Below, piece by piece: positions 1 through 64,000 of a stretch of DNA of 64,000 nt. Both the position numbers and the translations under genes were made by a program. The stretch's first letter is position 1; each line of letters starts with the position of its first letter. A model generated the notes under the pieces. The model worked only from the letters and a program-made list of their open reading frames with translations, ran no database searches and was not told where the DNA came from. This DNA comes from Trichosphaerium sp. ATCC 40318 (lineage: Eukaryota > Protista > Tubulinea), in assembly GCA_038496445.1 (NCBI GenBank), contig JALMLS010000448.1:186001-250000 (forward strand). The letters run 5' to 3'.

Positions 1-191
1 AATTTCATTTTTGCTTGTCAAGAGCCTGACAGGGATGCTAGAAGTTTATTAGATGAGCTATATCTTCAAGTACGATTTATCTATTATTAGTATTCGGGAA
101 CGACTTTTTTGTTCTTATTGTTTTCACGTTTTAGGGAAAGTACAGGAAGAAACATTTTAAAAGAATAGTGAAGAATACTCTGCGCTATTAG
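1..191 (+). CDS. 3' end of a spliced hypothetical protein (partial)
   Basis: Frame 1 reads NFIFACQEPDRDARSLLDELYLQ, then a GTACGA...TTAG intron, then GKYRKKHFKRIVKNTLRY* with TAG at 189-191. Confidence 0.4.
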
Positions 192-538
192 GCGCATTAA
201 ATCAAGTTGCTTTCTTGAAATTCGAGTTTTATTAAGAAGAATCTGATGTTGACGGCGGTGGTCACGAACGTGAAATATCTATCAATCCGTCTCCTCTTGT
301 ATTTCTTTAGCGAATGGCTCTATGTACATTGTCAATAATAAACCATTTCCAAAAATGACATCTCAGTCTCATGCACACAGACTTACTGTTGACGACTGGA
401 TTAATGGTTTATAGCGTTGATAGGCTATTCGCAGTATGCGTTCGTGGGAGAAATTCTGACTAGCCCTGCGGGCGCAATGAGGCAACTTGGTCTGCAATAG
501 TCAATATTTGGTTAGTCATTTGACGCCTCTTCGTTCGT

Positions 539-2140
539 ATGTTCCTCAAGCGGAGCCAAAAGAAGCTCTTGCGTAACTTCGATCTATTTCCCAAGTCAAA
601 AGATGAAGTTCTGATAAGAACAGGCACAAGTGGCGTCAGTACGTAATATAATGCGTAGTGATGCGTTTGGAGTATGCTTATAGATATAGTTTCGTTGTTT
701 ACGTGGTTAATACTCGCATTTCTTCTTTTGTATCATTTCGGTGACTACTTGCTGCCTGAAGTATCGTCCACAGTAACTTTGGACTCTAACACGTTGGGAG
801 ATCAATTACACATTACATTCGACATCGAAATGCCTGGTACGTTATTGTGGCGCGTACCAGTGCTCAAGCGCTTGTTTTTGTTTAACGCTCTATCAAAATA
901 TGTGTAAAAACACAACGCGCTAACACCAGATAGGTATGCCGTGTACTGAATTCGCCATGGATTTTTTTGACAACTCTGGCGATCTAGCACTATCAACAAA
1001 CAAAGACTTGAAAAAAATTAGACAACCAAGTACGCATCCTCAGTTGCAAGCTTGCTTCTTCGTCTTAATTAATCGAATGTAGATGGAGGTTGTAGAGTTA
1101 AGGGGCACCATTTGGTAAACAAAGTAAAGGTATGAGTACAACTTCTTTACCCAGCTTGGCCAATATACGTTCACTGTAGTGATTTTTACTGAACCGTTGT
1201 AGGGTGAATTTAATATAGCTTTCGGTAAAGAAGCAGCAGCGCTTGACACAGACTCTGTAGATGATGTTTATCACCCTCGCATCGTACATAGGTACTTGCC
1301 AATCTGCTATTACTGAACTGCAGTAATTTCTGATTTGTTTTTTTTTGTTGCTGTAAAAGGCTTCTTTTGTGACAATTTATTTAACTCATATACGTTTAGG
1401 TTTAATCCTCGAGAATTGGACACATTTAACGCTTCACATATAGTACATAAGTGCGTTTTTAAGTTCGTTTTAAAGCAACTCTTGTAATTCTTTTGTTAAG
1501 ATTATCCTTCGGTGAGGATATTCCTGGTGTACCTAATATGCTTGATGACCATAAGAAAATATTTCCGGAAGGTCTAAAAAGGTATGAGATAGAAATTAAA
1601 GCATTTTTTGAAGTGTCAAAAGAGGAGCACAAATTACCTTTTTTTGACCTCTTACGATTGTAATGTATTATTTTTAACACGTGATAAACTAGAGTACTGT
1701 ATTTTATCCATGTCATACCGAGTGAGTACTCATTTGCTGGTGCACTCATAGATAGCAACCAGTACACATATACCGAACATCTAATTGATATTGAATTCAA
1801 AAATGGCCGATTTTGGCAGCCTGGTGTTTTCTTCAAGTATGATATATCCCCTTACATGGTATAGTAGCAATCCTTTATTACTTTAATAGCATCGAGCGCT
1901 TTTTTTGTTGCCTACACAGCGAAAAAAGCGGTAAAATTGATCGAGGTTTTTTTTTTGGATTTGACGGTTATTTTTTAGGTAAAATACGACGCTACAAGGG
2001 AGCCTTTTTCACATTTTATCACTCAACTCTGTGCCGTTTTGGGTGGTATTTTTGCTGTATCGGGTATAATAAGCTCATGTTATTATCATTGCATCAAAGG
2101 GAACTACATGAGGAAAGTACAGGCAAAGTTTTCAGACTAG
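539..2140 (+). CDS. ERGIC2/ERGIC3 (Erv41/Erv46) family ER-Golgi vesicle protein, multi-exon
   Basis: N-terminus MFLKRSQKKLLRNFDLFPK...RTGTSG followed by a TM helix; later FNASHIVH, LSFGEDIPG, PGVFFKYDISPYM, and the C-terminal FSHFITQLCAVLGGIFAVSG are all family motifs. Confidence 0.85.
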
Positions 2141-2471
2141 CTCGTTTTTTTTTAATTTCACCTTTTGGACCAAAAACCATAAATGGAGTCACCAGTGTTC
2201 TGTTTATAGCACACTGTATCCGCGAACAGCATTTGTAAAGATACTACGTTTCTGTTTTGATTAAAATAGAAAGTTTGGTTAAAACGACTCAATTGTATAG
2301 AAGAACCACACCACGGCGTAGAAATAACGATTGATGTTAGTCAGAACGTTGTGGTAGTTACCAAAAAGTTCGCAGTTTTCCACAATTTCAAAAAAAAAAA
2401 AAACTCAAAAAACCTAAGTCCACTTCAAAGCAAACGCACCTCCCTCGTTGTATTCTCCCTAATATCTTATC

Positions 2472-3723
2472 ATGACTACACCAGCTAGTAATGTGTTGCA
2501 TTTCTTCTCTGTTGCTACTCCAAACGGACAAAAAGTGGGTATTGCACTGAAGGAAATGAAGCTTGATTTCGTTGGTGCGTGTTGGTTTTTTTGTTGTAAC
2601 TTGGAATCTATTTTTGCCGTTTGGAAAGCGAAACGGCGCCTAAAATACACATGATACTCTTTAATTGCTTAAATATGCGGTTTAAGATATCCTAACCGCG
2701 TTTTTTAACGTTTACATCAATTATTGTCTAAAGTAGCGCTAATAGTGTATAAAAGGGCATCAAGTACATGTTGGGCGTGGACAGCAGTTTAGACCTGGTT
2801 TTATGAGGCTAAATCCAAATCATAAGATACCGTTGATTATTGACTCAACACCAAGTGCGTCACCTTTCTTAATACTGTCTTCAGGAAGAAAGAAGGCTTT
2901 TTAGTCTGTTTTTCCATGTTTGTAGACTTACTCGTTTCAAAACACCGTTTTTGATATCTTTCGTATACTGCACTCGTAATATAGTCTAATACTATCAAAA
3001 GGTGGTGAGAAGGTTAAGATTTATGAATCTGGGGCTATTTTAATGTATCTAGCCGAAAAAACAGGGAAATTTCTTTCGAAAGATCCTGTCCTTCGATACC
3101 AGACTATTCAATGGGTCTTTTGGCAGAATGCTCATATGAGCCCAATGTTTGGTAAGGAATTAGCTCGACTTCTAAAAACAAAAGCTTGCGAAAACTAACA
3201 CGTGTTTTAAAGGACAATTCACTCATTTTGTAACGTTTGCGAAGGAACGTAAACCTTATAGTATTGCTCGATTTGGAAAAGAAGTTCATCGTATCTTAAA
3301 GGTGTTAGAGGATCACCTTGAAGGTAGATTGTATATAGTCGGTGATGAGTATTCTATTGCTGATATGTGTGTTATACCATGGTTAAACACAATGTCCCTA
3401 AAGTACGTATTGCAATTTCTTCAAACTTTTTTGTATTGATTATTTTTGGCGAATGACCAACCTTCTTTTTAATGTTTCGTACTTTTCTCGAACCTATGGG
3501 TTTTTGTTGTTGTTGGAGAGAAGCCTTCGTTTCCAACTTGTTTTTTTTGTGCCAGAATTTTGTGGGTTTTTTTGACTTTCTGATTTTTTTCGTTAGATTG
3601 GACAGGTTGTTGGCAAGAGAGACTGAGGGTGGATGGGCGTATCCGAATATTGATTTATATTTGGATCGCGTAATGGAACGTCCTTTAACACTTGAAGGTA
3701 TTAAAGTACTACCTTACACATAA
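2472..3723 (+). CDS. Glutathione S-transferase, YfcG/YghU/Ure2-like, multi-exon
   Basis: TPNGQKV motif, LNPNHKIP, ESGAILMYLAEKTGKFL, QWVFWQ, YSIADMCVIPW, YPNIDLYLDRVMERP. Confidence 0.85.
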
Positions 3724-4050
3724 ATGTGTAGAGTTATTGATGTAAATTGATTTGTAAATAAAGTTGTCAAGTTTTTGGTTTATTTGCGTTCACTGGCTTG
3801 TCTTTGAAGGATACCGTTATTATTAACATGTTGATATTACTTAAGTACGTCCTTAAATATACTAGAGGTGTATAACCGAGATATCATTGTCATATACGAC
3901 CGTGTAAGCTTTGGGAGCTATGACGAAAGAAACCCTCTTAAATAGATAAACTTGCAAACATGAACCAAAAGTACATACAAAACGTTTGTGAGTATTTATT
4001 TTAAGAAGACATACACACGTTGTTATGAAATTAATATGAGGTCTTTGTGC

Positions 4051-5922
4051 CTACTCATTGAGGACGATACTAAAAAAGAACATTAGTAAGAAGCAACAAA
4101 TAAGAAGTGTAAACGCACATTTCAGGCATATCAAAGCTACATTCAAACGTCTTTCTACGTAGTCTCCTTCCACTAATAGATCTTTTAGATGGTCTATTGT
4201 ACGGTTCTGCCCTGTTAATATTGACAGCATATCTAATGGACAGTTAGTTAGGCACTTAACAAAAGCTAAAGCACTAATGGTTTAGTACCCAAGATCTCTT
4301 AATCCTTCTACTGTCATTCTTGAAAGAGGATTCACTCCTCCAAAGTTCAATCGAGGTGTCATCAATTCATTATCAAATGTGGATTCCCTCCAATGGCTGG
4401 TAATAGTTTTAGCATTAAAAAGTACAAGGAAGACAATTGTTGTTTCTACCTTAGACGACTGCCTGAACCACCAGTATTTGCAACAGGTATCGAAGTTGCA
4501 GAATTACCAAAAATATTTCTGTACTGAGCTGTCGCAAAAGGTAAAGTATAGCGTGGATCGTTACTATCTGGATTGATGATAACACCAGCTCTTCTTCTCC
4601 AGAAACTTCCAATACCACTACGTTTATGGTTTAGAACAAACGGCACGTGTTTATTACTATGCGTACAGAACGTGTCCTATCTCATGCCTTACTACTTCAT
4701 CAAATTGATTTCTGTTGAGAAGAGATTGAGCATCTGCAATATCAAATCGTATTACGCCAGTGAGCTAACAACCGTTAACAGAGTACAAAATTATTGAAGT
4801 TAAGAAAAAGTCTTTTGCGTATGTTTACTTACTGGAAGACCGTTAGTACCACCACGGATTTCTCTAGGACCTGCGCTTCCAAGAACGGATCCAGGACCAT
4901 CTTAAAAATCACGTGTTAGCTTAAAGCTGCAGAAGTAACAACGTACCAATGGCTGGGAATGTAATGTCAATGTAGAGATCATCTTGCAAAGTTGGATTAG
5001 TTACAGCACAAAATCAACTTTAAGACAAGCCGTACCAACATCCCTAGAGAATTGATTTGATCTACCATTTGCCAAGTCACGTGTGATGATTCCTTCCCAA
5101 ATGCGGCAAGCGGTTTCTGTTTGAGCAAGCTTTAAAAACAGTTGTTAATAAACTTATCACGTGACTTTTTACAAATATACTTACGAGCCTTGTGATTTGT
5201 GGTGTTCGGACGCCGTTGAAACCCCACTCAATGTTGTAAGCCCCATCTTGTCTAACTTCAAAGAAATTAAAGTTCAAGTTCCCAGTGACAAAGGTAATTT
5301 GTATTCTCTTTGCTCCTTGAGTTATACGGCCCATGTTAACGTAGACATCAGTCCACTCTTGCCATCCTTCACAAGGAAAAAGTCAAACAAAAGTGAAGAA
5401 GACAAAAGTTGTGTTGGTACCGCCTGATCCACGAAACACGACTGTTCTGGTAACAGAACCGACTTGAACTCTCACTGTATTTGCGTTGTTGCTTGAAGCG
5501 GCAACGCGAAGTCTGATGGTGTAGTCAGCTGTCCTAGCGAAAACAGGACTAGCGTATACAAGAAACTCCGAAGCTTGAATCCAACCAACATTGCAGTTAC
5601 CGCCCTGAGGATCTGATGTCCTTTGTAAGTCTACTAGTGGACGAGATTGGGTTACACCACATGCGATACCACCTAGTGAGTGTTGTCAATACTTGTTAAT
5701 CTCGTAGACGGAGAAAAGGAAAAAGTTAGTGAGCGAGTACCAAGATTGTTACTTGAGAGTTCTCGCTTTCCAGTAAAACTTTCAGCCTCTATGCGTCCAG
5801 GAACGCGGGTATTCAATTGAGCCGAAGCCTAGAACTTGTGTTATGTTTTTGGTAAATCCAATGAGGCCAAGTATACGTACGAGTGAAAGAAGAGCCACTA
5901 ATACAAACAGAACGTGGTTCAT
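4051..5922 (-). CDS. Secreted CBM6-like domain + leishmanolysin-like (M8-related) HEXXH metallopeptidase, multi-exon
   Basis: Signal peptide MNHVLFVLVALLSL; CBM6-like VDLQRTSDPQGGNCNVGWIQASEFLVY...DYTIRLRVAAS; DGPGSVLGSAGP; VVRHEIGHVL; HWRESTFDNELMTP...NPLSRMTVEGLRDLGY. Confidence 0.7.
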
Positions 5923-6917
5923 TGTTGTTTGAAGAGCTGTTGCTTGTGCTGTTTGGATTTTATTTTTGTACAGTTTATCCAAAACTGAGCGCTAGTTTCA
6001 TACCGTTTGTGTGATTCTACCCATTGATGCCATATCGCTAGAATATTGGTAACAGGTTAGCGTGATACCATGCTGCATCGATGTTGCTTCGATAGATCCG
6101 CGCTCTTTACAATGTTTCTTTTATTCAAAACAGCTGGTTGTCATTGCATTTTACTATTGTTTAGCACATTGTGAATAAGTTTTCTATGTTGCGACAGTAT
6201 CGCGTTTTTTTGTTCGATCACGTGATTTTAAAACGTATCGTAAAACATCAATTTACAATTTTGTTTTTTGCTTATCGAAGCAATTATGGAGCATGGTAGT
6301 GTTATCGCTACCAAGATTTTATTTTTAAAAAAAGCTGCTTTCAATATTTGGACAGTGCAAGAATACCACAGGTATTTGTACTGTAGACTGATACAACATA
6401 TATTCGCTAGTGTCGCTAGCATTGCTGTAGTATAGCTAGAACCAGGGTAGGGATGTGTACTTTTCCAGGGTAAGATATTGTTCATTCCCATTTGCGAAAA
6501 CTGTTTACAAAAAAACCTGCTTTTCGTCAGATCGAATACTGGTATGTCTTACTACGTGAATGGCATGTACATACTACAGAAATTTTAGGTTTTTTTCTGA
6601 TCTTTCTTTCTTGTGGTGCTTATGTGGCTTGAGTGTAGTTTTTTTTGTTTTGCTTGACGATCCAGCTATGTGTACACTATGACCAATAAATTGTTATCAA
6701 CAGATTTACGTCATGAGATTACAACAGAGCGTTAAGGACAACCTTGAAACGTCGTGTAAACATCTGCCTCGCTCCAGTAGTGATTGCTAGTAAGTTTTTG
6801 GTATGGGTTAAAAGCTGTGACATTGTCGCTAAAGAAATAAGTTCTACTTCAATGAACGAAAGGTCTGTATTAAATTTATCGCTACGCAATCTCGCACAGT
6901 CATTTAAACAAAATACA

Positions 6918-7935
6918 ATGAAGCGCAACGCCTCAATATCACTCAACAAACGCCCCAATAAGATAAGAAAGCTTACAAACCATTGTACACATGCTTTGGA
7001 GTCATTAACGGATGATGAACTTATAGACCAGTTAAATAAATGCCAAGTACCTTTAGAATCACTCTCAAGACAGATTATAAATCGCATTGGTAGTATATAC
7101 GGGAATGAAGTTATAAAATCATTGTACGACTTCCACAAACATCTCAAGCTTCCTGATATCAAAAATAATGAAGACGCTAAACTCAAAGTGTTATTGACAT
7201 TACAAGCGCATATAAACTCAACTGTACAAATAACTTCACTTACCAACATATTCAAATCTCGCTTTTGTGACTGGATAACATCTATGAGAGAGTTTTTACA
7301 GAATTATAAGGAAACAGCAGAGTCAATAGAAGAGACAAGTGTAGATTCAGACTGGGCTGGAACCAACTTTCCAGTGCCAACATGTGGCGGTGAAGAACAG
7401 ATAAATCAATTAGTTATGTTGGGCGAACTTGTTAAGGTTTACAGGGAAGGTACAAAAACCGTGTTACAAGTAACTTGTGGTTTTATCTTTTCTTGTTTTT
7501 TTCTCGCACCTGCGACCATTTGCAACATTTCTTAGAAAGTTTTATAAGTTGATTAATGTTTTCTCAGATGAACATATAATAGAAATAGGCCAAGAATGTA
7601 CAAATACCGTAGCCCATGCAAAAGTTGGTACAATAGATCTTAGCTTTGAAACTACTTCGTGGTTATCACATAGAGGGGACTATAAAGCCAAAGTGTCCTT
7701 TAACAGTAATGGTAAGCTCATCTATGAAAAATACAGAGACGATAGAAATGATCATATACAAGGTGCCTTTGAAGAAATAGCGACACTTCAAAAAGACATG
7801 TTTGCACTTATTACACCTCAACTTGCGAACGATTCAAAAATGGTTTTTACAAAGTTTCAGTTTCTCACTTTTTTACACATTATATTCAACTATAACTATG
7901 CCACAATGAGTTCTTCCAATTTCTTCGATATTTAA
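6918..7935 (+). CDS. Orphan family protein, copy 1 (2 exons)
   Basis: MKRNASISLNKRPNKIRKLTNHCT...EEQINQLV, a phase-1 intron at about 7450-7567, then ...LQKDMFALITPQL...FLTFLHIIFN. Clearly paralogous to 55091-56014 and 56566-57516. Confidence 0.8.
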
Positions 7936-8058
7936 TAACCTGGACACAGTTACTAGATTTCAGTTTGTAACATTGTTGTACCTAAATCTGAAAGTACATA
8001 AATTTATGCTTAAATACGACGGTGAATATGAATGATAGTGAAGTGTTTATTTACTGCT

Positions 8059-9158
8059 TTACAAACTCTTTAAAGCATCTTTGGCATAGTTAACCCATCT
8101 AAGAGATAATAAGGGACATGTTGATAATTCTTCTAACTCTTCTTTAGACAAAGAAGGTCCTTTTAGAAGTCTGTGCACATGATCAATTGTAATTTTTGGG
8201 TACACACGCTTGACACGATAAATCACGTCTCCAACGTTCATTTCACCGGCCTGTTATGATTGTTAGATAATTGATATCACACGCATTTCATGTTACCTCA
8301 AGAACAGTATAGAACCATCCAGTGCGACGGAGTTCCCATGAAAAGTCGGTAAATTTCTTGTATTTGAAACTCATGCTTATTTTAGGGCATGGCTTCCTTG
8401 GTTGACTTGCCTAGTAGAAAAAAACGTTGGCGTAGTTTAAATAAAAGGTTTTTTTACTTGTAAGAGCGTAGTTCCAATTTTGTAGACGTCACCTAACGAG
8501 AATTAATATGATGAATTGATAAAAAAAAAAGTTAATTGTTTGGCCGCACCAACGCACACATCGGTCTCTGTCATGCCTGAGAAATGGTTAGTTGTATTTC
8601 AGTGTATAGCGCACCAGTGCTCAATATTTGTTCCCCAAACCCTGGTGCCTTGATACTATCTGGTTTTGGCATGTCGTCATCAACCTTCATTTGGTTTAAA
8701 ACTTGAAGCTACGTCCTGTTTTATCACGTGTACCTCTTCACGGGCGTGATATTCATTAATCTTTGAGACTAATAACTCGTAGCTTTCTGAAGCATACTGC
8801 ATTATAGCCCTATCAGGGTCGTTATGTCCTTTGTCCACACGAGTATCGCCTAGTTTGCCGAGTCAGCATGGCTCAATTTTGGGTTTTGGAGCTCACCTGG
8901 AATGCCTGTTCCTATTTCAACTTTGCATTTGCCTTCCTTGATAGGTGTACGTCGTATGGTACTCATGAGAGGTTTATTTCGTTTGTTGTAACCTAGTGTT
9001 GTTGATTAAGCGCAAAACACCGGATAGTGACATGACACGCACTCAATACAGTCGGTACACCAGAGAAGAGGCCTATTACCTTACCACAGGGAACTAATTC
9101 ACTCTACACAACGGTTATGTACTATTCGTTACAGTACCAAACGCACGTTGTCAGCCAT
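8059..9158 (-). CDS. MOSC domain protein, YiiM-like (MOSC + 3-alpha), multi-exon
   Basis: GHNDPDRAIMQY, GFGEQI, GMTETDVCVG, DVYKIGTTLLQ, VSQPRKPCPKI, RRTGWFYTVLE, GEMNVGD match YiiM motifs. Confidence 0.8.
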
Positions 9159-9432
9159 GCTGTTGTGTCAATGATTTATGAGTTCAAAAGGTATGCCACA
9201 GTCACTGAACTGATCCCCGTAAATTTAAACTTTTTTGGGGTTCAAAGAGCGAAAAACAGTGGCTGACGCTATTGATACCGAGTCAATTTTGTTGGGCAAT
9301 AGTGTAAATTCAGTTTGACACGCGAATGTTGAGTAAGCGTTTTCACAAGTCAAGATTGATAGAATTTACTGAACTTGGTACACCCACTGGTAGTGAGGAA
9401 ACGTTAGACAATACTTCGTGATAGTCGTTATT

Positions 9433-11659
9433 ATGGCCAGGTCTGGAGAATACATGTTGAAAGTGGGTAATGTACCGTACGAAGGTAATAAGATCGTTGT
9501 TTGTGGTGTAATAACCGTTTTAGCCAACGAAGACGACGTAATGCGTGCTTTGGCTGCGTACGGCCCTTCATACGCGTATTTAATGCGTACAATGCGTAAT
9601 GGCCAATCTCGCTCCCAAGGTTGGGGTGGAGTGTTTTTCCCAAGCCACCAACCAGCACGCAACGCTGTTATGGACTGTACGTCTAATTAGCGAAAAACAT
9701 ACAATTTTGCAAATCGTCTCTGTGATTTGACACGTTACCAAGATGACTCTGCCAAACGTATATAGTATTTATACACAACATAGGTGTTGACAAACCAATT
9801 TACTTACACGGAAGAAACCTACGCGTTGAACACGCATCGCAAAAAGAGATAGGTAACGTGCTTATGTTTGATATTATTGCTGTCCTTTTTGACGCATTGT
9901 AGGAATAATTTCAACAAAAATGAAAGGACAAAGACAGAATAGATTTCCCAATAAGCCAAACCATAATAATCAGGTTAGATATGCGTAGTATACCCTTTTG
10001 ACTAATGGGTAGCGATTTAATAATAATCAACAACACAACATGCCTCCACAACACTCTAGAGCAACACCGTACGCAAAATAAGTAAGGCGTATAATTCACA
10101 GTTTTTGTAGAATAGCTAAGCCGAATTTTGCAGCAGGTGCGTCACTTTCATCAATGTATAGGCATTCCAATACTCACTCACTTGCAGACTCATTAACAAA
10201 CTTACTTGGCCAATTAACGTGAGTTTGTTTTCTGTCAATAAATACAGAAACATCCAAATTAGAATATTTTCGCAAAAAAGTTATTTTTAACTCGTCAGTG
10301 CAACTCACTACTTTACTCAAGGCCTCCCTCATCACTACCAACAGTAGCAACCTTGATTCCTAATAGACTTGGCCATAAACCACAAGATTTAAACGCTATT
10401 GTACGGTGCTTCTTTTAGTTTTCTTGCTCATTTATTCAAAACGACTATTGCTGCTTTACGAACTAAAAAATAAGAAAACTACCTACCTATGAACTAAATC
10501 AAGAAGGTTAACTTCTGGGACAAAGATTTTCTTCTTGTTGAAGTGGAAACAACACTAGAAGTATATGACGTTTACCTACCTTGCCAAATAGCTATAGTAG
10601 CATTTTCGTACGTCTCTATCTTTTTGTCGGGCTGCAATGCAAGTACCTTACAATAATAACTGTGTAGTTTTCACAAAGGCGTAACTGCCACATTCAACGA
10701 GTTCCCAAAGGCTGGTAGGTTCAGTAAATGGTACGTACGAGTAATTTTACTTGTTATAACTGTTAATGTTTAAGCAATATCCGAAAAAAACCTTTTTTTT
10801 GTCTTCCTTTCCTTATTGTTGTGTTTAAAGTCATTATGGACAAGCAAAGTATAAATCAGAGCAAGTACATGGTATACCAGCGTACAACTTTGATACTGCA
10901 GAGTCTAACTACACTCTCGTTTGGGACAAAATTTGTCAATTTTTGAAACACAATGCAAGGGTACAGGCACCCTTTGGATCAACTCTTTACGCGAAGGTAA
11001 CTGTATTCTAAGCACTTAATATGACCAGAAACGCTTTCTGGGTTTTTTTTACGCGTAACTTCGGAACATCTATAACCGGCTAAAACGCTTTAAATATGTA
11101 TACAACCCGTTTTTTGCGTTATTTAGACGATATGGTTGGGTTTTTTCCTATTTCTCTTTTTGATTTTTTCGCACTTACAGAAAAGGCGTTCTAAATTACT
11201 TACTACAGAGACCACGAGAGAAAACATGTAGTATACAGTGGCTAGCAGAAAGAGCAGGTAAAAAAGATTGTGGTTTTTTTTTGTGAGCCCATGTGCATTT
11301 ACATTTTTTAATTTGAATAGGCAACACAAACCCATTTGGTATCGTACAACCTGTTGAGGATATAATAGAGGCTATACACAAACACTGTAGTAAACCACTT
11401 TTATCTTCTTCTGCACAAGGTTATTTTGATGAACAGACTATCAAACAGACAGATAAAACACCATGGCATCAAGAACAAGATAAACAAAAAAGTATGTTCA
11501 CGTTTTTTACAAATATTTGTTTTTTCTGTTGTATGAAAAGGCAAGTTTCATCCTTCCTCATTTCCTTGTAGGAAAAATTTTAGTTGTGCGCTGGCACGTG
11601 CTAAAGCAATGGCAAATATGTTATGTACACTCGCTAGAAATTTGAATATAGACACTTAA
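9433..11659 (+). CDS. RRM + Maelstrom (MAEL) domain protein, multi-exon
   Basis: RRM: LKVGNVPYEANEDDV...QGWGGVFF...LHGRNLRVEHA. MAEL-like: YLPCQIAIVAFSFHKGVTATFNEF, SEQVHGIPAYNFD, KCSKWLAERAG, PWHQEQD...FSCALARAK. Confidence 0.7.
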
Positions 11660-12029
11660 GAGTAATTTGTAAAATATGTAACCGTATTATGGTACTGTTA
11701 AGAATTCTTAATTTCAAGTATTGTGATGTCATACCGGGCAATTCCGGTTTGTTTGCGACGTTCGCGCGTTAAATATGTTTGTGTGAGATGTATTGCTTGT
11801 TTGGGCGGATAGTCAATTTCGGAATAAACCAAATTTATTCGAGTTAGACTAGAGTGGCCTCTCGTTACGCCACTGAGCGCTTAAAGTGATATACGTATGT
11901 TTATGTACGAATAGCCGTGTCACGATCAGCTCAACGAGAATAACACTCAGGTACAACTGAATTCTGCGTTGGTGCCTTCCGTAGAACGTAATTACGCTTG
12001 TTTTACAAAAGTAACAACAAATAGTCGTT

Positions 12030-15000
12030 ATGACTACTTCTACGCCTCAAAATGACGACATTGGGGTCGCAGATGATGAAGATCCACCTATAAAGCCTCT
12101 TTTAAACCCTTTCGAAATGAAAGTCACGCGTTTACGCCAAGAGCTCAAATCGAGAGGCCTGTCGCCTTCTGGACTTAAAATGACTCTTATTCGCCGTCTT
12201 TTACAAGCTTTGAAGCGTGAGGGTCACCCTGTAGAGGCATTTGACGAAGATGAGTTTGCCATTGATTTTATCACCCAAGAGTCACCTACATACACTGGCA
12301 GATGGCGTACGCTTACAACGGAAGATGACTTGTCGAAATTTAGCGACATGAAGATCATTCAGGCTGACACAACACGCCTTTTGCTTTCTGCAAAACAATC
12401 TAATCAAAGTCACCTAATTACGCTTAATTTACACCAAGGTACGCATAAATAAACACATGACACCATCAACATACTAAATCACGAATTAGAACCTTTGACA
12501 AGCATTGTTGTAGATGTGTACAATACACCTTCAACCAATGACACAACAACAATTCCGTTTTCTAAGCTGCAGAATTACTCAATCACGAAAGTTGGTGAGT
12601 ACAAGAATTAGTTTCAGACATTCTTAATTTCGGGAACAACGTTTTTTTTTTGAAACTATCTACCAAAACGCTTAAAAGTGGTTGGTTTCGCTTGCCCATT
12701 TAACCGTAGCACTATAAAACGCATAATTTACGGTTTGCTCAAATGGCAACTTTCGAAAATCAATTCGCTTCGTAGTTCTGACATTATGTTATATTATATT
12801 TATCAGCGCTTTTTTATGCATAAACAACCTTTCTCTTATGTTTTCGTGAGTCTTTTTTTTTATTTTTTTATTCATTTTTTACTTACCAGTAAACTAGGTA
12901 ATAGCACCTATGTACTGTATGGTGGGAGTAATGTGGATAACCCTAGCGAGATGAGCGACGCTCTATTCTCTTTGGACTTGAGTAAGCGATTTTTCGTAAA
13001 ATTTTTCATTTGGGCTCCACGCTCCTTTTCTAAACGCTTTAGGAACTAAGAAATGGCGCCGCATCGCGCCAGGTGGTGATGTACCGGGCGCTAGAGACTG
13101 CCACACGGCTACTTGTTCGTCATCCTCAGAACTCATCTTGTTCGGTGGGCGTTCTTGGCAAGATGGCAAATTTATCACACACAATGATGTTTATGTGCTT
13201 AGAACTGGTTAGCCTTATTTTCATACTGTACATTTTTGTTGACAGTATCACAGAGAACTGGTCGTGGGATCTGTATCCAACAAACCCTGGGGAGCGTTTA
13301 CCAAGGTACATTGGATAGAAAACAAAACAGTAACAGAGTGTTTGTTTTTTGAAAAAAGCGTTTCTGTAACTCGTTCTTAGCGCACCTTTTATTTTTTAAT
13401 TACGTTCCTTGTTTCTTTGAGGCTATGGTAATACCTACCGGGCATTCTTTACTCTACAGTTTACTTTTTTAAATTTTCTTTCAAAAAAACTCGCATAAAA
13501 CAACGCCTTTTTGCTTTGTGTGGCGCTATAAGTTATTTACAGCTATGTACATACGTATATACGTCTTTGAAGTACTCATTGATCTCAAATAGGCCTCGTG
13601 CTGGTCATTCAGCAGTTTTTGTTGGAACAACTGTGTATATATGCGGTGGACACTATTATGTACCTGCTGATGGTAATCAAGGAGTCCGCTGGCTTTCAGA
13701 TTTTTGGATACTTGATATCAACAGTGTGATGTGGACAAAGGTAACTTTTTGCTTTGAATTACGCTTTTTTGGAAGCCAGAAAAGGAAGTTCTATTGGGTT
13801 GACTACTTTGGAGAAAATTGCTTAGCTTGAACTACAGTTTTTGAATTGATTATTTTGTTAGATACGACATGCTGGTGTAGAGCAACAACCTCGTGGTTAC
13901 CATTCCTCAATAGCAATTGATAATAAATTATATGTGTGGGGTGGTTTTAATACGTCTTATGGATGTTCTCATGAGTTCCCTAACTATCTTGAATATTGTA
14001 ACTTGGACACATTTCGGTAAGCTTTTTTCGGGTTGTTTTGCTTTTATTTCTTTCCCAAACCGGTTTGTCTCGCAGTAAAATCGATAGAGATTGTAGTCAC
14101 TGTGCTTTACCTACTACTGAGTTGTTTGATTGACTGTACTGACGTTGTTAAAAAGATGGGAGAGGTTACTTATCGAAGGAAAGTCACCTGAAGGTCTTCG
14201 TAACCCTTCTATGGCTAATGTCGGTAAAGAAATCATTGTGACAGGCGGACAGTTTAGTAATGGTAAAGATAACACGTCTTTCTGGGTATTGGATACAGGT
14301 ATGTGCATACACGCAGTTCACAAGAGTGGTTTTAGTCAATATAAGATTTATTTGATTTAACTTTTAAATTATTAGAAGCAAAAGCAATTGTACACACTGG
14401 TGACGCGTCTAGGGATGTATCTACATTCGAATCTGATATGTTAACACTGTTTAAAAACAACCATCATGCAGATATAAATTTTAGAGTACAGAATCAATAT
14501 CTACGAGGTAATATGCGTGAATGATCTTTAGGAGAACCGAACAAATTTTTTATTCCAAATTACAAGTTTTTGTCTGCTGCTTTCTTTTTTTGGCTTTATA
14601 AACCGCCCGACGCAATAAAACACAAAAAAACTGAACTTTTTCATTACCAGACAAGTTACAATGCGTCATAATATTATTTAGCTCTTTGTAGGCACAGCCC
14701 TTTCTCGCTAAAAATAGTAAAAACCATTTTAACCACGCTTTTTTTTCTTCTTTAGAATAGAATTTGTGTTCTTCTTCATTATTATGTAGTTTTAATTCGT
14801 TTTTCAATAGCGCACAAAATTGTACTTGCATCAAGAAGCATAGCTCTCCGTGATCTTTGCAATAAGAAAAAAAAGCGTGGTCAAACTGTTACTATTGAAA
14901 CGACGAAATACGCTGATTTTTTACAGTTCTTGCGTCTTCTGTATGTAGGTCATATCAAAGTACAAGGTGACCAAGTAGATCGTGTATTAAGCTTATGTGA

Positions 15001-15676
15001 TACCTACAAACTTGACGTCAAATCGAGAAAAGTTTACAACAAAGACAAATTCTTAGTAAGCATTCCATCAACTTCTGTTTTAGCATTTAAGAACGTACAA
15101 GACTATAGCGATTTTACCATACAAGTTGGTTCTGTAAGGTTCTATGCTCATAAGTCCATCTTATCTGTTAGGAGTGGTTTCTTCTCTGAATGGCTTGAGA
15201 ACAACGAAGGTCAAAATGAACTTAATTTAGGAAATGAGACAACACCTGAAAGTTTCATGGTTGTATTGGCTTTTGTATATGATGGATTTGGTTCAGTTGA
15301 TACTCTACGCAGACTATTAAATAGTCAAGGCCTTGGTGGACTTGCACAAGCGCTTAGAGATGGCGAATATTTCCGTATTTTCGACTTGAAGATTCAGTGT
15401 CAGTCCATGCTTGCTTGCTTGATTACGCTTGAAAATGTCTGTTGGATGTATCAAGTTAGTTCTATGACGAAAGCTAAGCAACTTGGCGAGGTATGTACCA
15501 TGAGGATAGCTAGAGAATACGACAATCTTGTAAAAAGGCAGCTTCTTGGGACTTTACCAGAGGAATTACGACGAACACTTATGACGCGCTTGGAGGAACT
15601 ACCAATGCGTGTTTATATCGGTAGGGGTAATAATCGTTTGCGCGGAACGCAAGATGATGAATATAGACCTGAGTAA
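12030..15676 (+). CDS. SAP + Kelch-repeat + two BTB domain protein (LZTR1-like), multi-exon
   Basis: SAP: MKVTRLRQELKSRGLSPSGLKMTLIRRL. Kelch: PGARDCHT, PRAGHSAV, PRGYHSS, LFGG/ICGG/VWGG. BTB: HADINFRV...AHKIVL and YSDFTIQVGSVRFYAHKSILSVRSGFF. Confidence 0.8.
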
Positions 15677-16134
15677 AGCCTTGGTAAGGTCAACCGATAA
15701 GGGAAAGTTGAAGATTTCTTTAAAAGGACAATGCAATTTTTTTAATATTCCTTCTTCAACAAACTCCCTCCACACATTTTTTATCAATTTCCCATTTTTC
15801 AGTTATTCAAACAGCCAGAGAAGAAGAAGACTCCATACTCTTTTTTTGGAAGAAAGAAAGGAGAAGAGAGAAAGAAACGATCCAAAAGAAAAGACAGCAA
15901 AAAAGACTAGATTTTTTTTTGGATTTGGTTTTCTTTCAAATCCAAAATGGCCAGCTGACTGACTGTTAAAAAGAGCGAATTCACCAACAACACAAAGGAA
16001 AGCATTGAACGATTGTACTTTACAACCACTACACCCAAAAAAAGAAAGCGAAAGTTAAAAAAATACTGCAAGTCAATTTATTTTCGAAAAGAAGAAAAGT
16101 TTTTTAGTCGTTTGTAATATTGGCTTCAAATGCC

Positions 16135-16633
16135 ATGGGTGTTCAGTCGTACCTTTAATAAATCATCGCAGTTTATATTCATCGTGGTATATCGCCGTTT
16201 TGGGTAGTTCGAGTAATGTTGCGTCAGATCTCGGCCGTACTATGGTCAGATTGATTGATGGTGTGTATACACATTCCAGTGTTCATATTGAATATGTTGT
16301 AGTGATTACAGCTACGAGAGATGGTGTTGTTGGTTCGAGCACGTTTTTTTATGATAATAAGGGTGTACGCACATGATTCATAAGTCTGGACTCGACGGCA
16401 AGCTTTTTTGTGGTGTTGTATTTTTTCTACCATTTGCAGCATTTGGTAACATACAGATTATTTGTAATTACGCCGTTGTACGTTAATTAAAGAGTACAGT
16501 GTCGCTTTTTGTTCATCAATGTTACACGAGCTAGCATACTTTTGTATGCAAGTGTACTAGTCGTTCCCGTTATAAGGTAAAACTAGTGTACAGCTACGCG
16601 AAGGTATTGAAAGAGTCGTGTGGCCGCATTTGA
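16135..16633 (+). CDS. Possible small multi-exon hypothetical protein
   Basis: A spliceable chain reads MGVQSLYSSWYIAVLGSSSNVASDLGRTMVRLID... with GTACC/GTGTG/GTACG donors. No recognisable domain. Confidence 0.25.
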
Positions 16634-17570
16634 GTATATCACCAAGTTTAGCGAAAGACAAACTTTTTTGGGTTTTGGTAAGCAATACTGTCTATTTCTA
16701 TGTCGTTGTTAAGCGCTTGCTCGCGTTTATTGGCGCGTAGTCAGTTGTTCGTAGGATTCGAAATTCTCCGATAGATTTATGACTACTATGTTGAAAAGTC
16801 AGTATTATGAGCTGCCACACGTTATCAGTGCAAGCTAGTGTAAAAATTGTGAGGGAGTACTTCTGCCTTCCGTCACATTGTTCGAAAATTTGCGGGTTCG
16901 AACAATTGAATGAAAATAATATTATGGGTATCAATACAATAAGCGTATTGGTTTGATGATTATTTCTCAAAACCCAAAAAAGGAAAGTCTTGAAAGTACA
17001 AAAAAAGTTCAACTCGTTTTAATGTTTGTTCGCGGTTTGAATTCTTTTTGAATCTGTTTCTTCCCTGTATATACCTCGAACCGTACCGAAATAATACGCT
17101 TATATCATATGATATGCTGATGTTTTAGTACTAATGATGGTACTTGTTAGTCGTTTACAAAAACACGATAAAGGTGTAGAGTAGCACTCTTTTTCGCTCT
17201 TTGTTGCCTAGGGAAACATTCAGGCAACTCATAAAGCCTTCTAGCTCGCTTTTTATTTGTTTACAGGATTGGACTTGTGCTTACGTTTCTCAACGCGGTG
17301 CTACGCGATTGCACCCAACGCTTTTTGTAAACAAAAAAGTTAAAAAGAAATAAAAAAAAGCTACTCTAGTTTTTCCGTCTTGTTTTTAAACGAGGTTCAG
17401 TGTGCTTTATTACTACCAATGCAAACACTGTCATTACAACGACCATTTACGCAGCGAGTAGAATGGTAGAGATTCTTACAGTGGCGGGTTTTTCAAACGC
17501 CGATTATTTTGTTGAGTAAGTGATTCTTAAGCCATAAGAAATATGTCTACTGACATTGCGGGTATTTACA

Positions 17571-18636
17571 ATGTTGCTTGAGGTTTGTGTAGAGAACCAT
17601 GTGAGTGCTGCGGAGGCGGAGAAGGTATGTTAAATTCGAAAAGTACGCGCTAAAGCGCAACCAGCAAGGAGCAGGTAGAATTGAACTTTGTGCTGATCTA
17701 CATAATGATGGATTGTCACCTACGCTAGAAGAAGTTAAAAGAACGATCGGTAGCCTTTTTTACTATTTATCAATTAAACACCGTGTTAGATAGCGTCAAA
17801 ATACCAGTGAATGTCATGGTACCTCATTAATTTAATTTACAATCAAAGAAATCTCAAACAGACTGCAAGGTTCGGCCACGCAAAGGAAACTTCGTCTACA
17901 GCTCAAAAGAAGTACTACAAATGCACCAAGAAATATTAAAAATCCGTTCAGAGACGAGCGCAGACGTATTCGCTGTTTTAGCCTGTTAATCAGTTCCTAA
18001 TAAGAGTTACTCTTAGGGTATCGTATTTGGATTACTCAGTACGAATGACACGGATTGTACAGTTACTAAAACTACGAAAAGCTGAAAAAAATGAGATTGA
18101 CATTGAAAGTGTGAAACTCTTAATGGAGGCCTCCAAACCTTTACCAGTAACGTTTCATAGAGCCTTTGATTATGTATCTGGTATATTATAAACCTTTTGA
18201 AAATTATAACGAGCTTATAGATTGGAAACGGGCTCTAGAACAGCTTGAGGATTTAGGTGAGTTTAGTGTAATTTTTTAGATTCTTACAAAGCAGTAGGTG
18301 TTCACAGGTACCACAAGGATCTTAAGACATGTGTAATAATACTACTAGAATATTAACATCAGGACGTCCTGGGAAAGCAGTGGATAACCTCCAACTACTA
18401 ACTAAAGTGAGTGTTTTAACACAGTCCTATTTATTCTCATTTTGTTCTCTATTTTCTTTATAGATTGTAAAAGCTTCCAGACGTATACAAATTATTGCAG
18501 GCGGAGGTGTTCGTGTTAATAACGCATCACAAATAATAGAAACAGGTATGTATGATGATGTTTTGAATACTGGTAAACATTAAAAACATATTAAGGTGTT
18601 CATGAAATACACAGCTCTACTTCTTTTAAAGTTTGA
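17571..18636 (+). CDS. cutC: Copper homeostasis protein CutC, multi-exon
   Basis: MLLEVCVEN, GAGRIELC, GLSPT, VMVRPRKGNFVYS, GIVFG, VTFHRAFD, ILTSG, IIAGGGV, EIHSS. Confidence 0.9.
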
Positions 18637-18980
18637 TTTACTACAAATTTACGTGTAAAGGTATGCATTAGAACAATTTTCGTAAACAGAAATCTTCAAA
18701 GTATTGTTTGTCACGTGCAAAAACTGTAAGCTGAAATTCTACAATTATCTTTTCTTTTTTTGACAGTTTCTCGTTTGTAAAATTGTCACCATGCACCTTT
18801 TATATCCCTCAATAGTGTAAAGCGTTGGGTTCTAACTTTTTGCTATTAGTAATGGTGTGCTTGTGATTTACTTCTACAGAAGAAGGAAGTAAAAAAAAAA
18901 TAGAAGTTCTGCTTTGTTTTTTGAAGAATTTTGTTCTCAGGAGATACTCACTGTACTTTCATAAAAGAATATAACGAGTC

Positions 18981-20015
18981 ATGACAACAGCGTGGGAGCA
19001 AGCATTTGACGATAAATATACCGCTACAGGTCTGTTTATAATAAAATGGTAGTGTAGCTCGTACAAATAGCGTGTAGGTACTGTCGGTTTAGCAGATTGT
19101 CTTCAGCTGCTAAATAAATCTGGATACGACTTCAACTACCTTGATTTGCGTGGAGGAGCGCGTCGAGCCGGCGTAACAAACAAGAAACTAACCAAAGCTG
19201 ATATTGAAAGCGTTATAAACGCACTAAGGTACATTGCGCTTAAAACAAGCGATAAACCCGCTTTCACGCGTATTTGTACAAAAAAAAACCTGTTGGATGG
19301 TTTCTCTTGAGAGCAACTAGTTATAGACGCTGCCATGGCATTGTAATTGCTAATGACAGCCAGCTGATGCAATTTTTAGCTCCAACCTGCCGGCTTCGTT
19401 CTCGTGGATCATTGAAAACGAGATTGGCGGAATGAAAATGCCAGAAAAAACAGAACACATATCATCCCTTGCTGAAATAAATGTTGGCCTTGTAGTAAAC
19501 CTTACAGAGTATGAATATACGTTCCAGGTAGACACGTCAGCTATTAAACTACTGCACATGCCAATCATAGACAATACACCTCCAAAAATGGAACAAGTAA
19601 GCTTTTATATTCAGTACTTAGTTGACCAAGTATAAGACAGTTGATGCTAACCAAATATCTCTAGATAGAGTCATTTATTAAAGCAACACAATCCACAATT
19701 GAAAGCGGTAAAACTGTAGTTGTACATTGTCACGCAGGTGAGCTCAAATTTCAAGGTTGATTTTGATAAAACACTAAAAAAAAATCATGTGTTGTTCTCT
19801 TTGCAAAAAAAGTCATCGATGTGTGCTTATACAATTGAATTATAGGTAAAGGAAGGACAGGCACAATGCTTGCTGTTTATTTGGTAGCTAAAGGGTACAG
19901 TTCAAGTGACGCAGTTGCTTTAATTCGTAAAGAAATCGATGGCATTTGTACAACTAAGCAAGAACAAATCGTACACGATTTTGCAAAAGCTTACACATCA
20001 AAAGACGCCAAGTAG
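18981..20015 (+). CDS. Dual-specificity protein phosphatase (DUSP23-like) with N-terminal extension
   Basis: FSWIIENEIGGMKMP, VVNLTE, HMPIIDNTPP, and the catalytic loop VHCHAGKGRTGTMLA, which is split by an intron. Confidence 0.85.
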
Positions 20016-20130
20016 TTACGTTTTGTAACCGCTTAAATTAAACTCAGTTAAAAACTTATTCTAGTACTATTTTGTTCTATGGTGCATGTTTGTGAGGCTT
20101 TTTACGCATGTTGGATGCCATTCCGAGAAG

Positions 20131-20472
20131 TTATGTTTGTTGTTGTTTTAAATGTATCCATTGGTCTTCAACCATCTGTGGAATGTAATAGGAGCCTTTT
20201 TGACCTTGTTTGTAATTTGTAAAAGTAATCCACGGGTCTGATACCATTGCAGGGTTATAGTACGCTTTCGCCACTATACGCTTGCTTGGTGGTTGGTATT
20301 GATAGTTCTTTTGTGGTGAATTATTATGTGGCCGCCCTCTTTTCTTACCAAATGACATCGGCAGCTGATCATGTCGTGTTGGGCCCGGTATATAACCAGC
20401 AGGTGGATTTGTAGCCGGTTTATCTTGTGCGCGTTCATTCGCGTTATTATTACCGTATAAGTATGCAAACAT
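20131..20472 (-). CDS. MPLKIP/TTDN1-like small protein
   Basis: Low-complexity N-terminal part plus YYNPAMVSDPW and YYIPQMVEDQW, resembling the YxxxSMLEDPW motif of the MPLKIP family. Confidence 0.5.
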   Translation of the reverse strand: MFAYLYGNNNANERAQDKPATNPPAGYIPGPTRHDQLPMSFGKKRGRPHNNSPQKNYQYQPPSKRIVAKAYYNPAMVSDPWITFTNYKQGQKGSYYIPQMVEDQWIHLKQQQT

Positions 20473-20879
20473 ACTGTGCCGTGGCGTTCAAATTAATCTA
20501 ATACAAATTAAAAGTACAGGAAAGTCAAAAAAAGGTCTTCTTGAAAAATGTGCAATTTTCTAACACTTGTCTACATGTCATAGTTGAAGTTTTCCTCATG
20601 AAAAAATAACCTGCTTACGTTGCGCAGTTTCTGTTTTTGAAAGGGTTGTATCACACAACTGAAGACATATTTTTTCGAACAATTTTTTTTATAAACTGTG
20701 ATGATAGTAGTACATAATATTACAAGATTTTTCCACTACTAAAGTACAAAACGGTACACACATGGCACGTGTGAGAGCCAATAATAGTAAATATGTGCTA
20801 GCTTCTACAAAAAAACCAAAAAAACTTCAGGCTAGGAGTGGATACTGCCTTAAAGAATATTGATTTCAAGTGAGCCAAA

Positions 20880-23800
20880 TCACACTTTTACTTGTGTAAG
20901 CAGCTTTGCAATCTTTGCAAGTTTAATACGGCTACGTGGTTCTTTTTGCCAACAACCGTCCATTATTTCTAATACATGTTAAAAAAACGCTTAGAAACAA
21001 AGATACAAGGCGTACTAAGGTAAATAGGATCAATATGAAGCATATCTGGGATTGCAGGCTTCAATGCTTGATCACGAACGCGCAAAGCAAGCTCTGCTAT
21101 TGGTATACCACTATGTGGCTTTTCTCGAACCAGTATTTCGTACATTAGGATACTACAAAACGAGTAAGCAACTATTTTTCAAAAGCGATAGGAAACCATC
21201 TACGCGCGTACCCAAGGGACCAAGTATCGCTATATATTGTAAAATCTTTCTTTAAAATAGCTTCTGGAGACATCCATCGAATGGCATATTTGCCATCACC
21301 GACAATATCTTCTGTTCCCTTACGGCGAGTAAAGGTACGTGACATACCGAAATCAGCAATCTTTGGAACGTCTGTAGCGCTTATAAGCACATTACGTGCT
21401 GCGATATCACAATGGATCAATTTTTTATCATGTAGATGCATTAAACCACTAACTATGCCTTTAAGATAGTGTATTGTTACTTTTTCATCAAGAGGTAGAC
21501 TCTCTAACAAAACAAGTTAGTTTTTCTTTTTCTTTCATTATTTTAAGCTTGAGCGCGTACTATCGTAAAGGAGAGTATCTAGAGATCCGTTATCTAAGAA
21601 TTCCATAACCATATAACATTGAGATGACTCTTTAACCTCAGTAAACCCAAAAATCTAGAAACGAAACGTTAACTTGTCGGTTGGAATCTCAAAAAACCAA
21701 ATTGTGGGTACGTACTTGTACTACATTTTCATGTGGTGGTAACGCTACCATGAGTTCACACTCACGCATAACTGAATCAGCAGCAGCAAGAGTAGAAATC
21801 CAGCATTCTTTAATGGCAACTGTATGTTTTTTCTTCAATTTACCTGAATTCAATGTTAGTGCCTTTTGTCGGAAAAAGTTTTGCATAAAAAAACTTGTTT
21901 GTAAAAAAAAATCCAAGTGTTCAACACTGTACTACCTCAAGCTCTTATTAAAAGACGTACCTTTATAAACAACACCAAAAGCACCTCTTCCAAGCTCTTT
22001 CTCTTGTCTCAAGTCATCTACAGCTATTTCCCATGCATTTTGTGATACACGTCCCATCAAAAGCTCATCAAGTGTATTTGAAAGAGCTGATAATCCTTTT
22101 GCTGAACGAAGAGGCTTCTTACTTTGCTTATTCAAAGCACGACGAGGCTTAGCCATTACATTTGCCTTCTTAACCCATTCATCTCTATCTTCTGCAGAAT
22201 GCAAAGCAAAAGAAGTTATTTTTCCCTCTATAAACCGTAAATCAGTATTTGAAGAAAATTGAAAAAAAAAAAACTTCAAAGAATCGACTTTTTACAAACG
22301 AAACGTACTGTTCTTTACAGTAAAATAGTTATGCTGATCACTAGGCATAGCAATACATCCATCTGGAACCTCTGTAGGTCTTTTAAGCTTAGAGAATCTT
22401 CTTAACACTTTAGGATCAGTAACAGGATGAATTACAGCGCCTTGTAGGTTTATTTTATATTTCAACTTGTACGGCGTAACCTAGAAGTAAAAAAGTAAAT
22501 AAACAGCTATTACTTCGCTTAGCGAAAGAGTTTTTCTTCAAAGAAACGTACCTCAATATCTCTTACACTAATAGAAGCGCTAAGTGTCAGAGTACATTGA
22601 AACCATTTCCATAGCTTATCTTTTTTAACAAGAATAAATTCTTGTTGGAGTATTTTTGTAGGTAGCTGTTTTTGTCTTCTCTTCTCCATAATACTTTGCG
22701 TTGCAGTCAATGATGATGTTGTACGTGGTCTATTAAGTACATTCATCAGTCTACCAGAACCCATACGAGGACTAGTAGAGTTTGACCAAGTACGTGAAGA
22801 AAGTCCAGGTGATCTAACAGACTTCCAAGTTGATAGTCTACGGTTCGCTGTTGTTGATGGTGGTGCTGAAGTTTCATGTTCATTCATCCTCATTCTAAAA
22901 TATTCTGGGTTCATAGTAGCATTACTTTGGAGTGAGTCATCTGAACGGATGGTGCAAATAGAAGTAAATCCCATAGGATCCGATTCATGTGGTTCATTAG
23001 CACGTGAAGGAGGGACATACTTCATATCATCTGCTGTTTCTGTATATCCACCAAAAGAAAGAGGAACTGGACGTGTTGGTGGTCCGTTTCTTGGGAGAAC
23101 ACCATAGTCTGGTTCTTGAGCTTTTTTCTGGTTCTGTAAGTTTTGCTCCGCGAATGGTAAGTTAGCGTAGTCAGAAGCCGGTAGTTGGTTATTACTAAAG
23201 CTTGTAGTTGTTTGTGGCAGTTGATCAACGCTAGTGTATTCGCTAACGGTTTGAGAAGCCATTGGAGCTCGAGTGGCAGGGCGTAGATCCTGAGATGGTA
23301 GTGTACCATAATCATCAGAAGGTTGCTGTGTATTCGGGTTCATGTATTCCCCAGTATTGGCAGGAGGGCTGAATTGGCTATGATCAGGTAGCTTACCGTA
23401 GTCTGGGTCAGGTTGCATTGTCGGTCGGGAGACAGAAGGAGAAATTTGTCGTCTAAGAGGAGAAGCTATTGGTCGGGAAACTGAAGGCGATGCACCTCGT
23501 CTAGGTAGTGTAGGAGAGAAACTTTGAGGGCTTCTTGATTGAGCGTGAACAGCAGGAACTGTTACATACTCTGAGGAATCATTTACAGTTCTTGTAGGTG
23601 TGTTGTTTCGGTTCAAACTGCTCTGATTTCTTATAGATAAATCCGAAGGTAGACCACCATACTCACTTTCTTCAACAGGTTGTGGACTGTTTGAACGCAT
23701 ACCAGCGTTATTAAATGTACCACCTCCTGAGATACCATTATTAGAGCCATAGGTACCTCTATTGTTGTTTACATATTCACCACCATTGTCGCTTGGTAAT

Positions 23801-26047
23801 ACGTTGTATTCGTTGCCAATAGTGCTAGGTATTGCAGTGTTTACATTACCTCCTCTCACAACAGTTGGCCTATTTACTCCATAGCCACTAGCACTTGGTC
23901 TTGCTACGTAATCAGTGCTGATATTGGTACTTTGTCTGACACTGCTAGTATTACTAGTAATCTCAGGTAGTGTACGCGTAGGTGGTCCATTACTTGGGAG
24001 AGTGCCATAGTCAGAGTCGGCCATTGGTGTTTGTACACGCTTATTTCTTAAAGGCGAAGAAACTCTTCCATTTGAGTGTGGATTGTAAGTATCTTCAATA
24101 GGTCTTTGAACATAACCTTCGTCGTTCATAGCTGAGGGTCTAGTAGTATAGCCTTCGTCGTTAGCTGCTGTATTGGCGTGGGGAGCATATCTTCCATGAG
24201 ATGGCGAGTAAGTAGCTTCAATAGGTCTTTGAACATAACCTTCGCTTTCCATGCCGGAGTGTGAATTGTAAGTAGCTTCGATAGGTCTTTGAACATAACC
24301 TTCGTCGTTCATAGCCGATGGTCTAGTTGTATAGGCTTCTCCACCAGCTGATGTATTGGCGTGAGAATTGTATCCTCCATGAGTCTGTCCTCCTAAGGCG
24401 TAGGGGTCAGTATATTCCTCGTCATCCCCTCCAAGATCGTAATTCGGCATTACTCCACTATCGTGAGGTAGGTTTCCGTAGTCGTCAGTAGTTTGAGCTT
24501 GGCTTGCATTGCCTCTGTAGGTATCAGTAGTAGGCCTATTAGTGTAATCTGGTCCAGATACTACGCTCTGTCCTGGAACATCAATATATTCGTCAAATTG
24601 TGTCCCGTTATTATTCACCTGATGTTGAGGCTTGTTATTGAAACTAGGTTGACCGTACGGTCTACCGACGTATTCTTGACCAGGGACACTATTATCATTT
24701 GCTTGGGCTTGAACGTTGCCTCCAACGGTTGCGCCATGAGGGAGTGAAGTATACGCATCTGCAGTAGGGTTTGGTTGCGGTCTAGACACAGATACTCGTG
24801 TATTATTCAATCGAGATTGATGTGGCGAATCAGGCGCATTGTGAACTCGCATGGGAGAGTTTTGGTGTCGTTGTTGATTAAGTAGAGCAGGAGCTGTATT
24901 CCCTCTTGGTACAAAAGATGAATCTAAAACAAAACGTGAGAAACAACCAAAAAACCAACCAAACTGATTTCATTGAAAAAAAGTGAAAAAAATTCTCTTG
25001 TCTCTTTGTTTTTTTTCCTTTAAACCCACAAAAAACCCTTGAGAGGATTTACTCTTCTTTTTACAATTTTCAGTGGGTAATAACAATCAAAAAGTTTTAG
25101 GAGTAAATTTTTTTTGGTTTTCTTTCTTTGAAACAAATAAGTACGTACTTGATGTGCCTACGCGTGCACTACCACGTAAAGGCGATTTCGCGTTTGTAGA
25201 AAATGAGTCAGCAAGTCCAGTGCTATTTGCAATATTAACATTTTGTCTCATGTCTACGTTGCTCCTTGTTGATCTCATATTTGCTTGACCTGATCGCCCA
25301 GATGACGGTGCAGGTAGGTTATTATAATCGGATTCTTGTTCCACCCTAGCAGACGCCGAAATAGGAGAGTTGTATCTTTCCTGTGTACCAAAGTTTTGGT
25401 TTTGGTTTTGTGGTATTTGAGCGTTAATAGGTGATGGTAGTACGCCGTATTCGTTGCCAGGTTGTTGGTTTTGCGCTCGTGGTGGTTGTGCAGCGCTGTG
25501 ATGCGAAATTATATTGTTTCCAGTAGACACTGAAACGCTTCGAACGCCGTTACGGTTCACAGGCTTATTGACTTTTCTGTGAGGATTATAAGTACTGGCG
25601 CCTTGGTTTTGCGTGTAGCTTGTCGCTTCTTGAGCTACTTGAGTCGTTTTCGAATTGCTATTGTGCTGGGATCCACCTAGGCGTAAAAACGGTAAGTAAA
25701 AGGCGACTACGGTTGTTTTTCGTTTTATCAGAGACGAATAAATACGGTACGTACCTTTAACTTGCACAACTTTATTACGTGGAAACCACCCTTTCGCTAT
25801 TCGCCCATCAGTAGGCGCTGGCCAAAGTTGCCCAAAAAGCCAACCCTTTATTTCATTAGCCTGTCCACGCGAAACGTTATGTGACGTACCGCCTTTTCGC
25901 CGTGTACGTAAACAAACGACTTATTTTTTAAGGGGAGACAAGGGAAAGTAGCTCCAAGTGTACCGCGGTATTCTACAGTTGCTTGCCACCACGTCCCATA
26001 CATTGCACCTTTCTTTTGCTTTGGTTTTTGTTTTTGTTGTTGTACAT
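20880..26047 (-). CDS. Cytoplasmic tyrosine kinase(-like): SH3-like, Tyr-rich disordered region, PH domain, kinase; multi-exon
   Basis: SH3-like GWLFGQ...GWFPRNKV; PH KINLQGAV...FALHSAEDRDEWVK; kinase LGRGAFGVVYKG, VAIK, HCDIAARN, KIADFGMSR, IRWMSPE, SDTWSLG, CWQKEPRSR. Confidence 0.85.
24085..24370 (-). repeat. Imperfect coding tandem repeats within the kinase (EGYVQRPIE x3; YTTRPSAMND x2)
   Basis: On the + strand, ATAGGTCTTTGAACATAACCTTCG occurs three times, near 24098, 24221 and 24281. Confidence 0.85.
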
Positions 26048-26644
26048 TTTGGTGGTTCTGTGCTCGGCCTCCTGGTAGAGTGTCTTTTTGCGTGTAAATA
26101 AAACGCCTAGCTAAATACCAACCAAAAGCGTACCATAATCTGTTATTACGTTCATCATTGTACGGGGAGTTGGCAAAGGATTACAGCCAAACAACTATAC
26201 AATCAGTTGAATGAAATTACTAGAGTGATATACAACGTTTGTAACCCCTGGTGTTGTAATGTGTAGTGTTTTCGTGCTGTGTTAGTTTGTGAAGATAATT
26301 TGTTTGACGAACGACACAAAGCATTTCACAAGCTGAAATTTCCGGTTTCACTATATGCCTGATACGCTTATTTAGTATCGCTGTGATGATTTACGGAAAA
26401 TAGCCCTAACAGCACTTGTTGTTACAACTTCACAACGGCAGTACAACGCCTGGCAACTGGTAGTATAACACTCTCAAGTATATCTCGCTCATCACAAAAA
26501 GAGGTTTTGTTAGAATATGTTTAAACACTTCACATTGGGTAACTGTTCTTGACAACGCTCATTACAACAGTAATGCGACTTCAACCATAATTGGAGTTAA
26601 GTTAGTTAGTGAAAATTGTTCAGATAGCGTTAGGGGTGCAACAA

Positions 26645-28191
26645 ATGGGTAGTAGCCCTTCCAAGGGTATAAAAAGGTTGCAACCCTTTATTATAGTGCA
26701 GTACCCTCAACTAGAGAGCTTGCATGATAGTATGCTCATCACTGGTGCGTTTGTATAACGGTTAAACTTGATATCAACGTTGATACGGTGATGTACTGTT
26801 TTACTCATTATTAGATGCTACTAAACCCGATAACCCGATCATATTTGTAAGTGGTGCGCGTGGTTCGGAGTGTTGCTCCCTTTTAGGCCAAACAACATGT
26901 CCAGAGAATGACGTATTCTATTTAGATGATTTCGAGCGCTTGACGCTGTATCCTAGAGAGGAGGTTGTTGGCAAAAACTGTAGATTCTTACAGGTACGCT
27001 AGTACAAAGAAATTGCAGACTTGAAAAATGAAACTTACTCAAAATAGGGTCGACACACAAGCAAAGAAAGTGTGACTATTATAAGACAAGCTATTTACAA
27101 TGGTGATAAAAAGGATGTTGTACGGTTCTGAGAACGCCCATCATCGACTCACTGACTCCTAGGTATTGTTGAATTATCGCAGGGATGGTGTACCTTTTTG
27201 GAACAACTTTACAATCCTACCTCTCCGTGCAGGTTCTTACACTTTATGTGAAATCTTTTCTGTAATGTTGCATAGATCCGGAAGATGAGCAAAGGGTAAC
27301 CCATTTTATTGGTATCCAAAGAGATATTACACCTATTGTGCAAGCAGATAAGGAAATGGTAAATTGGAGTCCAGTAGAAGTAGCTTTGTGGGTTGGTACG
27401 TGAGAGTTTTCGAACAAAAAAAAACTTGTTTTGCTTATAAATATGTTTTATAGAGCACCTTGACATGTGGCCTTATGCTGTTGCGTTTATAGATAATAAT
27501 GTCACAGGGAATAGATTGTTAGTGATGAGTACGTTTTTAAAAATAGTGCAATGCAATAACTTACACTAAAAAGCGTTCCAAACACTAATTGCTATGGGCT
27601 TGCCTGCGACAGTTGCAAAAGATCTCCTAGTAGTATGTTACTCACCTTCATATGTTTAATGAAGCCTAACAGGTTCCATAGGAGATTAAGAAAGTTACAC
27701 AAGATGGTACAGTATCGTCAAATGCTTTTGCACCACGGTTGCAGCGTAAGACTTATTTGTATTTTTTGAAGGAAATTAACAATTGATGCTTATTGCTTTG
27801 TTTTCGCATTAGATAGGTTTGTTGCAAAAGCACATTTTAGAAAGACAAAACGTATATTTTTTGTACTGGAACGTGATACCCTCGCAGTAATTATAAAGCG
27901 GTACGTCACACTTAGGTAGGTAGATTGGTAATTTAGTTTCTTTAGAATACGCACAGAATTCCCAGGAAAGTTCTCAACGTATAAACTGCGTTTGGTTAAA
28001 GCGCAGGGTGAAGGATATAAAACTATGACAGACTTTGAACTCTCAGAAGTAATGTACGACTGTTTTTTGGAACGAAAATTACCTTATTTGTAACCAGGAA
28101 AAAAATGACAGCCAAGTGCATGTTAACAATGTGTATAAGTGGAAAAGACCCAGTTTTTAATATATCTCTTGAAATAGACACATTTGATTGA
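26645..28191 (+). CDS. LOV photosensor - SAM - PB1-like protein (about 290 aa, many short exons)
   Basis: Spliced LOV: SMLITDATKPDNPIIFVSDDFERLTLYPREEVVGKNCRFLQGRHT...LLNYRRDGVPFWNNFTILPLR...FIGIQRDIT. SAM: WSPVEVALWVEHLDMWPYAVAFIDNNVTGNRLL. PB1-like: FVAKAHFRKTKRIFFV...YKLRLVKAQGE. Confidence 0.85.
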
Positions 28192-28443
28192 CATCTAGCT
28201 GCGAACAAAAACAAAAGGAGGCTAGTAAAGTAGTGCTAGCCAAAAACTATTTTTTCACTAATTCGAACTTGTATATTAAATGCTGCTAAAATGAATTGTA
28301 CAGTTGTTTTCAATGCTCGGAATTAGTGGAACAACGGACTTACGACAAAATATTAAATTTCACCTCTTTTGGCTTGTAGAACCTTCCAATTTCTCCACTC
28401 TGCGGGCAAATATATTCCACCATTTTACAATCAGTACTATCGA

Positions 28444-29971
28444 ATGACATCAACTCCTTCAGAAAAGAATACGAACATAACCGGAGCTTTTAAGCGTAAA
28501 GGTAATAGCTAATCATTTAAATTGTACTCTAACTCTTAAAAGCTGCGTCATTTCGTAATCACATCACTGCAGACGGCAGTTCTGGTTTTCCAGCTGAACC
28601 TGATCGCTATCACCTTTACATAGGTACTTACGCTTTTTATCAACCTCCTAACGCGTTCTAGCTCGTGCTTGTCCTTGGGTATGCTATTTTCGCATGTAGC
28701 GTTTAGAATTTGTTAACCCATAACTAGGCGCATAGAACTATGATGGTTAGAGCGTTAAAAGGTTTGTCAGTTAATTTTGTTGTCATGTCACGACAAACGC
28801 TAACAAAGCCTCCTTAGGTCTTGAAAAAATAATCACCGTGTCTATTGTTGAACCCTTTATGGGTAATAAGGGTTGGACATTCAATCCAAGCCTTCCTGAT
28901 TGCACAGATGACCCAGTTTTTAACGCTAAACACATCAGGCAAGACTTTTCCTTTTTAACTCTTTTTGTGACATTGTTTTTTAGTGAAATCTACTTTGCTG
29001 TTGATCCTGACTACTCTGGTCGTTATACAGTACCTCTTTTAGTAGATAAAAAAGTAAGCATTCTCACCAAACTGTTGTTTTCTTAACACCTCTTCGCTAA
29101 CATTTGAAACTAATGTAGCAAAAAACTATTGTAAACAATGAATCTTCAGAGATTATTAGAATGTTTACAACTGCTTTTGATAGCTTAGAAGGTATTCCAA
29201 AACTAGATCTATACCCAGAAGATTTGAGGGAGAAGATAGATGCTGTCAACGAGTGGGTATGAGTAAAGTCTAAATGTTGAATAACATGTTTTTTTAACTG
29301 AATGCAAATTAGGTTTATCCAGATATCAATAACGGAGTATACAAGTGTGGATTTGCTAGGTAAGTAGTTTTTTGGTCTCTCATGGGTATCAACGTTTTTT
29401 TTAGAAGCCAAGAAGCATACAATGCAGCTGTAACTGCACTATTTTCGGCCTTAGATAAAGGTGCCTTTATTGAGTTTAAAAATAGAGTAATGCCAACTAA
29501 CTTGTATTATAGCCGAAGAAATCCTCTCTAAACAACGCTATTTGACAGGAAATCAATTCACAGAAGCTGATCTTAGATTATGGGTAACATTGATTCGCTT
29601 TGATCCTGTGTACCAAGGTATAAACAATTCTTTTGATTGAATGTTATTTCTCATTTTGCTAATTGTTTTTGAATCATAGTCCACTTCAAGTGCAGTGCAA
29701 AGAAGATCACGCAGTACCCTAACATGTGGAACTTTGTCAAAGAGATATACCAAATGAAAGGTGTTGCTGATACATGGAACCTAAAAGCAACAAGAGATCA
29801 CTACTTCCAGAGGTACTGCCAAAAGAACTTTTTATTGTTTTTTTGATAAAGAAGCTAAGTATGTTCAATAGTCATACGTCTATCAATCCTTTTGGTATCG
29901 TAGCCGCTCTCCCGTCTGATTTTGATGTTGCATCTCCGCACGACAGGACAAAGTTCCCAGCAAAGTCATAA
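28444..29971 (+). CDS. Glutathionyl-hydroquinone reductase (YqjG/ECM4, GST Xi class), multi-exon
   Basis: FRNHITADGSSGFPAEPDRYHLY, ACPWAHR, YSGRYTVPLL, IVNNESSEIIRM, INNGVYKCGFA, TEADLRLWVTLIRFD, INPFGIV. Confidence 0.9.
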
Positions 29972-30187
29972 AGTGATTTTTGTTGTACAAATAAACAAAG
30001 CTTTATTCATTAGTGTTCAAGAGTTGTTTGTGCTCGTGAGGCATTCATTTTTTTCCAGTTCTTAGCCCAAACGGAATTTTACTCACACATTCTAAATGAA
30101 TTGAAGAAATCACTAACAGTTCTTCACAATGTGGTGAACGAAAATTTTTTACATGGTGTTGTTTGAATCTTAGAAGTTTATTTTTAT

Positions 30188-30412
30188 CTATGCTGCCATG
30201 AACGTATCATCAAATAGTGCTCTCTTTTCAGGGTCTGAAAGAATTGACCATGCGTACGAAATTGCTTCAAATTTACGCTGTGCTTGGGTTAGTTGTTCAG
30301 AATACAAATACCGTCTATGTAATCCTATTGCTTTGCGTTTATACGCTTTGCGTATTTCCCTACCAGTTGCGTCCTTGGATACTTCTAATATCGAGTATGG
30401 GTTATAGTCCAT
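30188..30412 (-). CDS. Stand-alone J-domain-like protein lacking HPD
   Basis: NPYSILEVSKDATGREIRKAYKRKA...KFEAISYAWSILSDPEKRALFD; the HPD position reads HRR. Confidence 0.7.
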   Translation of the reverse strand: MDYNPYSILEVSKDATGREIRKAYKRKAIGLHRRYLYSEQLTQAQRKFEAISYAWSILSDPEKRALFDDTFMAA

Positions 30413-30673
30413 AGAGTATTGTAGACGCTTGTTAAATAAACGAAATTATTGCGAGTTTTCCAGTTTTTTTCAGTTAGTTTTCTTTTGATATGTCTCAACA
30501 CAACTTACTAGCATCAGGATTTGAGATCCAATAATGTTGATAAAGAAAGAGGTAACTCAAGTTTTGAAAATAGACTATTGGATAGAACGTCGCATGAAAA
30601 CCAAACGTTTTTTGAAAAAAAATGCTTTGATTGTAGATACTTTTCCTCGGTACAGCATAAACAAATCACATGG

Positions 30674-30862
30674 CTATAAGTATAGAATCCTGGGTACATG
30701 TTCAAAATAGCCTTTGAAGTTTAAGATGGTTGTGAGGTGAGGTAATATCAAAATCAATAATGTAATTTCTTGAGCCTGTCTCCGCACAACCAACACGTTT
30801 GTACAGCTTGATTTACCCAAAAGCAATAGAACCAGATCCAATACTTCAGTTGGAAGCGTCAT
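30674..30862 (-). pseudogene. Short F-box-like ORF or gene fragment
   Basis: MTLPTEVLDLVLLLL resembles an F-box start (compare TLPTEMLLEVL in the neighbouring gene). The ORF ends after 62 aa. Confidence 0.3.
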
Positions 30863-30932
30863 ATAGTGCGTACAAACAATCTAATATTCTGGCTATCACA
30901 GAAAACATGAACGATTACGAGTAAAAGTCTTG

Positions 30933-30985
30933 AAGTTTCAGCGTAAAAAAAGTCGAGATCTCTGAACATTTTTACGCTGAAACTT
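30933..30985. repeat. Perfect 17-bp inverted repeat with 19-nt spacer
   Basis: AAGTTTCAGCGTAAAAA (30933-30949) and TTTTTACGCTGAAACTT (30969-30985). Confidence 0.9.
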
Positions 30986-31122
30986 TATAATAGTTGAAAT
31001 CCCTCCTTTACCCAAACTACAAAACGCCGAATAGAGTTTGTGCATTTCAATGAATGAATGACATGGCAACAAACTTCAAAATCTGTGGAATTTACGTGGA
31101 CACTATTCTAATTATAATAAAC

Positions 31123-32646
31123 ATGTCATTGTTCGCAACGCTACCCACCGAAATGCTATTAGAAGTTCTTAAAAACATTACAGACGTAAAACAAAGGAAT
31201 TTGGCTTCTCTGTGCTGTAAACAGTTCTGCAGTCTCATACGTGATTACATCGGTCTCGGAACAGTGTATGTGTACAAAGACAACATCAACCAAGTCGCAA
31301 AACACAAAAACCTGCTGAGAAACACCAAAATCATTGTAGGATATGACGTAGACCCAAATCTTGTAAAAGAACTGGCCGGAGCTAAAGCAATAAAGATTGG
31401 TTGTACAACTACGGATGAAACCCTTCAAGCATTAGCAGGCGTTGTAGATTTCGAAGCAGAGGATGGAGAAGATATCACCGACGCCGGATTAGCGTATTTG
31501 AAGGGTGTCAAGAAAATCGGATTGGCTTACCTTAAAAACACCACGAGTGCTGGCTTTAAGCACCTAGCAGGAGCTCAAGAAGTGTCGATATCGAACTCTG
31601 AAGTAGATGACGCTTCTTTATTGGTTTTCAAAGGAGTTAAAGTGCTATCGTTGTGGAACTTGGAGAAAATAACTGATGAAGCCTTCAAAACGTTTGCAGG
31701 TGTTGAGGAAGTACACATGAGATATATTGAGAAAGCGACCGATGAAGGCCTTAAGCATCTCGCTGGAGCTCGTATTCTTAATGTCAACCAAGAATCACAG
31801 TACACTGATGCTAGCATTGCTCTGTTCAAAGGCGCACATATTGTTAAACTAAGACACGTGGAGGTTACAGATTTGTCTCTTCACGCTCTCGCTGGTGTAG
31901 GGAAAATAAACCTGATGGGCAATGAAGTCATTACTGATGAGGGGTTAAAGTCTTTGGCAGGTGTAGAATGGATCAACCTCGAGGATTGCAAAAAAATAGG
32001 CGACGAAGGTGTCAAGGCTTTAGCTGGTGTTCGTAAGATCAAGCTTAGCGAATGTAAGCTTGTTACAGACATTGGGTTTAAAGCTCTAGCAGGTGCCGAG
32101 AAAGTGTATGCTGACAATACGAATATTGGCGATGAAGGCCTTAAAAGTCTGTCTGGAGTAAAGTTTATATCGCTTTATGAATGTAAGAATATCACAGATG
32201 AAGGCGTCAAAGCTCTCGCAGGTGTGGAAACGATTAATCTTCACGGATGCAACCAACTCACAGATGAAGGTGTTAAAGCACTTTCTGGTGCTAAACATGT
32301 TACTCTTTCTCACTGTAACCTAATTACAGATGAGAGTGCTTTTGCTCTTAAAGGCGTAGAGGTCATCAATGTTGACTACTGTGATAAACTGACTGATGAC
32401 GGTATTTCTTGTTTTGCTGGTGCCAAGGAAGTACGTTTTCAAGTATGCCCACTCATTACAAATAAGGGAGTTCTGTCGTTGCTTGGAGTGGAAGTATTTA
32501 ACTCTATGGCTTGTCCGTTAATTACAAATGAAGGTATTGAACCCTTCTTAGGTACTAACCTAAGGAAGGTGTATATATCTGTACCTCCTATTTCCGAAGA
32601 ACTTGCTTCAAGACTCTATAAAAGTGGTGTAAACACAAAGTACTAA
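31123..32646 (+). CDS. Intronless F-box + leucine-rich-repeat protein (about 22-aa repeats)
   Basis: F-box LPTEMLLEVLKNI...SLCCKQF, followed by many ITDEG(L/V)KALAGV-x-INL repeats in one uninterrupted ORF. The start is probably the Met at 31123. Confidence 0.85.
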   Translation: MSLFATLPTEMLLEVLKNITDVKQRNLASLCCKQFCSLIRDYIGLGTVYVYKDNINQVAKHKNLLRNTKIIVGYDVDPNLVKELAGAKAIKIGCTTTDETLQALAGVVDFEAEDGEDITDAGLAYLKGVKKIGLAYLKNTTSAGFKHLAGAQEVSISNSEVDDASLLVFKGVKVLSLWNLEKITDEAFKTFAGVEEVHMRYIEKATDEGLKHLAGARILNVNQESQYTDASIALFKGAHIVKLRHVEVTDLSLHALAGVGKINLMGNEVITDEGLKSLAGVEWINLEDCKKIGDEGVKALAGVRKIKLSECKLVTDIGFKALAGAEKVYADNTNIGDEGLKSLSGVKFISLYECKNITDEGVKALAGVETINLHGCNQLTDEGVKALSGAKHVTLSHCNLITDESAFALKGVEVINVDYCDKLTDDGISCFAGAKEVRFQVCPLITNKGVLSLLGVEVFNSMACPLITNEGIEPFLGTNLRKVYISVPPISEELASRLYKSGVNTKY

Positions 32647-33078
32647 AGTTGTACTTACCATCAATAAAGTAAATTGTTTACAAGTTCACTAATGCTTTAA
32701 TTATTTTTTATTGTTTTTTTCCCAGTAAGAGGATACTCCAAGTTGATCAGTCTGACTGTGTTTTTATCATAGACCGCGGAGGGAGATAGACTTACATTTT
32801 TGCCACTTTGTCTGACTTGATAATTGTCTGACAATAGCAGGGCAACCCTTTTCGGGCTTTTTCCAGAAATCACGTGTTACTTGTGGCTGAAGTTTTACGA
32901 GCTCTTTTTCTGCTGCGTGTAACAACGATTTCATGCCACTCATTTTCTTGTTAATATACATACTCTTTTTGCGTTGTAAGACGTGCGATGATAATTTATT
33001 GGCAATCAATGGTAAGCTTGCTACTAATTTTTTATTTGCGATACAGAGTGTTCAGTGACATCTAGATGTTCGTATTTC

Positions 33079-35441
33079 TCAGGTTGGCTTAAATGGATTG
33101 TATGCAGTGCTTGCATTTGTTTTGTAATACTCAGATGAGTTACCAGATAAATTTCTGTGGCTGTATCTACTACCATATCCACGTTGTCCTGAAAAAATAT
33201 TAAATTTCTTATCTTGTGAGCAATATCACCCTTACCATAACAATTGTTTCCATATCTATACCCTGCATTATCATGACTGCGACGTACATGTTGTCTGCCG
33301 TAACGTCTTCCAAGAGACTTTCCACGATAGCTCCTAACTTCTCCTTCTCTTTTCAGCCAGTCTGGAACATCAGTACCAGCGTCTCGAAGCGTGCCAATGA
33401 GCTTCTTAGCAAGAGGGCGATCCTTTTGAGTAAAAAAAGCAGTTGCAACGCCTTTATTACCAGCACGGCCAGTGCGACCGATGCGATGGACGTATGCATC
33501 AATATTACTTGGCAAGTCGTAGTTTATCACGTGTGCGACATGAGGAACATCAAGTCCACGTGAAGCTACTGAAGTGGCTACGAGAATACGTGTACGTTGT
33601 TTCCTAAAGTCGGAAAGAGCAATATTTCTTTGCCGTTGGTCCTTGTTGCCATGAATAAAACCAGTCTTGGCTTTTTTGTAGTAATACAAAAGCCATCTAC
33701 CAAGAGCATCACAATCGGCTTTGCGTTCAACAAATACTATATTAGGTGTAAATCAAGAGTTTAGTAAAGCTCGCGGATGATATAGTGGTACCTAGTGTTT
33801 GCCCTGGGACGGAATCTAATTGTGAAATTAGTTCTTGTCGTTTTTCTTGGTTGTTTTTGATTTCAATTATCCTTTGTTCTACTAAGTCTGCTACAGCGCC
33901 AACTCTACCAACTTCAATGTATACATGTACGTTGCGCAAGAAAGCCTAGAACTAACAGTAAGGAACAACAAAAACAAAAACGTTACACGTGGTTTTTGTT
34001 TCAAGGAATGTAAGTTTAAAATAAAACGGTACCCTCGCCATCTGTTGGATTTGTTTTGGAAATGTTGCTGAGAACATAAAGGTACGACGGTAATCCGTAC
34101 TAGGCATATCGAAATTTTCAATAATCTTGTGCATATCAGGTACAAAACCCATGTCAAGCATTTGATCAGCTTCATCAAGAATAAGCGATGTTACTTGTTT
34201 TAAGCCAACTATCCCAGATTGCAAGAAATCGAGAAGTCTGCCAGGAGTAGCTACAAGAATATGACATCCGTTCCTTAGCTTTTCAATTTGCTTGTAGCGC
34301 TTCTCTCCTCCGTAACAGCATTGTACGATGAGACGACTACCTCGAGAAAACTAGGAATAGAATTAGAAAATAAAACTGTACTTGTTAAGCTTACCGTATT
34401 TGCGTCCTTCGTTATTTGTTGCGCCAGTTCACGTGTTGGCGCCAGTATAAGACAAGAAGGTACCGATGTGTACCTGTCCTTAGCATAAGGAAGGTCTTGG
34501 ATGAGGCTGTTGAGGACAGGAAGCAAGAATGCAGCGGTCTTGCCCGAACCTTAAAAACAGTAAGCACTTGAATCAACACATTCATGGCGCTGTTTTTTTT
34601 TTCTTTCGAAACGTACCTGTTTGCGCTGACGCCATTATATCGTTACCTTCGATTGCATAGGGTATGCCATACTGTTGTATAGGCGTAGGCTTTACAAAGT
34701 TTGCCGCTTTAATGTTGCTCAAGAGCGTATCATGCAGCCCAAACTTTGAAAAACTAGAACAGGGAGGTGGTTTCACTTCGCCATTTACTTTTACTTTAAT
34801 CTCAAAACAGCGCTCCTCAAATTTACTTGCTTTAAACGGGTGTTATCAAACAAATAAAGGAATTGTAAACAAAAGTAGTGAGGTCATACCTAGCGATGAC
34901 GTAGTTCTAGATGGCGTGGTAGACTATGAAAGAAATTGGTAACAAAACAAGAATTTTATGGGAAAGCACAAGTGAAGCTTCCAAGCGAACGATTAGGTTG
35001 ATGTATCGCTGTCGTAACCGTGCTCAGTCTTGACTGCACTTAGTGCTAACCCAAAGTAATTATACTTCTCATTAACATCCCTTCTGGTACACACATCGCA
35101 AGTAAAGGCATAGTCCTGCATACACCGCTGAAGGCGTTTTTCTCTTTCATTTGTGGTAGGTTTTGGTTAGAGAAACCATTTGTACGTAACGCAGCGGTAA
35201 ACTAGGTCAGAACCGTTCGTAAAGGATCATAACGAGAGCCAGATTTGTAGAACGGAAACTAACCTTCAGGAGGAACCTTTTTTACTCACGGTTGTCTTGA
35301 GAGGGATATAACAAGGCTTGTGTTACGTACGCCTATGTTGTACTCTGTTTTATTACGTGTAGGGATACAATCCGTCCTTTGCCGTTTAGGTACGACGTTA
35401 TCAGTTGGATAGAGTTTTCGTTTCCTAAATTTATCAGCCAT
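33079..35441 (-). CDS. DEAD-box RNA helicase, DDX3/Ded1/Vasa clade, multi-exon
   Basis: [64 protein letters not shown], and an RG/Y-rich tail. Confidence 0.9.
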
Positions 35442-36235
35442 TGCTTTGGGAAATGTCAATGCGGATTTTGTTAAGTCAAGGCAGCCAGAAATTTCGCCAA
35501 AATTTATGCTGCAACCAAAGATTGAACAACATCTTTGCAACACACGAAATAAAGAAGTGCACGCGTCTTCGGCAAGTTGGTAGCCAGAGAATGTGCTCTA
35601 TTTGCTTCTAGTCCTGCAATCACGAGTTGTTACTTTAGTGCGATCAATGTTAGGGTGCTACCGTAGTCAATCTTGTGACTCTTGACTTCGGTTGTAATTT
35701 TGACACTAGTATAACAGGATCACGTATGAAGCATTTGGTCAACCTTAAATATCTGAGAATAGGATGTAACATACCTAAGTTACAAAGATAGTTTGAAACA
35801 AACAAAATCTGAGATGTATTACTTTTGAAGGAGGGCCGACATTTGTACCATATTTCAAAAGAGGATGACGCGTTGGGTATTAGTTTATCATCGTTTGCTC
35901 CGAAGGACATACTACAACGGTAGTTTGTTTCCAGTTTTCTATTCCAAGACGCAATAGTATTGTTCTCTCAGAGACAGCTTTAGTTGATTTCTAATACTGG
36001 TGAGTTTCGATTGCTTCCTGTGTTGAAGTAAACTAACGTTATTGAGTGATAAATTTAATCTCAGTACACTAAAACTGAGTTTGACAAGAAATATGCTTTC
36101 ATTTAAAACGAGGGTAAACCCTAGGTTCGATGGAGAATCTGTGTTGTACTACAAAAGTAACGGTTTGCGCCTGTATTTAAGCTCCGCTTAAGTCAAACCA
36201 ACCAAACAAACATTTAAAACGCTGCGCGGTACGGA

Positions 36236-39200
36236 ATGGACATGTCTGACGAGGATTTGGACGACTTTGACGCCGCTAGTCAGCTCAAATACCTGAGATA
36301 CAGCCATAAAAGGGAACGTACGTATAATGTAACAATAAGTATTCAAACGCATCATTTTATTCAAATTTACGACTTTGAAGCGTTTTCAGGCAATTCAAGT
36401 AACGCTACTTGCTAAAATGTCATTATAGCGAAAACCTGTATACAAACGCCCAAAACATTCAATGGAAGCCCATTTAGGCAAATAAATCCGCGTAAAAAGA
36501 CAACACAAGAAATAGAGAAATTACCCAATGCCGTTAGTAACACAGGTGAATACAAACGCGCTATTCTAACGTGATAACAAAATGTAGCATGTGTTGATCT
36601 AACAGAAGTCCCGCCACAGCAACTCACTCTTGATGAGACCCTCCAGCTACCTAGTTTATGCGACAGCATGGGTACGACCCATTAAAACTAACCACAAGCA
36701 GAATAAGCTGTTCTCTCAGCGCTTGATTTGCAATCAATCTTATTTTTTTTGTAGAGCCAATACCAGACGACTCACCATCAAAGAGTGATATTTTCGATGG
36801 TTCTTCATCTGATTCTGATGGCTTTGTACCAGAGATTTTCTCTCCGACAAAATTGGATCATAACATGAAGCTAGAACTTCCATTGCAAGCTTTTGATGAT
36901 GGTACAAGTTTTTTTATTTGTGCGAAGAAAAAAAAGTTCAATGAAAAAAATTTGCTATTTGTATCGCGACTGATACGTAATTTTCATTTATTTTTATTTT
37001 TACTATACTTGAGTACACTTTGGCAAATTAACGTCTAATAACTTTTGTTGAGCTTGAAAAAACGCGATTTTGTGCACAACAGTTATCTCTCCAAAGAACA
37101 TATTTTTCAATTATTAGGTAGTCTTGTCTAATACAATATAAAAAAGCAGGTTCAAATGTTTCAATAAAAAATGAAACAAGAGATAACGTCAGGAACGATG
37201 ATAAACAAAATGGATATACAAATAATGATCAGGATGTCATATGTATATCAAGTGATGAAGAGAATGTATTTATGAGTGAGTTATCGACTAAGCTGAGTCC
37301 TGATAATCCTTTGAACTCTTTCTTTGATTGTTTGGATAAAATTAAACCGTTTCAACAATCATCAACTCTTGGAGTGCCTGGGAACCCACTATTTATATCT
37401 ACAGTCCCTCAAATGAATTTATTCCCACCTGATAATAGTACCAATACTTATACAAGTCCTTATATGTTCGAAGAAGAAGAAAAGGAACCAGAGTACGCTC
37501 AGAAATCTTTTCAACTTTTCTTTTTGTTGATTTGACTCAGATACGAAGAATTCCCTGCAGACTACCCTAAAGAAATAAAAGGATGTACATCGAAATTATA
37601 TGAACACCAAAGAGTTGCTTTACAGTGGCTCTTGACACGTGAAAAGAATTGTTTCCATGGTGTCAGAGGCGGGATGTAAGTTCAGTTTTTTTTTTCATTG
37701 AAATGTTTCTGATGAATCTTTAAGGCTTTGTGATGAAATGGGTCTTGGAAAGACTCTATGTTTACTCTCTTTGGTTGCTACAGATTTAAGCAGGAATGAT
37801 AATGTCGATGATGCAGATTTAATGTGGCAGAATGATCCAACACTCATTGTTTGCAGTAAAACTTTAATTGGTGTATGGGAAAGGGAAATCAAAAACCATT
37901 TCAAACGTACTCTTACCAAACTTTTTTTTGAGAAGTTCTAACTTTCTATTGCTTTGTTAGGTGGTACTCTAAAGTACCTTAGATTTTATCAACGAGATGG
38001 TAAAGCTGCTAGTATGTCAGATGTACAGCGACAGAATATTATAATAACGACATACGAGACAGTACGTCTTTGACGAAACCTATTTTTTTTTTCTGATATG
38101 TTTTTATTAGGTCCGAGGAAGATGTAAAGCCAGATGGGCTGAGGATGAGAAAGAGCTTACAGAAAAATGTGAAAAGGAAGGTTTAGATGAAAGAAGAACA
38201 GCACAAGTGTTACGTAAATACAAAGCGAACAAGCTTCCATGGAAACCTTTCAAAAAGTACAAACCCTTTTTTTGTTGGTGAAATTTTAACTTTGACTTTT
38301 AGACTTGCTCCAAAATTCCGAAGAGGTCACGACCTCCTATTCAGTCGTAAATGGCATCGTATCATTTGTGATGAAGCTCATACATTTCGTAACCCTAAAA
38401 CAGCACTAGCACGTTCAATAAGTTCACTAGCTGCAACCTACAGGTGATGGACTTTTTATCCGATAAGTTTCCACAAAAAAAACTTAACAAAGCTTAGGTG
38501 GTATGTCAGTGGAACACCAATTCAGAATTCAAGCAAAGATCTATACAGGTAAGTATTAAGAGATCAGGTCTTTCATGTACATGAGAGTTTATATTGAACG
38601 ACCCTTAGTGCTCTAAGATTTCTTGATTTCAAGCATAGAGATGTAGAAAATATGCGGAGGTGGAACCACCGTGTCAGGTATTTAGCTTTTTTCTAAACTA
38701 TATGTGCACTTTGTTTCTGATGCGATATGATAGGCAACTTGACTATAATCGTGCTCGAAGAAGTGAGAATAACGCATGGTTACATCACTTGATGCTACTC
38801 CGGACCAAGGACAGCATTCATGCTGGTAACTTAAGCTTCTTTATTTTGAAGTTTAATTAAACATTTCACTACAGATGCAGAGGCATACGAAGCCAAAATC
38901 GCACTTGAGAAAAACACTAAGGATGGTGTTATAATGATAGATGTAGATGATGAAGATGATGAAGAAGAATGTGAGAGTAAACGTGGTGTTAAAAGAGAAA
39001 GAGAAGGATCTGAATCTCCACAAAGAAATGTTAAACGGATGAAGAGATTACAACCTGCTATAGTTAATGTTCATAAAATGAAGTTTGAATTCAAAGTTGA
39101 GAGGGATCTATACAAATACTATAAAGGTGAAGCTGTTGATAACCTTAAAAAATATAGAGATAAAGCAAATGATTGGGCTAATGTTCTTTCTGCTTTATTA

Positions 39201-40470
39201 CGAATGAGACAGGTACAAAAAACTTCAATTCTTTCTTTTTATTTTTCGAAAAAAAACTACTTTGGAGAAAGCTTTATGCTCAAGTTTTATCTTGTAACTT
39301 GATTTCTGATAATCAATACGCTCTCTGAGTGTTTTAATTTCCTCCAGGCTCTACTTCAAACCAAAAAAAAAAGCCAAGAAAAAAAGGCTTGTATTTTCTC
39401 ACTTCTTTTTCCTTATCACTTTGTTTATTAGATTTGTTGTTCTCCTTTACTAGTTCCTCCGGGTAAAAGTGAATTAAATAAAGGTACGTGATTGCTATTA
39501 GACAATTGGTTTAAAGGGAGTAATTGTTTTCGTAGATGAAAAAGCACATGATGTTAAGTCATTGAAAGAGTGTTGTGCTGATGCTATCATAAAGTATAGA
39601 GTATCTTATGATGATTCAGCTATACCAAGAGAATTATCTACATTTGTTGATGGCGTAAGACTATCAGAACCTGGAATGCAATCATCTAAAATAGTACAAC
39701 TTATAACATACTTGAAGAATATACCTCCAGATGAAAAACTATTGGTTTTTTCAGAATGGACCAAGTTACTTGATGTTGTTGGGAAATGCTTGAAAAAGTT
39801 TGGTTATAATTTTAGTAGACTCGATGGTTCACAAAGCTTGGATGTACGATGTAGAAATGTAGCAAGATTCAAAGAAGACAAGACAAGAAAGGTATGTTCT
39901 TTTTTGGTTTTTTTTTTCTTGGTCTTGCTGTTGTTAGAAAAAGGCGTCTCGTTGCTGATTTGATGTTTAGGTCATGTTACTTTCTACTCGAGTTGGTGGA
40001 GAAGGTTTAAATCTAACAGATGCGAACCATGTTATATTTATGGAACCGTGGTGGTAAGTGTTGTCTTTCTCTTCTTTTTTTCTTTTTTTTCTTTTGGATG
40101 TCATGGTTAATAGTCGTGTAGGAATCCTTATGTTGAGGAACAAGCTATTGCACGTGCTCACAGGAACGGACAAACGAGGCCTGTGAATGTGACCTACTTT
40201 GTAATGGAGGTATGTCGAATATTTTACGTCTTTTGTACATTATTGTTTTGTTAATGGTTTTATTTAGGATACTGTAGAGCAACGCGTTTTAGATATTGCT
40301 GAAGCTAAGAAGAACTTGGCTAAAGAAATTTTAATGTCTGCCAGAAGTAACTCTCTTGATAAGGGTGCAGTCGCAAGGCTTATCGGTACGGACACGTGTC
40401 CTTAATTTTTTTCGTTGACACAGATGTTCAAAATGCTGTTTTTTAATTTAAATTCATATTAGGTTATTAA
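36236..40470 (+). CDS. SNF2-family ATPase (Rad5/Rad16/TTF2-Lodestar-like), multi-exon
   Basis: LYEHQ, GGM-CDEMGLGKT, ITTYE, WHRIICDEAH, SGTPIQN, QSSKI, VFSEWT, RLDGS, GGEGLNL, EPWWNP-EEQAIARAHRNGQ. Confidence 0.9.
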
Positions 40471-40924
40471 CTTGACCTCCTGGACCTTCTCTCTTTTATG
40501 TACACAGTGTAGATAATATTATTGTATTTTTACAACTCTAAAACACCTCCTCCTTTGTTACTACGTATAACGATGATATTTGGAGTGTAAATAAATGTTA
40601 AAAGTATTGAAAGAAGTTAAGGACACTCATTCAACAAAGAAAAGAAAAATGAAGAAATAATTATTTTCATAATTTGTTATTTGAATTACCCATGTTAACA
40701 ATTGGAGGAAATTAATAGCAGCTATCCGTCCGGAACAATTTGTTGCTGTCTACACGCGACAATATTAGCCGTTCAGCCACCGCAATTTTGTCTACAACTC
40801 CCTTCGCTCAGTTTTTTTGGGGTTATGAGACCTTCCAAAATTAGTTTATCGCTCTTGGCCTACATTCTTGGCCAGCATCTTTTTGAGAACGACACTGGCT
40901 TAATTCAAATAATAACAACTCGTA

Positions 40925-42676
40925 ATGGGTAACAGCAAGTCTAAGAAGAGCGCCAGAGGTCGTAGCTCCCCTCGTAGCAAAAGTGGTTTTCAAGCAATAC
41001 CCGACAAATACCAAACACTACAAGAAGTACAAGGTACGATACAGTTCTACGCTGCGAGTATACTGACATTGAACAAGATGCTTTACGTGCTGCCGGATTA
41101 GAAAGCTCAAATCGTACGTACCAGAGCTACAATAAACCGTCTGAGCGTCATGTGACGAAAGCATGAGGCGTTACAATTCTTAAAATTCTTACAATTGTTT
41201 TATAGTCATCATTGGCGTCGATTACACCAAATCGAACACTTGGAATGGTAAACGAACCTTTGGTGGAAACAATTTACACGCCATCTTTCCAAACGCAATG
41301 AATCCGTAAGCACCAATACCCAACCAGCCTACTGAACCTACTAGATACCAAGAGGTCATTGATATTGTTGGTAGAACCTTAGAACCATTCGATGATGATA
41401 AACTTATCCCAGTACGCCTACAAAACCCTCGCTGTGTCTTCTAGCGTCTTATAATATTATAGGTTCTTGGGTATGCTCACAGTGAACTTAATATTCTCTA
41501 AAACCATTTTACCGTTACCAAACGTACCCAAACTTATTCTCTCACAGGTTTGGTGATGCTACAACCACTGATAAGTCAGTTTTCCCATTTTTTCCAGACA
41601 GACCTTGCAACGGATTTCAAGAAGCACTTGTTCGATACGCTGAGGTTCGTTTTACCTTATTCCTAACACTTCAGTACAGAAAAAAAATTCTAACGTAATT
41701 TTCCAGATTACGCCAAACGTAAAACTCTCAGGACCAACTTCATTCGCACCACTCATACGTGGTACGTCCTACAAACTATTTTATTTGTTTTTTGAAACTC
41801 GATTTTCTTTTAAATTATTTTATTTTTATATCTCTACTACGACACTTGGTCGGAATAAAACAGCGTAAAAAGGATTTACACTGATGTATTATGTATTATA
41901 GAGGCAATTAAAATCGTACAGCAAGACGGTGGTTATCATATTTTGGTGATTATTGCTGATGGACAAGTAAATAACGTACAGGATACTACACAAGCTATTG
42001 TTGAAGCAACAAAGTATCCAATATCGATCATATGTATTGGCGTAGGTGATGGTAAGTCAAAAAAGAAAACAATGTTTTTTTCTTTTTTTTTTTTCAAAGC
42101 TTATTTGCAGCACTGCTTGCTTCTAAAAATGTTACTTTAATTCGAAGTGTTGCTTATAAAATTCTCCTTTTTTGTTTTGTTTGTAATACGAGTGATGTAT
42201 GCGTTACTTTTATTAGTAATCATTGATAAAGGCTAAGATTTTTCGTGTTTTTATTTAGGTCCTTGGGATTTGATGGAAAAATTTGATGATGAACTACCAA
42301 AGCGTAGATTTGATAACTTTCAGTTTGTGGATTATCATGGGACTATGCTTCGCGCTGAGAATCGTGAAGTGACATTCTCGTATGTCGTCGAACATTTTTT
42401 TTTGTGGATTCGTTACTTATTTTTTTCTGTGTAGTGTCAACGCCTTACAGGAGATTCCTGATCAATTTTTGTACGTTTTGTTTTAGTTTATTCTGTATAA
42501 TTTTTTAACGTATTCTTGGTTTTAAAGAGCTCTTAGTGAGCAAGATTTTTGACTGAGTTATCAGTTTTTTTTGTGTTTTTTTTTTTTGGAGTTTTATGTT
42601 ACAACACAGTTTCTTTGACTTCGTATTTAATGCTAATAATTAATGTAGGGAGATTCAGCGTTTGCAATTAATGTAG
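40925..42676 (+). CDS. Copine/RGLG-like vWA domain protein, putatively N-myristoylated
   Basis: MGNSKS, GLESSNLIIGVDYTKSN, FDDDKLIP, GPTSFAPLI, ILVIIADGQV, ISIICIGVGDGPW, RRFDNFQFV, ALQEIPDQ. No C-terminal RING seen. Confidence 0.9.
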
Positions 42677-42880
42677 TAGCACTATTGACCGTCATTATTT
42701 TTCTTCAAACACAAAAAAACCTTGTACCAATAAAATCAAATTAGTTCTGCTAAAAAACGTACCAGATCATTTTTTTTTCTCTACACAAATTCGTTGAAAG
42801 TTCAAACAAAAGTAACGTCATGTAAAGTCTTTCGCACAATTTTTTTTGTAGTTCACCGTATTCGGACTTCTATTATTGTA

Positions 42881-43668
42881 ATGGAAACTAAAGTTACTGT
42901 AACGGGTGAATTGGGTGCTGGAAAGACTACTCTAGCGATGAGATACATTACCGGCGAGTTTGTTCCAGATGCTGACCCAACACATGCTGAGACATACCAC
43001 AAGCAGGTAATCATTGATGGAGAGTCAATATCAGCCACTATTTGGGATGAAACAGTAGATGCTTTAAGAAAAGGAACCGCAGGCCGGGAGCATCGACAGC
43101 ATTCAGCAGTAATTTTGGTATATTCTATAACGGATAAGTCAAGTTTTGAAGGCCTTGCGGAAAAAGTGGAAGAAATAACAGAGTACGCCAACGAATTTTT
43201 GCTTTTTTCCGAATTCCACCATTGAAAGTTATCTAAACGCCTTCAAACAATGTCAAAACGGTACACTATGTACAGGTGTTATACTGTCTAAGTAATACGC
43301 CAACCATGTACGGTTGTAGGCTTGTTTTCTTAGTTGAAAAGTAACTTTTGACACTGCATCAAACCTTCTTTTTGTTCACGTTTGTGTTTATTGACATGGT
43401 TGTATTTAGTATCAAATGGGGATCTGATAAGTTTCCTATAGTAATAGTTGGTTGCAAAGCGGATCTCACTGATGATAGACAAGTTACTGAACAAGAAGGT
43501 AAAGAACTAGCTGATTTCTTGAAATGTGGGTTTTATGAGACGTCAGCAAAGTCAAACACAAATGTCAATGAAGCATTTGAGTATATTTTAAAAGAGACAA
43601 AGAAGTTTGACGCAGAACAACTCGCTAAATATAATTCTTCTAAGACCAAACGTTGTACTGTAATGTAA
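42881..43668 (+). CDS. Ras-family small GTPase with CAAX and an atypical G3 box
   Basis: GELGAGKT, DPTHAETY, WDETVD, VYSITDKSSF, GCKAD, ETSAK, C-terminal CTVM; one intron. Confidence 0.85.
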
Positions 43669-43904
43669 AAAACTGTATCAAAGAAAAAAAAAAAAATACA
43701 TAAGCCGTTTCACTCTAACCTCGGTTTTACTTACTAAACACGTGATAACATGATATGCATAGAGTATGCACGATTTACTACCTTTCCGCTAAAAGCAGAA
43801 AAATCACAAACGCATAACGAGTGCCCAAGGTTGTGCAAAATGATTTTCACTAACAAAAAGGATCCGAAAGTTGTGAGAATTGTTCTTTCTTTTTAGGTTT
43901 TGTA

Positions 43905-44297
43905 TCATTCACCATACATGCGTTTTGCGATACAATCAGCCACACTCATACCACCTTTTGCGATTGCACGTCGACTATATTGGCAGTGAAAGTTAAGAGA
44001 ACAATTGTTAGAAAAGTTGTAAAGCGACGCCTGCATATCATCGTCTGAGAACTTAAAACCTTCCTCATCAGTTATGTAGTCATGCGTTAGGTTCCCTGCA
44101 GCCTCCAAAACATCGTTTGGAGTATCATGAGGCTTCATTCTTAGCCGGTGACGCTCTCCACAGTACGCATTGTTTATATCGTACACTGTGACGAAAGCAG
44201 TTATTTTTTTACACGCTTTCTCTTTTTCTGGGTCACCGAGGCCAAATTTTCGCGTATGCCAGAACCAATTTATCGTTTTGTTGATTGCCTTGTCCAT
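43905..44297 (-). CDS. Hypothetical protein (130 aa)
   Basis: Single ORF with protein-like composition and no recognised domain. Confidence 0.5.
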   Translation of the reverse strand: MDKAINKTINWFWHTRKFGLGDPEKEKACKKITAFVTVYDINNAYCGERHRLRMKPHDTPNDVLEAAGNLTHDYITDEEGFKFSDDDMQASLYNFSNNCSLNFHCQYSRRAIAKGGMSVADCIAKRMYGE

Positions 44298-44676
44298 ATC
44301 TTGAGTTTTGACTTGTCGTAGACTTCATCTTGAATCTCAGAAGAGATTTATTTACTGTGTGACAAGTTTTTGGTAGCCTTTACATACCACGTGTATAAAC
44401 CGGCGCGAGCGTACTGAGTTCGCTGTAAATGTCCACTGAGATATGTCAGCATAAGTGTTATGTACAGTTTTAAATTTATATCACGTTGGGTTTTTCTACA
44501 GAGTAAACCGTTATGAATTACTGCTAGCATGATCGTAACGCAAAAAATACGAAGTGGGAGGTAGCAAAGCCCAAAATTTGACGTTAAGTTGTGTTAATAC
44601 TGTGACAACTTAAACTGCACAACGTCGCATTTTATTTGAATTTAGCAGTTTGTTTTAGTACAAGTAGTTCGCAAAC

Positions 44677-47600
44677 ATGTCAGAAACGATAGAATCTTGT
44701 GCTGTAAGTTGACATTTAGGTTTATGTCAAGCTAATACGCTTAGATCGTATTGTTACCGTATGAGATACTTCTTAAAGTGCTAAATAGGTACTATCAGTA
44801 ATAAACAACACAAACAGTTAACAGTTAAAATAGCGTACTTATTAATGCGTGCAAATCGCGCCTCGCCTCGGTAATAACCCTATCCTCTGTTTGCAGGTGA
44901 CTTTAATTCAAAAAGATCTGAACGTCAACGTTTTTTTCTAGAGAGTGGCGTAATGTGTGTACAACTCACTACTGGACACGTATGGATCTTACTAAAGCGA
45001 AACTGAGCCAAAAAGCACTAGAATCGATGTGCCATGACAGGTACAGCTAAAAGAAGGGAAACAAAGTTGGTTTTCTTTTTTAGTAACTTCTCGCTTCTAG
45101 AGCACATGTTCTACAGCATCTCATTCTATCTGGTGTTGAGTTGGAAAATCCAATAACTTTAATGAAACTCGCTCCAAACTTGGAAACTTTAGACCTGAGC
45201 AACTGCAACTTTGCACTACCACAAGTAAAATTAGGCACGTGATTTTCGAAAGATTTTTTTATTTTGCATCACGTGCTTACAGCTCAAACACAGGCGGTGC
45301 TTGGTATTTTTTTCCTCAAGGAAAACATTTAAAAACGCTATACCTTACAAACACAATGTGGGCCCGGCGTAAACCGTTCCATGAACGCAAGGAGTTTGGC
45401 TATTTATTTATTAAACTGATTTCTCACGTACCTAACTTAAAACGACTTTATGCTGGTGGTATGTCAGGCGTTTTTATAGAAATGAATGAGCTATGTGGTA
45501 AGTTACCACAGTTGGAGTTATTGGTAAGTTTTGAACAAATGAGTGGGTTGTATTGACGTTTTGTTTTAAAGGATATCACGTACACAAATAGGTCTAAGCC
45601 ACCTGCAATTAAGTACATTAAAAAGTTGAAAACTCTATTTGTTGATAATGCATTCTATAAACGTACAATAGAAGAGTATGTTCATTTTTCTTGTACAAAC
45701 ATATTTATTGCTAACATACATGTCATTTGTTTTTAGAGCAATTAAAGGAAAAAAAGATGATTTGAATGTAATTGTTTATGACATTTGTAAATGGGAAATT
45801 GGAGAGATTGAAGTATATGCAAGGTATTTGAAGAGAATGATTCTTAGTGGTACGTAATTACTCTAGCAAAACAATTAGTTGTAACGAACCATATCATTAT
45901 GTGGAGTGCTTGTGGTACCACTGGACAAATTCTTCTAAAATGTGTTGAAAGAGTTGAATGTACTTTGAGTTTTTTGTAGTGACGGCCTTTAGGTGCTGAT
46001 AAAGGATTACTACATGGCACAAGTACAAACTCCCTTGGAATTTTAGATGGTTTAACTATAGCGTATTTACGTTCCACCTACCTAACAGACCAGCAAGTAT
46101 TACTTGATTTTCTTCATTTTTTCTTAAGAACTGAAGAAAATAACAAACGTGCATGGGTTCGTTTTTCACGCTCGCTTATGTTTCTTTAAACCAACCTGAA
46201 CTCACCAAACAATTAATAGGCTCGCGATAAACTTCTTTATATGTCTCCTAAAATTATAAACGAAGTAGCAGCCAGCCGTGTTACTGATGGAAGTGACTTG
46301 GAATTATTGAAAATACTTATTTCAAACTATGGTGTTAACTGTAACCTAAAATATCAGGGCTCCACACCTTTTTGTGTAGCTATAAGACGTAATAAGGTTA
46401 AACGCGCAAAGTTCCTCCTAAATAACTGTAAAGATAAAGTTGGTGCTGTGCGTTCATTTTCTTGCTTTTTTCTTCTTTTAAGAAAAGGTTCTTTTTGCTG
46501 ATGGTTTTGTTTTTTGTGTAGATTTATGATGCACTGAAGCATGACGTTGTGGATGGGTTCCATGCATCAAGAACGATAAAAGTAGCTCAAGAGTGTGGCG
46601 TGGATATTACAAAACCTACACTTGATACTGGATCAACAGTTCTTCATCTAGCAGCACAACATCTACAAGAACATCAACTTAAAGTACTTGTATGTACTGT
46701 TTACGTCTTGTGGAGATAAACTCAATGAGCTCATTACTCTTATGCTTCTCCTAACTTGTTATTATTACAGCTGAGAAGTGGTATTGATGTTAATCATGTA
46801 AACTTTGCAGGAGAAACAGCTTTATCGTTAGTTTGTGCAGTACGGCTAATTACTTTTGTCATCAAGCATAGTTCTCTAACAACATTCTGTTTATTAAGAA
46901 ACCTGAAGGACTTAAAAGCACACAAGTACTTCTAGAAGCAGGAGCCGATCCAAACCTAGTACGTTTTTGGTTTTGTTACTTATGTACATATATCGCTTAT
47001 CGGAGTAATAGGGCAGGACATCACTTCTTATGGGTATCGAGAGTAAGGAAATGTGCCAATTGCTTATAAGGTATGGTGCAGAAGTAAATTATAAAGATAA
47101 ACGAGGAAGGACACCTTTAGCTGTGGCTGCATATGAAGGGTTAGTTTTATTTTTTGGTTTGAGTTGCCCTTAACATACTTTTTTTAGGTTGGGTGAGATT
47201 GTAACTGTACTTCTCGAATCTGGTGCAACACTTACAGATAGTTTTGGGGAAAAGAAAGATGTCACTTACATGGGTGTATGTCGTTTTAACTTAATGACTC
47301 TAGAAGCTGACAATTTCTTAGCTTGCTTTGAGAACACAACACTTCGGAACGCCTTCAGTAGAAACCTTACATAAAGGAACACCTTGGACTAAATTAGACC
47401 ATATACTATGCGAATTTGATAGATTCGGATTGAAACCTGCAAAAAAAATGCCAATATCGTATGTGAAACTCATTCATTGCCTGTTTTTTCTTTTTTAGTG
47501 TTATTGTCTGACATGATTACCTTAAGACCTGAAGATCTAGCGCATAGAGTAACAACTGTTGATGGTCTAGAAGCTGCACAAAAGTTTGTTGTTATAGAAC

Positions 47601-48471
47601 GTACAAGAGATAAAAAGAAAGCATTAGATGAACTTTCATATGTGCATGCTTGTAGAAACTTCAACTTGCTCAAGCTACTGCTTAACAACTTTTATCCTTT
47701 TAAATTGGAAGAGGTACTTTTTATTCACAGTTATGATCCTAAAATATCTCTAAAACTGAAGTAACATCCACGTGGGACTAATATTTTTTCATCTATTTTT
47801 TAGCTTACTAATAATATTGGCGATACTCTTTTACATACAATTGCACGTCGATGGATAGTTTCAGAGGAAGGTTTTCGTTGTGTTTGGGATGCTTTACCTT
47901 CATGCCATAATATACCGAATAAAAGAGGAATGACACCTTTTCTTATTGCATGTGGTAACTCAGAATCTGCTGGACTGGTAAACCAACATATTTTTTTAAT
48001 CTTGTTTTGTTGACTTTTTTTTTCTAGGTAGTCATGGACTTGATGCTGGATTCAGCAACAGATGCAAGCGCAAGATCAGGTATTATAAAAGATCTTATTA
48101 GTCAAAGAGATAATGAAGGAAACTCTCCACTTCATTTAGCAACGACACTTTATTGTACGCTTTTTACTTCATCTTTTCCTTCTTACCACTTTTTAATGAA
48201 ATTACAAAAAATCACGTGATTTATCATGTTTTTTTTTCTTATGCGAGGTTTATCAGTTGATTGTTTTGACTTAACTAATACATATTGAATAGCACATAAA
48301 CTGGCTCAACGACTTCTTGAGTTAGGACATGAGCCTTATCCTGTAAATTACAATGGTAAGGCACCTTCTCAATTAATAAATGGAAATATAAAACTGGGAT
48401 CTGAATTTTTGGCGTCATTGAAAAGAATGCAGGTTGCTGCACAAAAAGATACTTCACAAGATATTTTGTGA
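44677..48471 (+). CDS. F-box + LRR + ankyrin-repeat protein, multi-exon (could be two genes)
   Basis: LLPYEILLKVL...SVCR-WR; LETLDLSNCN, VPNLKRLY; ankyrins GSTPFCVA, GSTVLHLAA, GETALSL, GRTPLAVAA, GDTLLH, GMTPFLIAC, GNSPLHLA. Confidence 0.7.
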
Positions 48472-48868
48472 CTTATCCTATTTAAAATAAATTACACAAC
48501 ACTTAGTGAAACATGTTTATATATGTACATCTTATGCCATTACTCTGTAAACACATAAACTACCATTATGGATGTAAGATTCTACAATACATCAATGGGA
48601 AGAAAGCGGATCACTCATTGACTAAACTTGGCGCTTATTTGAATCAACTCAATAGATATCGAAAAGAAAACTGTGTGGTGAAAAAAAAACAGTAATCAGG
48701 AGCCATACCACCTTTGTTTGACGATGCTACCATTGTCTGAAGTTAATATGCTATTGTAAGGTTGCATCTTGGCTTCTATGGTATACTACCAACAACACAA
48801 TCAATCAAGACAAATCAAATGTTAAGGTGCACATTTATTATTACTTTACCGAACAGAAAGATGTTTAT

Positions 48869-49583
48869 TTACACGATTCTATTTTTCGTTCCATTTTTCG
48901 CTTTCCATTTATCATATCGCTGGCCGTTAGTGAGCCACATATAACCACCAGTTCGTATCTTTCCTTTAACATAAATCCTACGCAAACACAACTGTCCGTT
49001 GGAATAATACCAATAGAAGTCTCCATGTCGTTTACCATTTTTGTAGTGATACAGCGCCTTGAGTATTCCTGATTTATACCAAAGCCTACAACGTCCATCT
49101 TTAATACCTGACGTGTAGTTACACTCCTTTGTGACGATGTTTACATTAGCGGTTGAACCAGTATTCCACCGCTTCCATAGCCCTTGTTTTCGAAAACTTG
49201 TATCAAATCTGGTTGTTAGAGCGGTTTGCTTGCAAAGTTGAGCCCATTTTGGGTAAACGTCACGCGAAGAGTTCATAAACATATACTGAACTTCTAGAGG
49301 TAGTTGAAGTATCAAACACGTGCTATATGAATCGACAATTGGTGAAGTCCTAAAGGCCGAAAATAAGTAAAAAAATCGTACGATCAGATTGATTGATTTT
49401 CCTTTCGGAGTTTTCGTACCTCTTGGTTTCACAAATGAGTTTTGAAGAGGTAGATTTCTTAAACGACGCTAATCTGCTCGTAACCATACGAGGGATGAAC
49501 GATAGCGAAAAAACTTTCCGAGTATTCTGATTTATTTTATTGTTCTTGCTTGCCTTCTCCGATACTTTCGTATTGGTTTCCAT
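48869..49583 (-). CDS. MORN-variant (YwqK-like) repeat protein with an F-box-like segment
   Basis: LQLPLEVQYMFM; repeats NYTSGIKDGRCRLWYKSG and HYKNGKRHGDFYWYYSNG; probable single intron after ETKR. Confidence 0.65.
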
Positions 49584-49915
49584 TATACTTTCAGCTACGC
49601 GAAGAAAGGAGATGATTCTTCGCTTGTAACGTTTTGAAAATATAAGACTATTCGAGTTGTGAAACGGATTGAAAACAGGAGGACGTTTTACAAGCTGAGG
49701 CTTGTGTTGTATATGAAACGCAAAACGTGCTCGAGTAAAGTAAAACCTAGCCAAATAAACCAAACAAACATGGATTGAAAACGATCAATTACTCTTGGAG
49801 GCTATTCACGCAAACTGTAAGCAAATTGCCTTGCCGTTGTACTTTCTTATTTATTATAGGTAGAGGTAAGCAGAACAGGAAGGTTATTTTCTGAAAACAC
49901 TAAGTACTTTATTAT

Positions 49916-51815
49916 TTACACTTTGTTCAAACATTTGCTTAATTCTGAAACTATTCCTCTTATTCTATCATCAACGTGCTGATATCCACCACCATTCTGA
50001 ACATAAGCAACTGCTATTTGCTTCTCTACATTCCATCCCCAGAAAGAACCACCTAGAAGAAAAGAAAGTTACAAACAAAGATGGCTACAAGCTGCAGTAC
50101 CTTTTCCACAACCACCAGTAAAAGGTATGTCAAACCATTCGTCCAGGTTTCTGAACCCTCCTTTTGTCCATATAAGTTTACCACCCATAACTCTATCATA
50201 TTTAGGACCTGTGTGCTCATTCATCTGGAAAGACAATGAGTACTAAAAAACAAGTATTCACACGAACTGCTGTTATTTGCTCTTCACTTAGGAGTTTATG
50301 GTTTGTCTCCTTATCAGTTCCGCCCATAGCCACAACATTAGCTATACGCGCGAGGCTCTTTGCATTTGTTAGAGCTCCACAAGAAGGTAACTCAGCTCTC
50401 ATGCGAGTCCATTTCTTCTCAACAATCTCTGATAAAGAAGAAAAGTAAGAACGTGCAAAAAAGAAACAAAAGTTGAGAATAAAAGACACCAACCATTAAC
50501 AAGAATTGATCGTTCTCTTGGTATGAAATCAGTTTCATATCCAGGAATAAGAAAAGCATAAGAAAGATACCTTAATGAACATATAAGTACTACAACGAGA
50601 ACGAAAAAATAAAACCCACGTGACTATTTTTTCTTTGACTTACGTTTCGCTTTTTTTATCCAATACCAGTTTAGGCATAGTGTACTTTAAAAACTTCATA
50701 CTTTTGTCCAAGTAATTTTCAGGTAGTAAAAGCTTTGGTGCAACGTTTGCAGCAAACCACACAGGTGAGATATCATGAAACTCTGAAACACGTTCCAAAA
50801 CATCTTTTTCGATTTCTGGATCTTGTGGGATACCAAGAATATAGTCAACATTACCAAGTGGCTCTGTTATTTCCTCTGTAATAAATTTCCCCAAACTTGC
50901 AAGATTGAATTAGAACTTGAAGAAGGTACAACGATCGATTCGTTTCTTCTTCAAAATAGCATACCTGCGCTTCTTTGGGTCTACTCGGCGTACAAGTTCA
51001 TTTATATAAAACCCACGTGAAATAGCTATAAATATTAATACGAAATTAATAGATTGAGGACTATAACATACCATGATAAGCATATTCAGGGTCTTCCTTC
51101 CTAAAACATGAACGTGTTAAAACCTAAAATCGTGTCTAAGCAAATACCACGTGCCTTGGTTGATTTCGCTTTTGTGAAGCCAAACGTGATGCCAATACAT
51201 CCAAGTCACATAGTTCATCAACTGATATTGCAGGAGGGTCAATCATGTGTAAATCAGCCTGCATCATAAGAAGCTCTTCAACTGTTATATCCTCCTTTCC
51301 AGCACAAGAAAATTCAGGCCAATGCTTTCCGACTTTATCACTTCCTTTGAGCAAACCTCTATCAATTAGCATATTTACGGCTAAAGCTGACTGTAAAAGT
51401 AATGAGCACGTGATAAAACGTTGTTTACAATATTTAGGTTATACCATTGCTTTACAGCTTGACCATACGATGCTGAGTGAATCTAGGTCGAAGGTACCAG
51501 GTTCACTACCACTAGAACGGTTTTTCGTTCCGCCATACAGCTCTACGACCTTTTCTCCTTTTACTACAATTGAAGGTCATTACGTTGCGTATTTTTTCGC
51601 TTTTCGCACCGTATATAACCACTGCAGCACCTACTTCATGGTTTCTATCAAAGTTTTGTTGGAATTTGTCCTTTACGCTCTCAAACCCTGACGCAATATT
51701 CCCTTGCACCTTAGGTCTACATAATTGGCGTTAAATTAGAATACACGTTATCAGTTATCAATTCTTACGTTTGCTTCCAAAACAATGAGGACAACGGGTT
51801 AACAGACCCAAACAT
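49916..51815 (-). CDS. Beta-lactamase-related serine hydrolase, multi-exon
   Basis: GFESVKDKFQQNF, EVGAAV, WSSCK (SxxK), HWPEFSCAGKEDITV, AYHG, ELPSCGALTNAKSLAR, GAGGS. The start codon is uncertain. Confidence 0.85.
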
Positions 51816-52127
51816 AGCGACTTTTGGTTTAGTGAGCTCCTTAACGGCAATATCTAAGTAAACGCCTTGAAAATGACGTGGCTGCTTCAGTAAACGTCTT
51901 GTAGTGACCACGTTGCGATAACGCTTCGGATATTTAAGTAAAACCTTTTGATGAGAATAACTACAATTTACGGTTGGCTTGGACGCCTCACGTGATCTAC
52001 AACGTTCTAGGAAGTGATATTTTAGTCTTACGCGCCCTATCGGGAACATATAGTTGCTTAAAAGCAAGAATGGCTATCCGAAAGTGTTTGACTTGAGTCT
52101 CAAGTGTCAGAACTCTCAGAAAGCACC

Positions 52128-53987
52128 ATGTCATTATGCGATTCATTTGGACTTCCTGTTACCACTGGTACGCTGTTTTAAGGTTTACATAAGTATTAAT
52201 ACGGCCATAGACCAACAAGAGGTTGTTGATGTCATTAACAAATACACAAACGCACTCTTACACTATAAATGGGGTGCTGATATTATTTGGAAGACGGAAT
52301 GGAATGATCCGCTGCCAAATATCTTTTCAGCCATGCTAGCAATGTTTTCTATCGGTACATGCGTTGAAGACGCCCTGAAAGTACTAACCACAACGTTACA
52401 AGGTTGGAATGACTCATTCCGTCAAAAAGCTAAGGATTACATCTTAAAGGCTTCAAAACGTATAAGCACTGCCAATCAACGCGAAAAATTATACTACAGT
52501 GCGTGTCAAAGTTGGATGAATGGAGATATTTCAGGAGCAATCACAAGTCATGAACAAATTGCTGATTTGTTTCCAACTGACATCTTCTCGGCGTGGGTAG
52601 CAAACGTGCACGTACGTATGACCGCAACCAAAGCATATTCCACCGTATAGTGTACTTACATAACACTAGTGCCTTTACAACGGTTCACAGGATCGTATGT
52701 TGACGTTAATGAGAAAAGTTTTTGATGAAAAAAAATATCTTTCTTATGGATTACGTGCTTTTGCTGAAGAGGAGAAGAATAATTTTAAAATAGCTGAGGA
52801 TCTAGGAAAGAAGGTGTGACTTAGTCTTTGGTTGCCGCTTCCCTCATTTACTTACTCTGGTTAGGGTACTAGTATGGCACCTGATAAGTGTCATCCATGG
52901 GCACACCACGCTGTTTGTCATGTATGTAATGATATAAAGAGTAACTAGTTTGTTTTCTTATTGCTTTAGGTCCTTGATTCAAGAGGAAGGGTTGAGGAAG
53001 GTATAGAATGGATGGAGTCTTTATGTCATACGTGGGAAGGTTGTAATTCATTCATGTATACTCATAACTGGTACGCTTAAGAGCTTCTTTTTTTCTTTTT
53101 TTATCAAAGAGTTGGCTTAAAATTATGAAGGTGGCACATGTCCTTGTTGTATATGGAGAAGGAATTAGTAGACGAAAAACAGGTTATGGAGGTTTACAAT
53201 GGTAAGATATGGGGCGAAAAAGAGTGGCATGCTGATCCAGAAGTAATTGCAAACGCAAGTATGTTGATAAGCTTTTTCTTCTTTCTTGTACGTTTTTGGG
53301 TTACCATCTCTTAGTTGGCTTATTATGGAGGCTTGAATTACGTACAGGATCTCCTGTTAGTTTATGGGAGAACTTAGCTGATAGCATCGCACCTAAAATA
53401 AAACAACACGTGCAACGTATTGTAGCTATTTTATCTCAAAAACACTATGTACCGCCTTTGTTCTCTTTCTCATCGTCTCTAGCTTTCCTCGATTTACACT
53501 ATTGTTATGCTTTGGCTAGAGCGGGTAAAACAGAAAGACTAGATGAGCTCAGGTTAGGCTTCAGACCTAGAAATGTTATATCTTAATCAAAACCTAGAAC
53601 ATCGATGGTTGAACATTATGCAAGCACCAATACTCACGCACTAGGTAATAAAATATTACCAGTTGGTGATGCTATCATGGCCCACGCTAGTGGAAATTTT
53701 GAGGATGCCTATAAGCACTTTAAAACGTGCAATGAAGGTATGTGAGAGGCAATCACGTGGTATCTTTTAACACGTCGTTTTTCTTATTTTTTTTTAAAGG
53801 TGATGTTCTATCAATTGGTGGTTCTAATGCACAGCGTCGTCCTTTTGAAATGACACTAGTTGATGTATTAATTAAAACAGGGCGTTATGGAGAGGCTTTA
53901 CCTATCCTCACGGAAAGAGAGAAGATTGAAACGAATCCTGTTGCTACAACTAAAAAAGCTCTTGAGATCATACATAAAAATATGTAA
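52128..53987 (+). CDS. TTC38: Tetratricopeptide repeat protein 38-like, multi-exon
   Basis: FPTDIF, PWAHHAVCHV, EGIEWM, FMYTHNWWH, GLLWRLEL, IGGSNAQR. Confidence 0.8.
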
Positions 53988-54443
53988 TTCCTTTCGTTAC
54001 ATAAAGTATAGTTGCCTGACTGTACCAGTTTTAATGACTACTATAGCTGGTATCAACGTTGGTACAAGGTACTACTCCACTTTGGTACTTTGTAAGAGTG
54101 GCAGTGCGCCGTTAGCCTAATCTGAAACGACACAAAAATAAAACGTGGCAGAAAGGCAGGGAGGGGTAGTATAAATTGAGAGGATCAAAAAAAGGGACTT
54201 GGTTCTCAATAATTTAAGATCACTAACACAAAAAAAACCACAAAAACAATTTTCAACGATTCATTTCCAGTTAATGGAAAAGTTAACACAAAAATTTAAA
54301 CCATACGTTTGTGTAGATGCTCTTTTATCAAAAAGCGTACTCCGTGTAGATTTTCTGTACTGGGTTACACAAGGTCAAATTGAACTTAAAGTTGTGTTAA
54401 GTCGTAAACGAAAGCATAAATCAAAAAAATCAAACGAATCACT

Positions 54444-54883
54444 ATGGGAGGACTAGTAACTTGCTATTTACACTGCGTATACCCATGCTGTTCTTCTAGT
54501 GGATACACTGTACGCTGTACGTAAGCGATTAAACCATTTGTCTTTACATACCAAACTGTACACCGTTACCGCTGTTTTTCGAAGGTTAAAAATAGATAGT
54601 TGTGATTTCTAAATAACAGTTCGTTTTTATGCACTAAACTTACTCTACTTGCTTAGCAAGGGATCCTCGGGATGTAGAAAAGAATATAGAAGTAAATGAA
54701 GAGTGCTCCCCTTGTTTCAGAATTATACCTTGGATGTGTTGTTGTTGTTTGTATCCACTCTCACGCTGCTGTTCATGGCTTGATTTCAGATGGGATGCAA
54801 ACACAGGTGGTTGTGGGCATGATATGTTCTGTGCTTGTTGTGGAAAGGTTCTTCTCTTAGATTACGAGGATGGCATACCATAA
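54444..54883 (+). CDS. Small cysteine-rich protein (99 aa, 16 Cys), 2 exons; not in ORF track
   Basis: Exon 1 54444-54516, intron GTACGT...TTAG, exon 2 54657-54883, in frame: MGGLVTCYLHCVYPCC...WMCCCCLYPLSRCC...MFCACCGKVLLLDYEDGIP*. Confidence 0.65.
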
Positions 54884-55090
54884 AAAAAAAAAAAAAATCA
54901 GTTTCAAAGGGACTGACTCTTCAAACTACTTGGAAGAAAATGCTCGACAACATAGTGTAAATATTTGTCTCTATGCCATAACCATAGCAGTGTTGAATGT
55001 CAAATAAAAGACAGGAACTGAGTAATATTGGATCAAACTACCCTTTCTGAACAAGTTTGTAAATTGCTGATGATTTTTATTGTATGACCA

Positions 55091-56014
55091 CTACAGTTTC
55101 AAAAATGATTGAGAGTACTCGTTGCCATAGTCATAGTTGAATATAATGTGTAAAAAAGTGAGAAACTGAAGCTTTGTAAAAGCCATTTTTACATCATTCC
55201 CGAGTTGAGGTGAAATCAATGCAAACATGTCTTTCTGAAGTGCCTCTATTTCTTCAATACCGCCTTCTATGTGCTCAATTTCACTAATAGTTGTATGTTC
55301 ATATGTGTTAGTGTACTTTTTATAAATGGCTTTATTATTGACCCAAAGAGAAATGTCAGATTTAATCTTAATGTCAAGAGGAATCCATGTAGTAGCTTTA
55401 AAAAGAAGATCTTTTTTTTCTATACTTGCTTTAACAGTAGTACTCGAACACAAACAATCGATTGCACGTATTGTAGTTTCATCTAAAACAAAGATCAGCC
55501 ACTATGTGTTATAAGAACACATACCTGCATGATGAACTGTAACAAGTTTGCCCAAAAGAACTAATTGATTTATCTGTTCTTCACTATCACAATTTGGCAT
55601 TGGAAAATCTGCTTCTGGATATAGGCTATAGTCTGTCGAATTCTCTAAAAAGTATCTCATAGACTCTATCCAGGCATTGAAATTATCTTTGAACTCCATG
55701 GTGTGCATGATTGTCGTCACTTGAGATTTTACTGTTGATAACATGTGATGTTTAGCACCTTTGTTGTTTTTGATATTTGGAAGCTTGAGCTGTTTGTTGA
55801 AGTCGTACAATGATTTTACAACTTCATTTCCATAAATACGACCCACACGATCTATGATCTTGTTTGAGAGCGATTCTAAAGGTACTTGGCACTTATTTAG
55901 CTGTACTTTCAGTTCATCATCCGTTAATGACTCCAAAGCGTCTGTACAATGGTTTGTAAGCTTTCTTATCTTCCTGGGAGGTCCGGTTGGTGACAGCGAG
56001 GCGCTACGCTTCAT
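55091..56014 (-). CDS. Orphan family protein, copy 2 (2 exons)
   Basis: Paralog of 6918-7935 and 56566-57516, with the same phase-1 intron position. Confidence 0.8.
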
Positions 56015-56565
56015 TGTATTTAATGTAAACAATAATACTACAATGACTGCTATGATAAGGCGGTTTTAGGTTTACACCTTTCAAAAAATGATGTTTTGTA
56101 TTTCGCAGAAAAGTGTCTTTGCTTTCACCATTTTTACATTTTTTAACCGTCAGTTTTGAGTAGCATTGTACTCTACTATATACTGATAAGCGATTTAATT
56201 GTCGTCACTGTACAGCCATTAGGTGTAATTGTCTTTCACCCTTTTTATTTCCCAGAATCCCGTAAAACTAAATGACTCTCATAGCACTTTTCAGTGATTA
56301 AAAAACGGTTTCAACTTAAAATGACTTTCAGTGTATTTGGAATTGTCTTTGGTAAAGCCGTTTGTAGTATCACACACACTGGTTCCAAAGGAACTTGAAC
56401 GAACTCATGCCTTGGTTGTTGTACAAAGACAGGACAAGTGTACTTAAGGTACCTCGTAAGTTGGAAGTACTTTTTTGTAAGGCTGATATGTAACAGTTAG
56501 TACCAAGAAATTTGTAAGACAATTCACTAAGTAACCTGGAACAACAAGAATAGAATTTAGTATAT

Positions 56566-57516
56566 TTATATAGCCAAGAAATTATTCAAGTCTACACTGT
56601 CATGGTTAAATATAATGTGTAAAAAAGTGAGAAACTGAAGCTTTGTAAAAGCCATGTTTACATCATTCCCGAGTTGAGGTGAAATCAATGCAAACATGTC
56701 TTTCTGAAGTGCCTCTATTTTTTCAATACCACCTGTTACCTGTTCATCTCTATCACTGTATCGCTTATATATAACCCCACCATTTTGATAAAGTGATAGC
56801 TCAAATTTAATAGTCCCATGAGGAAACCACGTAATAGATTGGAACATAAGAAATATGCCATCTTTACCTGTACCAACAGTTGCTCTAGCTTCTTTTTTAG
56901 AACAACTATCGGTGTCTATTTCTATCTTAGTTTTACCTACAACAAGATAAACAACAGGGAACATTTACCAACGATTTGCTGTGCTAGATAGTAAATAAAG
57001 TGACCACATACCCGCATGATGAACTGTAACAAGTTTGCCCAAAAGAACTAATTGATTTATCTGTTCTTCACTATCACAATTTGGCATTGGAAAATCTTCT
57101 TCTGGATCAAAACTCTCCTCATTTGGCCTATAGTCTGTCGAATTCTCTAAAAAGTATCTCATAGATTCTATCCAGGCATTGAAATTATCTTTGAACTCCA
57201 TGGTGTGCATGATTGTCGTCACTTGAGATTTTACTGTTGATAATACTTGATATTCAGCATGTTCATTTTTTCTGATATTTGGAAGCTTGAACTGTTCGTG
57301 GAAGTCGTACAATGATTTTACAACTTCATTTCCATAAATACGACCAATACGATATGTAATGTCGCTTGAGAGTGATTCTAAAGGTACTTGGCACTTATTT
57401 AGCTGTACTTTCAGTTCATCATCTGGTAATGACTCCAAAGCGTCTGTACAATGGTTTGTAAGCTTTCTTATCTTAGTAGGAGGTTTATCAAGTGATAATG
57501 AGGCTCTACGCTTCAT
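56566..57516 (-). CDS. Orphan family protein, copy 3 (2 exons), tandem with copy 2
   Basis: Exon 1 is nearly identical to copy 2; both share the IEALQKDMFALISPQLGNDV...FLTFLHIIFN tail. Confidence 0.8.
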
Positions 57517-57778
57517 TGTATTTAATGTAAGGAATTGACTCAGATTATCGATAAAGCAACAAAGACTTGTACGGAAATGAAAAAGAAAAAAATATTAAAT
57601 AGAGTTCATTGAATTAGGACTTAACATGTCCTACACTTTAACTCAAACTGAGATTGAGTGCGTCGTGACAATTAAAGATATATCCAAGGGTTTTAAAGTC
57701 TCCTTATAATGTCGCAGCAAAACAATATCTAACAAGAGTTTACAGAACAATTATTTTTGGGTAGAAAGGAAAGCAGTT

Positions 57779-60069
57779 TTATTCTTGTGGAATTTCAAGC
57801 ACTGCAATAGTTGAAGGTTCTACGACTATCTTGTAAATTCCATCTGATGCTCTAATGCTTTTTGGAGAGGAAGTACCAATTGGTTTTCCGTCTTTGGAAT
57901 TATCAAATGTTTGAGCTTGCAAAACTTAGCACGTGGGAAAACGTATTTTCGTTGATTAACGTACATGCATAGGTGAGTCCGTATTTCGAATATACGCCTT
58001 CTTTACCTTCCAGTACCTTTAGCATTGCGTCTTGGGTTCTTTTGGTTCCTGGTGGAGTGATAGATACACTTGCTGAGGCGCCTTAATTTGTTTTTAATAC
58101 CCAGTTTTTTGCCAAGCTATTATTACCTTTATAGTTCTTATGTATGATTATCACTTGGTATTTTCCTTGGTTCTTAACGGTCCATACTTTTACCAAACTA
58201 TCATCAGAGGTAACTTTTGAATCCACGATAACGGAGTTATGGCTAGTTGTAGTAGCAAAGACCCACATAGCTTTCACAAGTTAACAAAACGATCAAAAAA
58301 ACCAAATGAAGGGACAGGTACCATAGTACAATGGTCTAACATCTGGAACATTAGGATCACTGAAATCAAAATCAATAGGACCATAGATACTTCTAGGGCC
58401 ACCATGGAAGTTAATACCAGCCGCATTAACCTATAAAAGTGTAAGACAGCAGAGAAAATTAGGTGAAACATTCAAATCAAAAAAGCAACGTGTTATGTCA
58501 AGAAACACGTGCTTGCTGCAGACAAAGCTTTGTAAAAAATCTCTATGTAACTCTACCTTTGCTAGATTGAACATAAAGTCTACACCCCATAGCGCTGCAC
58601 CTAAGATATCGCTAGAAATGAAACTATCAAAAAAAAACAAGTAAAAAAACCAGCCATACCTAACGTTATGTTGTCCACCACATGCAACAGAGTTAGATTC
58701 TCCAATATAATAAGGTAGACCTAATTTTGCGGCATCTGCTATATATGGAGCTTGAACAGCTGCCTAAAAAGAAGTCAGCACTATTTTCAAAAAATGTACT
58801 AACCTGATCCACAGATGATGCATCTTCTAGCAGTTTCTCAAGAGTGGCTACGTTACCGTTACAGTGGTTTTCCGGATATCTATGGTATGATATTGTTTTC
58901 AAAAATGCACGGTCTGTATCCATGTATGTTGGTAGTCCTGGAGAAGGCGTAAACGATCACAAAATGTGTAACAACTTTAACAAATATGTACCCTTTTCGA
59001 AGTCGCCCTTACAACAAAATGTTGCTCCTTGGATATGTTTCTTTGGAATCTTTGTCTCGGAATATATAGCATCTGCGTATAGTTTAAAGTCTCCCATGTA
59101 GTCATCAAATGAGTATCCAGAAGGCCTTAATGAATATTAAGTGACATTAAATGAGAGTTGTTTGTTTTTCTTTTTGTGCGTCATAGCGCAACTGGTACCT
59201 TATGCCATTTTCTCCAAACAAATCGCACTCGTTACCAATTTCGATAGCGCTTACATGGCTCCATCCTGTATATTTATCAATCGCGTTCACATGATTAAGG
59301 GCCCATGAAGCATTCTTTGGCTGCAAACAATATTAGAACACGTGAAAATCACATGTTACAATCGCCGGTGCTGTACCTCTCTAAACACTACGCCAGGCAC
59401 CCACGATCCGTTAAACTGCTTTACACAGTTATCAACAGAGTATAGATCTACATCTGTAATATCATATGTGATCCCTGAAGGCTTAGGGTTATTATCTGGG
59501 TTCCACCTAAGATTACGTCATTTTGTAAAAATAACAGCAAAAACTTTCCAAAAAGTTTGGACTTACCATGACTCGTCAGCACTGTTTCCGCCGATTCTAA
59601 GCAGTAATAATTAACCACGTGATATTTTCAAACCATCACGTGCGCACCTGAGAATAGTTCCCGCTTGTCCAGGAGTGACGCACAAGTTCTTTACCAAATT
59701 GACAAATGACTCCTTTGGAGGTGCTGGGTACTCACCAACCATCGATTTTGCAGAAGGTACCTCGAATACATAGTTAGTAGGTGGCCATTTTTAAGCGAGC
59801 GTTCGCTCCTTTTTTTGAAAAACTTTTGTTTTTTTCGCGAGGACTCTTCTTTCGTTAAACTACGCACTTCAATTGAAAAGCCTGCAAAGTTTGGACGAAT
59901 AGGGTTTGAAATGGTATTGCCTTGGATATCTACAGTGATCGTAGAGGTAGAAACAACCGCAATAAAGGCGAATAACAGAAGTAATGTTACTAAGCGCGTT
60001 AGTCATTAAAACAAAACAATTATAAGGGTTGTGTCAAAAAATAAAGGACGTACGGTCAGTGTGAAACAT
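57779..60069 (-). CDS. Secreted glycoside hydrolase family 79 (beta-glucuronidase/heparanase-like), multi-exon
   Basis: Signal peptide; FAGFSIE, IRIGGNSAD, IEIGNECD (acid/base), SYHRYP, YIGESNS (nucleophile), GAALWGVDF, NFHGG. Confidence 0.85.
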
Positions 60070-60405
60070 TGTTGGCCGTTTTAAGAAAAGTAGTTGACTT
60101 TTTGCTTTTTGGTTATGAAAAGCACGTGTAATTGTACTAGAAAATTTCGTCGAAGGTGTCTACCTATAAGACGGGATGTTGTGTACAAACATGTAAGAAC
60201 ATCGTTTCAGAGTTTTTTAGGAGGCCTATTGAAGGAAACGAAAAATAAGTTCTTTGTCAGAAACTTTTGTTTTATTTGTTCCTTTTTTTATGAATTTCTG
60301 TTACTTAACTGTCGTCAAGTATGTTTAATCTGGTTCTTTTCTTAACAGGTAAAGAGCTACTTAATCCTCTCCTTGGATTATGGCTGAGACTTCTTCTCTC
60401 ACCAC

Positions 60406-63620
<3,215 letters not shown>

Positions 63621-63723
63621 GGTACAAACAAAACGAAATACGCTGTTAATATGTATTCACAGATTGGGACTTATGCCACCAGTACTTAATTGGCACAAAT
63701 TTTATAACGGTAAACTTCCCGCC

Positions 63724-64000
63724 ATGTCATACGTGCCGTTGCAAGATATATCCAACGAACCTGTTAACAATCGCCGGGGCTCAATTAGCGGTAAACCGCG
63801 CAGAAGAACTGTTGCTTCGAGAAATGATCGCAGACAAACCATATCAACCTTTGCACAACGTAATACAAAAGCACGAAAGCGCTCTAATAGTAAAGGAAGA
63901 AGATCAAGACAAAGTACTCGTCCTGTAAGCAATTCAAACAGACGCCCTTCTCTCAGCAGACGCGCAACGCTATCTAGAAAAGTACACGACCCTCGAAATT
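63724..64000 (+). CDS. 5' end of a probable Ndc80/Hec1 kinetochore protein (partial)
   Basis: The ORF stays open to the window edge. It encodes a very basic R/S-rich tail with RRGS, RRQT, RRPS and RRAT sites ending in VHDPRN, like the DPRP motif that begins the Ndc80 CH domain. Confidence 0.45.
   Translation, partial: MSYVPLQDISNEPVNNRRGSISGKPRRRTVASRNDRRQTISTFAQRNTKARKRSNSKGRRSRQSTRPVSNSNRRPSLSRRATLSRKVHDPRN

Follow-up and report, generated by a model that had tools for sequence, protein, structure and literature searches.

A compact predicted LOV–SAM–PB1 protein with an N-myristoylation-type start, a probable blue-light sensor of Trichosphaerium sp.

RESULTS

A 12-exon gene for a predicted LOV–SAM–PB1 protein

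Exon assembly from the letters of the window (the whole 64,000-nt stretch of DNA that was analysed) gave a predicted gene on the + strand at 26645–28191, in which 12 short exons join into a single ORF of 315 aa (Table 1). All 11 introns have GT-AG ends, and their lengths range from 43 to 72 nt. The original prediction had described short exons spliced in frame at such sites, and its start and end coordinates were reproduced. Retention of any of nine introns would introduce a stop codon. Seven of the 11, including intron 5, which contains no stop, have lengths not divisible by 3, so that their retention would change the reading frame. Intron 2 (72 nt) is stop-free, and its retention would add 24 residues that are absent from every homologue.

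The nearest homologues are two products of one locus in the MMETSP transcriptome of a marine protist, P0001 (321 aa) and P0126 (420 aa). The spliced product aligned with P0126 from Met1 at 58.6% identity over 285 aa, with an E-value of 2e-113 computed for a database of nominally 1e9 residues; for a predicted product, this is a match far beyond chance. Exon 6 alone found P0001 among 1.84 billion proteins (E 1.7e-9, 69% identity, same residue positions) and scored 50.6 bits with the family HMM. Exon 3 alone matched Pfam PAS_9 with E 0.02 (profile positions 20–40) and the family HMM at 50.1 bits, the corresponding values for exon 5 being E 0.062 (positions 65–85) and 37.3 bits. The stretch encoded by exon 10 is closely conserved with P0126. 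An exact search of JGI metagenome contigs for the exon 5/6 junction gave no match.

The last intron can be placed in frame in two ways, A and B (Table 1), of which B ends the gene where the original prediction had placed its end. The donor consensus points to A, whereas homology points to B and, in our judgement, slightly favours it: model B extends to position 78 of the 85 in the family profile, while model A stops at 47, and the TM...NISL matches to P0126 were found with the last exon of model B.

Table 1. Exons of the predicted LOV–SAM–PB1 gene and the alternative solutions at its 3′ end
Feature	Position	Strand	Content
Exon 1	26645–26744	+	Start codon 26645–26647; MGSSPSK, N-terminal cap helix, first LOV strand; aligns with P0126 from residue 1
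Exon 2	26815–26853	+	LOV, DATKPDNPIIFVS; family HMM match 26811–26849
Exon 3	26926–26993	+	LOV, DDFERLTLYPREEVVGKNCRFLQ; Cys65 = TGT 26979–26981, N64, R66, Q69
Exon 4	27048–27119	+	LOV, GRHTSKESVTIIRQAIYNGDKKDV; R82, counterpart of AsLOV2 R467
Exon 5	27163–27232	+	LOV, VLLNYRRDGVPFWNNFTILPLRA; N97 and N107
Exon 6	27276–27395	+	Last LOV strand THFIGIQRDIT (Q131), 7-residue linker, SAM start WSPVEVALWV
Exon 7	27454–27528	+	SAM helices 1–3, EHLDMWPYAVAFIDNNVTGNRLLVM
Exon 8	27574–27629	+	SAM helices 4–5, TFQTLIAMGLPATVAKDLL
Exon 9	27682–27745	+	End of SAM helix 5, then short SAM–PB1 linker
Exon 10	27813–27900	+	Predicted PB1 first half (strands 1, 2, helix 1), RFVAKAHFRKTKRIFFVLERDTLAVIIK; K227 = AAA 27827–27829
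Exon 11	27946–28061	+	Predicted PB1 strands 3, 4, helix 2, IRTEFPGKFSTYKLRLVKAQGEGYKTMTDFELSEVMYD; degenerate OPCA, TDFEL half only; end 28048 with the alternative donor
Last intron, solution B	28062–28111	+	Donor gttttt; stop at 28191
Exon 12	28112–28191	+	Predicted PB1 strand 5 (CMLTMCIS), 15-residue tail, TGA 28189–28191
Last intron, solution A	28049–28097	+	Donor gtaatg; stop at 28160; product 305 aa
Alternative exon 12	28098–28160	+	Different frame, stop TAA

The LOV domain and the N-terminus

As judged from the spliced sequence, the LOV domain is complete, with the adduct cysteine Cys65 and the usual flavin contacts. C65, N64, R66, Q69, R82, N97, N107 and Q131 are all present in the spliced product. 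Every motif quoted in the original prediction was found, in the LOV domain (GKNCRFLQG, LLNYR with N97, FWNN with N107, FIGIQ with Q131) and further along the protein (WSPVEVALWV, NNVTGNRLL, MGL, FVAKAHF). Pfam PAS_9 matched P0001 and P0126 at 63–93 bits (P0001 63 bits, positions 3–102 of 103), and the alignment of the spliced protein with P0001 is gapless through the domain. Solved LOV domains matched P0001 with E-values of 1e-29 to 1e-30, with the C, R, Q, R, N, N and Q residues aligned, and the flavin and adduct positions are invariant or almost so in the family alignment. The PAS_9 matches and the residue alignment to solved LOV domains via P0001 bear out the claim of a complete LOV domain with its photo-adduct Cys, Asn residues and signalling Gln.

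The protein begins MGSSPSK, an N-myristoylation-type motif (Gly2, Ser6, followed by the basic residues K7, K10 and R11) that lies 28 residues ahead of the LOV core. The alignment with MG-initiated homologues holds from residue 1, and all nine distinct family N-termini, that of the spliced protein included, have an MGxxx(S/T/G) start. The original prediction overlooked this motif, which is conserved across the family; myristoylation of the protein is predicted.

The SAM and PB1 modules

The SAM domain, which starts seven residues past the LOV core, is well supported by profile comparisons. With P0001, its closest homologue, left out of the family SAM profile, the spliced protein scored 46.9 bits, and the version of the profile that includes P0001 matched solved SAM domains with E 3.5e-14, in line with the proposal that a SAM domain comes right after LOV. 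Pfam SAM_1/SAM_2 exceeded the cut-off in six relatives; in the nearest homologue the Pfam SAM score was 15.9 bits, under the gathering cut-off of 23. The five SAM helices are present in the AlphaFold model of P0001 (149–158, 162–170, 175–180, 183–190 and 194–212), with block pLDDT values of 84–96 for the region, mostly 88–96. These Pfam and AlphaFold results, and those given below, are for homologues, the nearest being 55–59% identical to the spliced protein.

Pfam PB1 scored 27.6 bits in the relative P0012, above the cut-off of 23.6, and 14–19 bits in four other relatives; P0036 and P0116 gave no PB1 match. In the nearest homologue the score was 16 bits against the same cut-off (E 0.012, profile positions 8–81 of 84). 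The spliced protein itself scored about 2 bits with a family PB1 profile built without P0001, and a local hhalign comparison with the PB1 region of the relatives gave P 5e-4 and a probability of 31%. The second half of the domain is poorly conserved and strongly divergent from P0126. The best PDB matches of the family PB1 profile were all PB1 domains (PKC iota at 1.2e-4, Bem1, NBR1, MEKK3).

The original prediction had called for AlphaFold and Foldseek as a check on the fold, and this was run on the homologue P0001, the result being carried to the spliced protein by alignment. Residues 222–312 of P0001 were modelled with a pLDDT of 81 as a beta-grasp fold of order strand-strand-helix-strand-strand-helix-strand, and the closest solved domains were PB1 domains: they filled the first 23 places in Foldseek (highest TM 0.78) and the first 12 in VIA-align (Z from 12.9 to 9.8). 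The next VIA-align entries were one unannotated mitoribosomal chain (Z 9.7) and the first ubiquitin-like domain (Z 9.5). The assignment of this module to PB1 comes mainly through the nearest homologue.

The strand-1 lysine K227 (FVAKAHF) is kept, in a column that shows no variation across the family and lines up with the Lys of the PKC iota and Bem1 PB1 domains. In the OPCA-equivalent stretch LVKAQGEGYKTMTDFELSE the first acidic cluster is absent and only the TDxEL-like end is retained. A PB1-like end with its basic Lys and a degenerate OPCA motif is what had been described for this locus, and the domain would be a divergent, Lys-only PB1, type B at best.

Relatives and known LOV proteins

P0001 and P0126 resemble the spliced protein in register from residue 1, with MGxxxSK, LOV, SAM, a short SAM–PB1 linker and PB1. 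The ends of P0001, a short product without a second PAS, and of the spliced protein lie only a few residues apart, whereas P0126 runs on into a second PAS (Pfam PAS 49 bits). Since both come from a transcriptome, one mRNA carries all of the domains in the nearest homologue.

LOV–SAM–PB1–PAS proteins of about 470 aa are present in the Amoebozoa Filamoeba (P0013) and Thecamoeba (P0051), and further ones were found in a EukProt transcript (P0057) and in JGI environmental contigs (P0012, P0036, P0116 and P0131). Like the spliced protein, all seven start with MG and carry a LOV domain that contains NCRFLQ, SAM directly after it and PB1 with the invariant Lys; identity to the spliced protein is 36–46% over the LOV–SAM part. 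They differ from it in having a SAM–PB1 linker of 60–90 residues, where that of the spliced protein is short, and a C-terminal PAS. Some of them, such as P0012, retain an acidic OPCA-like cluster, unlike the degenerate OPCA here, so that self-polymerization would be possible there. The named members of the family are amoebozoan, and the family is otherwise built, as predicted from sequence, as myristoyl-LOV–SAM–PB1–PAS.

An alignment-based family search added one protein. A search with the SAM–PB1–PAS part of P0126 returned only P0126 itself, feature-based and shape-based searches of the ESM Atlas yielded nothing beyond generic PAS or SAM clusters, and a search for related loci confirmed none. 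The 64,000-nt window contains no paralogue of the gene.

The original prediction had raised the possibility that the architecture was unreported. This does not hold, because the layout was published in 2015 for LovA of Physarum polycephalum (Phypoly-transcript_01902), RasGAP-PB1-PAS_9-SAM-PB1 (PMC4758236), and because transcripts of Filamoeba, Thecamoeba and the MMETSP protist show LOV–SAM–PB1–PAS in public data. A survey of PB1 domains also noted that in protozoa they occur together with PAS or SAM (PMC7051960). LovA, which was suggested to be an unconventional blue-light receptor (PMC4758236), shares the PAS_9(LOV)–SAM–PB1 core and NCRFLQ with the spliced protein, as compared by its published domain string rather than by alignment. 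In LovA the core is preceded by a RasGAP domain, and so an enzymatic output, and by an extra PB1; in the spliced protein the MG motif lies just ahead of LOV and there is no catalytic domain. Neither the RasGAP nor the extra PB1 of LovA was found in the predicted ORF, and the DNA upstream holds a divergently transcribed kinase gene.

The LOV core and all of its flavin contacts are shared with phototropin, aureochrome, YtvA, VVD/WC-1, ZTL and the RGS-LOV protein BcLOV4 (E about 1e-29 to AsLOV2 and others, via P0001). The effectors of those receptors are a kinase, bZIP, STAS, zinc finger/PAS, F-box/Kelch and RGS, respectively, whereas those of the spliced protein are SAM and PB1. The C-terminal flank of its LOV domain is a 7-residue linker to SAM, in contrast to a long J-alpha helix. 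Its output may, as with BcLOV4, involve association with a membrane.

Absence of the second PAS

The other family members, of about 420–490 aa, all carry a second PAS, and the spliced protein has none, its stop falling 15 residues past PB1. The C-terminal PAS that its relatives carry has been lost from this copy, which the original prediction missed. In the 259 nt between the stop and the next gene (28192–28450), similarity to the P0126 PAS was no greater than in shuffled controls (p about 0.3), and the family HMM gave no match; an interval of this length leaves no room for a second PAS. A hidden PAS past 28191, suggested by eye from YFFTNSN and FSMLGISG echoes, was rejected after Smith-Waterman scores proved no better than those of shuffles and neither a consistent splice path nor an HMM match was obtained.

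The missing PAS raises the question of whether this paralogue is truncated, decaying or silent: an ancestral LOV–SAM–PB1–PAS gene would have lost its PAS, and the copy would be left with no function of its own. The stop right behind PB1, where every other member of about 420–490 aa continues into a PAS, would fit such a history, as would the diverged second half of PB1 and the ambiguous last intron. However, the ORF is intact over 12 exons with its 11 GT-AG introns, and every flavin and adduct residue is retained together with the MG motif. A related organism also makes the 321-aa P0001, so a PAS-less form ending at nearly the same point is produced elsewhere too, and the lack of a detectable PAS remnant downstream argues against recent truncation. 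We consider decay unlikely.

DISCUSSION

The reading that we prefer, and regard as reasonably probable, is that the locus holds an intact gene of 12 exons that encodes a predicted protein of 315 aa (or 305 aa) in which the MG motif is followed by LOV, SAM and PB1 without a catalytic domain, and that it represents a compact family paralogue without the second PAS. Its product is a small probable blue-light sensor whose only other modules are protein-binding ones. With the core architecture published for Physarum in 2015 and relatives in public transcriptomes, the discovery is incremental; what is newly seen here, in the aligned sequences, is the family-wide MGxxx(S/T/G) start and the absence of the second PAS from the spliced protein.

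We found no enzymatic output domain in the predicted ORF, in agreement with the original prediction, and the role that it proposed in light-controlled assembly or scaffolding is a reasonable one. The LOV domain would bind FMN and form an adduct at Cys65 under blue light, and the change would reach the N-terminal helix at its flank and the directly attached SAM by way of Gln131 and the beta-sheet. Light would then alter head-to-tail binding through SAM and/or PB1 at the membrane, so that the output would be assembly or recruitment instead of catalysis. Such binding could be self-assembly but, because the PB1 is Lys-only, docking onto OPCA-bearing PB1 partners (paralogues or PB1 kinases) would be more likely.

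A more specific version, which we offer tentatively and hold to be rather doubtful, is that the genome hard-wires as a gene of its own the PAS-less short form that the related organism makes as a second product. With its SAM domain and Lys-only PB1, this form would serve, under the control of light, as a cap or adaptor within a membrane-anchored network formed by paralogous LOV–SAM–PB1 proteins, and blue light would determine how long the SAM/PB1 polymers are or what they are composed of. If that were true, the network would be a natural light-gated polymerization system and a compact optogenetic module. No complete example is smaller than this 315-aa copy, which makes it convenient to express. 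We found no bench study of the LOV–SAM–PB1 family in the searchable literature, nor any of LOV receptors with two head-to-tail interaction modules as their sole outputs. If light really does alter SAM or PB1 assembly, this would be a new LOV output logic, distinct from catalysis or DNA binding, and would provide a molecular handle on how amoebae and slime moulds respond to blue light.

The partner could instead be a kinase, with the protein serving as the detachable light-sensing subunit of a split phototropin: SAM and/or PB1 would dock on a kinase, possibly the divergently transcribed neighbour that shares its intergenic region, and the true output would be phosphorylation. A Tyr/Ser-Thr kinase gene does lie head-to-head upstream, at about 0.9 kb or less, and PB1 domains of kinases (PKC iota, MEKK2/3 and MEK5) are among the best PDB matches of the PB1 profile. 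However, neither PB1 nor SAM was detected in the pieces of the neighbouring kinase. The tyrosine-kinase and two-component repertoire of Physarum has been called extensive (PMC4758236), and if the present genome is as rich in kinases the adjacency could be due to chance. This proposal seems improbable to us.

Least probable of all is that the C-terminal module is a generic ubiquitin-like beta-grasp (of the Ras-binding or UBL type) without PB1-style binding, as the degenerate OPCA motif, the weak PB1 signal in the subfamily and the Z of 8–9.5 reached by ubiquitin-like folds against the P0001 model might suggest, since PB1 ranked above ubiquitin-like and Ras-binding domains in both structural aligners and in the profile search, with the mitoribosomal chain as sole interloper, the strand-1 Lys does not vary, and the domain occupies the position of clear PB1 domains in the relatives.

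Gene structure and homologues

The region of the LOV gene, the predicted LOV-SAM-PB1 gene in this ∼37% G+C window, contains no long ORFs. Read in three frames, 26500–28400 shows small stretches of coding sequence alternating with brief AT-rich spacers, each running GT...AG, and the stretches were assembled into a predicted 315-aa ORF. As originally proposed, the short + strand exons can be joined in frame, with all 11 introns (43–72 nt) GT-AG. Retention would introduce a stop in 9 of the 11 introns, and the length is not a multiple of three in 7. Intron 5 has no stop, but its retention shifts the frame; intron 2 is the sole in-frame read-through and would insert 24 residues into the LOV core that are absent from all homologues.

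Features of the LOV gene and its neighbours (window coordinates)
Feature	Position	Strand	Remarks
Exon 1	26645–26744	+	
Exon 2	26815–26853	+	
Exon 3	26926–26993	+	
Exon 4	27048–27119	+	
Exon 5	27163–27232	+	
Exon 6	27276–27395	+	40 aa, across LOV/SAM junction
Exon 7	27454–27528	+	
Exon 8	27574–27629	+	
Exon 9	27682–27745	+	
Exon 10	27813–27900	+	
Exon 11	27946–28061	+	Alternative end 28048
Exon 12	28112–28191	+	Alternative 28098–28160
Kinase gene	21172–25767	−	5′ end maybe ∼26000; divergent from LOV gene, gap ≤0.9 kb
Next gene	∼28446–29100	+	Start ∼255 nt past LOV gene stop

The last intron has a second in-frame solution, using the alternative ends of exons 11 and 12 and giving 305 aa. Its donor (gtaatg) is nearer the local consensus than that of the solution ending at 28191 (gttttt), whereas the latter reaches position 78 of 85 in the family profile, compared with 47, and also aligns further along the nearest homologue. 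We prefer 28191, the end originally predicted, as the probable C-terminus. Across the gene (26745–28111), GTACG or GTGCG is preferred to the usual GTAAG, accounting for 7 of 11 donors, and TAG makes up 9 of the 11 acceptors; these preferences may aid modelling of other hidden genes in the genome.

Homology argues that the gene is real. Exon 6 alone, searched against 1.84 billion representative proteins, found P0001 (321 aa, a complete ORF from the MMETSP transcriptomes) at the same residue positions with E = 1.7e-9, and P0126 (420 aa) lies in the same cluster. The alignment of the spliced product to P0126 begins at Met1 and covers 285 aa with 58.6% identity (E = 2e-113), and the LOV-SAM part of the product is 36–46% identical to seven more proteins: P0013 (Filamoeba), P0051 (Thecamoeba), P0057 (a EukProt transcript), and P0012, P0036, P0116 and P0131 from short environmental JGI contigs. 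In the one JGI contig inspected (P0036, 1.5 kb), the gene is a single uninterrupted ORF. Since the homologous transcript proteins carry all three domains, LOV, SAM and PB1 are in one transcript in those organisms, which answers for the family, rather than for this locus, whether LOV and SAM/PB1 are separate genes. A 1953-aa uninterrupted ORF, P0003 (L001:1001–6862; ENA metagenome contig ERZ929103 k127_18918, 179 kb), has a LOV-type PAS_9 followed directly by a SAM (1077–1138), with a PAS further on; it shares the LOV-SAM junction but is much larger.

The ends of the protein

Two features were overlooked in the original prediction. The first is at the N-terminus, where all distinct family sequences, including the LOV gene product, begin MGxxx(S/T/G), followed in the latter by K7, K10 and R11. 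This motif with basic residues is a classical N-myristoylation signature, and thus the family proteins are probably membrane-anchored.

The second is the absence of the second PAS domain that relatives carry 3′ of PB1. The LOV gene stops 15 residues after PB1, and the 259 nt before the next + strand gene held no PAS remnant beyond shuffled controls. P0001 and P0126 (MMETSP Transcript_17279 and Transcript_17280, products of one locus) are identical up to ...NISLPDLEL, after which P0001 ends SKL-stop, within a few residues of the LOV gene's stop and lacking the PAS, and P0126 continues into it. The P0001 short form would be consistent with intron retention or alternative splicing. A PAS-less form thus exists in two ways. 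That the LOV gene is instead a silent or decaying truncated paralogue we consider unlikely.

LOV and SAM domains

The predicted complete LOV domain was borne out. Pfam PAS_9 scores 63–93 bits in P0001/P0126, exons 3 and 5 each match PAS_9 alone at the correct profile positions, and P0001 matches solved LOV domains (bacterial histidine-kinase LOV, AsLOV2, phototropins, YtvA, aureochrome) with E = 1e-24 to 1e-30. The LOV gene product has N64, C65, R66, Q69, R82, N97, N107 and Q131, which from LOV structures we take to be the adduct cysteine and all the flavin contacts; these positions vary little or not at all across a 17-sequence alignment. All the motifs reported earlier lie where they were placed, including Cys65 (TGT, 26979–26981) and K227 (AAA, 27827–27829).

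SAM follows directly, joined by seven residues, again as predicted: a family profile from which the closest homologue had been left out gives residues 143–205 a score of 46.9 bits. The version including P0001 matched solved SAM domains (liprin-beta, DGK-delta, Shank, SARM1, caskin) with E down to 3.5e-14. The Pfam SAM cut-offs are reached in six relatives, and AlphaFold models this part of P0001 as five helices.

The ORF holds no enzymatic output domain, in agreement with the earlier claim. Upstream, a Tyr/Ser-Thr kinase gene is oriented head-to-head with the LOV gene, which favours a reading of the LOV gene product as a light-sensing subunit for a kinase; we give this reading a low probability.

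Probable PB1 domain

Pfam, AlphaFold and fold searches were applied to the homologue, and local alignment and profile searches to the LOV gene product itself. The family profile of this region had only PB1 domains as top PDB matches (PKC iota, 1.2e-4, then Bem1, NBR1 and MEKK3). Pfam PB1 is above cut-off in P0012 and below it in the nearest homologue (16 bits, profile positions 8–81 of 84). The AlphaFold model of P0001:222–312 (pLDDT 81) arranges its strands and helices in PB1 order, and the best 23 Foldseek matches were all PB1. With an independent aligner, the first twelve were PB1 domains (Z 12.9–9.8), the first ubiquitin-like domain having Z ≤9.5 and an unannotated mitoribosomal chain 9.7. 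A generic ubiquitin-like end with no working PB1 is the least probable alternative.

The expected beta-grasp fold was thus found in the P0001 model; in the LOV gene product, the first half is closely conserved with P0126 but the second is not, and a profile without P0001 gave a weak signal (∼2 bits; hhalign P = 5e-4). The strand-1 Lys (K227) is invariant in the family, and of the acidic OPCA stretch only the TDFEL end is kept, matching the basic Lys and degenerate OPCA described originally. We regard the domain as quite probably PB1, and type B at best.

Predicted mechanism

The core layout is a LOV with all photochemical residues, seven residues, SAM and a Lys-bearing PB1; the N-terminus is of the lipidation type, and a catalytic domain is absent. 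Blue light would form the Cys65-FMN adduct, and the change may pass via Gln131 and the beta-sheet to the cap helix at the N-terminus and to the abutting SAM, so that SAM contacts, PB1 contacts or both would be altered at a membrane. The pTM of 0.79 for the full-length P0001 model suggests that the domains are packed in a defined way. Since self-polymerisation by canonical acid-base contact is not possible for a Lys-only PB1, OPCA-bearing PB1 domains are its likeliest partners; the acidic cluster is kept in some relatives, e.g. P0012.

Comparison with known proteins

The suggestion that the architecture might be unreported did not hold. Physarum LovA, termed an unconventional blue-light receptor, is RasGAP-PB1-PAS_9-SAM-PB1 with NCRFLQ (PMC4758236), sharing the PAS_9-SAM-PB1 core and this motif but having in addition RasGAP and an extra PB1; it is among the constitutively expressed Physarum photoreceptor genes (preprint 10.1101/2025.05.10.652879). 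A PB1 survey records PB1 occurring together with SAM or PAS in protozoa (PMC7051960). The LOV gene is thus, by its sequence, a further member of a described kind, with a predicted function, and its product is the most compact form, set apart by the absent second PAS. A literature search found no bench characterisation of the LOV-SAM-PB1 family, and ESM Atlas clusters with at least 50 members lacked the architecture; the family is therefore rare in public data.

Neighbouring genes

The kinase gene encodes a PK_Tyr_Ser-Thr domain (89.8 bits on one exon) and, at its N-terminus, a long region of low complexity containing many repeats of the D/E-Y-x-x-L-P type. To the eye, the exons of the next gene (GAFKRK..., DGSSGFPAEPDRYHLYI, ...YSGRYTVPLLVDKK) resemble a GST of the Xi class (glutathionyl-hydroquinone-reductase type), but a Pfam search of its read-through ORF pieces gave no support for this candidate identity.
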